DNA of 64,000 bases from Octopus sinensis (GCF_006345805.1 NC_042998.1:69316001-69380000); one strand, 5' to 3'. Numbered from the stretch's first letter, positions 1-64,000 are shown. A program made the numbers and translations. The notes: generated by a model not told the origin, from the letters alone.

Positions 1-698
1 TACGAGGGTTTAAATAGCTTAAAAGTTTAGTTTAAATAGCTTAAAAGTTCTTAGGATAAATAACTTTTACTGGTTTTCGCTCGTTAACTCAACATTATCC
101 AACTGCTTAGATTAAACAAAACAATGACAACAAGCATTTAATCCTTATATCGTTTAAATATAATTCCTAAACATTAAAAAAAAATATCTTAAGCTATCTC
201 TGTCGACAAATTCTACCCTTAAGTAATTATGATAGTCACACTGCTGTTGACATGATATTGTATTTAATACATTCGGTTCTTGTTTAAATTACTTTCTTAA
301 TTCACTTTAATTAGATGTTTTCAATATTTTATTAAGTCCGTTTTTTTGACCTGGAAGTTATTTACCGAGGGAACTTTTTACTAGCGCTCTTCAGCGCCAT
401 TGTAGTTCTCCATTTTCTCTATAATTCCACTGCGGACATATATATATATTTTCACATCGAGGTATTTGAAACTTTTTTATTATATAATAGTATTTAACGA
501 ATTTTTATTTCGTATGCCTTATACATTCTTCATACATACCATAAACTATTAAACTATTTTATTACTTTCAAAAAATATTGTTCCTCCTAATACTTTTTTG
601 GTTTTCCATCGTGATTTTGTCTTAGAATATTTACAGAATTTATTTCTCCACTTTTTTTTAGTGCACTGTCACGAATCATATTGACGTTGTACAATATT

Positions 699-1127
699 CT
701 CTTCTACTCTAGGCACAAGGCCCGGAATTTAGGGGGAGCGGGTGAGTCGCTTAGATCAATCCCAGTACGCAACTGGTACTTAATTTATCGACCCCGAAAG
801 TATGAAAGGCAAAGTCGACCTCGGCGGAATTTGTACTGAGAACGTAAAGACAGACGAAATACCGCTAAGCATTTTGTTCGGCGTGCTAACGTTTCTTATT
901 TCTTTATTGCCCACAAGGGGCTAAACATAGAGGGGACAAACAAGGACAGACAAAGGGATTAAGTCGATTAGATCAACCCCAGTGCGTAACTGGTACTTAT
1001 TTAATTGACTTCGAAAGGATGAAAGGCTAAGTCGACCTCGGCGGAATTTGAACTCAGAACGTAGCGACAGACGAAACACCGCTAAGCATTTCGCCCAGCG
1101 TGCTAACGTTTCTGCCAACTCGCCGCC
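699..1127 (-). mobile_element. SINE family A, dimer (long-tail left monomer + 5'-clipped short-tail right monomer)
   Basis: tRNA-like head with A box (tggcagaaacgttag) and B box (gagttcaaattcc) on the minus strand, core ctttgcctttcatcctttcg..aagtaccagt. 18-bp TSD ttgacgttgtacaatatt at 681-698 and 1128-1145. Confidence 0.85.
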
Positions 1128-1934
1128 TTGACGTTGTACAATATTAATATTCTGTCGGACACGCTTCAGCAAATTTGACAACTTAAATCTCAACATATTT
1201 AACAACTCGACTTAGCCATTACTTTTGGATTTGCTTATTGCCCATCCTCAGGGAAATATCGATTTCTTACAGCTATATATTTTCTATGCACACACACACA
1301 CATATATTGATATATTGATTTCTGCTCACGATTTTATCACAATCTTCTTTCATGTTTTAAGGTCATTAGCATAAAACCTTTATATATTTGAAGTAACTAA
1401 TATTCTATCGTTTCAAATTTAGTCCAAATGTTTGCCTCTACTTTATTAATAAAAGGTATTGAAATATCGTCAACAGCTAGATTTCAAGATATCTTCTCAG
1501 GTTCTGTCACAATATATTAAACTTTATATCTATGTATAATTCTAACACCAAAGTTTATTATTTATTTATTTATTTATTTATTATCATTTTGTTTTCGTCA
1601 GTATTTAGAAATTACATAAAATTGTAATACCCAAAATTTCGCTCTGAATGAGCTGACGATCTAGTTTGATTTTAAATCGAAGTCAATTGATTTCCCATAA
1701 ACCACCGATGCCCTTGAGAAAACGCATAAAATATCACACGCTCTCAATTTCCTCTATTCGAATTTGTAGGAAAATGTCTGAAAAAAATCAATATTTATAT
1801 GAAAAACTAACAGAGAGGACTGCAGAGTAGAAACAATTTCACGTTGTATGTGGCACAGCATATTTGTGTGTTAACAATATTTCAATGTCAAGGATGATAG
1901 AAATGGTGGAACGTGGAATTAAATGGAGTGTAAT

Positions 1935-2062
1935 TACGACTATGAGGTTAACTTGTTCGCTTTGTAACCACGTAGTTTCGGGTTCAACCCCACTGTGTGG
2001 AACTTTGTGCAAGTGTCTTTTACTGGGGGTGGGGGAGGGGTCTTCGATTGACTAAAGCCTTG

Positions 2063-2065
<3 letters not shown>
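1935..2065 (+). mobile_element. SINE family B head, degraded
   Basis: gggttcaaccccactgtgtgg..tgcaagtgtctt..gactaaagccttg matches other B copies and is followed by (TA)n. Confidence 0.6.
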
Positions 2066-2147
<82 letters not shown>

Positions 2148-2173
2148 TATATATATACATACATACATACATA

Positions 2174-2644
2174 CTAGCTAGTGTACCCGGTAATTCCCGG
2201 GGGTAAAGATGTTCTATTGAAACGCTTTATTACTCTGATATAAGGAAGCAATTTCGCTATAATTTCCGTCACGAAAATGTACAAAAAACTGTCAGCTAGA
2301 GGAGGGAGAGATTGTTGGAGGTTGGCGAGAAAGATTATCGGAGATTGGTGAGAGAAGTTATATAAATATATGAATGAAGTGTTTGAAGAAAGTGCAATAA
2401 TAACGTTGATGGTCACTCTCAGTAACTGCCTTTAGCTTACAGAGTTCTTGTTTTTATGACTATCGAAAAGCAGCCAGAAGGATAGACATATCGTTGAGAA
2501 CAAATGATTTCGTTGGAGGTCTGTTATCTCCATTCCAGCCAGTGGTGGCCTAGAAGAGGTTGAAAGGATCAAACGACAAAGACATTATTCTGCTTAGCGA
2601 AGGCATCTGGGAAATGTAAACTGATTTTCTATATAAATAGTAGA
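2174..2644 (-). mobile_element. non-autonomous Helitron
   Basis: Minus strand starts a|TC and ends with hairpin cccgggaattaccggg then CTAG|t. No TSD. Same 3' end family as 33162-34064. Confidence 0.75.
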
Positions 2645-3249
2645 TTATATACATGTACATATATGTACATGCGTGTGAGTGGGTATATGTATAAGGTATA
2701 TAAAAATACACCCTATTTGGTGGGTGATTGTGCTACATACACTATTATACATGGTCATTTCTACGTTTGTATACTGGTGTATATTGGCATTTATTCCTGT
2801 TACTCCTTAAGTAAAAAAAAAATTTTTAAATAGCAACAAAAAAGATGCAAATAAATAGTGACTTAGTCATTTGATAAACAGAGATCAAAAAATAAATGTC
2901 ACATTAAGTTCTGGAGTGGATACTCCTAACAAATAACTTCAAAAGCAGTGGTCCAGCATGACTGTAATAAAAGAAAGAGTGGAGTTCCTTCTCTGAAGAC
3001 TTTCTGCTGTTCAGCTCTCTTGGGAGTTTCTTAGCACCAGGAAGAGGATTTTCATAACTTGGTGTTTTACCTTCAGATTCAGAGAACCACCTGTATAATG
3101 CAATCTACAGGTAATAAACATTGGTAACAGACTGAAACTTCATATTCAATTCATGTTTTACAGGTGTTTGGTTTGGGCCAAGATAAACATTTCTAAACGT
3201 TTGGTTATAATAATGTAGAATATTTGGCGAGTAATATGATCCATGAAAA

Positions 3250-4080
3250 CATCACTAACTTCACTGTTATCATAACACAGGAAAAGAGACACAGATTCCA
3301 TATTTGGTTTGAAGACTGCATGAATTTAGCATGGTGTTCCACTCGGGTAAATTCTAGTGAAAGAATTACGTTTGTGGAACTTCATATAAGTTTTGCTGCT
3401 GCTGAGTAAACGTTCTACTTGATGTGTTTGCAACCACAGTTATTGCACAGTGGTTTCGCTCCATGTTGTGCAGCTGGTGACTAAGTTGTATTATGTAACA
3501 TGTTACAGATAGAACTATCACCAGAACATTGGTCGTCAGAGTACAATTCTGTTCAGCTGCAGGTATTTTGAAATAAAACTCTGCATTTCCTGTGTTTATT
3601 GATTATGGCTGTGTTCCTCTATGTGATCAACTATACTGAATCAATGACTTTATCCAGTGTCAACTAATCACTTATATTGATCAGGTGATCAGCTTTTCTC
3701 AGATATCAGTTAACTTAGTACTTAATGTGATTTTTTCCTCATCATTTCATCTGATTAATGGTAATCCTTAGATAAGGGATGTTGTTTTTGGTCAGAACCA
3801 TTTTATCGATTACCAGCCTTCACACAACATTGTTTAATTTAAATCTATTGAACACTGATTTAGCTTTGATTGAACATTGTTATTAAAATGATTAAAGTTT
3901 TTCTTTGAGTGGCTTTTTTAAAATTTTTGTTGTGTTCAGAGACAATCAATGTAGAGCTGTCGACATCTTTTCTTTTTTCTACCACCACAATGATGGTAAC
4001 TTTTATGGATTCTTTACTTTCTTTTGGAGAAACTTTAGATGCCAACCTGATAGTTGTTGAAAGTTTTTCCACATGTCATT
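3250..4080 (-). pseudogene. decayed LINE ORF1-like remnant (zinc-knuckle type)
   Basis: Manual minus-strand translation gives TKLTDI*EKL..SI*VIS*HWIKS followed by QCSGDSSICNMLH..KPLCNNCGCKH, resembling ORF1 zinc knuckles. Many stops. Confidence 0.3.
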
Positions 4081-4853
4081 GAGATGAGTTGAATGTAAGT
4101 CCAGATGAGCGATTTGGGTCCAGCTGAGTGACATCGGTGCTGTTGAGAAATTTTAGGTGCTGATCCACAATTTCTTTAAGGTACTGACTGGTTCACAATT
4201 TTTTTAAGGTACTGATCCATGATTTTTTTAAAGAGCAATGTGGATATTGTTGAGTAATTTTGATACTGCTGAGCAATTTGGCCAATGTTAAGGTATATGA
4301 ATACTGCTGAGTAGATATATATTCACTCCAAGGACTTGCAGAATTAAAAGCCTGATTCACCATTTTCAAAACAACATCAGTTTTCCTGTCAATTTCTTGT
4401 CTTGATAAACTTCTCTGTCACACATAAACCAATTAACTTTCCAATTATAATTTTATCAAGAATCACACACAAGAATTTATGCTTAAGGTTATAACAAAAT
4501 TTTACAATTTCTGTGGCTTCTAAAAGAGCTTGAAGAGAAGGAAATGACTGGTAATTCCTTGTTGATAATTCAATATACCAGCTTCTCACAAAATGCACTA
4601 ATTTTTTTCCCTCCATTTTCCAGAAACAGATTTGAATTCTCTCCCTGAAGGGAGCATTAACTTTATTGCAGAAGTCAGTGAGCATAAATGTGGAACAAAA
4701 TTTGCATAAGGGATGCAAAAGTTTTTCAGGAGGATGTTTGAAGCAGTTTCATTGCCCCCTATTCCCCCAAATTTTAAGGAGTGTGCTTGCACGCCCAACA
4801 ACCCCGGTTCTCATGCCTATGTCAGTGAGATAAGATAAATAGAATACATATCA

Positions 4854-5090
4854 TTCTTATTTCTTTATTGCCCACAAGGGGCTAAACATAGAGGAGACAA
4901 ACAAAGACAGACAAAGGGATTAAGTCGATTACATCGACCCCAGTGCGTAACTGGTACTTAATTTATTGACCCCGAAAGGATGAAAGGCAAATCGACCTCT
5001 GTGGAATTTGAACTCAGAACGTAACGGCAGACGAAATACCGCTAAGCATTTCGCCCAGCATGTTAACGTTTCTGCCAGCTTGCCGCCTTT
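4854..5090 (-). mobile_element. SINE family A, long-tail monomer
   Basis: Full head, core and tail. 18-bp TSD taaatagaatacatatca at 4836-4853 and 5092-5109. Confidence 0.85.
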
Positions 5091-5117
5091 GTAAATAGAA
5101 TACATATCAAAATTTGC

Positions 5118-5243
5118 TTAACCCTTTTGTTACCAATCTGGCTAAAACTGGCTCTGGCTCTGTAGTACAAATGTCTTGTTTTCCTAAGTTTTGAATTAAA
5201 ATCTTCCACCAAACCTTTGTCAAAATTTATGTTCCTAAGATAT
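5118..5243. mobile_element. fragment of TTAA-CCC (piggyBac-like) MITE
   Basis: Begins ttaa|cccttttgttacc. No second terminus seen. Confidence 0.3.
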
Positions 5244-5368
5244 GTAAATAGAATACATATCTTTCTACTAACTCAAAAAATTGATCTGTCATAAAAAGTT
5301 ATTTCTATTTATTCCAATGGCTAAAGGCTACAGGCCAATACTTTCGCAGAATTATGAGAATAAAAATA

Positions 5369-5526
5369 GGCACAGGAGTGGCTGTGTGGTAAGTAGCTTG
5401 CTTACCAACCACATGGTTCTGGGTTCAGTCCCACTGCGTAGCACCTTGGGCAAGTGTCTTCTACTATAACCTTGAGCCAACCAAAGCCTTGAGAGTAGAT
5501 TTGGTAGATGAAACTGAAAGAAGCCC

Positions 5527-5530
<4 letters not shown>
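5369..5530 (+). mobile_element. SINE family B head + CORE-like segment
   Basis: ggagtggctgtgtggtaag..gggttcagtcccactgcg..ccttgggcaagtgtcttctactatag. Confidence 0.85.
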
Positions 5531-5574
<44 letters not shown>

Positions 5575-5580
<6 letters not shown>

Positions 5581-5825
5581 ATTTACAAAAAAACAAAAGA
5601 CGAAGATGGGTGTGTAAACAACAAACAGGTGTATTAGCTTAACACTCAAGAAGTGAGAAAGTCTTTTACGTTTTGAGTCTGTGCTCTTCGACAGAAAGGA
5701 ACATAGAAATAAACAGGGAGAGAAAACAGAAAAAGGTTTAGTGGCTAGCTATCTATCATGGCAAATGCCAGGCAGAGGGGTCACACAGGAGAACTAGGAA
5801 GAAGGGGAGATAAGGTAGTGGAGAT
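5575..5825 (-). mobile_element. short hammerhead-bearing element (family E) in (TA)n
   Basis: Homologous to 9052-9235 and 47958-48166. Flanked by TA tracts on both sides. Confidence 0.7.
5663..5698 (-). ncRNA. degenerate type I hammerhead ribozyme motif
   Basis: Reverse complement: cttt-ctgtcga-a-gagc acag actc-aaaac gta-aaag. Stem I cttt/aaag. G12 and one stem II pair are mutated. Confidence 0.5.
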
Positions 5826-5847
5826 TATATATATATATATATATATA

Positions 5848-6420
5848 GGTGCAGGAGTGGCTGTGTGGTAAGTAACTTGCTTCCTAACCACATGGTTCTG
5901 GGTTCAGTCCCATTGCATGGCACCTTGGGCAAGTGTCTTCTACTATAGCCTTGAGCTGACTAAAGCCTTGAGAGCGAATTCAGTAGACAGAAACTGAAAG
6001 AAGCCACTTGCTTGGCATTAAAGTTGCTCACATACACTTCTGACTCAAGGATGTGCTCTCTCCTTGCTTCCTCTCGCCTCTCTCTCTTTTCTACACATAC
6101 TTGTTTTTTTTTGGTGGGGCACATAAAAAAACACCTGTGCTGGTGCCACATGAAAGCACCCGTGCTGAGGCAAGGTAAAAGGTACCTATGCTGGCGTTAT
6201 GTGTAAAGCACCCATATGGGTGCCATGTAAAAGCTGGGGGTCACATAAAAAGCACCTAGTATTCATTGTAAAGTGTTTGGCATTAGGAGGGGCATCCAGT
6301 CATAGAAAATATACCAAAAATGGCAAATGGAGCCTGGTGCAGCTCTCTAGCCTTGCCAGCTTCTGTCAAACTGTCCAACCCATGCCAAGATAGATAATGA
6401 ACTTTAAATAATGATGATGA
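5848..6420 (+). mobile_element. chimeric SINE: family B head + RTE-type tail (family D)
   Basis: B head to ~6005, then aaaagcacc repeats and ggcatccag..gagcctggtgcagc..aaactgtccaacccatgcca..atgatgatga. Confidence 0.7.
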
Positions 6421-6729
6421 CTACATAATTTTCTGATCCTCAAAACCAGCTGACCTCATGACACCATCAGTCACATACATTCAACTTTGTCTGTCTACCT
6501 ATCAATCTCTGTATATCAATATGTGTGTGTTTTCACTCAAAACTGGCACAAAGCTAAAACTTCCTCCTATAATATATATATATATGGTTGTGTTGGCCTC
6601 ATGCCTACACTGGAAATCATTATAGTAAATGTGTTTATCTAAATTATTTACACTCAGTAGGTAAGCTTCCATAGTTTTAATAGTCGAACAACTTCACGTT
6701 CATTACCCCGTGCATACTGGGAGAAGAAT

Positions 6730-6916
6730 AGCTTATATATATATACATATGCACACACACATATGCAGGTTGCATATGTTATATTTAAGCATTTATATAT
6801 GTATAGATATAAATGTTCATATATATGTATATATGTAGGTATTTATATATGTATATATATCGGTATGTAATTATATATATATATATATTTATGTATTTAT
6901 ACATGTACAGATGTAT

Positions 6917-6958
<42 letters not shown>

Positions 6959-6975
6959 AACAATATGTGTGTGTG

Positions 6976-7006
<31 letters not shown>

Positions 7007-7041
7007 ATATACATATGTGTCTATATATATATACATATATG

Positions 7042-7079
<38 letters not shown>
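6730..7079. repeat. compound (TA)n/(TG)n microsatellite
   Basis: Seen directly. Source of the YI/CV-rich ORFs. Confidence 0.95.
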
Positions 7080-7081
<2 letters not shown>

Positions 7082-7236
7082 AATTAAGGACTGCACACGA
7101 AAAGTGGACAGTCAACATGCTAGATATAGACGTCAATCACCATTCTCCACAAAAAGTTTATGTTCTCAGATCTGGCGATTTGACGTCTATATCTAGCATG
7201 TTGACTGTCCACTTTTCGTGTGCAGTCCTAAATTGG
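7080..7236. mobile_element. fold-back MITE (57-bp inverted arms) in (TA)n
   Basis: 7080-7136 and 7179-7236 are inverted copies with about 1 mismatch. TA on both sides. Confidence 0.8.
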
Positions 7237-7323
7237 TATATATAAATATTTTAATCTTCGGATTCTTTTTTAATATGCTAGACCACTGGTTCTAATTGAT
7301 AAATATCAATTTTTACCCTAAAT

Positions 7324-7363
<40 letters not shown>

Positions 7364-7366
7364 ACA

Positions 7367-7397
<31 letters not shown>

Positions 7398-7416
7398 GCG
7401 CATATATATATATATA

Positions 7417-7451
<35 letters not shown>

Positions 7452-7454
<3 letters not shown>

Positions 7455-7650
7455 CTTTTACTTGTTTCAGTCATTTGACTGTGGCTATGCTGGAGCACTG
7501 CCTTTAGTCGAACAAATTGACCCCAGGATTTGTTGTTTGTAAGCCTATTACTTTTTCTATCTGTCTTTTTGCCAAACTGCTAAGTTACAGGGACATAAAC
7601 ACACCAACAAAAGTTGTCAAGCAATGGTGAGGGGACAAGCACACACACAC
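7452..7650 (-). mobile_element. SINE family B 3' half
   Basis: Reverse complement of ..ccagcatagccacagtcaaatgactgaaacaagtaaaaga tail. Confidence 0.8.
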
Positions 7651-7677
7651 ACACACAGATATAAATATATATGTGTA

Positions 7678-7736
<59 letters not shown>

Positions 7737-8309
7737 GCATTTATGTATGTATATACTCTTATATAAATACATATATTTATATACTTATATAAATTTACAT
7801 TTACATATATGTAAATTATAAATATGATATATATAGGTATGACATTAAATGGTGCTGATACATGCTGTACTATACGATGTAACAAACTTATAGAATTCAG
7901 CCAACAGTGTGATTAAATTTGATTTGTTAATAACATTAGGCAGTGGTAAATAAGCTGTCTTCCTTCAAACTAACTCTTGGACATGAAACGAATGTCCAGT
8001 TAGTCTATTTTCAGTCTTTATTGCAACTTCATCAACAACTGATTACTTTTAACTAATTGTACTTGGTGAGAGAATTTCTGATGTAATTCATTTAAATTTT
8101 TCTTCCAGTGTTAGCTGAAATCTATGAGTTTGTTCTGTATACTTCAAGGATCAGCAAAGTGATCACTATTGGCTCCTGGTGGGGGTCTATGTGGCTGTTC
8201 AAGGGGCCAATAAACACCGAAAATGATTTGGAGTTATAAGAGTTGTGGATTATTACCCAACTAAATGTGGAAGAATATGGGGAACCAAATATCAATGCAA
8301 TAACTGGTA

Positions 8310-8770
8310 TTCATCATCAGCATCATTGTTTAACGTCCGTTTTCCATGCTGGCATGGGTTGGACGGTTTCCCTGAGGACTGGCAAGCCAGGAGGCTGCAC
8401 CAGGCTTCAATTTGATCTGGCAATGTTTTTACAGTTGGATGCCCTTCCTAACGACAACCACTCCAAGAGTGCTTCTACGCTCCACTGGCATGGGTGCTAT
8501 TTGCATGTCACTGGGGGGCTTCTATGTTCCACTGGCATGGTGCTATTTGCATGTCACTGGGGGGCTTCTATGTTCCACTGGCATGGGTGCCATCCATGTG
8601 TCACTGGGGTGTTTCTAAGTTCCAGCATGGGTATCATTTGCATGCCTCTGGGATGCTTCTACATTCCACTGGCATGGGTGCCATTTACGTGCCACTGGAG
8701 TACTTCTACGTTTCACCAACACAGGTGCCACTGGGGTACTCTTATGTTCCACCAGCACAGGTGCCGATTT
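8310..8770 (-). mobile_element. family D (RTE 3'UTR-like tail) with ~21-bp internal tandem repeats
   Basis: catcatcag..tttaacgtccgttttccatgctggcatgggttggacgg terminus, and repeated ttccactggcatgg units at 8480-8760. Confidence 0.75.
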
Positions 8771-9051
8771 ATATATATATATAGGTATTTATGTATATGT
8801 ATCTGTAATGACTGCAATTTTTCTCAGCTTGATGGGTCTTCTTCTCAAGCATAATATAATGCCAAACTGCTTAGATTATAATTTTATAATTTATAACTGC
8901 TCAGATTTATAATTTTATTAATATATAATTAGAATGCTCTTGCACCTTGAGCAAGTGTCTTCTACTATAGCCTTGGGTTGATCAAAACCTTGTAAGTGGA
9001 TTTTGTAGATGGAAACCGGAAGAAGTCCATTATTTATATATATATATATAT

Positions 9052-9235
9052 AAGGAGAGTTTACGAAAAAAACAAAAGATGAAGACAGGTGGTGTACAAA
9101 ACAAACAGGTCTATTAGTATAACGCTCAGGAATAGAAAGTCTTTTACGTTTCAAGCCTATGCTCTTCTACAGAAAGGGACACAGAAAAAACAAGGAGAGA
9201 AAAAAATGTGTGTAGTGGCTAACAATCTATCATGG
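9052..9235 (-). mobile_element. family E hammerhead-bearing element
   Basis: Homologous to the 5575 and 47958 copies and abuts (TA)n. Confidence 0.75.
9141..9176 (-). ncRNA. type I hammerhead motif, core variant CUGUAGA
   Basis: Reverse complement: cttt-ctgtaga-a-gagc atag gctt-gaaac gta-aaag. GUA cleavage triplet, palindromic ACGU stem III. Confidence 0.6.
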
Positions 9236-9873
9236 TTGGTATAGTCATAAAAATCAATATTTATTAGAAGCAATATCATGAGGTTTGGTATTTCATTCAT
9301 TTTCTATGGTGTTCTGCCCTTCTATAATGTTTGTGTGTTTGTGTTTGTCCCCCCAACATTGCTTGACAACCGCTGCTGGTGTGCTTACATCCCCGTAACT
9401 TAGTGGTTTGGCAAAAGAGACCAATAGAATAAGTACTAGGCTTACAAAGAATAAGACCTGGGGTTGATTTGCTTGACTAAAGGCGGTGCGCCAGCATGGC
9501 TGCAGTCAAATCACTGAAACAAAGGAATAAAAGAATAAAAAAGAACATATATATATGTGCATGTGTTTGTGTGTATGTAGAAGTACATCTACACACCCCA
9601 CATCCACAGACTTATATATTTGTGTGCCTGCTTGTGCATGAGAGAGATCCAGAGAAAGGGAAAGAGAGAGATATTGTTTAATACGATTGTTGTTCACTAT
9701 TTACGGTCAATGATCTTTTCGGTGAGTCATGAAAAGAATCGCAAATGTGTTACAACAGATTTATGACCAATAGTTTCAGTTTAAACAAATGTCCTACAAA
9801 TATATGTCAGTTATTGAATACTAGCTTCACCTTTCTTTCGCTCATTATAACACACACTCACATACATGTAGAC

Positions 9874-10196
9874 CATAGGTTCTCAAAGTGGGTGCTACTG
9901 CCACGTGGTGTGGTGGTCATTGAGACGGTCCAGGTGGGCGCTGGTGCCTAAGAGGGAGGTGGGGGTAGAGAAAAAGGAGGTTTTGTGAGGAAGGCAGTGG
10001 ATTAGGGGACGTTATGAATTTATTATATTATTATAGTATTGTATACAAATTATGTAATATTATATTAAATATCAAATGATTCATAGTATATATAAATTAG
10101 TAAAATATAAAGTATTTATTTATACATAAAAAAGGGGTGGGGGCGCTGAGGCGGTCATGAGATGGGGCGGTGGCCCAAAAAGTTTGAGAACCTCTG
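9874..10196. mobile_element. hAT-type MITE
   Basis: TIRs cataggttctcaaa / tttgagaacctctg. 8-bp TSD atgtagac / atttagac. Confidence 0.8.
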
Positions 10197-10341
10197 ATTT
10201 AGACGGAAGAAATAGGAAGTTGTGTCCCATAACAGTATGGCTGTGTTGTTAAGAAGTTGACTTCAGAACTACATGGTTATGTACATTATTTACATTATTT
10301 ACATTTGATGGATATTTGTCCTCATCTTGTTCGTTGTTAAC

Positions 10342-10385
10342 ACAACGTTTCAGCTGATATACTCTCCAGCCTTCATCATGTGTCT
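10342..10385 (-). ncRNA. hammerhead motif in the inverted arm (C3 mutated to A)
   Basis: Reverse complement: gacac-atgatga-a-ggctg gagagtatat cagct-gaaac gtt-gtgtt. Confidence 0.6.
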
Positions 10386-10437
10386 TGGGGAAATTTCGAA
10401 TTGGGGTTCCCATTCCTAAGGTTCGAAATTTCCCTGA

Positions 10438-10483
10438 GACACCTGATGAAGGATGGAGGGTATATCAGCCGAAACGTTGTGTT
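10438..10483 (+). ncRNA. minimal type I hammerhead ribozyme
   Basis: gacac-CTGATGA-a-ggatg gagggtatat cagcc-GAAAC GTT-gtgtt. Stem I gacac/gtgtt, palindromic ACGU stem III, GUU triplet, one stem II mismatch. Confidence 0.75.
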
Positions 10484-10962
10484 AACAACAAACTAAATGA
10501 GGACAAATATCCATCAAATGTAAATAATGTACATAATTCGTCATCTCTTAAATATAGAACTGTACATGGTTATGTGTTCAATCCTCTTATTGAAACCCTT
10601 AGATAAGTGTCTTGATTTAATCCAGCAGTTCTTAACTGTGCCTCCCAGGGCTGCATGCATCCCCTGACCTTCTTCCCTCTATAAATATTATAAATTTTTC
10701 ATTAATTGATTTGTGTTTCCCTTTTTTTAGTGCAGCCCCCTAAAAAAGTCCAGGTTTTGGATCTGGTCTGGATATCAAAATGAGAACTACAGGTTTAACC
10801 AAAAGCTTGTCTGTAAAATTTAGTAAACCAAGTGACCATTCCTGTTCAGGGTCAGAAAGTATCTCAGCTCAAAACAGTTGCTGATTTTACAGAAAACATA
10901 GTTGTTCTGTGTGAGAGTATTTCTCACATATCTGAAATATATTCTTCACAACAGTTTTGTGA

Positions 10963-11150
10963 ATGACTGAGAAACTATTTACAGCTTCTATTCTTTTCCT
11001 TCAATACATTAACTCATGCTTTACTGTCATTGCTTTACAACATACACACTCACACACATACACACAGAGGTACTCCTACGCAGATGATCCAACCTGTCAC
11101 AACCTTAAAATCATTTGGAACACATGCTTTGTCATTCAAGCAACACATTT
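10963..11150 (+). pseudogene. possible LINE reverse-transcriptase remnant
   Basis: ORF contains SILFLQYINS..RYSYADD, resembling the LF.lYIND..YADD motifs, with a CA microsatellite between them. Flanking RT motifs are not recognisable. Confidence 0.3.
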
Positions 11151-11829
11151 AAATATTGTAGACCATGTTGAAGAAACAGTTGTAAAACTGATTGATGACT
11201 TTTCATTAACAATACCCTACAAACATAAACCAACTAACATGGTGTATATAACCCCTATGACTGTGTTTCCTGTCCTTCTGAATTAGCAGATGAGTATCAT
11301 ACCATCCATGTTCCACTGATTAGCCCTTTATTTCTTTATGTGCCATTTCCTAAACCCCTTATTGCGTTAATCTTTGTCTATGCCTCCTCTACAGACACTA
11401 AACCTATAGAAATTCAATCTGAACACCAACTGTTTTGATATCATCAGTATATAAGGAGGGCCTCTAATGTTTTTATTTAATTACCAAGTCAAGGAGGATA
11501 AAGATTAGGGTTCTCATAGCCCTTTTAATGAATCAATCAATTGAACATGAACATGGTGATACACAGTTTGCTAGTTCTGAAGAGCAGGAACCAGAGCTGC
11601 AGTGGTTATATACATCATGGTTGGAGGGTGTTAAGTGAAAGGTTACCAGTCAGTTTGATGGCTTTGTGTTTTTGAACTCTTTGCCCGTCCAAAGCATATT
11701 TTCATAGGTTTGTCCTAATTGTCCATGCTTGTTTTTGGACCTTTAGTTAGCCCTTGTTTCAGCTGTTCTGAGCAACATAAAGCTCTCTTTCTATACGTCC
11801 CAAGTTTGCTCCAGTATCTTTTATCTTGT

Positions 11830-12155
11830 CATCTTTTTACATGTTTCAGTCATTAGAATGCAGCCATGCTGGAGCACAGCCATGATGAAGTTTTAGTTGA
11901 GTGAATCAACCCCAGTACTAATTTTTTTGTTTTTAAGCCTGTTTCTTGGACTCTTCTGTTGAACTGCTATGTTATATGGATGTAAACACACCAACATTGG
12001 CTGTCAAGCAATGTTGGGGGAAAACACAGTCACACACGAAATTTACTGACAAGGCTTTGGTTGACCTGAAGTTATGGTAGAAGACATTTGTCCAAAGTGC
12101 CATGCAGTGGGACTGAACCTGGAACCACATGATTGAGAAGCAAGCTTCTTACTAC
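11830..12155 (-). mobile_element. SINE family B, near full length
   Basis: Reverse complement of head, core and tail, diverged. Confidence 0.8.
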
Positions 12156-12164
12156 ACGTAGGAA

Positions 12165-12764
12165 TGTGCATCGTATATGATGAATGGACACCAGGGAGAT
12201 ATGTCTTGTGTATTGCATGTGATACGTAGGACAGGCAAAGGGTTAACGTGACCTACAGTCTTTACCTGTGTAGCAATAGTACATGTTTGAGGTGTGTGAA
12301 CTGTGTTCTCACAACCAAATAATTATGTCTCCTTCCAGATCAGTAACTGTTCTGAGCTGTGATACTTTCTGGTCCTAAACAAAATTGCTTGAATGAAATG
12401 TTTATGTTATAATTGTATATTCAGGATGAATGATTACCATGAATTTGTGATGTCTGACAAACGTTGAGATTGTGCAGGTTTACATTGTCTTGTCACCATG
12501 AGACGAGAGGGCGTGGCCTTCGGTGCTCCTGTCATAACACAAGTGATTATGTCTTCATTCAGTAAATCTAGGTTGGCATGCGCTCACTGCGAAATACATT
12601 CAAAGACTTTGTTCAATGAAATGTATATACATTTATATACACTTACCTGGCAGGTAGTATTTAGGTTGGGTTTGGATCACACTTCTATGTTTGTTGTATG
12701 TGCACATACAAGTACCCATGAACACACACATTGTACTGAGTCTGCTTGATCACGGTTTCAAATC
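12165..12764 (-). pseudogene. probable decayed tandem EGF-repeat gene fragment with two short introns
   Basis: Frameshift-corrected reading RDQADSY.CVC..GY..TNIE.CDPNP.LNTTCQ, ACQPRFTE, EDIITC, YTGKDC..VNP.CLS. AT-rich GT-AG introns at 12587-12646 (60 nt) and 12375-12437 (63 nt). Confidence 0.45.
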
Positions 12765-12894
12765 CTGTAAACTCTGATTAAGGTCTGTAGTCATGGGTCA
12801 TTGGTATAGAGCAGTGGTTCCCAACCTTCTCACTACCAAGACCACTTTTATTTAAATTAATGTTCCCACAGACCCCTTTAATATGCTTATCTCT

Positions 12895-13088
12895 CTTTAC
12901 TCTTTCTACCCTTTTACTCTTTTACTTGTTTCAGTCATGTGACTGTGGCCATGCTGGAGCACCGACTTTTAGTCAAGCAAATCAACCCCAGGACTTATTC
13001 TTTGTAAGCCTAGTACTTATTCTATCGGTCTCTTTTGCCGAACTGCTAAGTTACGGGGACGTAAACACACCAGCATCGGTTGTCAAGC
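12895..13088 (-). mobile_element. SINE family B 3' half
   Basis: Near-consensus reverse complement of the tail. It follows a hAT-like end (cagtggttcccaacc, ~12811). Confidence 0.85.
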
Positions 13089-13164
13089 TGATTGGTTGGT
13101 TTAGGCGTCACACTTTGTTGAACATGTTCAACAAAGCGTGACTCCTAAACCAACCAATCAGCTT
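13085..13164. repeat. 80-bp loopless palindrome
   Basis: aagctgattggttggtttagg..gaac|atgttc..cctaaaccaaccaatcagctt with 2 mismatches. Confidence 0.9.
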
Positions 13165-13482
13165 AAGTAATTGAGTGATGCTACACACTGATTGGTCAGA
13201 GTACAGTTTGCAAAACCTAGCAATCTGGAGCCCACACAGGTGTATTTAAGGCACAGATTTAACCATCTCGCTACAGTCAAAAATTGTGAAGCATGACTGT
13301 CACCACTACTACATGAACCTGAAGATTGCATAATTTAATGCATGAAAGTACTAGTTCAATCAGAATGAACATTTAACATTCTACTATTTTATTTTATTCT
13401 ATTATATTAAATAATCTTATATTATATCATTCTAAGATTGTAAATAAAACGTGAAAATCAGACAAGGTTGGAATTCCTTTTA

Positions 13483-13519
<37 letters not shown>

Positions 13520-14454
13520 CCTTAAGATGGGGGAACGTGCAATGAAGATAGTTTGATTTTTGTCTCAAGTATAGTAACAACTCTAAGCATGTTTCACTGT
13601 AATTTGACCTCATTTGTCTACTCTTATCATGATTTGCCAGCTCTTTTCCAGGCCAATGGAATAAAATATAGTGTTTGTGTGAATGAACGGTGATAGGAGT
13701 GACAACTATAAAACTATAAATAAACGGAAATTTTTCAGGGGTGCCTTCTTCATGAAAAACACATAGTTAAATAGAGTAATATAGCGAGCAACTTGTTTAA
13801 ATATATATCTTTCTTTTTGTAATTAATTAAAATTGCATCCTTTGTGTAGAAAAATATATTAAATTTCACAATTAATTCCTGCAAAGCAAGTCAGTCGTTG
13901 ATTGTTTGTTAAACAATTTCATCACAGTATTGAATGGCTAAGAATGTGTTTACAATAACTAACCCTTCTTTCAGTACATTAACCATCTTCTCGCTGTCAC
14001 CACTTTCAGTATATATATATACTCACACACGCACAAACATATATACACAGAGGCACACCTAGGCATATGGACACCACCTGTTATGCCTTAAAAACATCCA
14101 ACAAGCATGCTTCGTCATCCAAATGTAACTGAGATATATCACATTTCCCTCACACTTCTTTCATGTCTATCAGGCTTGACAGATTAATTTCATAAAAAGG
14201 AGTATGTAATGAAAATTTTGCTAGTGAATGTGTATATATACATATATGTATGTATCTCTATCTGTCTGTCTGTGTGTGAGATGAATGAGCAAAAACAAGA
14301 AAACACAATTAGAGGGACAAATTTTAACACAGGTGTCATAAGTCTAATGCTTAAAAGGAAAGAGAAAGATCGTAAACATTTCGGACATTTGTCCATCATC
14401 AGAAAAATAAAAAAAGGAGGAAAAGTGGTAGAAAAAAAGGGAAGAAAAGGTAGT

Positions 14455-14602
14455 TAGCGTTAGGAAGGGCATTCGGTTGTAGAAACCATGTCAAAGAAAA
14501 CACTGGAACACCATGCCATCCTTGGACCCACCGGATTATAGCACACTGTTCAATCCATTGTCATGGAACATGGATGTTAAATGACAACAAGAATGATGAT
14601 GA
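14455..14602 (+). mobile_element. family D tail, degraded
   Basis: gcgttaggaagggcattcggttgtagaaacc..gatgttaaatgacaacaagaatgatgatga. Confidence 0.6.
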
Positions 14603-15081
14603 TACCAATCACTTTCAAAACCTGACACACTGCAGTAGGGGCATCCTAACCAATTCCAGTCAGATGTCTGTGTTTATAGTCTTTTCCAAACTTTCCACAA
14701 GTAATGACTGGTTGGAGACGTCCATCTAGATGATCTGCTGACCAAAGTTTCTAAAAATGTACATTTCAGCAAAGTATGGTACATGTTGAGTCATTTTGCG
14801 AGGGACAAATCGCTAACCCTAAACGATTTACCACATGAAATATATTGCTACAAGTCACTATTGTTGATTGTGACCCTCTTGCCAACTGCAACTGGAAGAA
14901 TTTCTTCTGTAACTGGCAGCTGAGTTCACAAAGCCATTTTCCTTATGTTCTTTCAAAGTTGCATATGGTCTACATTTTGTCGAACACTTTAATCTCTGAA
15001 ATGTTTAATTTTGAAACCTTTTTAGCTTCTTTGTCAACTTATTTGGTATTTTCTGCTGTAAGTCTTCTTTTTATTTTGTTA

Positions 15082-15596
15082 CTAGCAGCATAGCCCGGCA
15101 TTGCCCGGGTATGTAAGAGCTCCTAGAGCAGACATGATGCTCGCTGCGAATTTTTTAAAAAATCCTGCTAATTTGTGAAAGATATTGTCGAAAATATGTA
15201 ATCTTGAATTTGAACGCGATTTCCCAAAATGGCATGATTTTATCGATTTTTTCTGATGGTAAGGTATTGCATGGAAAACTAACGTCAGAATTAAGTTTCT
15301 TAGGGTAACATTAAGCTTCACCATGAGTTTGGTGAAAATCGATTGCAAGTTGCGAAAACTACAACAGAAAATGTGTTGCAAATAAAAAGCTCAGATTCTC
15401 GACCCCATGTCGGATTTATCGATTTTTTTCAGAACTGGTGAAACTTTTCAAAATTTTCGCCGCGTTAGTTTTGAATTATGACATTGGGCTATGTGTGTGT
15501 CAAGTTTCATCAGAATCGGTTAAAAGCCGTGGCCAGGGTGAGGGTACAACCTGACAGACACACAGACAGACAAACTGCCGTTTGTATATAGAGAGA
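15082..15596 (-). mobile_element. non-autonomous Helitron
   Basis: Minus strand a|TC start, 3' hairpin cccgggcaatgccggg then CTAG|t. Confidence 0.8.
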
Positions 15597-15909
15597 TATT
15601 GTTTATTACAAAGTGATTTTGCTTCATATAGGATCCAGTGGTAGTTGTGTAGTTAAGATGATCTCATCACAACCACATGGTTCTGCGTTTGACTCCACCG
15701 CAAGGTTTCTTGAGAAAAAGTTCCTACCTGCAACGTGCCGCCTGGGTCGGCAAGGTAGGCAGTGCCTACTCTGAATGTAATAGATCGATAGTTACATTTT
15801 GTTTTTACGTCAAAATATACACCTAATTCAATAAAATTATGAAGGTTACTCTGATTACTATGCATAAAATGCAAAATATTTGATTTTTTTGTAGATTATG
15901 TAGGAATAA

Positions 15910-16180
15910 TTCGCCCCCGCCTTTCGCTCTCAGTATTTAAACTACACATAGTACTACTGTAGTACACGAGCTGCATACATTCCTACAACGTTTTCTTTAC
16001 GCGCCGTAAAGGCAGAAGCAAATCTGCCTTCATCTCAGTCGCGCACTTATGTTTCGCTTATTTTTTGCGTGTTTTGCTACATAAACGTCGCCAACTGTTT
16101 ACCCTGAGTAATTACTGACGGCACGTGCCTGGTTTCTGCAAAAGCCTTAGATTGGCTAAAACGTTGCGAGTTGAATTTGG
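15910..16180. promoter_or_regulatory. CpG-enriched promoter-like island
   Basis: Local CpG enrichment, GC box cccccgcc, CCAAT box (gattggct, ~16150). No repeat match noticed and no transcript evidence. Confidence 0.25.
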
Positions 16181-16429
16181 GAAATGGAAATTATGCTAAA
16201 ACCCATCCTAGATAGTTGGGTCCATTGAATAAGAACACCTTTATGTAATAATGGCCAATATAAATATTGGCTGGTTGGTTAAATTTTGTTCTCGTGCTTT
16301 ACTTCGTATAGAGAGAGAAAGAGAAAGAGTAAATGAGAGATACTGAAAGAGTTAACATCAGACGCGACTTTCTAAAAAATATATTTCTTTAATGAAATTT
16401 TGCAGAGATGGGTTTTCAATGGAGTTATC

Positions 16430-16935
16430 ATCATCATCATAGTTTAACGTCCGTTTTCCATGCTAGCATGGGTTGGACGGTTCAACTGGGGTCTGGGAAG
16501 CCAGGAGGCTGCACCAGGCTCCAGTCTGATCTGGCAGTGTTTCTACAGCTGGATGCCCTTCCTAACGCCAACCACTTAGTGAGTGTAGTGGGTATTTTTT
16601 ACGTACCAACGGCCATGATCGGTTGGTGCTTTTTATGTGCCACCGGCACGGAAGCCAGTCAAGGCGGCGCTGGCATCGGCCACGTTCGGATGGTGCTTTT
16701 TATGTGCTACCGGCACGGAGATCACATCTACAATTTTCATTTTGATGTTGATGTACTTGACTCAATAGGTCTCCTCAAGCACAGCATGTCGCCCTACGAT
16801 CCAAGGTACTTTTGAATGGGCTGGGGCTGGTTATGCGAAACTGGTGTAGGATACAGCCATGAACTCACTTTATTTGCCGAGTCTTCGCAGTCACAGCATA
16901 TCTCCAGAGATCTCAGTCTTTCGTCATTGCCTGAG
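16430..16935 (-). mobile_element. RTE-clade LINE 3' end (ORF2 C-terminus + 3'UTR = family D tail)
   Basis: Minus-strand translation AMTKD*DLWRYAVTAKTRQIK* (DR..WR-type motif), followed by UTR, aaaagcacc repeats and a (GAT)n terminus. Confidence 0.65.
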
Positions 16936-17144
16936 AAAATGTTAATAAAATTTAGAAAATACTAACATATTTATTCATTGTAAATATGCAAATGAGAAAT
17001 TCGTTTTATCTAATTTTATTTTAAATTAATAATATTTTAGTTTTGAAATAATATTCATTGTTTCATCATCATAAGCATCAAGAAATTTTTATGCCATACT
17101 TTCTAATATCACCCATTGTGTCACTCATTGTATATTTCCAAAGT

Positions 17145-17650
17145 TAAGCACCAGTCAGTCATGGTCGATGCCAGTGCCTCAACTGGCACCCGTGTCAGTG
17201 GCACGTAAAAAAACACCACCCGAACGTAGTTGATGTCAGTACCCCCGACTGGCTCCTGTGTCAGTGGCACATAAAAAGCACTACCCGTAGGTGGTTGATG
17301 CTGATACCCCCTGATTGGCACCCTTGCTGGTGGCACGTAAAAAGCACCATCCAAACGTGGTCAATGCCAGTGCCTCCTGATTGGCTCCTGTGTCAGTGGC
17401 ACATAAAAAGCACCATCCTAACGTGGTCGATGCGGGTGCCCACTGACTGGCTCCCGTACTGGTGGCACGTAAAAAGCACCCACTACACTCTCGGAGTGGT
17501 TGTCGTTAGGAAGGGCATCCAGCTGTAGAAACATTGCTAGATCAGACTGGAACCTGGTGCAGCTCATTGGCTTGCCAGTCCTCACTCAAACCGTCCAACC
17601 CATGCCAGCATAGAAAGCGGAGGTTAAACGGTGATGGAGATGATGATGAT
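17145..17650 (+). mobile_element. family D tail with 66-bp VNTR (5 units)
   Basis: tggcac(g/a)taaaaagcac at 17199, 17265, 17331, 17397 and 17463. Ends ..gttaaacggtgatggagatgatgat. Confidence 0.8.
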
Positions 17651-17671
17651 ACACACAAACACACGCACGCA

Positions 17672-17735
<64 letters not shown>

Positions 17736-18073
17736 TGTATGTAGTGTTTTAAATAGAACCGACTTACACCCCTAATTAGAATATTCTTTTAAATAACAAT
17801 TTTCAGTTATCATGTGTTTAGTCCTTTATTTGATTTATGCATTCCCCAGTCGTTTAATTAGGTAGATTCAAAAATATTACACACACTATATATTAAGCAC
17901 GTGATATTTTTACAGTACACCGTTATTACACACACACACACAGAGACACACACGTATTGTGCGTACCATACACTTGTACCATACACTGTTAGTTTTGGCA
18001 CCATATCTTGAATTTCATCTTTTATACATTTCTCATTCCTATTTCTGTTTCCACTTTCTTCTCTCTTTGACAG

Positions 18074-18122
<49 letters not shown>

Positions 18123-18419
18123 GCTTCTTCTTTCTTCCGGGTAATGCCTCGGTTATTTCGGTTGAAATAGATGTGTTAAGAGTGCAAAAGGCTTTTTTTA
18201 CTTTTTTCTTTCGTTTTGTTTTCTGTTTTTGTTTTCTTTGTCAGTGGGGTTGATTATATCCCAGGGCAGTATTGTGTTTCCCAACCGGAATTCCCTGAAA
18301 CCCTAGAGGTTCCACAAGAAATAACAATAAATGGATATATTATATGCAAATGTATTTTTTAGTCAATTTTGTTGTTGTTTAATTCTGTATTTGTAATTAT
18401 ATTTAAGACGTGGATATAT

Positions 18420-18840
18420 CGTAAAGAAACTTGCTTTGCACCCACACGGTTTTGGGTTCAGTCCCATTGTGTGACACTTGAGCAAGTGACGTCTACTATA
18501 GCCCTCGGGGTGACCAAAGCTTTGTGAGTGAATATGCTCGATGGAAACCATGGGGAAGCCCGTCAGTACCACCTGACTGGCACCCGTGCCGGTGGCACAG
18601 AAAAAGTACCATTCGAGGCTGGTTGATGTCAGTGTCGTCTGACTGGCTCCTGTGCCGATGGCACGTAAAAAGCATTCACTACACTCTCGGAGTGGTTGGC
18701 GTTAGGAAGGGGGATCCAGCTGTAGAAACCTTGTCAAATGAGATTGGAGCCTGGTGCAGCCTCCTGGTTTGCTAGTCCTCAGTCAAACCGTCTAACCCAT
18801 GCCAGCATGGAAAGCAGACGTTAAACGATGATGATGATGA
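18420..18840 (+). mobile_element. chimeric SINE: B head + D (RTE) tail
   Basis: B core ends gaagcccgtc and runs directly into two D repeat units and the D terminus. Confidence 0.75.
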
Positions 18841-18965
18841 TATATAGTGTGTGTGTGTGTGTGTATCTTTGTGTCTTTCCCTCCGCTGCTTGCAAAAACC
18901 GTAACTTAGCGGTTCGGTAAAGGTGATTGACAGAATGAGTATCGTATATAACATATATAACATGT

Positions 18966-19129
18966 AGGCACAGGAGTGGCTGTGTGGTAAGTTGCTTGCT
19001 TACCAACCACATGGTTCCGGGTTCATTCCCACTGTGTGGCACCTTGGGCAAGTGTCTTCTACTATAGCCTTGGGCCAACCAAAGCCTTGTGAGTGGATTT
19101 GGTAGACAGAAACTGAAAGAAGCCTGTCG

Positions 19130-19166
<37 letters not shown>

Positions 19167-19325
19167 TTGTCCCCCCCCCCAACATCGCTTGACAAACATG
19201 GTGGTGTGTTTACGACCCCTTAACTTAGCGGTTCGACAAAAGAGACCGATAGAATAAGTACTAGGCATCCACACAGAATAACCGCAGTGAAATGACTGAA
19301 ACAAATAAGAGTAAAGAGAAAAGAG
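18966..19325 (+). mobile_element. SINE family B, full length
   Basis: Head, CORE-like segment, TA/TG linker and tail. Confidence 0.9.
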
Positions 19326-19383
19326 AAGGAGTATTTCAAAGTGAACAAACCTTTTTATATGAAACCGAACGTCACTTCTTCCT

Positions 19384-19422
<39 letters not shown>

Positions 19423-19717
19423 GTACACATACACCTAATTAGAAAATACTGCCTAAATTTCACGTGACTCACCTCAAAGCAAAGGAAAGAAGAGATATAA
19501 TCTATGGAATCGATTAGGTTATTGATTAGCTTTATAGATTGACAGACATCAGAGGTATGTAAATGACATAAGAGGTAAGTAGGCATTATAGATCGATACC
19601 AAGTGGCGTATAGATGACAAGGTGAATGCTGGCGAGATTTGAACTCCGGATGCAATATATTCCTTTACATACTTTTATTGTAATTGAATATATCGATTAC
19701 TGTTACATTCAATGCAT

Positions 19718-20097
19718 CGTGGTACTCCGTCGGTCGCGACGACGAGGGTTTCAGTTGATCCGATCAACAGAACAGCTTGCTCGTGAAATTAACGTGCAAG
19801 TGGCTGAACACTCCACAGACACGTGTACCCTTAACGTAGTTCTCGGGGGAGATTCAGCATGACATAGTGTGACAAAGTAGGCCCGTTGAATACAGGTACA
19901 ACAGAAACAGGAAGTAAGTGTGAGAGAAAGTTGTGGTGAAAGAGTATAGCAGGGTTCGCCACCACCCCCTGCCGGAGCCATGTGGAACTTTAGGTGTTTT
20001 CGCTCAATAAACACTCATAACGCCTGGCTTGGGAATCGAAACCGCAATACTATGACCGTGAGTCCGCTGCTCTAACCACCAGGCCATTGCGCCTCCA
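19718..20097 (-). mobile_element. SINE family C, full length
   Basis: Reverse-complement head ggcgcaatggcctggtggttag..gtgagttcgattccc, tail ..gttgatcggatcaactgaaaccctcgtcgtcg. Confidence 0.8.
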
Positions 20098-20134
20098 CTA
20101 TTCAGTGTATACCACACACGCGCACGCACACACA

Positions 20135-20482
20135 TGTATGTATGTATGTATGTATGTATGTATGTATGTATGTATGTATGTATGTATGTATGTATGTATG
20201 TATGTATGTATGTATGTATGTATGTATGTATGTATGTATGTATGTATGTATGTATGTATGTATGTAGTATGTATGTATGTATGTATGTATGTATGTATGT
20301 ATGTATGTATGTATGTATGTAGTATGTATGTATGTATGTATGTATGTATGTATGTATGTATGTATGTATGTATGTATGTATGTATTATGTATGTATGTAT
20401 GTATGTATGTATGTATGTATGTATGTATGTATGTATGTATGTATGTATGTATGTATGTATGTATGTATGTATGTATGTATGT
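20135..20482. repeat. (ATGT)n microsatellite, ~350 bp
   Basis: Seen directly. Source of the MYVC/HTYI ORFs. Confidence 0.98.
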
Positions 20483-20584
20483 GTTTGTGTGGACTGTGTC
20501 TGTATGTCAATCTTGCATCCAGAAACTACGAAACTTGCCTCCACCGCCAACCAAAAAACCACATATATCATTATTCGCCATCTA

Positions 20585-20764
20585 GGTGCAGGCATGGCGG
20601 CATGATAATAAGTTTGCTTCCCAACCACATGGTTCTGGGTTCAGTCCCACTGCGTGGTACCTTAAGCACCTGTCTTCTACTATAGCCTCGACCCGAGGAT
20701 ACAGTAGTAGGATTTGATTGACGGAAACTGAAAGAAGCCCGTTGTGTGTGTGTGTGCGTGTGTG

Positions 20765-20800
<36 letters not shown>

Positions 20801-21196
20801 ATATGTGTGTGTGTATATATGTGTGTATATGTTGTGTGTGTATATATGTGTGTGTGTATATATGTGTGTGTGTATGTGTGTATATATGTGTGTGTGTGTG
20901 TGTGTTGTGTATATATGTGTGTGTGGTGTGTGTATATATGTGTGTGTGTTATATATATGTGTGTGTGGTGTGTTATATATGTGTGTGTGTGTGTGTATAT
21001 ATGTGTGTGTGTGTGTGTGTATATATATGTGTGGTGTGTGTGTATATATATATGTGTGTGTGTATATATATATATGTGTGTGTGTGTGTGTTATATATGT
21101 GGTGTGTGTGTGTGTATATATATGTGTGTGTGTGTGTGTATATATATATGTGTGTGTGTGTGTATATATATATGTGTGTGTGTGTGTATATATATA

Positions 21197-21229
<33 letters not shown>

Positions 21230-21420
21230 GTGTGTGTGTGTATGCTATTGGTGTGTTTACAGCCCTGTAACTTAGCGGTTCGGCAAATGCGACCGGCAGG
21301 ATAAGTAGCAGGATCGATTTGTAATAAGTATTAGGGTCTAATTGTTCGACTACAATTCTTCAAGGCGGTGCCCCAGCATGGCCGCAATCTAATGACTGAA
21401 ACAAGTAAAAGATAAAAGAT
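20585..21420 (+). mobile_element. SINE family B with ~500-bp expanded (TG/TA) linker
   Basis: Head at 20585-20740, microsatellite at 20745-21245, tail at 21250-21420. Confidence 0.85.
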
Positions 21421-21827
21421 AAATTGTTGATTTTGTTGTATTGCATTATGGGAAATTGCTGTAGAGGGGGCTTCCCCCACCTGTACAAAACTATCGCCTG
21501 GTACATGTAGGAATAATTATTTTTTAATTCTCATCCGACTTCCACCACATTTCAGCGACACAGAGTGTATGGATAATCAAAAGCCCGTTTATTTTCATTC
21601 ATTTTATATCAACTATTCTGTAAACAATGGCGTGCATTAGTTGCAAGTTTACAATCGACTCGTCACTGCTTCACTGCATTTAGAACGGTGAGAGTGACAA
21701 AAGAACGTCTGTGAAGTTCGAGCGGAACAAATACCACCAATGTAATTTTAGGTTGAAAAGACTGGCTTTCCACATTATTTCGGAGAAAGGTAAACACATA
21801 CACACGTACACCCCTACATACATATAT

Positions 21828-22491
21828 GTGGATGGTAGTGCATGGCCGTTTTTAGTTCGTGGAGTGATTCATCCACTTGATTCCGACAACGATCGAGACT
21901 CCGACCTGTTAACTCACACGTCGATTAGTGCTTTTCCAGTGGCGTATTGCTCCACGTGTTCGTCGTTAGTTCTGCGCATAAGCTGAGGTTTCACTCACTC
22001 CTCATTCTATAATCTCTGTTGCGGTGAACACCGAGTGGTGGTCGATATTGGTCAAGAATGTACTATGGTGGTGACGATGGTAACACGTCTACAGAAGACT
22101 GTACAAGGCGGCTCGATAATAGGGTGTGTGTGTGTGTGTGATATGCCCTTAGATGCCTGTAGCCGCACATACGCTAAATTATCAGCGGATAACTTTATTT
22201 AAACCGGAGGGGATTGGAAAAATCACTGAACCACCAATTGTGAAAGGGATCAGTATGTACAACGAGGAATTCCCATTAGGCGCAGATCACAACCCCCCGA
22301 CAATCCCCTTCTTGCTCTTTGTACACACAAAACCTGCTTCTACCGATCGAACGATTCGATGAAACGCGAGTTTGCAAGCTATGGCGGTGTTTCCTATCGA
22401 TTGATTCATTCGGTCCATTGTTGTTTTTAATGGCCGGAAGAAGATGATCGAATCCGATCACTTAGAGGAATTAGAAGTTGTAACATGGTTT
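21828..22491 (+). pseudogene. decayed 18S rRNA 3' portion (pseudogene)
   Basis: Ordered conserved blocks: gtgcatggccgtt..agtt..tggag, gattccgacaacgatcgagactc, atgcccttagatg, aacgaggaattccc, ctttgtacacac, ctaccgatcgaa, tagaggaa..aagttgtaacatggttt. Confidence 0.85.
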
Positions 22492-22549
22492 TTATAGTAC
22501 AAAGCTACCCATCTTTGTACAGCCTCTATGGCAAATGAAATGAAATAAA

Positions 22550-22925
22550 GTAGCTTGCTTACCAACCACATGGTTCCGGGTTCTTTCCCACTGCGTGGCA
22601 CATTGGGCAAGTGTCTTCTACTATAGCCTCGGTCTGACCAAAACCTTGTGAGTGGATTTGGTAGACGGAAACTGAAAGAAGCCCGTCGTATATATGTATA
22701 TTTATGTGTGTTTATATGTTTGTGTGTCTGTGTTTGTCCCCCCCCCCAACATCGCTTGACAAACCGATGGTGGTGTGTTGACGTCCCCGTAACTTAGCGG
22801 TTCGGCAAAAGAGACCGATAGAATAAGTACTAGGCATCCACAGAATAAGTCCTGTGGTCGATTTGCTCGACTAAAGGTGGTGCTCCAGAATGGCCGCAGT
22901 CAAATGACTGAAACAAGTAAAAGAG
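22550..22925 (+). mobile_element. SINE family B
   Basis: Near-consensus copy with a slightly clipped 5' end. Confidence 0.9.
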
Positions 22926-23763
22926 TAAACAAAACAAAAGGCCTGATATGTGTCCAAAGACAGAGGCGTGATGTAGTTTGGTGCTCAAACTATACGGCTT
23001 CTATATTGCACTTGGTTATTGAGAGACGGATCAGGCCTGTATGTTGTCGTCTGCGGATGCCATACTCGTTGAAATGTTGTGGGAACAACCCCATGCAGAG
23101 TTGAGTTGAATGCATTTGCATGTGAGCAGCAGCAAAAATTATAATTCGGAAGAGATTTGAAAACTTGTGCAATTACTACATCATACTTGTCTGGATGCTG
23201 ATGCACCGTCGTAGTTTCAATATTTGGCTTTATTCTCTCCTGAGGAGAAACCATCGGGGATAATCCGTGAGATTCTCGCGATCAGAAGTTCGTTGGTCAC
23301 AGATGGAGCGTTTAATCATGTTTACCTGATCAGAACAAAAACAAACTCATCAAGAGTTTTATGAGTGATAAATCCTCAGTCAATGATTTACAAGAAAGAA
23401 ACAAGATGTGTAGTGACAGAAATAGAAAAGATGATTATTACTGCCAAGAATCAAGTTAATTGTGTTAATTACTGCCCAATAATGGATTTCTTAAAAAGAA
23501 AATTATCCTTGAACTCCATATTTTAATTTAATCCAGTGAATTTATACGATTCCCTTCTTAGTAAATTGATACGCCTCGATATGTATTGATATCTGCGCAC
23601 TATGTGACACGGTTCTCATATGTCTGCTCTCCCTCTTTTCCTCTTCCTTTCTCTTTACTCTTTATCTTCATGTCTTTCTGTTTATCTCTCTCGACTCTTT
23701 CACTTAGAGTTTCTCTCTCTCCCTCTACTGAAAGAAAATATATGTAAGTATAAATATGTATAA

Positions 23764-23960
23764 TGCGGTGAGCTGGCAGTTTCTTTAGTGCATCAAACAA
23801 AATGCTTTAGTAGCATTTCCTCTGGCTCTTTACATTCTAAGTTCAAACCCAACTGAGGTTAGCTTCGTCTTTCATTCCTTCGGGGTCGTTAAAATTAAGT
23901 ACCAGTTAAATTCTGAGGTCGATATAATTGTCTTGTCCTTTCCTCTCAAAAACTGCTGCT
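23764..23960 (+). mobile_element. SINE family A, old copy
   Basis: gcggtgagctggcag..aagttcaaacc..ttcattccttcggggtcg..aagtaccagt. Confidence 0.7.
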
Positions 23961-24074
23961 ACGGGCGATCATCGTGTTCAGGAGGGAATGTTGTGATGTT
24001 GGTCACTTATTTGCTATGGAAACGGGGCAATCGGCCTTAAGAGTTCTAGGGATTAAGGAAAAAAAGTTTTGAAG

Positions 24075-24226
24075 TAGTAGTGTGGTAAAAAGTTTGCTTC
24101 ACAACCATATGATTCTCAGTTCAGTCCCACTGCATGGCACCTTGGGCAAGTGTCTTCTACTATAGCCTCAGGCCGACCAAAGCCTTGCGAGCGGATTTGG
24201 TAGACGGAAACTGAAAGAAGTCCATC

Positions 24227-24277
<51 letters not shown>

Positions 24278-24490
24278 TGTGTCTTCTGCGTCTGTGTTTG
24301 TCTCTTACCACCGCTTGAAACCAATGATGATGTTTTTACGTCTCCGTACTGTTCGGCAAAAGGGATCGAAAGAACACGCTTAATAAAAATAAGTACTGAG
24401 GTCGATTCGTTCGGCTAAAAATTCAAGACGGTGCCCCAGCATGGCCGCAGTCTAATGACTGGAACTATTAAAAGATGAAAGATAAAAAGT
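24075..24490 (+). mobile_element. SINE family B
   Basis: Head, core, (TA)n linker and tail. Confidence 0.85.
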
Positions 24491-24669
24491 AAAAGATATG
24501 TAAGTACACAGTGTTTTTTTTAAGGCTGTATAAACTAGTCTAGGACATTTCCCCCCCCCCCCCCATCCATGGACAATAACCCCTCAAGTACAAATACTCC
24601 TGAGGACAACAACCCTGTAGGTCAATTACCTTCTAGGACAATTACCCCTAAGCAGCTAACCTCCGATGT

Positions 24670-24785
24670 GTACCGTATTTTTCGGTGTATAAGCCGTTGT
24701 TTTTTACCTGGGAAATTTAGTGCAGAAAGGTGCGCCTAATGTGTGTATTTTTATAAGTTTCAGGAAGAAAATAATTTATGTATGG
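24670..24785. mobile_element. pogo/Tigger-like MITE left end
   Basis: ta|ccgtatttttcggtgtataag terminus. Partner end not found. Confidence 0.4.
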
Positions 24786-24957
24786 AGGTCGAATGATTCT
24801 ACTGATTAGTTTCAGAGAAAAGGTCGGTCGGTGAACAACGTGAAAGACTACGGCTACAGTACACTGGCGCCCGGAAGAAAACAAAACATATTTGTTTTGT
24901 TTTACCTTCATGTTTTGGTAATGTTACTTTTAATCTAATAAAGACTTTAATCCTTTC

Positions 24958-25157
24958 TACAAGGCTTGAAATTTTGCGGGAGAGGACTAGTCGATTACAT
25001 CGACCCCAGTGTTTCACTGGTACTTATTTTACCGGTCCCGAAAGGATGAAAGGCAAAGTTGTCATCGGTGGAATTTGAACTCAGAACGTAGCGACGGGCG
25101 AAATACCGCTAAGCATTTCGTCCAGTGTGCTAACGATTCTGCCAGCTCACTGCCGTC
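24958..25157 (-). mobile_element. SINE family A, short-tail monomer
   Basis: Reverse complement of head and core. taataaagacttta is repeated on both flanks (TSD-like). Confidence 0.8.
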
Positions 25158-26069
25158 TAATAAAGACTTTAGTATTGACGAAATGTGTTTGTTGTTGATT
25201 ATAGTAAGATAAAATCATAACAATAACAATACATCTCATACGTCCCATTCAGAGGGTGAGTGTTGTGACCATAGTTATTTATACGCCATTGAAACAGGTG
25301 TAAGGTCTGGTCTTATGCGTTCTGGGGCTCAGGACAGATCTAAGTCTTATCTTTCAAACGTCCATTTGGTCAAACCGCCCCTAACAGAGTCAGGTCTGTT
25401 GCAAGCATTCCGGCCCGTGGATAACTTCCTGTCATTTGTCACGAAGGCCCCTGTGGTACCCTTCCTTTTCTGAATGAGCCTTAAAAAATAAAAACAAAAA
25501 CTCACGGTAATTAAAATGTGTGTTTATAAAAAAAAACACGACATTAAATTCTGCAGAATTTCTAATTGCTTCATGTTTTTTGATGTTTGAACCGGATGAA
25601 TGTTCTCTACGTCTAGACTTGGTAGGTCCTTCGAAACCAGTCAGATGTTTTACTTGTTTAATATCATCTGGGCCCTGAACAAGCAGACATAAGCCGAAAC
25701 TACATTGTGTAATGTATCGTTATTCATTTAAGACTGCAGTGTGTGATTTGAAAAAGATTTAGTTGCTATTTCTAGTAGTTTCAGAGACTGCGTGAAAATA
25801 ACCTCGTTACCGGTGGCTGGTGACATTGATACTGTTTATGTTTCGTTTCAATCTCTATGTTGGGATCTTAATTTATGTCTTAAATCTTGTCTTGTATTTC
25901 ACATGTTTTGGTATCACCATAGGCATCTATTCAGATTTCTTCTACCACTGAAAGAATTTGGTAATTATCAGGCAGTAATTCTTAATCTTACTCTCAGATA
26001 CACTCCATTACTCATGTACCATTTCTTAAGTTTCTATTGAAGTTACCTCATTACAACAAACGAAATTAA

Positions 26070-26290
26070 GTGTTTTTGGAGCTACAGGCAGATCTATTAA
26101 ATGTTCTTTCTGTTGTTATCCTCGTCGATATCGATTTTGTGACAAATGCTTTTGATATGGTCGGTACATATAGGTTCTCCAGTCTCCAACAGAAAATTGG
26201 TTTCTCACCAGAACTACACTACAATGGCGACCACATGAGCGACATGATTGCGTTATGACGCAGATTAGAGACGTTATCGGTGCTTGCTTA
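26070..26290 (+). pseudogene. LINE RT remnant
   Basis: VILVDIDFVTNAFDMV resembles the fiDfsKAFD.V motif, followed by ..LQQKIG and ..NGDHMS. Confidence 0.35.
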
Positions 26291-26339
26291 TGAAAGTGAA
26301 TCTTTCCTCAACTTCTCTTATCGTGGGCCAACTTCTCAG

Positions 26340-26490
26340 CTATTGCTAGAAGTCATTTTCAGCCGAGTGAACCGGAGCAAAGTGAAATGGATAATTTTGC
26401 TCAAGAACACATCGCCTAGTCCGGAAATTGAAATCACAATCTTACGATCACGAGTGCAACATCTTTACCACTGGGCCACGCGCCTTCCCT
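26340..26490 (-). mobile_element. SINE family C 5' part
   Basis: Reverse complement of ggcgcgtggcccagtggt..cgtgatcgtaag..gtgttcttgagcaa. Confidence 0.7.
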
Positions 26491-27114
26491 ATGACAGCAG
26501 GGAAACAAAATGTATTGCGATAGAGATCATCAGCCAAGATGTGCTTATTCTTTATGTTGCTTGTCACTCTTACCTTCAAATAAATAGAATTAAGAATTAT
26601 TTTTCTGCATAAAAGAATTGACAGAGGAATTTTCAACTCGGTCAATCTCAGAGTAAAACCCCTTTTACATCACTTCATGGCTTGGGAGCCTTTATCGGAA
26701 TCCACTTTGTAGCAAGAATAAAGGTCAGTCTCCATTCTGAGATTAACACCCTCTCTTCCTACCACAAGTCTCCGAAGCTAAAACAAAAAGTTACGGATGC
26801 TGTTCTGCTTCTGACAAAATCCTTTAAAAAATTTTCAAGGATAGCAACAGTGTTTCATAAACACTGCATTCAAATCTGAATTTAAAAACTTGGGACTCTG
26901 TGAAGTAACAAATACTAGACCCCATCACCAAAATATATGGCTGCCACCCCTTCTGAGCCATTTACTAAAGAAAACACAAACAGAGTTGATAAAGTATCAT
27001 GTGTACGGAGAACGACAGGTATCAAAACAATGAGTTACGCATCCATTCTTGATACGTTCCGGCAGATTCGAACACGAATATGCTAATCGCTGTTGTATTT
27101 CATCTTTGGAGTAA

Positions 27115-27660
27115 AGGCGCGTGGCTTAGTGGTTAGGTTATTCAGCTCACGATCGTAAGGTCTTGAGTTCGCTTCCCGGCGGTGCGTTGTGTGCTTGAGC
27201 AAGACACTTTATTTCACGTTTCTCCAGTTCACTCATCTGGTAAAAATGAGTAGCATCAATATTTGAAAAGGGTCAGCTATGTCATATTGTCCTATATGCC
27301 CGGGCTATACCCTTTCTAGCCGAACCGGCACCAATAGAATCGGCCCCAAGCATTTTCGAGTAACAGTTTCACAGCCTCACTCTTTCATATGCCTATGGTT
27401 TGCTACAACAAAGTTAGAATGCATAAAAATGTATCCATTTGCAATTCCCACCTGATACAGTATTTTTTCGAAACTTTTGGGCACCCCACTCCAAAAAAAT
27501 TCCTGGCTCCCCCCCCCCTTTTTGAATCACCCTGAGAACCACGTTAAGGATACGCATGCCTGTGGAGTGCTCGGCAACTTGTACGTTAAATTGACGAGCA
27601 GGCTGTTCCGTTGATCGGATCAGCTGGAGCCCTCATCGTCGTAACCGACGGAGTGCTAGC
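27115..27660 (+). mobile_element. SINE family C split by a ~215-bp insertion
   Basis: Head and core at 27115-27310, unrelated insert, tail at 27525-27660. Confidence 0.75.
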
Positions 27661-28129
27661 TTCATCACTGTAGAAAACCTTCTTTCAGACGATATGTTCA
27701 CAACTCACTCGATTCATTGAGATTCCGTGATGTTTCGATCTGCTTGTCTCTCTTCAGTCAAAGCTATTTCTGGATCAATGAACTTAAACAAGAATTGTCA
27801 CATCCATATAATTCTTCTTTGTTGGCCATAGCGTTGGACAAAGGTTGAGAAGGTCAAGAACCATCTTAATTTTGGTAATTTGTTCCCTTGCAGTCCTTCT
27901 TCTCTCACAAGAAACATTGATAAACGCTACTTAAATTCAACACTTAATGGATCAGAATACAGAACAAATAAGACCTTTGTTAACCACTGATTAGAACAAA
28001 CCACTAATTAGAACAAAATTCTGTAACCACCTTTTAGATTACTGTCTTCACCTTTAACTAAAAACCACTAATTAGATGACAATATACTCCAAATCTTAAT
28101 TACGTGAAGAAATTTTAACGTTATTATAG

Positions 28130-28512
28130 GCGCAGGCGTGGCTATGTGGTAAGAAGCTTGCTTCCCAACCGTATAGTCTTGGGTTCAGTCCTACTGCGTG
28201 GCACCTTGGGCAAATGTCCTCCAATATAGCCTGGGCCTTGTGGATGGATTTAGTAGACGGAAACTGAAAGAAGCCCATCGTGTGTGTGCATGTGTAATAT
28301 ATATATATATATATGAAGTGGGGCTTGTCCAACACCGATTGACAACTGATGTTAGTGTGTTGATGTCCCTGTAACTGCAAAAGTGTCCGAAAGAATAAAT
28401 CACAGGCTTAAGAAAAAAAAGTACTAGGGTCGATTCGTTCGACCAAGAATTCTTCAATGCGGTGCCCCAGCATGGCCGCAGTCTAATGACAGAAACAAAT
28501 GATAGATAAAAG
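28130..28512 (+). mobile_element. SINE family B
   Basis: Full-length diverged copy. Confidence 0.85.
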
Positions 28513-28560
28513 GTTATTAACACTGAAAATGTCGTTCACCTTTAATATAAACTATTATTA

Positions 28561-28600
<40 letters not shown>

Positions 28601-28980
28601 AGGCGGAGAGCTGGCAGAATCGTTAGCACGCCGGGCGAAATGCTCAGAGGTATTTCGTCTGTCGCTACGTTCTGAATTCAAATTCCGCGGAGGTCGACTT
28701 TGCCTTTCATTCTTTCGGGGTCGATTAAATAAGCACCAGTTACGCACTGGGGTTGATACAATCGATTTAATCCGTTTGTCTGTCCTTGTTTGTCTGTCCT
28801 TGTTTGTCCTCTCTGTGTTTAGCCCCTTGTGGGTAGTAAAGAAATAGGTATTTCGTCCGTCGGTATGTTACCTTTCGTCCTTTTGGGGTCGGTAAAATAA
28901 GTACCAGTTAAACACTGGAGTCGATGTAATCGATTCATCCCCTTTCCCAAAATTGCTGCCCTTGCGGCAAAATTCGTGGT
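28601..28980 (+). mobile_element. SINE family A dimer
   Basis: Long-tail monomer joined at gaaatag|gtatttcgtc (28847/8) to a partly deleted right monomer. Confidence 0.8.
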
Positions 28981-28999
28981 TAGTAAAGAAATCGTTATT

Positions 29000-29368
29000 A
29001 TTACCTCCGTCTTAGCGAAGGCGGGAGTATTGTTTTCAGTCGCGTTTGTTTGTTTGTCCGTGGACAAGATATCTCAAGAACCGCTCGATGGATATCGGAT
29101 GAAACTTTCAGGGATGTTTGGCCTCGTGACTGGCAAGAACTGATTAGATTTTGGGATCGATGCGGTACCGGACAAGAATTCTGGATAATTTTCCATTTTT
29201 TTGTTTGTTTTTTTACTTAATTTTTGAGAGCGGTTGGGTTCATTTTTAGCATTCTCGTTTGTAAGAGCAATCAAGTATATTTCAGATATTCTCATTTTAA
29301 AAATCATCTCTGGCTAATCGTTGAGAGGACGTTAGTGTTGCCTTGGCGGAGGTTTGTGCTTTCTGAGT
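29000..29368 (+). mobile_element. Helentron-associated HINE/DINE-1-like element
   Basis: 5' ttacctccgtc..aaggcgggag hairpin, (gttt)n, gatgaaactttcaggg core, 3' ggcggaggtttgtgctttctgagt sub-terminal repeat. Confidence 0.65.
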
Positions 29369-30268
29369 CGGGCAGTAGGATCGCTGGATGTTCCACTTTA
29401 GCTATTTACAGAGGCTTCATAGCAGGAAAGTGCGATGACGTCCTTGGGGAAACTCTAGGCATTGACGAAGATGAACTGACTAGTCTGTTCCGGAGGACTT
29501 TCCTGTCGGCGACTATTATGGATAATTTCCAGATGTCTTTGACTTGGCAGTGCTACCGGTTCGATATAAACTCTACAGGCACGGATGTGCTGTCAGACGG
29601 GCTTGTCCAAGGTGCGTGCAGAGTGACGAAACCGTTCTGCATGCACTCCTTCAATGTCCGGGCATTGCTGACTCATACGAAAAGCTGCTGTCGCGTGTGG
29701 GACGGATCCATCTGTTCATAGTGATGATTTCCCCGCCGCCATCCTTTAATCGGTCAGGCTAGGTAGTTTTCCTTTGCCTGGTTGCTGTGGCGAAAGAGGT
29801 TGTCTGGTGGACGAAGCTGAAAGGAATGAGGACAGAGACAGTCCTCTTGGGTTAAGCCATCATCGACTTTTTCAAATTTCACTTGAAAAGGAAAGTGAGG
29901 GTGGAGAGGGAGGTGCTGTCCTCGAGTGAATTTATGAAAAGTGGGTAAAAGTTGCGAAAATGGCAAGAGTAGATGGTACCACTCGGTGTAGACTTGTGAG
30001 TTGGAGGAAGGGAGTTGGAAAAGGTATTTGTCCGTAGTATTCAGGGCGATCTTGGATGGCGTGGTTCCTCGATCATCCCTAATGGTATTCTTGTATCAAG
30101 ATCCCCCCCTACCATCACATTTTCTTCCTTATTGCTGTATACTATGTATAGTTCAATTCTCTTAACGTACACTGTATATACGTTTTATATACACCATGTA
30201 AACTCCCACGTTTTATATGTCTTTGTATTGTCCCCCTCATCCTTCGCCCTGGTGGCAAATAAAAGAAA
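29369..30268 (+). mobile_element. L1/Tx1-clade LINE 3' fragment
   Basis: LPVRYKLYRHG..CPRCVQSDETVLHALLQCP (zf-RVT), KEVVWWTK, FKFHLKRKVRVERE..KKWVK. 3'UTR ends gccctggtggcaaataaaagaaa. Confidence 0.85.
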
Positions 30269-30649
30269 GCGCTATTATTATTATTATTATATTATTATTA
30301 TTATTACGAAAATCATCATTATCATTATCTAGTTACATTTTAACGAAATTATAACAGGAAGTATGGTTAATGATGTCATTCAATATATGATCAAAGTATC
30401 TGCAGGGCGTATTCTATTATTGTGACCTATATGTTTTTAGTGTTCATGACCGAGTCGGTCTTGTCAATGAGTATCGTATGCAGGTATTGAATGTCATCTA
30501 CTATTGGAGTGTTCTTTTGGTCTATTTCGCTTGAGCTGTTCGGATTATAATAAAAACAATTTGCAAACATATTTACATTCCCATATAACAGTTAAGAACA
30601 TCACCATTATTGTATTACGCATGCGTGGAAGTGTTTGTTCGACTAGGTG

Positions 30650-30790
30650 CTACTGGCTTAATTACGCACGATTCAAGTTAGAGAAGGGGTGCGTATTATA
30701 CACAAGGTTTAGGTTTTTCAGAGGTACAGTCCCCTAAAAATCCCCTGCGTATTATACTCAAGGGCGGACAATACTCGAGGATTTACGGTA
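30650..30790. mobile_element. pogo/Tigger-like MITE right end
   Basis: tgcgtattata repeats, terminus tactcgaggatttacgg|ta. Confidence 0.5.
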
Positions 30791-31744
30791 TATTGCATAG
30801 ATTACTATGTATTAATGTTGATGATGTATTATTATAAAGGTTACTAGATTACGCTAGTAAATTATTTCAATGCTGTTAGTGATATAAAGACTATTATTGC
30901 TCTTACCAATATCTGTCAATTTATTTACTCATTTTATCTGTAAACTCAGATTAAATCTGGTCAGTAAAAAATCACTAATATCAGGGGTGGCTGGAAGAGA
31001 GAGAAAACAAAAAGTCTTTCTCTACACGTGCCCGCGAGGAGTTTCAATATGGACGCTCTGCTGCAAGGGATAACAGTCAAGTCTCTCATTTAGGCTATCA
31101 ACCTACAGTCTTAACAAAATGAAGGACATAAATATTGCCTTAAATATAGTAAAAGACCGGAAGGTTACGGTTGGAATTCCTTTGCTGATAGGTGTGTTGT
31201 GTCGTGGTTGACCTGGAGTTAACTAATAATTACTCCCGACACCTCGTGGGTCTTAACATTCTACAGAACTATTCTTTATTTCTCAAATTATTCTTTATAT
31301 CACCACTAGTGTGTAACTCGATTTATGTCCAGAATAAGTAATATTTTGTTCCATTGAAATATAGGTTTCATATTTTTTAAAAATTAAGTAAAAGAAGGTA
31401 AAACAATGTTGAAATAGAAGAAACATTTAATAGATCAAAATACATAATAGTTTTTAACTGTTTTTATTTCTATGTGCAACAAGCCACGGACAGGGAATTT
31501 TGGTAATCAAATAACGTCTGTGTATCTTTAGTGACTTTAACGTTTTCATAATTGGAATGGCTTTGAGATCTTCTTGGTACAGTAAATTGAATTTGACCAG
31601 CAGAAATCATTTTGTGTTTGATGGATCCCCCAATGCTACTGAGAGCAAAATATAGTTAACTATATCTGAAAACGTTTGTTAGTTGAGAGATCGAGGTAAA
31701 AACATAGATAAATAGATAGATAGATAGATAGATTGATAGCTACC

Positions 31745-32062
31745 ATGACACTGTGTCGGTTACGATGACCAGAGTTCTAGTTGATCCAATCAGCGGAACA
31801 GCCTGCTCATGATATTAATGTGCAAGTGGCCGAACACTCCACAGACACGCGTACCCTTAGCGTAGTTATCAGGGAGATTCAGGGGACACAGGCTTGCCAT
31901 TTGACAAGGCTTGCCATTTGAAATACAGGTACAAGCCATTTTTGCCAGCTGAGTTGACTGGAGCATCGGGGAGTAAAATATCTTCTTCAAAACACAACGC
32001 GTCACCGGGAATTGAACTCACGACCGTAAGTTGAATACCCTAACCACTAAGCCACGCGCCTC
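31745..32062 (-). mobile_element. SINE family C
   Basis: Reverse complement of head, core and tail. Internal duplication caggcttgccatttga. Confidence 0.8.
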
Positions 32063-32223
32063 CGGATAGATGAAGAGACAGATAGATATGTGACATCTCT
32101 TATTGTGAAGAAAGTAACTTAATAGAATTAAACAGAGAAAAATGAATATTCATTCGTAAGTTTTCTTAAGAGGAAGTTAACGAATGGAGATTCAGCATTT
32201 TCCTTCTAATTTTTAATTTAATT

Positions 32224-32508
32224 TGTAGCGCACACTCTTGTGAAATCCTCCTCTCCTTTATTATATAAACATACATTCAAACGTAGAAGATAACAGATAA
32301 CCTTTGGGCGCTATTTGGAGGATGCGATTGGTTAGGTTGCATGTTGGCGCGCGATGGAGTAAGAGACAAATTGCACCAATACCAACCAATCAGAGTGGTG
32401 GACATAACAGGGTCCAAATAGCGCCCAAGGGTTAACTGTTATCTGTTACGTTCGAATATATGTATATATAATAAAGGAGAGGGGAATTTCACTAGATTGT
32501 GCGTTACA
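32224..32508. mobile_element. MITE with ~95-bp TIRs, TGT..ACA ends and AATT TSD
   Basis: aatt|tgtagcgcac..gggcgctatttgga and tccaaatagcgccc..gtgcgttaca|aatt. Confidence 0.8.
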
Positions 32509-33161
32509 AATTCTTTTGAAAGAAGTGATTGTTTAATGTCTCGGAAGATCAAATTGAGAAACATATACGTCCATGTGCCTGCGTACATTCATCCATACCC
32601 AGATACAGACAGGAAAAGCGAGAGAAAGGGAGGGAGAAGTTGCGAGTTAAACCGAAAGTTATGTTGTTTGACAAATTTGACAAAAAATATTAGAGATTTT
32701 TATCAATGTCTGCTATTCTTGCATAAGTAAAAAAAAAATTCTAGAAAAAACACCCAAGGCCACGGATTCAGAAGAGGTGGAGGGGAAGGCTCTATCATAA
32801 GCAGACAAATATTTGACTGGTATTTTTGTGTTTAGATATGGAAATATGAAATGTAAACATATTTCCATTTGTGTAGAGTTAGTGACAACTTGTAACCAAC
32901 AAAATTGTAAACATTCTTTTCAAAAGATTTCGATAAGGATATTTACATTATTTTCTTATATTACCGCTATTATTATGCATGCGCACAAAGACATAAGTAT
33001 ATATGTGTGTGTTACTTTGTACATATGTATGCATTTGTGTGTGTATGTGTGTGTGTGGGGGGATGTTCATGTGTGTGTGTGCATATGTAATGTATATATG
33101 TGTGTGTGGATATGTAATGTGTGTATATGTAATGTATATATGTGTGTGTGTGCATATGTAA

Positions 33162-34064
33162 TCTACATATGTGGGAAATTCTGTCTGTGGGCGTGTTTGT
33201 GGATTTGTTAGCTAACTCCTCCTACATCGTTTTATCGATTTTAATGAAACTTAACACGTGAGTAAAACTCATGTCTGGAAACCTCATGACATACTCAGGT
33301 TGTTGAAAAAAAAATCGATAATAGGGCCCCTGGAAGGAATCCTTATACATATTTAATATATTTCATTTTAACAGCCAAGGGAAATAACTCATTCGCCCAG
33401 ATTTTAACAGCCAAGGGAAATAACCCATTCATTTTCCTAAATCATTTGGTATAAATCAAATTGAGTATGCTTATTTCTTAGTATTTGAACTGTTAGAGTT
33501 ATTTTCGCATTTCATCAAGTACAACCCTTAAACAAGTAAATAGTATTTTCCTAAACAATAGATTCACTTATTTTGGTTAGTGACTTATTCACGAATATAC
33601 CAACACTAGCGCCCCTGAGGGTAATATTCTCTGGGAACTTATAAAAGTCCTTTTCAGAGTTGTTTACTTTGAATTGTTATTATCTCATATCCGATTAGCC
33701 TGTTATTACGTAAGATGCTTCATGATTTTAGTATATATACCTTATTAGTATTTCCTCCTCTGTTCTATATACTCTGGGAACGCATTAAAGTCCTTTTCGG
33801 AGCCATTTTATTTGAATTCTTACTATCGGGTAACTATTTTCATGTTATTTCGTAACTGACTTCACAATGTGGGTATTCATATCTTATTGGGAATTCCTGA
33901 AAACAAGATTCTGTGTAAGAGTTCGGTATTCTCTGTAAATGCACAAAAACCGTTTTAAGGGCTTACATACTTTGTATTGTTGTTATTGGATTAGCGAAAC
34001 AATTATGAGAATGGAACCAAGGTATAAGCCCCGCTTTTCCGGGAATTACGGGTACGTCAGCTAG
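33162..34064 (+). mobile_element. non-autonomous Helitron inserted in a minisatellite
   Basis: a|TCtacatat..ccgggaattacgggtacgtcagCTAG|t. Splits the unit gcatatgtaa|tgtatata exactly at A|T. Confidence 0.85.
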
Positions 34065-34182
34065 TGTATATATGTATGTGTGCATATGTAATGTATGTGT
34101 GTGTGTGTACATATGTAATGTATATATGTGTGCGTGTGCAATGTAATATGTGTGTGTGCATATGTAATGTATATATATATAT

Positions 34183-34270
34183 ATATGAATAAAAATGGAG
34201 TTAACGCAGGTTTAAACAAGTATTAAAAATACTTGTTTAAACCTGCGTTAACTCCATTTTTTATTCATAT
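34183..34270. repeat. near-perfect hairpin (~41-bp stem, 3-nt loop) abutting (TA)n
   Basis: tatgaataaaaatggagttaacgcaggtttaaacaagtatt-aaa-aatacttgtttaaacctgcgttaactccattttttattcata. Confidence 0.9.
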
Positions 34271-34424
34271 TATTCAAAATATTCAACGTAAACACGAAGT
34301 TTCAACCTTTATAAACAAGGAGTTACAACATCTTTACTTGTGAGATTTTTGCTGCCCTGGTAACTATTTATTTATTTTTCCGTGTTAATTGTTAACAAGG
34401 TAAAAATACACTCATCTATATATA

Positions 34425-34466
<42 letters not shown>

Positions 34467-35873
34467 GTGTATGTGTACATATGCAATGTATGTGTGTGTG
34501 CATATGTAATGTGTGTATATGTATATATATATATATATGCTGATGTGTGTGTATATATATACATATATGTGTATGCATTGTGTCTCTCTGTGTCCGTATG
34601 TCTGTCTGTCTCTCTCTTTCTCTCTCTCTCTCATATATATAGTTATGTTTGTATGTACGCGTATACGTATGTTTATATTTGTGTATATATGCATTTTATG
34701 TATGTATGTATGTATGTATGTATGTATGTATGTGTGTGTGTAATCATGTGTGTATGCGTGCGTGCCTACACGCGTGTTGTTGAAGGTAATACATACATAT
34801 CTGGTCTGTAATGCTGTATTTGAGATGTTTCCGTTCCATTCTATTTTAATCCCACAAACCAGGCCTTTTCTACTTACTGTGTCACGGTTAGTCTCCGAGT
34901 GCTCTACCTAAACGTGTTGATGTGCTGTGTTTAGCCTGCATGAGTGCCGCGTATGGTCTGCAGGTGTGCCATGGATAGTCTGCATGTGTTTCACGTATAA
35001 TCTGCAGGTGTCCCACGTATAGTCTGCAGGTGTGCCGCGAGTTTATGAAAAGAATCGGAAAATACCAGGAAAGTTAGAAAAAAATTAGTGCTATAAATAC
35101 TTTACACCGGTTCATCTGTATTTCTTTCTTGTTATAACGGGGTTGAGGGTGCAGTAACAATATAATATAAGGTGGGGAATTGTTCTCTGCGCTCCGAGTT
35201 CAAATCCCGCTGAGGCTAACTTTGTTTTTCTTTGTTTCGAAGATAATTATTAAAGTAATATTTTAAAGACAGGGAATTAACAGAAGTATTAGAGCGTTGG
35301 AGAAAATGTGTTACGATGTTTTTTCGGTTTGTAGCGTTCTGGGTTCAAATCTCGCCGAGGTCAGATTTGTCTTTCATTATTTTCGACTCGATAAATAATA
35401 GCACCAGTCTGGAGTAGTGGATTTACGGAAACACGAGAACCCTGCGTTATTTATTCTGGCCACTTTATATGTTCTGATCTCACTGTTTAAATCCCACCGT
35501 GACCTACCAGAGTGAGTAACTTAATCTGTCGTCCGGTTTAATACCAGCATCACCTGAGACCTTAAAACCTGTTGTTGACATTTGGTCCAAGATTCTGGTT
35601 TTTGAGGATAGCTCTCTTCCTTCCTTTCGCCAGTCTCCGACGTCCTTGAAAAGGGGTTGTGGACATTGCTTTGCCTCTGAACTAAACAATAAAACTGTTT
35701 TAAAACGATTTTAACACACACGCACACACACACACACACACGGAGTTAAGACCCATAGAGACCCTAAGCACTTAAAAGATTTTGGTACTCCTATATAAAT
35801 GTAATTCAAAATATATACAATAATAAACCATAAAATAAATTTATATTTTTCAAAATGAAACAAAACTAATATT

Positions 35874-36188
35874 CTTTTCTACTCTATGCACAAGACCCGA
35901 AGTTTTGGGGAGGGGATGGAATTTGAACTCAGAACGTAAAACAGACGAAATACCTATTTCTTTACTACCCACAAGGGGCTAAACACAGAGAGGACAAACA
36001 AGGACAGACAAATGGATTAAGTCGATTATATCGACCCCAGTACGTAACTGGTACTTAATTTATCGACTCCGAAGGATGAAAGGTAAAGTCGACCTCGGCG
36101 GAATTTGAACTCAGAACGTAACCGCAGACGAAATACCACAAAGCACTTCGCCCGGCGTGCTAACGATTCTGCCAGCTCGCCGCTTTGA
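35874..36188 (-). mobile_element. SINE family A dimer
   Basis: Same junction at 35953/4. 14-bp TSD acaaaactaatatt at 35860-35873 and 36190-36203. Confidence 0.85.
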
Positions 36189-36767
36189 TACAAAACTAAT
36201 ATTAAGATGGAAAATAACGTTTATTATGTATATTTTCACTTTTATTTATATTTGAAAAGCTTTCTCCTACTTAAGTCTTTGATCTGATCCTCACTATGAC
36301 ACTATGAACACATCGAAATTATATTTCTGATCATATAAACCACTTCAAATATTATTTTAGCAAGTTTAAAATGATTTCTTTTGTGTCGTCAACCATTTAC
36401 CATTTCTGTGGTGACCCCCGACCCACCCTTTCTTTGATGCCCTAATCCAGCGCTGCACACACGGGATTAATAACACCTAAAAGAACATGCTTCTCTTACT
36501 TTCACCGGAGGTGAATGTATCTTTGATCAGAAGGAATTGATGTCATCGGACGGTATGGAATAGCCTTTCAGTATTTCGACCCTCAACCGTAACACCCCAT
36601 GTTGGTGAGGTCGCCAGTGATAGCCAAATCACTGCTCCATCATCTCCCCAGTAATATGCACACACGCACGTACACAGATGTGTGTGTGTGTGTGTGTACC
36701 TTTGCTTGTCTCCTAGTTTTGATTTGACATCATGCGGTTGTTTTAAACTTGCGTTACCGTCATAGCT

Positions 36768-36831
<64 letters not shown>

Positions 36832-37100
36832 CACACACACACACACACCTTATGTGTGTGTGTGTGTACGCAGACTGCAGTCAGTCTTAAGATATACAAG
36901 AATGTGTTTGAGATGTTAGGAGACATGCTACATGTAATCAATGCGCAAATAGTTTCTTTGGCTTCTTATCTATGACGTCATCATAAAAATGTTGTGGATC
37001 ATGTCTGATATACATGCATACATGCATTAATACACACACATACATACATAAATACACTTACATACATAAACACACACACACAGACACACGCACGTACATA

Positions 37101-37350
37101 TTAGGTTGGTGCATAATTATTGCGGCTTTTTTTTCAACAAATTTTATTCAACAAAAACAATAACATTTGACAAAAACATCTTTAAATGATTACTCCGACC
37201 GTCTGCCAAGAAAATTGGAAGCAGTAATTGAAGTAGATGTTGAATATACTCAGGAATAATCATTTAAAGATGTTTTTATTAAATGTTGTTATTGTTTTTG
37301 TTGAATAGAATTTATTGACAAAAAACCGCAATAATTATGCACTAATCTAA
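37101..37350. mobile_element. mariner MITE
   Basis: ta|ttaggttggtgcataattattgcgg TIRs with TA TSD. Internal LPRKLEAVIEVDVEY matches a mariner transposase C-terminus. Confidence 0.85.
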
Positions 37351-37352
37351 TA

Positions 37353-38218
37353 CATGATCAGTATCTGGATTGTTGCCATAGTAACGAAGCTAAAGCACGT
37401 AGATGAAGCCACCTGGCAAAGATTGACCTTGGACTCTGCTGTGCATGCGTCCTAAGTTTTAACGTTCTAGCTCACTTTCGCTGTTTACAGCTGTGCTTGG
37501 AGGGATGGTGTGTAGCGTGTGATCGTCGCATTAACCATGAGAGAGAAAGTTATGGCGACACCTGCTCAGAGGCCTGCGCAAAGTAGTAAAAAGTGTATGG
37601 AGAGGAGTGCATGAGCCGCACACAAGTGTACAAGTGGTTCAGACGTTTCCAAGATGGCCGAAAAAATGTCGATTTTGATGAACGTTCTTGGAGACCCGCA
37701 ACCGGCAGAACTGAGAAAAAAATCGCGGATGTACGTGCAGCTGTAAGGAGAAATCGTTGAATTGCCATCCGTGAGTTATCAGAGGATGTGCAGATTAGTT
37801 ACGGTTCAATTAAGTCCGTTTTCACTGAAGATTTGGGTATGAGACGCGTATCTGCCAGTTTGTGCCAAAGCTGCTTTCAGCTGACCAAAAAGACACCCGG
37901 GGTTTCCTTGATTGTGTCAAGAACGATGAAAACTTTTTAAAATCTTTGCGTAGGCCTCTGAGCAGCTATCGCCAAGCTTTTGGCAAAATTTGATGTAGAT
38001 TCTCTGCTCAACTTCCTCTTTCATCGTCATTGCGACGATCACACGCTACACACGTTCCTTCCAAGCACTGCTGTAAACAGTGGAAGTGAGCTAGAACGTT
38101 AAAACCTAGTGTGCATGCACAGTAGAGTGGAAGGTCAATCTGTTCCTGGCGACTTCACTCTGTGTGCTTAAGCTTCGTTGCTATGGCAACAGTCTGGATA
38201 CTTATTGATCAGACCACG
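37353..38218 (+). mobile_element. internally deleted mariner with inverted duplicated 5' end
   Basis: KVYGEECMSRTQVYKWFRRFQDGR..DERS.RP..IRELSEDVQISYGS..FVPKLLSADQK. ~200-bp inverted arms. Right TIR reverse complement tacgtggtctgatcaataag. Confidence 0.85.
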
Positions 38219-38439
38219 TAAATACACACACACACACAAGCGGATGTTAACATAAAACTAAAGTGAAAAGAGAATACCTACGCTGAACTATTGAGGAATC
38301 TACAGCTAATCTATCCAGTTCAAGTTTATACCTGTAATTATTGGGGCACTGGGAATGAAGCCTTCAAGGTGGTGCTCCAGTATGGCCACAGTCCAATGAC
38401 TGGAACAAGCAAAAGAAATGATATATATAAATATTTTCA

Positions 38440-38790
38440 TCTTTGCCCTTTTCTCTGTTTCAGTCATTAAGCATCGACCATACTGGGGCACCGCTTTGAA
38501 GGGTTCAATGAAACAAATTCACTCTCCGCCTGACACTTCCACCGGACTCTTTTGCGAAATCACTAATTTATGGGGACGTAAACAAACCAACATTGGTTGT
38601 CAAGCGGTGATTGAGTGGGAGGACAAATACATATATACACACACATATATACAACGGACTTCTACACAGTTTCCGTGTATCAAGTCCGTTCACAAGGCTT
38701 TTATCAGTCGGAGCTATCATAGAAAACACTTGCCCAAGGTGCCACACTGTGGGATTGAACCTAGAGCCATGTGGTTGGGAAGTAAACTTC
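38440..38790 (-). mobile_element. SINE family B, tail-to-tail with a + strand tail fragment at 38360-38420
   Basis: Reverse complement of a full copy. Confidence 0.8.
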
Positions 38791-38839
38791 TTATCATCAT
38801 ACATTTATGTATGTAAGGGCGAATGTATACACAGATATA

Positions 38840-39471
38840 CAGGGTGTTCAAAAAGTCTCTTCGCAATACGTATTTTATTGCCAAATAACTATTCATTAGA
38901 TGGTATAAGACTACAAAGGAATATATTAGACTTTACAAGACTTTAAAAAAAAACTTTTATAAGGGGTGTTGAAAGTGCCGTCCTTCATTTTCAATACATA
39001 AAATTTAATTTCTTTTTTACTGCCGTGTGAGCACTTCTTGGGTTGATTTCCGTTTCCTGTGACAATTTGCGTAAGGACTTTGATGAGCTTGCCGACAGTT
39101 TATCAGAAATATTGGAGAGTGTTTCGTCTGAAAGAAGAGTAGGCCTACCGTTTCTTGCTGCGTGTTCCACTGAGCCTCTGTTTCTAAATTTTCATATCAA
39201 ATCCCGCACAGTGTTACGATGTGGAACAACATTATTTGGAAAAGTTTCACTGAACTTCTGTTTCACAGTATCGGTGTATTTGTTTCCAGCTCGAAACACC
39301 CATTCAACTAAAAACTTACGTTCTTCAATGGTTAGTATGTCGACACGCTGAAGGGTATACAATGACTAAGGGACAATGGCTGACACCTGGTCACTCATGC
39401 AGTGATAGCCATGTTGCGCATGTGCAGGATGAAAAAAGAATTCACTCCGGAGAGACGTTTTGAACACCCTG
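38840..39471 (-). mobile_element. Tc1/mariner-superfamily deletion derivative
   Basis: TIRs ta|cagggtgttcaaaa. Minus-strand translation EERIEWVFRAG..KFSETFP..HRNTVRDLI*KFRNRGSV..RNGRP..KSLRKLSQETEI. Confidence 0.85.
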
Positions 39472-39489
39472 AATATTAAAGAAGTTGCC

Positions 39490-41150
39490 TTTTGTATGTA
39501 TATCAACGTTAGATTTGTTTGTCTTTCGTGTTGGGAATGCATTAGAAGTGATTTAAAATCGGTGAGTTGACGTCAATAAAAGCTGTTTCGTGGCCTCGAA
39601 TGATTGAAGATTTGGAGTTTATCAGGGGAAAAAATTCTCAAATTCTTCAACCAAAGTGACATCAACACGCCCTGATCTCTTGTTATGGGTGATATCACTT
39701 AGTTATTTTGGGTGCCATTACAGACTAAAACGAGGAGTGCGCATGAAATGGCAAGTAATTAAATATAGTGATTTGAAGGAGATACACTAAACACGGTGAT
39801 GAGAGTGGGATAAAAATGTTGTTGTTTTGGTGGTGGTGGTGGTGGTGGTGGTTTAGTCCCAGGTCAATCTTGATTAAAGAGATCTTTGATGAAAAGCTTA
39901 CGAGAGAGCAGCGTTGAATATTTAGGTCCTGTGTGAGCTTCCTCTGATAAGGCTATAAGAAGTGAGGTGTGTGTGTGTGTGTGTGGTGTGTGTGTGTGTG
40001 AGAGAGAGGGAGAAAGAGAGAAATTGTGATGAAAACAAGTGTATATCATTTGTTCCCTAGGTATGTCCCACTATTGTGGTTATTTGCATGTTCTGTCGTG
40101 GAGGTTCCAAGTTCAATCGAGTGCTGAACCACCTCTAATTCACCAGGGCAACACTTTATCGCATTATGCCACACTGATCAAATGCTTAGTCTGTGGAGCT
40201 CCGAACTCGCCAGTAGCAGTCGTTATGTTATATAAATGTGTTATGCAATGTTACATGAGTATGAATGCAACACATGTAGCACAAACGCATACATATGTGT
40301 TATACAAACATATACGTTTATGAATACAATAAATGTGACACACGCATACATATGTCATACATATACGTGTATGAATACAACACATGTAACACACATGCAT
40401 ATAATGTATATGTACATAAGATATATATATATATATACACGTCTGCGTACAGATATACATACATACATATACACATTATACATACGTACATATACACATC
40501 ATACATACGTACATATACACATCATATATATGTACATACACACATACATACATACATACATACACACACTACATACATACCTATACACATACACACACTA
40601 CATACATACATACCTACACACATACATACTCACATACTACATGCATACACACACATACTTACTCACTACATCATACAAACATACACACACATACATACAT
40701 ACATACACACACACATACATACATACTCAAATTCTTACATTTAAATAATAAGCGTAGCTGCAAGAAAGCCACGACTGGAACGCTTTCTATCATAGATTTT
40801 CTTAAACAGGAACGGAACAGGGTTTAATCCCCACTAAAAGCAGCAACGACTATACAGTTGCACCCTCCCCCCCCGTTTAATGTACCCCCTTCAATCCCCC
40901 CATTTTATTGCTTCTCAGCCTATTAACCCCAAATAACTCTCTAGAATTTAGAGTCTAAATGATATCAGTCACAAGAGATCAGGGCACGTTGATATCACTT
41001 TAGTTGAAGAATTTTAGAAGCGCTTCCCTGATAAACTCGGATTCTTCAGTCATTCGAGGCCACGAAATAGCTTTTACTGACGTCAGCTCACCGACTTCAA
41101 ATCCATTGCTAATGTATCCCCAACACGAACAAAACTAACGTCAGTGTACA
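39490..41150. repeat. ~240-bp inverted repeat pair (39490-39720 / 40930-41150)
   Basis: For example tcgtggcctcgaatga vs tcattcgaggccacga, and gccctgatctcttgt vs acaagagatcagggc. Confidence 0.8.
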
Positions 41151-41179
41151 TTACTTTTTTTTTTCCACTTTTTTTACTT

Positions 41180-41354
41180 TTTATCTTTTATCTCTTACTC
41201 GAGCACCGTCTTGGAGAATTTTTAGTCGAATGAATTAACCTCTGTACTTATTATTTTTATTATAAGCTTGGTGCATATTCCATTGGTCTCTTTTTACCGA
41301 ATTGCTATGTTAGAGGACGTAAACAAACCAACACCAGTTTTCAAGAAATAGTGA

Positions 41355-41413
<59 letters not shown>

Positions 41414-41582
41414 GACGGATTTCTTTCAGTTTCCGTCCAGTCTAGCAAATCCACTCACAAGGCTTTCGTCAGCTCGAGGCTGTAGTGGAAGACACTTATC
41501 CAAGGTGCCACGCACTGGGACTGAACTAGGAACCATATGGTTGGGAAGCAAGTTTCTTACCACACAGCCACGCCTGCGCCTA
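41180..41582 (-). mobile_element. SINE family B
   Basis: Reverse complement of a full copy with a (TC)n(CA)n linker. Confidence 0.8.
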
Positions 41583-41885
41583 AAAGTTTTATGAAAAAAC
41601 ATTTCTTCACGTTAGACATGATCCGTGAAATACACACACACACACACATTTTAATCGGCAAAACGTTACAAAAATGACTTCAATGCCGAGATCTTCGTAC
41701 ATTGCAGTTTATGGATAAGAAGCACGCTTTGTGACCATTTGGTTTCAAGTTCAGTCTCATTGCACGGCACCTTGGGTAAGTGTCTTCTGCTAGAACCACG
41801 GGCTGACCAAACCCTTGTGAGTAAATTTGGTACACGGAAACTGTATAGAAGCTTACATTTTATATATTTACAAAACTTCTCCATG

Positions 41886-41938
<53 letters not shown>

Positions 41939-41964
41939 GAAGTAAAAGCTGCTCTAGGACTTAT

Positions 41965-42280
41965 TGTTCGTAAGCCTAGTACTTATTCTATCAATCTCTT
42001 TTTGCCGAACCACTAAGTTACGGGGACGTAAACACACCAGCATCGGTTGTCAAGCGATGTTGGGGGCTGGGGGACAAACACAGACACACAAACACACACA
42101 TGCATACATATATATACATACGACAGGCTTCTTTCTGTTTCCGTCTACCAAATCCATTCACAAGGTTTTGGTCGGCCCGAGGCTATAGTAGAAGACACTT
42201 GCCCAAGGTGCCATGCAGTGGGATTTGAACCCGGAACCATGTGGTTGGTAAGCAAGCTACTTTACCACACAGCCACTCGT
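41965..42280 (-). mobile_element. SINE family B (young), inverted to a + strand head at 41725-41870
   Basis: Near consensus. Confidence 0.85.
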
Positions 42281-42659
42281 GCACACACACACACACACAC
42301 ATACACATATCTATTGTGCATGTATTTATGTCTGTATTGTTGGAATGTCAATTAGTGTCTAATTAGAAATCGTCTGATAATTTACTGCAGATAACGTGAA
42401 ACCTTTTAACTGCTGTGACATTTAAATATCTCTCTTCTTAGCTGCCTTTTATCGTTGATTCATACCTTTCGTTATTGTTGTTAATATTTTAGTTTTCTAA
42501 ATCTAATGTGTGTGTGTGTGTGTGTGTGCGTGTGTGTGAGTGTGTGCGTGATAGAGAGAGAAATAGAGTGAGAGAGAAATTGTAATAAACACAAGGTTAT
42601 ATCATTTGTTCCCTACGTACGTCTCACCATTGTGGTTATTTGCATCTTTAGCCGCACTT

Positions 42660-42925
42660 ATGAAAGCGGTGGCTTAGTGGTTAGGGATATTCGACTTACG
42701 ATCGTAATGCCGTGAGTTCGATTCCCAACGACGCATTGTGTCCTTGAGCAAGACACTTTATTTCACGTTGCTCCAGTCCACTCATCTGGCAAGAGTGAGT
42801 TGTACCTGTATTTTAAAGGACCATTCTGTGTCATATTGAATGTCCCCGAGAGCTATGGAATGCTTAGCCACTTCAGGAGCAAGCTGTTCCGTTGATCAGA
42901 TTACGTGGAACTTTTGTCGTCGCGT
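42660..42925 (+). mobile_element. SINE family C
   Basis: ggcttagtggttaggg..gtgagttcgattccc..ttgtgtccttgagcaagacacttt. Confidence 0.8.
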
Positions 42926-43021
42926 GTATGCGTTTGTGTGTGTGGTGTAATAGAAGCAGAATCATATTACTTCATAATGGTAATCTGTGTATCATACTTA
43001 AAACGGATAAATCTTTGAAAA

Positions 43022-43559
43022 CAAAGATTATTTGCCAATATAACATGGCAGTCATAGTTTAGAACGAATGTTACTGTAATTTAGCCCCCAGGAGACATCT
43101 TCTCCGGCTTGCTATACGACACGATCTGTGGCCTTATATTTTCGAACAAGGGAATCTTGCACCCCAACTCAGCTCAAAACAATATTTGTGTGTCGTGATT
43201 TCCGGGTTATTTCCCTTCATCAGCACAATAATTGTTCGGCTAGAGGTGGCGGTGCCAAATTCCCGTTCGAAATATATATTTTCAAAGTGACGACTAAGTC
43301 ACCGATCTATAAATTAGAAAATTACACATATTGTTTTGAGCTGAGTATGGGGGGGGGGGGGGCTAGATTCCCTTGTTCGAAAATATAAGGACACAGATCG
43401 TGTCGTATAGCCAACTGGAGACGATTCTCCTGGGGCTAAATTACAGCAACATTTGTCCTAAATTACCAGGACTGCCATGTTATGTTAGCAAATAATCTTT
43501 ACTCCAAAGTACTGTTGCTGAATATCTCTCGTTGTGAGATTTACAAATAGTAATATTCT
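43022..43559. mobile_element. fold-back element (family H): ~165-bp inverted arms around a hammerhead-containing centre
   Basis: Arms at ~43024-43190 and ~43322-43501, extra tail to 43559. Possible 11-bp TSD aatctttgaaa at 43010-43020 and 43560-43570. Confidence 0.75.
43186..43228 (-). ncRNA. type I hammerhead motif
   Basis: Reverse complement: ttgtg-CTGATGA-a ggg aaataa ccc g-GAAA tc ac ga c a-cacaa. Stem I ttgtg/cacaa. U16.1 appears mutated to C. Confidence 0.6.
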
Positions 43560-44597
43560 AATCTTTGAAAGCCTTTTAAACTACGGTAATCATCTCGAGA
43601 AAGCATCTCTTATAGACTTATAGTGCTAAAAAGTTTTTGAAATTCTTATGTTGTATTCGCGCGCGTGTATGTGTTTAACTGAACGATTTTCTAGTTTAAC
43701 CTGTTATATGGCTGTTGTTGTTGTTGTTGTTGTTCAGTCCTGTGTCAAGTTCCATAGGAGAAACTGATATAAAGGCCTTCCAGCGGCAACCAACTCATTT
43801 TTGTTTGCATTTCGAGATACCGGGTTCGATCCCATTCTGCAGCGATTTGGTCCATTTGTTTTTAAACAATCTCAGGACGACCCAAACACTGTGAATAAAA
43901 TCGGAGATATAGAAACTGTGCGGAATCTTGTCGGTTGGCCTGTACCTGATTCCATTCGTCGGTTACGCTAATGGCAGACCTGTTTGTTAAATGCTCAGTC
44001 ACTTATATCCGACAGTTGAATGGACTGACAATTCAGACGATCAAACAGCTGAATGTTCATCGTCGAAACCGACGGAGATTCTTTACATTTATTTAATGTG
44101 TGTGTGTGTGTGTGTGTGTGACTTTGTCTCTTTTTAAGCTGGAATGGATTTGCGAGCTGAGTAAGATTGTCTTACTTTTAAGTTGAGCTGTGTCGTTGGT
44201 TCACCAGCTAGACGTCGCTGTTGGTTGAAGTGTCACTGTGTGAGATATGCAGATGTGATGTATGGGAATACGTGTGCCTGCGTGTTGGAGAGGAGTGCAT
44301 GAGAGAGAGAGAGAGAGAGAGAGGTGGGAGGCGAGGTCGGATTCTGAGTTGAGAATAAAGTATTTGATTTGATTTGATTTTGGTTTTATTTTAAAAAAAT
44401 TATTATCCTGACCCAATTAACTATAACCGCGCCCACTTACCCATATACACAGACACATCCACACATACATACACCGACAGAAACACATACATACAAAAGT
44501 ACATGCGGGCATACATATACACAGTTACCCACATATGCCAAGATGCATACGTACATGCATACACACACATACACATATAGACACGTCAATACACACG

Positions 44598-44637
<40 letters not shown>

Positions 44638-45332
44638 CAGTGTACCACCCCTAATTTATCTACGCCTTAGATGATTACAGAATAAAATAAAGCCCTAGAA
44701 TAAAATATAAAATTTTAAAAATGTGTGACGACTTACTTTCAAATAATATGAAATATATTTGCACTAAACGAAATATTTACATTATCAACACTTTGAAGAC
44801 ACGTCAGCATCTGGTGATTATACATCCAGTGAAGAAGCAGGCCTCCACGTGGTGGCTCCTCTGGCTAGAACCTGCATTCAAACTCCCCCTCAAGCTGTTG
44901 CCATATAAGAGGAAATATCTGAAAGTGTCGTCTAAGCTAGAATATTCTGTTAGTAATTTTTACACCGTTTTTATGTTCTTCTTGCCTTCTAGAAAGAGGC
45001 GGTAACATACGCCAATTTTACCTCATCCTGAAGATGTGACTAAAAAACGTTGAGAATGTATTTCTGGATTTTAGTGAACAAACTGTCAGGAGATCGTAAA
45101 GAAATATTAAGTATTTTGAAAAAAAATCTGGAACTAAACTGTTTTTTCTTATTTCAAATTAGTGTGCGTGCGCATGTGTATGTGTGTATACGTTGCAGGT
45201 ATGTATACGCGTGTGTGTGTTTGAAAAGTGTTTTACGAGGTAAAACTTGAAATCAGAGCTAACTCTCTATATTACAAATTTGTCTCCACTGCCATTGTCA
45301 TGCCATTGTATTTGTTTAAGGAAGAGAAACAG

Positions 45333-45368
45333 TCTTAACGTTTTGGACGTTAGTCCTTCACCATAAGA
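45333..45368 (-). ncRNA. degenerate type I hammerhead motif
   Basis: Reverse complement: tctt-atggtga-a-ggac taac gtcc-aaaac gtt-aaga. Stems I and II are perfect, the core is decayed. Confidence 0.45.
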
Positions 45369-45967
45369 AAAGTAAAGGAATGTAAAAGAAAAGTAATTAT
45401 GAAAAGAGAAAAAATGCACGAGGTGATAGGGAGTCAAGTGAGCCTGCAGTTCTATGGAAGGGATTTAAAAAGGAGGAAGAAATGTAGTGTGTGCACTGGT
45501 AGAAGTACATCTGTGTTTTGAGATAAGCATAAGGGTGAATACTGTGTGTGTGTGGATGAACTAGAAGTCCCAGTCAACATGATCTTCACAATATATCTGA
45601 ATCTACTATAGGAAGCAATGGAATCGCCAACATCAAGAAAGATTTCCTTCGGTATGTGTGCGTATTCTCATTCGATGGGTATCCTCAATTTGTTGACGGT
45701 TTTATAACAAAGTTTAACTTTTAAGTAAACTCATAACAAAAGTCTAGCGGTGTGAAGTGCGGTAAACACAAAAGACATTCTACTGAACCTCTTTGTCTAA
45801 TTCACCTATTTGGCAAAAGGTAGACCTTTATATTGCTATGGTAGTGGATTAGTGGGGGTGGGGGAGGTGCCCCTTCTTGTTGGAAATAAATTCTCCATTC
45901 TCAAAGTCCTCTTGAATGCTTGGTGCAACAGATTATCACAGCAAGTTCAAGTAAATGTAACCAATTG

Positions 45968-46368
45968 TAGGAGTGGCTGTGTGGTAAGTAGCTTGCTTAC
46001 CAACCACATGGTTCCAGGTTCAGTTCCACTGCGTGGCGCCTTGGGCAAGTGTCTTCTACTATAGCCTCGGGCCGACCAAAGCCTTGTGAGTGGATTTGGT
46101 AGACGGAAACTGAAAGAAGCCTGTCGTATATATATGTGTGTGTGTGTGTGTTTGTGTGTCTGTGTTTGTCCCACCCCCAACATCGCTTGACAACCGATGC
46201 TGGTGTGTTTACGTCCCGGTAACTTAGCGGTTCGGCAAAAGAGACCGATAGAATAAGTACTAGGCTTACAAAGAATAAGTCCTGGTGTCGATTTGCACGA
46301 CTAAAGGCGGTGCTCAAGCATGGCCACAGTCACATGACTGAAACAAGTAAAACAGTAAAAGAGAGAGT
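45968..46368 (+). mobile_element. SINE family B (young, full length)
   Basis: Near consensus. Confidence 0.9.
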
Positions 46369-46566
46369 AATCGCAGGACCGTCAAAAAAGAATAGTCCAA
46401 TTAATCCTTTGATGATAATCCGCACTATATTGTAAATCCGAATAGATTAACAATGATGCTTCTCTATAATATGCGAATTCTCAGGTTCCCAGTTGGTGCA
46501 ACTGTACCGGTTGATTGTGCCATTTAATTTGAAAGTGACCTCATCACCAAAAGCAGTATTTATTAG

Positions 46567-46698
46567 CAGTGGCGGATTGAGCCGTCGGTCAATCGGGTAC
46601 TGCCCAAGGGCCCGGAGCTCTGAGGGGCCAGCACTCTACATGTTAACTCTCTTTGATCTCGATGCTAAGGGGCCCTTAATACTCTCGGTCCGCCCCTG
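46567..46698. mobile_element. small MITE (cagtggcgga / tccgcccctg TIRs, hAT-like)
   Basis: Terminal inverted repeats present, TSD poor. Confidence 0.55.
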
Positions 46699-46734
46699 TT
46701 AATTGTAAAGTGTGCATCTTTTACATATTTTACC

Positions 46735-47040
46735 TAGTTCCATCCGCAAAACTCTACTCTTCGGCCCGGATCACCTTCATTGAGAGTATGGACTATTCTT
46801 GGAATGACAGCACTTGAAAACGCGATGGACATTTGGACGTTTGATTCTGAAATTCCTATTTCAAGACTCGTTTGCTACACAGATTCCTTTGGACACTGGC
46901 AATATGTTTCTACTACCCATTCCTTAGTTTGTGACGCTCGGCGATGTCCGTAGTCTCCCGGAACGGTTCTTGTAATCATTCTGAACAGTTCCATCTGCTT
47001 CGAACTTATCTCTAATTCGAGTAATCTTAATCTTAGTCTA
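46735..47040 (-). pseudogene. Tc1/mariner transposase fragment
   Basis: ITRIRDKFEADGTV..RSGRLRTS..CPKESV*QTSLEIGISES..EGDPGRRVEFCGW. Confidence 0.75.
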
Positions 47041-47109
47041 CTTCCTTTCATTATTTCTAATAATTAAAATCTAAAAGAAAAGAAAATTGAGTGCTCCCCG
47101 CAGTATGTA

Positions 47110-47329
47110 CAGTATTCCTTGACTATTGTGGGTGTTACGTTCCAAAACACCACCGCGATAGGTGAAAATCCTCGAAGTAGGAACAGTGCTGTAGAGTATA
47201 TTTTAAAATTATTTTTATAATTTGTATATATTTATTTTATTTTAAATGCGAAACAACTCCACGGGGAATCGACGTAAGCTTAAATAATAAACCGCGATAG
47301 GTGAACCGCGATATGGCGAAGGATTACTG
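47110..47329. mobile_element. pogo/Tigger-like MITE
   Basis: ta|cagtattcct..accgcgataggtgaa repeats..aggattactg. Confidence 0.7.
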
Positions 47330-47773
47330 CACACATGTTTGGATCCCCTACATATGTTTGCATGCATCTAAGTATATTGTGTACATGCATCTATGCATAT
47401 TAAATGTTTGTGGCTGCATGCATATATGTGTCTATGCATATATATCATGTATGTATGCACACAGTGACATACACGCATATATACACATGAACGCGCATAC
47501 AGATGTGCGGTCATATGTGTTTGTGTAAGTTACTGCAACAATGCATATACCACTTAAACGTAAACAACCATTTAAGGACGGAAGGAAAAAAAAACCCAAA
47601 TGGAATGGGTAGATGGATGGGCGGGAAAACCGCACAAAGAAAACTTTGTTAATTCTGGTTAACTGGTCACCGTGACGTAATATTACGCTCCCTGAAACTG
47701 ATATTAACAGGCACACACGCAGTGTGTACACTATATATACACACATATATAGTGTGTGTGTGTGTATGTATGC

Positions 47774-47804
<31 letters not shown>

Positions 47805-47880
47805 CGTACGGACATACATATTTCGCCTGTCCCCATCTCTCTCTCAGTCTCTCTCCATTATAAATATATACATTATATAC

Positions 47881-47945
<65 letters not shown>

Positions 47946-47957
47946 AATATATATATA

Positions 47958-48166
47958 ACGGGAAGCTTTATGAAAATAGACAAAGACGAAGGCAGGTGGA
48001 AAACAAACAAACAATTGTATTAGTATGGCGCTCAGGAAATATAAATAAAACAAGTCTTTAACGTTTCGAGCCTACGCTCTTCAACAGAAAGATACACAGA
48101 GAGAAAAAAAAACACAGAAAGAAGGAGAGAAAAAAATGCGTGCAGTAACTAACAATCAACATGGCG
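47958..48166 (-). mobile_element. family E hammerhead-bearing element flanked by (TA)n on both sides
   Basis: Homologous to the 5575 and 9052 copies. Confidence 0.8.
48055..48092 (-). ncRNA. type I hammerhead motif, core variant CUGUUGA
   Basis: Reverse complement: tcttt-ctgttga-a-gagc gtag gctc-GAAAC gtt-aaaga. Stems I and II are perfect. Confidence 0.65.
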
Positions 48167-48329
48167 ATATATATATATATATATCTATATATATATATAT
48201 ACACACCCTCTCTACCCTCCCTCCCTCTCTCTCTCTCTTTCTATATATATATATATATAATGAAACAAAATGCTAAGACTGAAAGATTTTTGTGGTTGTT
48301 CCTATTTGTTTCTCATTATACACTTGAAG

Positions 48330-48790
48330 TATCGTCTGGGGTTCAACTAACGTTTAATCGATGGTCTGGAGCCATATTGCACGTTGCTCTCATCCTGGAA
48401 GTGCGGCCTCGGTTTCGCCTCCTTCCTACATTCTGACGCTAGACGCACTTGCAACGCCATATCGTTTGTCTGTTTGCTTGTTTAGATGCCTGTTGTATAT
48501 CCTGTATTGAAATATATTTTACTGAAGCCGAAAACACGTGGTCGTTATAGGATGACTGACAAGTTTATTATATGAGCATATAATATATGCATATCCGGAG
48601 AAAATTTTAATACAGATAAATATGTATATAATTAAAGATATATGCTTCAAATCACGCAGGCCTGCAACGGGACTCAATGCTCATCGTAGAGGTCATGAAC
48701 GGAAAGTTAGAAATGCCATTGACAACGAGCTAGTACAAAGGAGACGTCAATCATTTGTGCAGATGGTGCAGTCGCCACACACACACACAC
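48330..48790. mobile_element. Tc1-like remnants
   Basis: + strand NELVQRRRQSFVQMVQSPHT resembles a Tc1 C-terminus, and minus-strand RNRGRTSR resembles the GRPR motif. Confidence 0.35.
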
Positions 48791-48954
48791 AATTTTCTTC
48801 CATAACTGTCAACTCTGAGGAGCACAGGGATACATAATCGGATTGTTGTTAATATCACGTCGAACCCCTAGTGCGAAACAGTTTGTAAGATCGACGGTAA
48901 TAGATATATAACATTATACACTTCGATTAATATATATATATATATATATATATA

Positions 48955-49150
48955 ACCCCCCCCCCCAAAAAAAAAAAAACGAAGAAAAAACAACAACGAG
49001 AGCACGTGGTATGTGCAAAACATTAAAAGACGCTCAGGAAAGGAAAGAAAGGTTGTTTAACGTTTCGAGCAAAGCTCTTCTTCAAAAACAGGAGACAGAG
49101 GAAAGTCCAAGAGAAAAGGAAGATGGAGGGAAAAAAATCGCCAACAGTTC
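48955..49150 (-). mobile_element. E-related hammerhead-bearing element next to (TA)n
   Basis: Shares gacgctcaggaa..tttaacgtttcgagc with family E, otherwise diverged. Confidence 0.65.
49054..49090 (-). ncRNA. type I hammerhead motif (UUGAAGA core)
   Basis: Reverse complement: tgttt-ttgaaga-a-gagc ttt gctc-GAAAC gtt-aaaca. Stems I and II are perfect, C3 is mutated to U. Confidence 0.65.
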
Positions 49151-49653
49151 TTTCGACAATGGGCAAGAGAAGCATGTAGCAAAATAAATGAATGAATATA
49201 AATAAATAAATAAATAAATAAATAGGTCTTTCTTGGGAATCCCGTTAAAGAGTGACAGAGGGAGAAATATTTAATGTGTAAGCCTTGTGGGACGGTTTTC
49301 TTTCAACTAAATCTTCAATTTGATATCGTCTGTCAATTTACTTTAACTGCGTTGACCTGGAAACTGTCTAATTTCGGTTTTTCATTTCTGCTTTCCACAT
49401 TCTTAAATGTGGTTTATTCCACCACACCCAAATACGAAGACATGCAAACATCCTGCTGGGTTCACACAGAATAGTACAACCACAGCGTTATGTTTTGCTT
49501 CATGCACTCAAAGACACGCACACACACACACACACACATACACACACACACACACACACATACACACACACAGTCACGCGGACGTACACATAAGCACACG
49601 GATACACATGCGTGCGCACATTCATATATAGGCGTGTGTGCACACTGCAGCTA

Positions 49654-49695
<42 letters not shown>

Positions 49696-50340
49696 CACAC
49701 ACACGTATATATAGGCAAACACAGAAGTAAGGAGAGATAAACGCGAATAGACACAGAGAAGCATACACATATATGCACACACTCACACACATACATACAA
49801 ATGCATATATAAAGGCAGATATACATGTACATACGCGTAAAACACGCTGAATTAAGTCACTCGTAGTTGTGCGCGTGCGCATGCGTGCGTGTGTACGTGC
49901 GTGCGCGTGTGTATGTGTATAAATCTAAATGTACGACTGCATGAATACACAAAGGCATAAAATGTTTTACACACAGGAACAACATCCATCTACACTCATA
50001 TGCACAGACAGACGCACTCGCCGAGCACGTATACATTCACACACGCAGTCACTCGCACCCGTAATTGCGCACACACGCAATCAAGCACGCATACTCACAC
50101 GATGTTAGTTTACTGATTATCTCTGAGTCATGATTACGTCACTGAAAAAAAATGAAAAATGTCTGAAGTTATATAATTCTATAATGAAGGGGGAATCGGT
50201 AGAACAGCGAACAAAACGCTTTATGCAATTTAGTTACCTCCCTCTTGGCTCTATTAAAATACTTCTCTGCTCATCATCGCTTTACGAACCACAGGTTGGC
50301 ACTTCTTCGTAATTATCCCATGATACGGAACGAAAGGATA

Positions 50341-50374
<34 letters not shown>

Positions 50375-50644
50375 CTTTCAAAATACAAAGACCTGGAAAT
50401 AGAGGTAACTAGAATGTGGAAAAAAAAAAATATTCAGACAAATACATAACAAAAACACCAGGACTTACAAACACATATAACATACAGAAAATTGCACTAC
50501 TAGGCACTGCACACATCCTACGCAGAACACTTTCAATACAGTAACCATCAGAGCACCACAGCATATACCCAAGGCACACAGAGCTGCGCTCGGTAGTGAA
50601 GTGAAAGCACGCTATAAAAATAAAACTACTGAATAATAATAATA

Positions 50645-50897
50645 ATCTTTTCTTCTCTAGGCACAACGTCCGAAATTTTGGGGGAGGGAGCCAGTCGATT
50701 AGATCGACCCCAGTACGCAACTGGTACTTAATTTATCGTCCCCGAAAAGATGAAAGGCAAAGACGACCTCGGCGGAATTTGAACTCAGAACGTAACGGCA
50801 GACGAAATACTAATAATTTCTTTTATTTGCCGCCAGGGTGAAGGATGAAGGGCAACAAGACAAAGACAGACATTAAGTGTAGGGGTTTACTACATGT
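50645..50897 (-). mobile_element. Tx1 LINE 3' terminus (50817-50897) fused to a SINE A right monomer
   Basis: Reverse complement: catccttcaccctggcggcaaataaaagaaa-ttatta-gtatttcgtctgccgttacg. Confidence 0.75.
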
Positions 50898-51019
50898 GTC
50901 TTGATTCTTTCATTCCATGACCCCAGCTGTCTGTCCATCTATCTATCTATCTATCTATCTATCATATATTCAACAAGATTCCGACATTCTTCAAAATACT
51001 ATATTGTATGGGTATTCTG

Positions 51020-51305
51020 TTATTCTTTTACTTGATTTAGTCATTGGACTGCTGCCATACTGGGGCATCTTCTTGCTGGGTTTAATCGAACAAATTGACG
51101 CCGGTACTTTTTTAAGTGTGGTATTTATTCTGTGAGTTTCTTTTGCCGAGCCACTAAGTTAAGGATACGTGAACAAAGAGTGGTTGTCAAGCGGTGGTGG
51201 GATACAAACCGGGACTATCGTAAAAGACACTTGCCCAAGGTACCGTGCAGTGGGACTGAACCTGTAACGATAAGGTTACAAAACGAACAACCTTGGCTGC
51301 ACCTA
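51020..51305 (-). mobile_element. SINE family B, deleted and diverged
   Basis: Reverse complement of tail and core fragments. Confidence 0.65.
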
Positions 51306-51634
51306 TATTATCTGCAGTTTCCAAATGAATTCTCCATAAATTATTAAATTATAATCTTAAAATGGCATGCAATATAGACTTAACCATGATCAACAGGACC
51401 AATGAGTAAAATAAAAATGACATTCGATGCGAGGTTCCATTAATACCAGTTAATATGATGAGGGCGATTTCATTGTTTCTTCAAAGTCTCTGGCCTTGTG
51501 TCTGAGAAAGTATTGTTATTAGATTCAATGTTGTAGTGAACAAAATGGCCGGCTTTATTTTACCTTCCTCTACGACAAACAAAATTATGTTATGCGATCT
51601 ACGTTCCTGTCTCTTTGCAGCAATCAGAATAATC

Positions 51635-51840
51635 TTTTCTTATTTTGGCTCAAGCCGGCAATTTTGAGGTGTGGAGAAGTCGGTTACATCGACTCCAGAG
51701 ACCGACTAGTACTTATTTTATCGATCCCGAAAGGGTGAAAGGCAAAGTCGACCTCGGTGGAATTTGAACTCAGAACGTAAAGGCACGAAACGCCGCTAAG
51801 TATTTTGTCCTGCGCGGTAACGAATCTACCAGTTCGCATC
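51635..51840 (-). mobile_element. SINE family A short-tail monomer
   Basis: Reverse complement of head and core. Confidence 0.8.
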
Positions 51841-51961
51841 TTTGCAGCAGTCAACATGATGCTTTTATAATTTATGTCTCCTGTCCCCTTTTTGGAGACA
51901 AAATTACCGTCTTTAAGTTATTCCCCTGTCATCTTACAGCAGTAAAAATAACGCTGTTTAA

Positions 51962-52365
51962 AAGCGGCGAGCTGGCAGAAACGTTAGCACACTGGACGAA
52001 ATGCTTAGCGGTATTTCGTCTGCCGTTACGTTCTGAGTTCAAATTCCGCCGAGGTCGACTTTGCCTTTCATCTTTTCGGGGTCGATTAAATAAGTACCAG
52101 TTATGCACTGGGGTCGATATAATCGACTTAATCCGTTTGTCTGTCCTTGTTTGTCTTTTCTGTGTTTAGCCCCTTGTGGGTAGTAAAGAAATAGGTATTT
52201 CGTCTGCCGTTATGTCCTGAGTTCAAATTCCGCCGAGGTCGACTTTGCCTTTCATCCTTTCGGGGTCGATTAAATAAATACTAGTTACGCACTGGGGTCG
52301 ATGTAATCGACTGGACTCCCTCCCCAAAAATTACGGGCTTTGTGCCTAGAGTAGAACCCCCCCCC
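51962..52365 (+). mobile_element. SINE family A dimer, intact young copy
   Basis: Junction at 52194/5. 15-bp TSD aataa(c/a)gctgtttaa at 51947-51961 and 52367-52381. Confidence 0.9.
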
Positions 52366-52739
52366 CAATAAAGCTGTTTAATTTATGTTCCTTGTCCTCT
52401 TAGTGAAGATTTTATGCCCTGCTTGATACTATTTTATATCTTGTTCCCTTATGGTATACAAAATTACTGGCTGTGTTTGTTCTATGTTCCCTTACATTTT
52501 GAAATCATATGCCGTCAGGGTTTTGACTACGCTGTTCATCTTGGCTCCAGGGTCAAGGTACTGTGGGTGATTAGCCTCACTCTTTCACACCCCTACGCAA
52601 AAGTTGAATTTCTGGTGTAGGAAATCTCTCTCTCTCTCTCTCTCTCACACCTCCCCCATACACATACACACAGAGGAGAGTTGTGAGAGATTAAAATAAT
52701 AAATGCATCCTTGCTGGATCGCTTGCAGAAAAAAAACAT

Positions 52740-54300
52740 CAAAGCTTGTTACTGTTACGACTAGCAGGAGGGTTGTTGCAGTGAAAGGATGAGAAGAGCG
52801 GTAGTAGCAGACGAAGTGACGTAGGATCTAGATATAGGTGAGGAAAACGATATCACCAACACTGCAGCAAATTTAACTCTTATATCTTACATGAGAACTG
52901 CAGCCGCATTAGCTGCAACGAATGTAAGAGCAGTAGTAATATTGATAGCAGTAATCACTGCAATATTTGCGACAACAAAAATATCAGTTACTAATACAGC
53001 TTTAGGTACTAAAAAGTCACAAAGGTAGCTGTAGTGAGGATTGCCCTGCAGTCAGGGGTAAGGATTGTGTTAACAGCAGAGGGAGGAATAGCAAGGGTAG
53101 TGGTAAGAGGTGTACCGATAGTAACAGCAAGAATTGCAGAAATGAGGGAAGCAGCAGTTTTTGGTAATAAAACTGATGACAGAGACATGATTGCCCTATC
53201 AAGTATCCAACACTCGATATTCGTTACACAAAGGGTTTTTAATGTAAGCCTGTATCATATCTAGGAATCGATACAAAAGAACTTTGGCTGAAAATGCTAA
53301 ACTAGGTAGAGTCGTAGCCGAATAAGACAATATGGCTGACGGATTTAAACACTTAACTTTCATTGGTCAAGACCACGCCTTTGCGACTAGGAGCTGTTTC
53401 TGAGTGTTTTAAATGACAAGCGTTCGTTAACATAGAATATTAAACTGAAGGTTTTTAATGTATCATGCCTCCCGCAAGCATTGACAGAAAAACGGGAGAG
53501 AACCTCCTCCAGCCGATTTGGAAAGAACCTTTTATAGCCAACAAATATCAATTTTTCGAAAAAAAACATAAATTTTGGAGATTGAGTGTGATTTCAAAAT
53601 AGATGGAAATGTATAAACAAGTTCTATTCAGTAAAACGCCAAGACCCTTTCTTAGTACCCCATTGTTAGGAAAAGAAGGATCGCATGTAGCGAAACGAAA
53701 TCTATTTTTATCTGATGCCGTCATGAATCTCTCTAAATAAGAATAGTGAAGTGTTGTGTTTCAAACTCTCTAAGGATTGAAACGAGGCAAGATTCATTCT
53801 CAGTAAGAGTTAGTTATATGTCTAATATCAGATTGGTAAGAGTAGTGGTGACCAGAATGCCCAGATATTTATTATGTGACTTGAAAGATCATTTCCACTA
53901 ACAAAGGCAACAATAACGACAGAAGCATCCACAAAAACTTCAGATTCCCACAAAGCCTTGCGATAAATAGGAGATAAATACAAGAGCGACCGGGACGTAC
54001 AAAGGACGAGCTGTAGGACACATGTCTACGGAGCCATCCTTCCTCTGAGACCTGTATCCCTTAGTCACAGGATCATCTGCTATTTAGCTAAAAACTGGGG
54101 CTCTTGACAATTTTTATACCACCTTTGGCCAGAGCGTATCTGAGTGCCATTGTGACTAAGGAATAACTCCATTCACCTCCAAAACTCCTGAACTCCGGCG
54201 CCGAGTCCTACCACCGAATGCAGTTTAATATCTTGGTTGTGACACGGAAATTAGAGAGATACCGTAGTTAAACCACATTCTTCTTGTTCAGAAAAAGACC
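52740..54300 (-). other. decayed coding-like island, possibly retroelement ORF1 (SGNH esterase-like block + Thr/Ala/Ile-rich stretch)
   Basis: Minus-strand translation gives DASVVIVAFVSGNDLSS (GxND-like) and MSLSSVLLPKTAASLISAILAVTIGTPLTTTL. Microsatellite-free, many stops. Confidence 0.3.
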
Positions 54301-55372
54301 GGCTTGATTAGTTTCAGTTTCGCAGACTGAGTTAAAAAGTGTTTAGTAAAAAACACACTGTTAGGTCTACTTTACATCTGTAGAACAAAATAACGCAGTG
54401 TTGTGTTTCTATTAATAAACAAATATAGTCAACATTTGCATTATTATGTAAATTAGAACAGGCGAATTCAATTTTAACTTTGTGTATACAATAAATAGCT
54501 ATATCAATAATGCGGTTGAGTTAAAACCCTCAGGGGAGCAATTTGCTTACTAATGACAAATGTTTTAATGCTTCACATATGTAATGTAGTTAGTTAAACA
54601 ACTTCGAATCATTGGGCGTACAATGACTTGAAGTGGGGGAAATACAATCGTGTGGTTTTCCGTTGCCTCCTCATAGCACACCACTGAAATATTTTGTGCT
54701 ATGATTTGAAAAAGAGGAGTTCAATCGATTGTTTTCCTATTGCCCCGAAAAACAATCCACTGAAATACTTTGCGTATTTATTTGAAGGGGGAAATTACAG
54801 TTGTGTGACTGAAAAATTTACTCTAATATTGCATGTTAACAAACACTTGTCACTCACAAAACACTAGTTAAAATGGCGTACTGGAAGTTTGACTAAAGAA
54901 AGTTAATCGCTTAAACCCATCAACCATATTAGCTTATCCAGTTTACGATTCTACCTACTTTAAGTATATTTAACTAAAGACTTTTTTGTATTGATTTCTA
55001 TCATTATCTAGCAGCTGTCTGACCCTTCATTTTGTTAAGATTGACTCTCTTGTGAGTATCTAGGCGTTAGCATTTTATATTAGTTTTCCAAAGTACCTAC
55101 AACTGCGCACCATCACCTCGATGTCAACACAAAATGTAATACATTTTTTTCATCGGCCATAATTAGGCTTGACCCAAATCCCTGATATTAAATGTAATGT
55201 GTACTTTATTCATTTAGACAATTCAATCCATCCGCCCAACAGGTGATACTTTTTGCGTTCTTTCTTTTTTTATTTTTGCAAATGCGTTCTTTTTTTTTTT
55301 TTTTTGCAAATAACGAGACAACGATTGTTTCCGAAAACAAATGACCGATTTTCTAAACTAAACCGACCCCAC

Positions 55373-55379
<7 letters not shown>

Positions 55380-55418
<39 letters not shown>

Positions 55419-55493
55419 CACACACATACATTCATACACGCACCCACACACACAGTTATCTCATGACATTCACGCACACACGTGTGTGTGAGT

Positions 55494-55548
<55 letters not shown>

Positions 55549-55623
55549 TACATACATACATACACTCACCCCCACACACAGTTATCTCATGACATTCACG
55601 CACACACGTGTGTGTGAGTATAC

Positions 55624-55673
<50 letters not shown>

Positions 55674-55760
55674 TACATACATACATACACTCACCCCCAC
55701 ACACAGTTATCTCATGACATTCACGCACACACGTGTGTGTGAGTATACATATATATATAC
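55380..55760. repeat. three tandem ~125-bp units with embedded microsatellites
   Basis: cacacagttatctcatgacattcacgcacacacgtgtgtgtgagtatac repeated at ~55450, 55575 and 55700. Confidence 0.9.
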
Positions 55761-56136
55761 AAGAGTGTCGTATAGAATGTATCACAGTATTCTTTCGTTC
55801 CCCTACTTTCTGGGATCAAATCCCATTAAAGTTCCTTTACTCTTCATCCTAAATGCCATATTGCTTGTCAGGAAAAGTGCACCTAAGACTAAATTGTTCA
55901 GCATGTCTTTCCTTGTATATGAACAACACGCACACACACATTAAATTTATTTACATTCTGTCCCGATATCCATCTGGTTGTACAGTACATGTGCAGTGTT
56001 AACTGGGTATATTTTTAAGAGAGGAAGTTAGATTGTTACAACTGAGAACAGCAAGCGTGATATAATGCCACATGATGTGTTTGTGTGCATACAATATTCT
56101 TATTTTCTTTATTATTTATATTTTCTTTCTCGCCCT

Positions 56137-56375
56137 TTTAAAGCTTAGCCAGGCTCACGGGCCCGGTTTCCCGGTTTCAATAGCGTATGTGTTCCCCAGC
56201 TGGATGGGACGCCAGTCCATCGCAGCGTTACTCATTTTTGCCAGCTGAGTGCACTGGAGCAACGTGAAATGAAGTGTTTTGCTCAAGAACACAACGCGTC
56301 GCCCGGTCCAGGAATCGAAACCACAATCTTACGATCACGATGCTGACACCCTAACCACTAAGCCACGCGCCTCCA
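56137..56375 (-). mobile_element. SINE with family C head/core but a different (V-domain-like) tail
   Basis: Reverse complement: ggcgcgtggcttagtggttagg..gttcttgagcaa..ctgcgatggactggcgtcccatccag. The V-SINE resemblance is from recall and unverified. Confidence 0.7.
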
Positions 56376-56499
56376 CATTATTAATATTAACATTATTTTA
56401 TTTTTTCGAGCTGATCGCCTGCCAAAATTTGGATCCATTATTTCTATTTATTATTTACGGTCTTCTACACGATATCCAAATGCCATTGATTAAATTTCG

Positions 56500-56534
<35 letters not shown>

Positions 56535-56593
56535 AAAGCGCGCGCGTGTAAATTTGCTCAACGTATATATACATGCATATATAATTTATAATG

Positions 56594-56776
56594 GAGTAAA
56601 GATTATTTGCCAACATATTTTCGAACAAGGAAGTTTGGCGTCCCCACTCTGCTTAGAGCAATATCTGCACACCAATGGTTTCTAGGTTATTTCTCTTCAT
56701 CAGCACAGAATAACTGCTCGGCTAGAGATGGCGCCACCAAACTCTTGTTTGAAATATATATTTTTCAAAATGTCAC
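56594..56776. mobile_element. family H element, single-arm deleted copy
   Basis: Homologous to 43022-43270. 13-bp TSD ataatttataatg at 56581-56593 and 56777-56789. Confidence 0.7.
56665..56708 (-). ncRNA. type I hammerhead motif (family H)
   Basis: Reverse complement: ctgtg-CTGATGA-agag aaataa ccta-GAAA cc att gg t g-tgcag. Stem II is weakened and H17 is G. Confidence 0.5.
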
Positions 56777-56882
56777 ATAATTTATAATGTTATATATAAT
56801 GTCCAAAAAGCATGCACTAGTTAGTCATCAGATACGAAACGACGTCATCGATATGCTATCTTTAAGGTAGCATGTTCGTGCA

Positions 56883-56920
<38 letters not shown>

Positions 56921-57009
56921 TAAGGAAAATTTTTTTAAAAAAACAGAATGCTCAAATGAAAGAAAATTTTAATAAAATGAGAAAATGATAAAATATATAA
57001 ATATATATT

Positions 57010-57050
57010 TATTCAACCGGTTTTCGTCATTGTATGACTTGTCAAGAATA
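57010..57050 (-). ncRNA. degenerate hammerhead in the PLE 3' pseudo-LTR
   Basis: Reverse complement: tattc-ttgacaa-gtca tacaa tgac-gaaa accggtt-gaata. Stems I and II are perfect, palindromic stem III, two transitions in the core. Confidence 0.6.
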
Positions 57051-57682
57051 TTTATGTTTTAAGAAGTTATTTTAAAAATTAGAAATGGGAAAAAAAGAAA
57101 ATTGCATTGTTTTTTGTAAAAGAATAATGATAAAAATGTACAAAAATTAAAAAATAAGTTCTCCGATACATTGTGAGTTCGTTGTGTATCTTGAGTTTTA
57201 TGGTTGTTTACCAAAAAATTACCTTGAGGTGTTAAGATCCAAAGGGATTAAGAGCATGTGATGTGTTGTGTTGTTAAATTCAGCATGTTGCAGGACAGGA
57301 AGTAGTAGTAATTGTGGTCCTGGTTCTTCAGTTCCTGTGTTGTGGGTAAGGGGAGACAACTCTTTTGAGTTCTTCAATAAAACCCAAATTATAAAACTAT
57401 CATTTTAGCTTCATTTGCATTATCTTTTTTATATAATTGCTTGTTAACTTAACTTTCAGATTTTAACACTTTATTTATATTATTTTCTAATAATATAAAT
57501 CTGCATAGACAATTGCATTTCAAATTGTCATATCATTTATAATAAAAATGATAGTAATAACAACAATAGTAAAAATGATATTTAAAGAATATAAGTTTTA
57601 GCTTGAAGTGATGAATACATGGTATCTTTATATATTTGTGTTAGTCCATCCATGAAGAGTGAGGTAGAGAAAGGAAGTTTGA

Positions 57683-58207
57683 TCAACGAGGAGTTTGCAT
57701 ATTAAGTTGTGTTTGGAATTTTTCAATAAAGAGATTCTCCTTGTTAATTCTCTCCTGTGTGGTGATCCCGTCTTTACATTGGTAGAAGGGGAATATATAG
57801 AATTTGGGGTTTAAGTCTTTAGCACATGAGTCTAAGTGGTCACTCAGTGGAATTTGTCGGTATTCCGGAAGGTTTATTTGTTCTTTATGCACCGTTACTC
57901 GTTTACGTAACGGGAGACTCGTTTGTCCAACATAATTATGTTGGCAACCAGCGCATGTGAGAACGTAGATAAGGTTCTCGGAGGAACAGGAGAAGTTAGT
58001 CTTGATTTTAAACTTCGTACCTTGTTTGAAGGTAAATTCAGAGCCTTCAAGTAGAAAGGGGCAGGTACCACAGTTTGAGCGTGCACATTTTTTTACTGTT
58101 GGGGGTGGATGTGGTGTGTGAAGTTTGGCATTTGTCAAGAGTTTTTTTAAAGATTTGTGTTGCCTTTTGCATTTGAGGATTTTGTGTGTATTTATAATGT
58201 TTTTCAT
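57683..58207 (-). CDS. PLE linker + GIY-YIG endonuclease
   Basis: KKCARSNCGTCPFL..CSSENLIYVLTCAGCQHNYVGQTSLPLRKRVTVH..ERINKENLFIEKFQTQLN. Confidence 0.9.
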   Translation of the reverse strand: MKNIINTHKILKCKRQHKSLKKLLTNAKLHTPHPPPTVKKCARSNCGTCPFLLEGSEFTFKQGTKFKIKTNFSCSSENLIYVLTCAGCQHNYVGQTSLPLRKRVTVHKEQINLPEYRQIPLSDHLDSCAKDLNPKFYIFPFYQCKDGITTQERINKENLFIEKFQTQLNMQTPR

Positions 58208-58399
58208 TTTTGGGTCTGTTGACAGTAGACTGAGGTTTTGTATGATTGTGGTGCATGCTTCGATATTTTTGGGGTTGTGGGTGGAAATGTATGGAAGTAT
58301 TTTGAGGTTGTGTGTGGTGTTAGGTTGGGTGGTTTTCAGTGTAGTGTTGTCTAGTTCTTTGGCGCGTTTTATTCCATACTCTATAAGGGTGGAGGGATA

Positions 58400-59990
58400 T
58401 TGACGTTGTAATAGTGTTTTTTTGAGGTCTTGAAGGCGTATTTCTCGTGTTTTTGGATCCGAGACAATGGTGCATACCCTTTTAGCTAAATTGAAAGGGA
58501 TATTTGTCTTGGTGTGTTTTGGGTGGCATGAACTAAAGAGGAGGTATTGTTGTGAGTCTGTAGGTTTGTGGTAGATGTCTGTTATGATTTGGTTCTTAGG
58601 TGTTTTTATATTAGGAGATCAAGGAATGGGAGATGATGTTTGCTTAATTCCATAGTGATTGGATGGGTTGGGATGTATGTTGTTTAGTATGGTTTTGAAT
58701 TCCAGGAGTTTTTCATAAGGTTCTTTCCATATGATGAAACAATCATCTAAATACCTTTTCCAGTTTTCCATTAGGTAGGTGTGGAAAACATGTCCAAATT
58801 TCTGGCTTGATATTTCATAGAGTGACAGTTCGAAGTAACCCATTATGAGGTTCGCAAGGACTGGTGCAGCCTTGGTACCCATCGCAATGCCACATTTTTG
58901 ACGGTAGTGTGTGTCGTCGAAGAGAAAAAAATTGTTTGTCAGAATGAACTTAAGAGATTCTGTAATAAAAGACTTGTTAATGCGGTCAGGGAATGTCTCT
59001 GGGTGTTTTTCTAGCCAGAAGTCAATTGCCTCTATACCATACTCGTGTGGAATGTTGGTGTAGAGGTTGATGACATCAAAGGATACCAGGAGTGCCTCCT
59101 CGTTAACTGTTTTCGGGAGGTGTTTGAGCATGTCCAGATCATCCCTAATGAAACTTTTGATGTGGGTAAGGAAAGGTTTCAAAAGGATGTCTAGGAAGTT
59201 ACTCAGGCGGTGTGTTTCACAGGAGGTACCAGCCACGATGGGCCTTAGTTTTAGGTCCTCCGGTGCTTTGATGTTGATGTGGATGTCAGTGGAGAGTTTG
59301 CAGGCTTCGGTGATGTATTTGTTTATGGATTTTAGGAAGACCATAAAAAAGGCTGGGCTTGCATTTGAAAATGGTGATATAATCCCTTTCTTTTTCTGTG
59401 AGTCCCTGACCGTGTTGGCGTATGAGTGTGGTGAGGTTTCTGATTGTTTTTGCTGTTTGTAGTTGTTAATAACCTCATAGAAAATGTTATTGTTAAGCAT
59501 GGAGAACACTAGGTGTTTATAAAATTCCGTGTCCATAAGGACCACAGCACTCCCTTTGTCCGCTTCTTTGATGGTGAGGTTTTTATCCAGTTGTATGTCA
59601 CGTAGGTTTTCCCATTCTTCCTTACTGAAATTGGATTTTACCTTGGTTTTGCTTGGGGTAAAGGGGAGACTCTGGATGTGTTTACAGAAATCGTCCAGTG
59701 TTTTATTTCTCCCTTTTGGTGGTAGGAAGTTGCTTTTATTTCTGATCAATGAATCGTCCCCATTGTTGATATCTGTCAAAGCTTCTGTTAGGCGAAGTTT
59801 TCTGCAGAATTCAGAAACGTCATCCTTGACCTCCGGGGGGTTGGGTGTTCTTGGGGTGGGTGTGAATTTCAAACCTCTTGCTAGGATGTTGATTTGGGTT
59901 GGTGTCAGTGTTTTGCTGGAGAGATTTATAATTTTTGTTTTCTTATTTTGGGTCTGTGTTAGCGGTGGTGTTTGTATTTTTCCCCTCTGT
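58400..59990 (-). pseudogene. PLE reverse transcriptase, frameshifted
   Basis: ADKGSAVV, LRPIV, FDVINLYTNIP, GIAMGT, RYLDD, TDIYHKPT..YL..SCHP. FYGLPKIHK lies in a shifted frame (~59330-59450), and there is a further +1 shift near 58660. Confidence 0.92.
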
Positions 59991-60646
59991 CTAAAAAATG
60001 GTTGTTGAGGTAAGGGGTGTATTCTTTGTTAAAGTTCTGGTGTATGTGTAGGAGTGTTTTTGGGTGGGGAGGTTGGAGGGGGGTAGGTAGTTGTCGTATT
60101 TGTGTTGGTATGGGATGCGATGGTGTAAGGATTTGTGAGAAATGCGATGGGTTTGTGGGTGTGTGACTGGTAGATTGTATGGGGGGATGTAGGGGGGTAT
60201 GTAGTTGTGGTGATTGGGTTCGTGTGGGATGTGAGGGTTTGGAGATCTGTAGGAGATGTGGTAGGAATGTGGTTGTTGGATGGGTGGACTATAGGGGGTT
60301 CGTTGGGTGGGTCTTATATGTATCGGTGTGGGTAGGATGCCTTGTTTGTTATTAGTGTGAAGGAGGGGAGCCTTGAGGGGGGGATAATTTCTAGTGTATG
60401 GGAGGTTCTTGAAGGTTCTAATCGGTGGGGGAGGGGTGTTAGAGTGATTGGAAAACCAGGTTTTGTGGTGGGTCTGTTTGAGATGTTGTTCGGGGGGGAA
60501 AAGGTTTTTTATATGGTTGGGGGAGGTTGTGTCCTGTTAGGAGGGGGTTTGGAGAGTATGTGTATTTGAGGTGCGGTTTGGAATGGTGTTTATGGGGTAC
60601 AGTGGAAGTCTGTGTTGTAGGTACTTTTATGAATGGGTTTTTGGAT

Positions 60647-61062
60647 TTATGGTTTAATATGAATTGTGTTCATAGTTGAGGAAGAAATCTTTGTTGTTTT
60701 CCCAGCGTTTGAGGGAGGTTCGTTCTTCCTTTTCACATTCATCTTTCCATAGTTTAATAACAAGTTCGAGGGCTGTTCGTTGGTGTGTGAGGTTAGTTCT
60801 AGAAGTATCTCATCGTCTATTTTTGTGTATTTTTGTTCGTGGTTTTCTGCTCTGAGTTTTAGAAGTTCTACTTCGGTTTTCATTTTTTCCAATGTTAGTT
60901 TTTCTCTTAGGGAGCGTTGTTTTTCAGGTTCGTCTGGGATGTGTTTGATTTGGAATTTTCGGGGTAGTATGATAGGGGAGGAGTTTAACCATTTGTCGTA
61001 AATTTCAGCTTTGTTTTGGTTTTTGAGCATGTTCCAGAAGAGAAGTTTTCTGTTGTGTAGTT
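60647..61062 (-). CDS. PLE N-terminal region (frame open up to the TA junction)
   Basis: KLHNRKLLFWNMLKN..YDKWL..LPRKFQIK..EKMKTEVELLKLR, followed by a Thr/Pro/His-rich low-complexity stretch. Confidence 0.6.
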
Positions 61063-61063
61063 T

Positions 61064-61099
<36 letters not shown>

Positions 61100-61565
61100 T
61101 ACATACCTACATAAATGAGTACATATGTATAGTCTTTGAGAGGAGATTTATCAAAAGTGCAGAATGACTTTTTGATCTTTTTCCCAAAATGTAACTGCTA
61201 GTCTTCAATGCATACAAACTTTCTTTGAGATCGCATTAAATTTTCGTGTCAGGTTACGCAACCCATATCATTGGCCTTGTACATGTGTGTGTGTGTGTGC
61301 ATGCTTGAATGCATGTGTGCATGTATCTATGTAACGTATGTGTTTGTATAAATTGTATTTATGTATGTGTATACGCATGTATGTATACATGTATGTATAT
61401 ATACATGTATGTAATGCTTGTACGCATGTATGCACATACGTTACTGTGTGTGTACATTGTATGTATGTTTGCATGTATTTATGTAAGCATACATATGTAT
61501 GTATCGATATGCTTGTATGTACGTATGCATTCCTATGTCTATCTATGCATATATGCATGTACATA

Positions 61566-61622
<57 letters not shown>

Positions 61623-61959
61623 GTCAAACTGTGCTCCTATTGCGCATTAGCAGTCTGCTGTCATTGAAACAGAACACCGACATATTTCTGCACCGTCTGT
61701 TGGTGAAGATGGTCTCCTTTTACTAAATAAATATCATTCACTTTCCACAATACCCCCACAACAAAAGTTGTTGAAACAGAACAACGTTTGTGCTTTTAGT
61801 TGAGGAATAAAGGTTCTTAGTTCGAATCCTGCCTGTGATTACATCGAGAAGCAATACACTCGAGGACCCTCGGAGAACACACCGCTTGATATGTTGTGCT
61901 GGCGTCAATACTGATTTCGAAGTATGGCACACGACTACGATTTATGTGTGTGTGTTTAT

Positions 61960-62130
61960 CTTTTTACTTGGTTGGGACTGGAGGAAAGGATCAGGGCCCT
62001 TTGCAAGGGCTTCTAAATTAGTGAGAGTGATGTCATTAGTGTTCCTTTCGAGCCTTTGTAAGTCAACGCCCGTGGAGAAAGATATGAGCAGGTGTGGGGG
62101 AAAGATTGGGTGACGTAATTCGAGCAAGAC
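61960..62130 (-). pseudogene. possible second PLE N-terminal fragment
   Basis: NTNDITLTNLEALAKGPDPF resembles NLSSKTLTPTQINILARGLKF of the neighbouring element. Confidence 0.3.
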
Positions 62131-62299
62131 CTGGCAGGGGCGAGGGCGGGGAAGCTGGATGCAACAAGGCTGAGGGGAAGAAGAGAGATGTGTGTGGGGG
62201 GGGGGGGGGAGTGCTTGAGTATATGCGGTATGGGGATCCGGTCAGCTCCGAGGTGCAGATGTCATGTTTTGTGTGTGTGTGTGTGTAGGATGGGATACG

Positions 62300-63940
62300 G
62301 TAGATTATATCAACCTCTCCCCATTCACTGCTCTATATAACCCAGAAGAATGAAATGTAGAGCTGACCTCGGCGGGATTTGAACTCGGAATGTAAAACTT
62401 CCTACTTAGTCTGTTACTCTACCGATCCACCGTCCTTAATGTGTTAAAGAAATATAATTTATTTGGAATTCCTCTTTTGTTGTGGCTAACTTCATGTTTC
62501 GTATTTCCGGAGATCGATAAGATAAAATATCAATAAGATTTTTGCACAAGGCCGGCAATTTTGGGGGAGGGGTAAGTCGATTATATCAACCCCAGTGCTC
62601 ACCTAGTTTATCAATCCCTAAAGGATGAAAAGCAAAGTCGACCTCAGAACGTAAAGACGGTCGAAATGCCGTTAAGCATTTTCCCCCGGCGTGCTAACAA
62701 TTCTGTCAGTTCGCCGCCTTAAATATCGATAAAAAAAATATTGGTTTCAAATTTTAGCACAAGGCCAGCAATTTCGGGGGAGGGGTTAAATCGATTACAT
62801 CGAAATTCCCCCCTCCCCATGCTCAACTGGAACTTATTTATCGAGCTCGAAATGATGAAAGGCAAAGTCGACCTCGGCGGAATTTGAGCTCTGAAAGCAA
62901 GCACGGACGAAATGCCGCTAAGCATTTTGTCCGGCAAAATATGAATAAAAATACTGAAATCAATCGATTGCTTCGCCAGTCCAGTTTGTCTAGTAAAGGA
63001 TAAACTCATAAACAATAATTTTATCTCGGACAATTAATTAGACAAATCCATAGACATGCTTTTACTGATTGTTATAGGTGATATTCAGTTATGTTACTCT
63101 ACGTTTCTGAGTTCAAATCCTGCTGAAGTTAACTTTACCTTTCATAATTCAAAGTTAAAAAAATAAAGTGTACCTATGAAATACTAGCGTCGATGGTATC
63201 CGCTAGCCCTTGTCCTTCCAAATTCCGCCGGGGTCGACTTTGCCTTTCATCCTTTCGAGGTCGATTAAATAAGTACCAGTTACGCACTGGGGGCGATATA
63301 ATCGACTTAATCCGTTTGTCTGTCCTTGTTTGTCCTCCCTGTGTTTAGCCCCTTGTGGGTAGTAAAGAAATAGGCATTTCGTCTGATTTGACGTTCTGAG
63401 TTCAAATTCCGTTGAGGTCGTCTTTGCCTTTCATCCTTTCGGGGTCGATAAATTAAGTACCTGTTGCATACTGGAATCGATCTAATCGACTGGTCCTTTC
63501 CCCCAAAATTTTGGGCCTTGTGCCCATAATAGAAAGGATTCTTCTTCTTCTTCTTCTTCTTCTTCTTCTTCTTCTTCTTCTTCTTCTTCGCTGAGGTTGA
63601 TTTGCCTTTCATCCCTTTAAGATTGATAAATTAAGTTACAGTGAAGCACTGGGGTCGATTTGATCGACTAGTCTCCTCCCCACAAATTTCAGGCCTTATG
63701 CCTTTAGTAAAAAAGATTATTATTATTATTAAATAAGCGAACTGGCAAAATCGTTTGCACGTCGATTAAAATGTTTTGCGGCTTTTTTACGTTCCGAGTT
63801 CAAATTCCGCCGAAGTCGAATTTGCTTTTCATCCTTTCGGAGGTCGATAAAATAAGAACCAGTTGAGCACTGGGGTCAATGTAATCGATTAGACCCGCTT
63901 CCCCAAAATTTCAGGCTTCGTCCCTATTATAGAAAGACCT
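62300..63940. mobile_element. cluster of about seven SINE A copies (minus strand to ~62940, plus strand from ~63060)
   Basis: Repeated head and core motifs. Dimer junction at 63373/4. (CTT)n, (ATT)n and (ACT)n tails. Confidence 0.85.
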
Positions 63941-63943
63941 ACC

Positions 63944-63983
<40 letters not shown>

Positions 63984-64000
63984 ATAATAATAATAATAAT

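What the first reader, a model, noticed from the sequence alone, without database searches (positions are those of the whole stretch)
56888..61100. Neptune-like PLE in (TA)n as the likely engine of a hammerhead-element ecosystem
Seen: an RT/GIY-YIG element bounded by TA tracts, with its hammerhead ~90 nt from the 3' TA junction. The short elements at 5575, 9052, 47958 and 48955 show the same geometry (hammerhead 88-99 nt from a TA junction, same polarity) but encode nothing. Established: PLEs carry hammerheads in pseudo-LTRs, Neptune-type elements have a Cys-rich RT-EN linker, and retrozymes are non-autonomous hammerhead retroelements. Inference: a microsatellite-targeting PLE system with several ribozyme-bearing parasites (families E, H and the fold-back type), possibly undescribed in cephalopods.
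Basis: partly seen in the sequence, partly recalled or inferred. Interest (0 to 1): 0.85.

Follow-up and report, generated by a model that had tools for sequence, protein, structure and literature searches.

The report
Dead octopus Penelope retrotransposon with hammerhead hitchhikers
This is a decayed Penelope-like retrotransposon of an octopus, inserted in a (TA)n microsatellite and carrying a small hammerhead ribozyme motif near its 3' end. Around it lie short non-coding elements built the same way, which makes this a good local example of biology already described in other animals, not a new kind of system.

Summary
Window 56919-61065 (minus strand) is a 4.1-kb Penelope-like element (PLE). 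[quoted passage not shown]

Its 3' UTR holds a PLE-type minimal hammerhead (57050-57010) with the known U3-A8 core variant. The predicted cleavage site is 96 nt from the TA junction. Relatives keep this motif with compensatory changes.

At least six ~200-nt non-coding "E" elements carry a different minimal hammerhead 92-104 nt from their 3' ends. Nearly all abut (TA)n, and all lie on the minus strand.

- This PLE copy is dead: it has four frameshifts plus in-frame stops.
- E elements share architecture, but no detectable sequence, with its 3' UTR. If a PLE moved them, it was another lineage.
- The main E subfamily has an A6-to-U change in the catalytic core.

(TA)n targeting by Neptune, Naiad and Hydra PLEs, PLE minimal hammerheads, solo and inverted copies, and PLE-derived non-autonomous hammerhead elements are all published. 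I found no cephalopod description. Verdict: a new member of a known kind, of modest interest.

The parts
56888..56918 (.). Perfect (AT)15.5 microsatellite abutting the 3' end of the PLE
   Evidence: TRF, 100% matches
61066..61096 (.). Perfect (TA)15.5 microsatellite abutting the 5' end of the PLE; same length (31 bp) as the 3' tract
   Evidence: TRF; these tracts are the only terminal repeats of the element
56919..61065 (-). Penelope-like element, 4147 bp, near full length, non-functional copy
60647..61030 (-). ORF1 N-terminal part (127 aa from the ATG at 61030, helical and charged). It is conserved in an O. sinensis relative and in ORF1 of bivalve-type relatives.
   Evidence: 62% aa identity to L004:9109-9480; 41% over 90 aa to L008 ORF1, E=3e-19
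60029..60646 (-). Pro/Thr/His-rich low-complexity stretch in the same frame, broken by TAA stops at 60649, 60592, 60511, 60316 and 60031. It contains a 114-bp tandem duplication at 60065-60276.
57683..59879 (-). RT-EN reading frame. Motifs: DKG at 59569-59540, RPIVAG at 59245, YLDD at 58756-58733. It is broken by two compensating frameshift pairs (~59449 with ~59318; 58660 with ~58605) and by a TGA at 58621-58619 in the naive frame.
   Evidence: blastx to P0010, P0016 and P0003 over their full length; motif alignment; frameshift-aware alignment; coordinates
58058..58087 (-). Cys-rich linker CARSNCGTCP (CX4CX2C) between RT and EN
   Evidence: Conserved C..C..C columns in the alignment with 8 homologues; coordinates
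57701..57976 (-). GIY-YIG nuclease core (NLIYVLTCAGCQHNYVGQT ... R ... H ... KENLFI ... LN) with two Cys inside the core
   Evidence: Pfam PF01541, E=1.9e-4; alignment
57010..57050 (-). PLE-type minimal type-I hammerhead, U3-A8 core variant: uauuc UUGACAA GUCAU-aca-AUGAC GAAA accgg UU^gaaua
   Evidence: Only perfect descriptor hit in the window, 0.03 expected; conserved with covariation in relatives; predicted double-hammerhead dimer, -20.1 against -8.8 kcal/mol for two monomers
56919..57014 (-). 96-nt 3' tail between the predicted cleavage site and the (TA)n junction, ending ...TTTTCCTTAC
5563..5762 (-). E element (subfamily E-a). Hammerhead-like motif 5699-5661 with CUGUCGA (A6 to U). The 3' end runs through a (TC)n stretch into (TA)17 at 5529-5562, which is the tail of a plus-strand SINE.
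   Evidence: (82 bits)
9053..9237 (-). E element (E-a). Motif 9176-9141 with CUGUAGA. The 3' end abuts (TA)9, which is the tail of a plus-strand SINE at 8942-9025.
   Evidence: (87 bits)
47958..48163 (-). E element (E-a), flanked by TA tracts on both sides. Motif 48092-48055 with CUGUUGA.
   Evidence: 92 bits
48955..49165 (-). E element (E-b). Motif 49090-49054 with UUGAAGA. The 3' end abuts (AT)12.5.
   Evidence: 74 bits
14240..14416 (-). Canonical CUGAUGA, bulged U, helix II GGAC/GUCC (compensatory relative to GAGC/GCUC), CpG-decayed. It ends in a compound CA/GACA/TA microsatellite.
   Evidence: 75 bits
45302..45378 (-). Decayed E-like hammerhead region found only by the covariance model
   Evidence: 41.9 bits, E=6e-7; sequence
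10286..10560 (.). Head-to-head inverted pair of min-hammerhead units: 10438-10483 (+) with canonical CUGAUGA, and 10384-10339 (-) with A3. Flanked by the direct repeat ACATGGTTATGT (10271-10282 and 10564-10575). Not in (TA)n.

Best explanation
Window 56919-61065 is an old, inactivated, near-full-length copy of an octopod Penelope-like retrotransposon of the Neptune type. [quoted passage not shown] It integrated into a (TA)n microsatellite, presumably by target-primed reverse transcription.

Its 3' UTR carries a PLE-type minimal hammerhead with the U3-A8 core variant, a one-base-pair helix III, and a self-complementary AACCGGUU that can pair only between two copies.

The element ends 96 nt downstream of the predicted cleavage site. 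I infer that this fixed spacing marks the site where the PLE enzyme starts cDNA synthesis inside its RNA. In the Poseidon element PAc, synthesis starts 85-92 nt downstream of the hammerhead cut site.

The ~200-nt E elements carry a related but distinct min-hammerhead followed by a tail of the same length, and they insert at (TA)n. They are best read as non-autonomous derivatives of the 3' (pLTR-like) module of a different PLE lineage, copied in trans by a PLE enzyme.

Shown here: the anatomy, the lesions, hammerhead conservation and covariation, the TA junctions, and the discreteness of the E units.

Inferred: trans-mobilisation, the cause of the spacing, and whether the nuclease or annealing of an RNA tail chooses (TA)n.
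For: Protein identity and domain order.

Dead copy.

Hammerhead:
- Descriptor enrichment.
- In nine related copies, positions 3 and 8 are always Watson-Crick (U-A, A-U or C-G). Helix I keeps 3-5 pairs with unrelated sequences, for example UAUUC/GAAUA, AUAUC/GAUAU, GCUAA/UUAGC and AUCCU/AGGAU. Helix II differs in sequence but pairs in 8 of the 9 (no helix II could be drawn for L008)..
- Dimer folds give the double-hammerhead architecture.

E family:
- Eight copies align.
- Helices I and II are 92% paired, with three compensatory pairs. None of 500 shuffles reaches the observed score, and slid controls are 23-50% paired.
- The covariance model finds 9 copies in 212 kb of octopus DNA.
- Three E-a copies begin at the same CCATGATAGAT.

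TA junctions:
- Both PLE ends, and 4 of 6 E 3' ends in the window, lie directly on TA tracts (a fifth ends in a compound TA-containing microsatellite), against a 1.8% background.
- Relatives do the same: L002 PLE, the inverted copies in L004 and L003, L001, the E copy in L006, and L002_4857.

Literature:
- The (TA)n bias of Neptune, Naiad and Hydra PLEs, and the linker hypothesis (PMC8557442).
- Min-hammerhead features, the U3-A8 variant, and solo and inverted copies (PMC4209133).
- Internal RT initiation, and hammerhead catalysis being dispensable in vitro (PMC11167929).
- pLTRs alone suffice to mobilise foreign sequence (PMC3846280).
- Retrozymes as PLE derivatives (bioRxiv 10.64898/2026.07.22.740005).
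Against: - No autonomous PLE with an E-like 3' end was found among the five PLE lineages sampled.
- Only about 212 kb of octopus DNA could be searched, and only four E-a copies are in hand.
- Three E-a copies and the L006 copy have U at the invariant A6. On established mutagenesis (my knowledge), that should cripple catalysis, so E-a is a hammerhead by descent, not necessarily by function.
- Rfam covariance models do not recognise any of these motifs.
- The tail length differs in relatives: about 62 nt in the L002/L004 lineage and about 165 nt in L001. The ~95-nt spacing is therefore lineage-specific, not universal.
- No self-cleavage, transcription or empty-site data exist here.
Confidence: 0.7

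Rival explanations
1. The E elements are not a dedicated non-autonomous family. They are extreme 5'-truncated 3' ends of an unsampled autonomous PLE lineage.
For: PLE insertions are commonly 5'-truncated. L002 and L003 start at about residue 490 of the protein. The L006 E copy is itself truncated about 70 nt upstream of its hammerhead. Cervera and de la Pena read most solo min-hammerheads as truncated PLEs (PMC4209133).
Against: Three of four E-a copies start at the same position, CCATGATAGAT. All window copies are about 185-265 nt. No PLE coding sequence adjoins any E copy.
Confidence: 0.22
2. This PLE lineage itself mobilised the E elements.
For: Same strand, the same 88-99-nt geometry and the same (TA)n junctions. 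There is also a weak resemblance in the last ~35 nt: a T-rich run, an A-rich patch, then YCCTTA.
Against: The hammerhead subtype differs: U3-A8, no bulge and CCGG, against a bulged A, GAGC/GCUC and CG. No blastn similarity exists outside low-complexity sequence. This copy is dead.
Confidence: 0.08
3. The (TA)n tracts are the elements' own microsatellite tails, or are captured by annealing of a (UA)n RNA tail. They are not the preferred cut site of the nuclease. E could even be a LINE-dependent SINE that happens to contain a hammerhead relic.
For: The window holds about 17 copies of a ~157-nt SINE, most with their own (TA)n or (TG)n(TA)n tails. E5575 and E9052 lie tail-to-tail against such SINE tails. 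(TA)n is its own reverse complement, so annealing would work in either orientation.
Against: TA tracts flank both ends of the PLE, E47958 and E5575, which a 3' tail alone cannot explain. Hammerheads are a hallmark of PLEs and retrozymes. The (TA)n bias is documented for three PLE clades (PMC8557442).
Confidence: 0.12
4. The hammerhead-like motifs are chance matches in AT-rich DNA.
For: There is no Rfam hit, and bare CUGANGA...GAAA strings are common (15 in the window).
Against: Descriptor enrichment of 1 against 0.03 and 4 against 0.43. Covariation in both families. The same motif type with a canonical core occurs in unrelated invertebrate-derived contigs. The Rfam positive control fails.
Confidence: 0.02

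Closest known systems
Neptune-clade Penelope-like elements (Arkhipova 2006, as summarised in PMC8557442 and PMC3846280)
   Same: A single RT-EN polyprotein with PLE motifs (DKG, YLDD), a C-terminal GIY-YIG nuclease with internal Cys residues, a CX2-5CxxC linker, insertion into (TA)n, 5'-truncated and head-to-head inverted copies in relatives, and a hammerhead in the non-coding terminus.
   Different: Clade membership was not tested by phylogeny, and Nematis also has a (reduced) linker. This copy has no pseudo-LTR. An upstream ORF1 with a low-complexity region is present, as in the bivalve-type relatives L007 and L008.
PLE minimal hammerheads (Cervera and de la Pena 2014, PMC4209133)
   Same: Short helix I (4-5 bp), G10.1-C11.1, helix III reduced to 1-2 bp with a palindromic loop, and predicted action as dimers. 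The U3-A8 core covariant matches. E elements and the fold-back have the nucleotide between A9 and 10.1. Solo copies and inverted pairs are widespread.
   Different: Octopod relatives also show A3-U8 (L002, L004, L008) and one G3-C8 candidate (L004). I did not find these named as natural variants in the searchable literature. The E-a subfamily has U at A6.
Poseidon PAc of Anolis (Frangieh et al. 2024, PMC11167929)
   Same: The hammerhead lies a fixed ~90 nt upstream of the point where cDNA synthesis starts (85-92 nt there; 96 nt for the PLE and 92-104 nt for E here). Targets are AT-rich.
   Different: PAc belongs to another clade with no Cys-rich linker, and its hammerhead overlaps the ORF start inside a pLTR of tandem copies. 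Here the hammerhead is in a 3' UTR of a single unit, and nothing was measured.
Metazoan non-LTR retrozymes (PMC7229834; bioRxiv 10.64898/2026.07.22.740005)
   Same: Short, non-coding, type-I hammerhead-bearing elements, proposed to derive from PLE termini and to depend on PLE enzymes.
   Different: Retrozymes are tandem arrays of ~170-400-nt monomers that yield circRNAs. E elements are solitary with one hammerhead each, so they cannot excise a unit by self-cleavage. They resemble SINE-like solo units more closely. From memory, Schistosoma Sm-alpha is the nearest analogue.

Membership tests
Penelope-like element, EN+ (C-terminal GIY-YIG) | Reverse transcriptase with PLE/TERT-type motifs (DKG upstream motif, YxDD) | tested here: met
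   RVT_1, E=1.1e-7. KEADKG, RPIVAG and RYLDDCFI align with eight full-length homologues. The homologues carry DUF8422 + RVT_1 + HTH_animal + GIY-YIG.
Penelope-like element, EN+ (C-terminal GIY-YIG) | GIY-YIG nuclease fused C-terminally to RT in one frame | tested here: met
   PF01541, E=1.9e-4, 22.1 bits, just under the 22.6 cut-off. The Y..YVGQT, R, H, KE..FI and LN columns are conserved, in the same frame as RT.
Penelope-like element, EN+ (C-terminal GIY-YIG) | Pseudo-LTRs (partial tandem) flanking the ORF | tested here: not met
   The only terminal repeats are the TA tracts. Relatives L003 and L004 do show the typical head-to-head inverted partial copies.
Neptune clade | Cys-rich CX2-5CxxC linker between RT and EN, plus Cys/His residues inside the EN core | tested here: met
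   CARSNCGTCP at 58087-58058, and LTCAGCQH...H...C in the EN core. The criterion is taken from PMC8557442 and PMC3846280.
Neptune clade | Phylogenetic placement of RT with named Neptune references | not testable with these tools
   No named reference sequences were available. Supplements are not held and Arkhipova 2006 is not held.
Neptune clade | Insertion bias for (TA)n | tested here: met
   Both ends lie on perfect (TA)15.5. Relatives end at (TA)n. The background is 1.8%.
Hammerhead ribozyme, PLE-type minimal type I | Catalytic boxes C3-U4-G5-A6-N7-G8-A9 and G12-A13-A14, with H17 | tested here: inconclusive
   The PLE has UUGACAA, the published U3-A8 covariant, with GAAA and U17. E-b, the fold-back and E14402 have CUGAUGA or near it. 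E-a has CUGUNGA, with A6 replaced, which departs from the definition.
Hammerhead ribozyme, PLE-type minimal type I | Helices I and II supported by covariation; palindromic helix III or loop 3 | tested here: met
   E family: 92% paired, 3 compensatory pairs, 0 of 500 shuffles. PLE lineage. AACCGGUU and AACGUU are palindromes, and dimer folds support pairing in trans.
Hammerhead ribozyme, PLE-type minimal type I | Match to Rfam hammerhead covariance models | tested here: not met
   No hit at the gathering score or at E<=10. The canonical-core copy at 10438-10483 is also missed, so the test lacks power for this subtype.
Hammerhead ribozyme, PLE-type minimal type I | Self-cleavage | not testable with these tools
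   Needs in vitro transcription of monomer and dimer constructs.
Metazoan non-LTR retrozyme | Tandem repeats of hammerhead-bearing monomers | tested here: not met
   TRF reports no arrays at any E position. The covariance model finds single, dispersed copies.
Metazoan non-LTR retrozyme | Expression as circular RNA | not testable with these tools
   No transcriptome data are available.
tRNA-derived SINE | tRNA-like head | tested here: not met
   ARAGORN finds no tRNA-like sequence in the window. This is a weak test, since decayed heads escape it.

The most novel reading that the evidence does not exclude
E-a is a cephalopod-specific, SINE-like parasite of PLE machinery that amplified after its hammerhead lost the invariant A6. 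That would be natural evidence that ribozyme catalysis is dispensable for PLE-type retrotransposition.

Octopod PLE hammerheads tolerate every Watson-Crick pair at core positions 3 and 8 (C-G, U-A, A-U, and possibly G-C).

The (TA)n tails of the genome's dominant SINE serve as landing pads for PLEs and their parasites, making a self-reinforcing insertion niche.
Probability: 0.3. Interest if true: 0.5.

Novelty: new member of a known kind. Interest (0 to 1): 0.3.

Why it matters
This gives a clean, compact example in a cephalopod of the link between PLEs, hammerheads and microsatellites. It also offers three small testable points.

- Core pair 3-8 covaries among close relatives, which is natural support for the C3-G8 pair.
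- A subfamily spread with a core mutation that should abolish cleavage. This agrees with in vitro data that hammerhead catalysis is not needed for insertion.
- SINE (TA)n tails may feed PLE targeting.

None of these changes the current picture of PLE biology. The value lies mainly in annotating octopus repeats, where many short families remain 'unclassified SINEs' (PMC13282606), and in choosing constructs for ribozyme and nuclease assays.

Tried and rejected
- **Rfam scans** (gathering and E<=10, whole window and sub-ranges). No hammerhead was found. I rejected this as evidence of absence because the canonical-core control is also missed. The many mir-297/466 'hits' are TA/TG microsatellite artefacts.
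- **A strict canonical descriptor without the 9/10.1 bulge**. It found nothing and was replaced by the published PLE min-hammerhead features.
- **My first reading that the RT-EN frame had a single stop.** The frameshift-aware alignment corrected it to four frameshifts.
- **The idea that the insertion is exactly one unit of a tandem or circular template.** Rejected, because L004 has at least 135 nt more 5' UTR with no resemblance to the tail.
- **Search for an autonomous partner of E.** I used blastn, the covariance model and the descriptor over five PLE lineages in L001-L008, and found none.
- **Metagenome pattern scan.** It returned E-type canonical hammerheads in invertebrate-like contigs, but no RT nearby.
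- **A common structure in the E tail.** RNAalifold predicts only helix II.
- **The 'H' repeats (56600-56760 and 43140-43390).** They have CUGAUGA...GAAA at a hairpin apex, but G at position 17 in one copy and no helix III in the other. I did not accept them as hammerheads.
- **The CUGAUGA at 56831.** It has no GAAA partner in range on the same strand, so I rejected it.
- **Neptune reference sequences and Arkhipova 2006.** Neither was obtainable.

Full report
**What is there.** TRF reports two perfect 31-bp TA tracts at 56888-56918 and 61066-61096. The 4147 bp between them read as one element on the minus strand.

A single frame runs from the first base to a TGA at 57685-57683. Its C-terminal ~730 codons align end to end with intact ~725-aa proteins from molluscs and mollusc-derived metagenome contigs. 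The identities are 43-55% in blastx and 57% in BLASTP for the best full-length relative, and one frame covers the whole alignment. Pfam gives RVT_1 (E=1.1e-7) and GIY-YIG (E=1.9e-4, just under the cut-off).

An alignment with eight homologues shows these motifs:
- PLE motifs KEADKG, RPIVAG and RYLDDCFI.
- A CX4CX2C linker at 58087-58058.
- A GIY-YIG core with two internal Cys residues at 57976-57920.

The closest named proteins come from Octopus bimaculoides, O. sinensis and Argonauta, so the window is octopod DNA.

Upstream, a 127-aa ORF1 starts at 61030. It is 62% identical to the matching region of an O. sinensis copy (L004:9109-9480). It is also related to ORF1 of two-ORF bivalve-type relatives, at 41% over 90 aa.

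**The copy is dead.** A frameshift-aware alignment to P0010 and P0003 finds two compensating frameshift pairs: ~59449 with ~59318, and 58660 with ~58605. They scramble the FYGLPKIHK and LPFLD motifs. The naive frame also has a TGA at 58621-58619. Five TAA codons interrupt ORF1 and the low-complexity region. There is no pseudo-LTR, because the TA tracts are the only terminal repeats.

**The hammerhead.** Rfam finds no hammerhead at the gathering score or at E<=10. It also misses a copy with a perfect CUGAUGA...GAAA core at 10438-10483. Rfam is therefore uninformative for this helix-III-less type.

I used the published features of PLE minimal hammerheads instead (PMC4209133):
- A short helix I.
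- An optional nucleotide between A9 and 10.1.
- A G10.1-C11.1 pair.
- A palindromic helix III.
- The U3-A8 covariant of the core.

With these, the window has one perfect hit, the PLE motif at 57050-57010: uauuc UUGACAA GUCAU-aca-AUGAC GAAA accgg UU^gaaua. It has four one-mismatch hits. Markov shuffles give 0.03 and 0.43.

Homologous motifs occur in every relative I could fetch, all with GAAA(A)CCGGU.
- Positions 3 and 8 are U-A (window, L003 twice), A-U (L002, L004 twice, L008) or C-G (L001, L007). They are always Watson-Crick.
- Helix I keeps 3-5 pairs with unrelated sequences.
- Helix II changes sequence but still pairs in eight of the nine copies; none could be drawn for L008.
- Two copies of the motif are predicted to fold into the double-hammerhead architecture, with AACCGGUU pairing in trans. 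The energy is -20.1 against -8.8 kcal/mol for two monomers.

The motif is therefore a genuine member of the PLE min-hammerhead class. Cleavage itself is untested.

**The TA junctions.** Only 1.8% of window positions lie within 5 nt of the edge of a perfect (TA)>=5 tract. Yet both PLE ends, the 3' ends of E9052, E47958 and E48955, and the 5' end of E47958 sit exactly on such edges. E5575 reaches one through a short (TC)n run, and its 5' side lies about 60 nt from another.

Relatives end the same way:
- L002 PLE: (TA)6(GA)n.
- The L004 inverted copy: (TA)12.
- The L003 inverted copy.
- L001.
- The E copy in L006: (TA)11.
- L002_4857.

**The short elements.** They also align with a fifth window copy (14240-14416) and with three copies in O. 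sinensis loci. A covariance model built on the hammerhead plus proximal tail finds nine copies in 212 kb of octopus DNA, including a decayed one at 45302-45378.

Helices I and II are 92% paired with three compensatory pairs. None of 500 shuffles reaches the observed score, and slid controls give 23-50%.

The motif is cuuu CUG(A/U)NGA a GAGC-nnnn-GCUC GAAA cg UW^aaag. It has the bulged nucleotide and the G10.1-C11.1 pair typical of PLE min-hammerheads.

Two subfamilies exist.
- E-a (5575, 9052, 47958 and L006) has U in place of the invariant A6.
- E-b and E14402 keep A6.

Three E-a copies begin at the same CCATGATAGAT. No PLE coding sequence adjoins any copy. This argues for a discrete unit of ~185-206 nt, not random truncation, although four copies is a small sample.

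The E elements are solitary, have no tRNA-like head by ARAGORN, and are old: 65-85% identical within E-a and 44-71% otherwise.

Their predicted cleavage sites lie 92-104 nt from the 3' junction, against 96 nt for the PLE.

**Relation between the PLE and E.** The two hammerhead subtypes differ, as described above. blastn finds no similarity between E and the 3' UTRs of the five PLE lineages sampled: window/L003, L002/L004, L005, L006 and a fragment in L002. Only a weak, low-complexity resemblance exists in the last ~35 nt.

This PLE lineage is therefore not shown to be the 'engine'. If a PLE moved E, it was probably another lineage.

A metagenome pattern scan found the E-type motif with a canonical CUGACGA core in about ten invertebrate-like contigs. 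None has an RT nearby. The motif type is thus widespread, and E-a's U6 is a derived state.

**Other hammerhead-bearing repeats.** The 'fold-back' at 10286-10560 is a head-to-head inverted pair of min-hammerhead units, flanked by a direct repeat and not lying in TA. This arrangement was described for PLE termini and for dual min-hammerheads (PMC3846280, PMC4209133).

The 'H' repeats (56600-56760 and 43140-43390) have the two conserved boxes at a hairpin apex but fail the descriptor.

Further candidates, including a G3-C8 variant, occur in L004 and L005.

**Context.** The window holds about 17 copies of a ~157-nt SINE, most with (TA)n or (TG)n(TA)n tails. E5575 and E9052 lie tail-to-tail against two of those tails. 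Many TA tracts here therefore come from SINEs and may act as landing pads. This also keeps open a rival reading, in which annealing of a (UA)n RNA tail, and not nuclease specificity, selects (TA)n.

**Comparison with what is known.**
- (TA)n insertion bias is published for Neptune, with the Cys-rich linker proposed as the cause, and for Naiad and Hydra PLEs (PMC8557442).
- Min-hammerheads in PLE termini, the U3-A8 variant, massive numbers of solo copies, and inverted pairs are published (PMC4209133).
- In Poseidon PAc, cDNA synthesis starts 111-118 nt into the ORF while the hammerhead cuts at +26, which is 85-92 nt downstream of the cut. Hammerhead mutants still insert in vitro (PMC11167929). 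This offers a ready explanation for the ~95-nt spacing here, and for the spread of a U6 subfamily.
- pLTRs alone can mobilise foreign DNA (PMC3846280).
- Retrozymes have been proposed to be PLE-derived non-autonomous elements, shown mainly in vertebrates (bioRxiv 10.64898/2026.07.22.740005).
- PLE expansions in Octopus are recorded without this detail (PMC13282606).

**Verdict.** The system is a new member of a known kind. The only mildly new details are A3-U8 (and possibly G3-C8) core variants, an A6U subfamily that still spread, and SINE tails as targets. All three need genome-wide and bench tests.

Noticed in passing
window 5563-5762, 9053-9237, 14240-14416, 45302-45378, 47958-48163, 48955-49165, 56919-61065: All seven hammerhead-bearing elements (six E-type and the PLE) lie on the minus strand. 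The two-sided chance is about 1 in 64. This may reflect antisense bias inside a plus-strand transcription unit. (TA)n itself is symmetric and cannot set orientation.
   Followed up: no
window 56888-56918 and 61066-61096: The two TA tracts flanking the PLE are both perfect and exactly 31 bp. This could be a long target-site duplication or a coincidence. The tracts around E47958 (99 and 35 bp) and E5575 (34 and 22 bp) are unequal.
   Followed up: partly
window, e.g. 5373-5525, 5849-6005, 8942-9025, 18971-19124, 24080-24220, 45966-46121: About 17 copies of a ~157-nt SINE ending ...gaaactgaaagaagcc, most followed by (TA)n or (TG)n(TA)n tails. Two E elements are inserted tail-to-tail in such tails, so SINE tails may supply the (TA)n targets.
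   Followed up: partly
window 10286-10560: A head-to-head inverted pair of min-hammerhead units. The plus-strand copy has a fully canonical core (gacac CUGAUGA a GGAUGG..UCAGCC GAAA cg UU^guguu). The pair is flanked by the direct repeat ACATGGTTATGT and is not in TA. It probably represents a different PLE lineage.
   Followed up: partly
window 56600-56760 and 43140-43390 (minus strand): Two copies of a fold-back repeat with CUGAUGA...GAAA at the hairpin apex. One has a 3-bp helix III but G at position 17, and the other has lost helix III. It is unclear whether this is a degenerate hammerhead or a MITE with chance boxes.
   Followed up: partly
L002:12130-12165, L004:12555-12600 and 8090-8045, L008:835-875; L004 ~23018 (minus): Min-hammerheads with A3-U8, and one with G3-C8 (7-bp helix I, 5-bp helix II). 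With C-G and U-A, all four Watson-Crick pairs at core positions 3-8 then occur in mollusc PLE-type hammerheads. A full-text search for 'A3-U8' found no paper.
   Followed up: partly
L003:9690-9910 and L004:8000-8940: Inverted partial 3' copies lie head-to-head immediately upstream of the PLE copies, the complex arrangement typical of PLEs. L002:8041-9196 is a fragment of a second, distant PLE (36% aa identity) next to the main copy.
   Followed up: no
L007:556-605 and L008:835-875: In the two-ORF bivalve-type relatives, the GAAACCGGU hammerhead lies about 110 nt upstream of ORF1. In the octopod copies it lies in the 3' UTR. The two placements would coincide in a tandem arrangement.
   Followed up: no
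L011, L017-L023, L027, L028 (metagenome contigs): An E-type hammerhead with a canonical or near-canonical core (CUGACGA or CCGACGA, then a GAGC uaac GCUC GAAA cg UW^agc) occurs in about ten contigs that look like invertebrate host DNA. No RT ORF lies nearby.
   Followed up: partly
window 60065-60276: A 114-bp tandem duplication (1.9 copies, 73% matches) lies inside the Pro/Thr-rich low-complexity part of the PLE upstream region.
   Followed up: no
window 21732-22314: A sub-threshold match to eukaryotic SSU rRNA (45.4 bits against a gathering score of 50, model positions 1165-1655). It may be an rRNA-derived fragment.
   Followed up: no
window 8469-8716 and 17162-17480: Two GC-richer minisatellites (47/91-bp and 66/132-bp units) with related-looking CACTGG/GGCAC motifs. 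Origin unknown.
   Followed up: no
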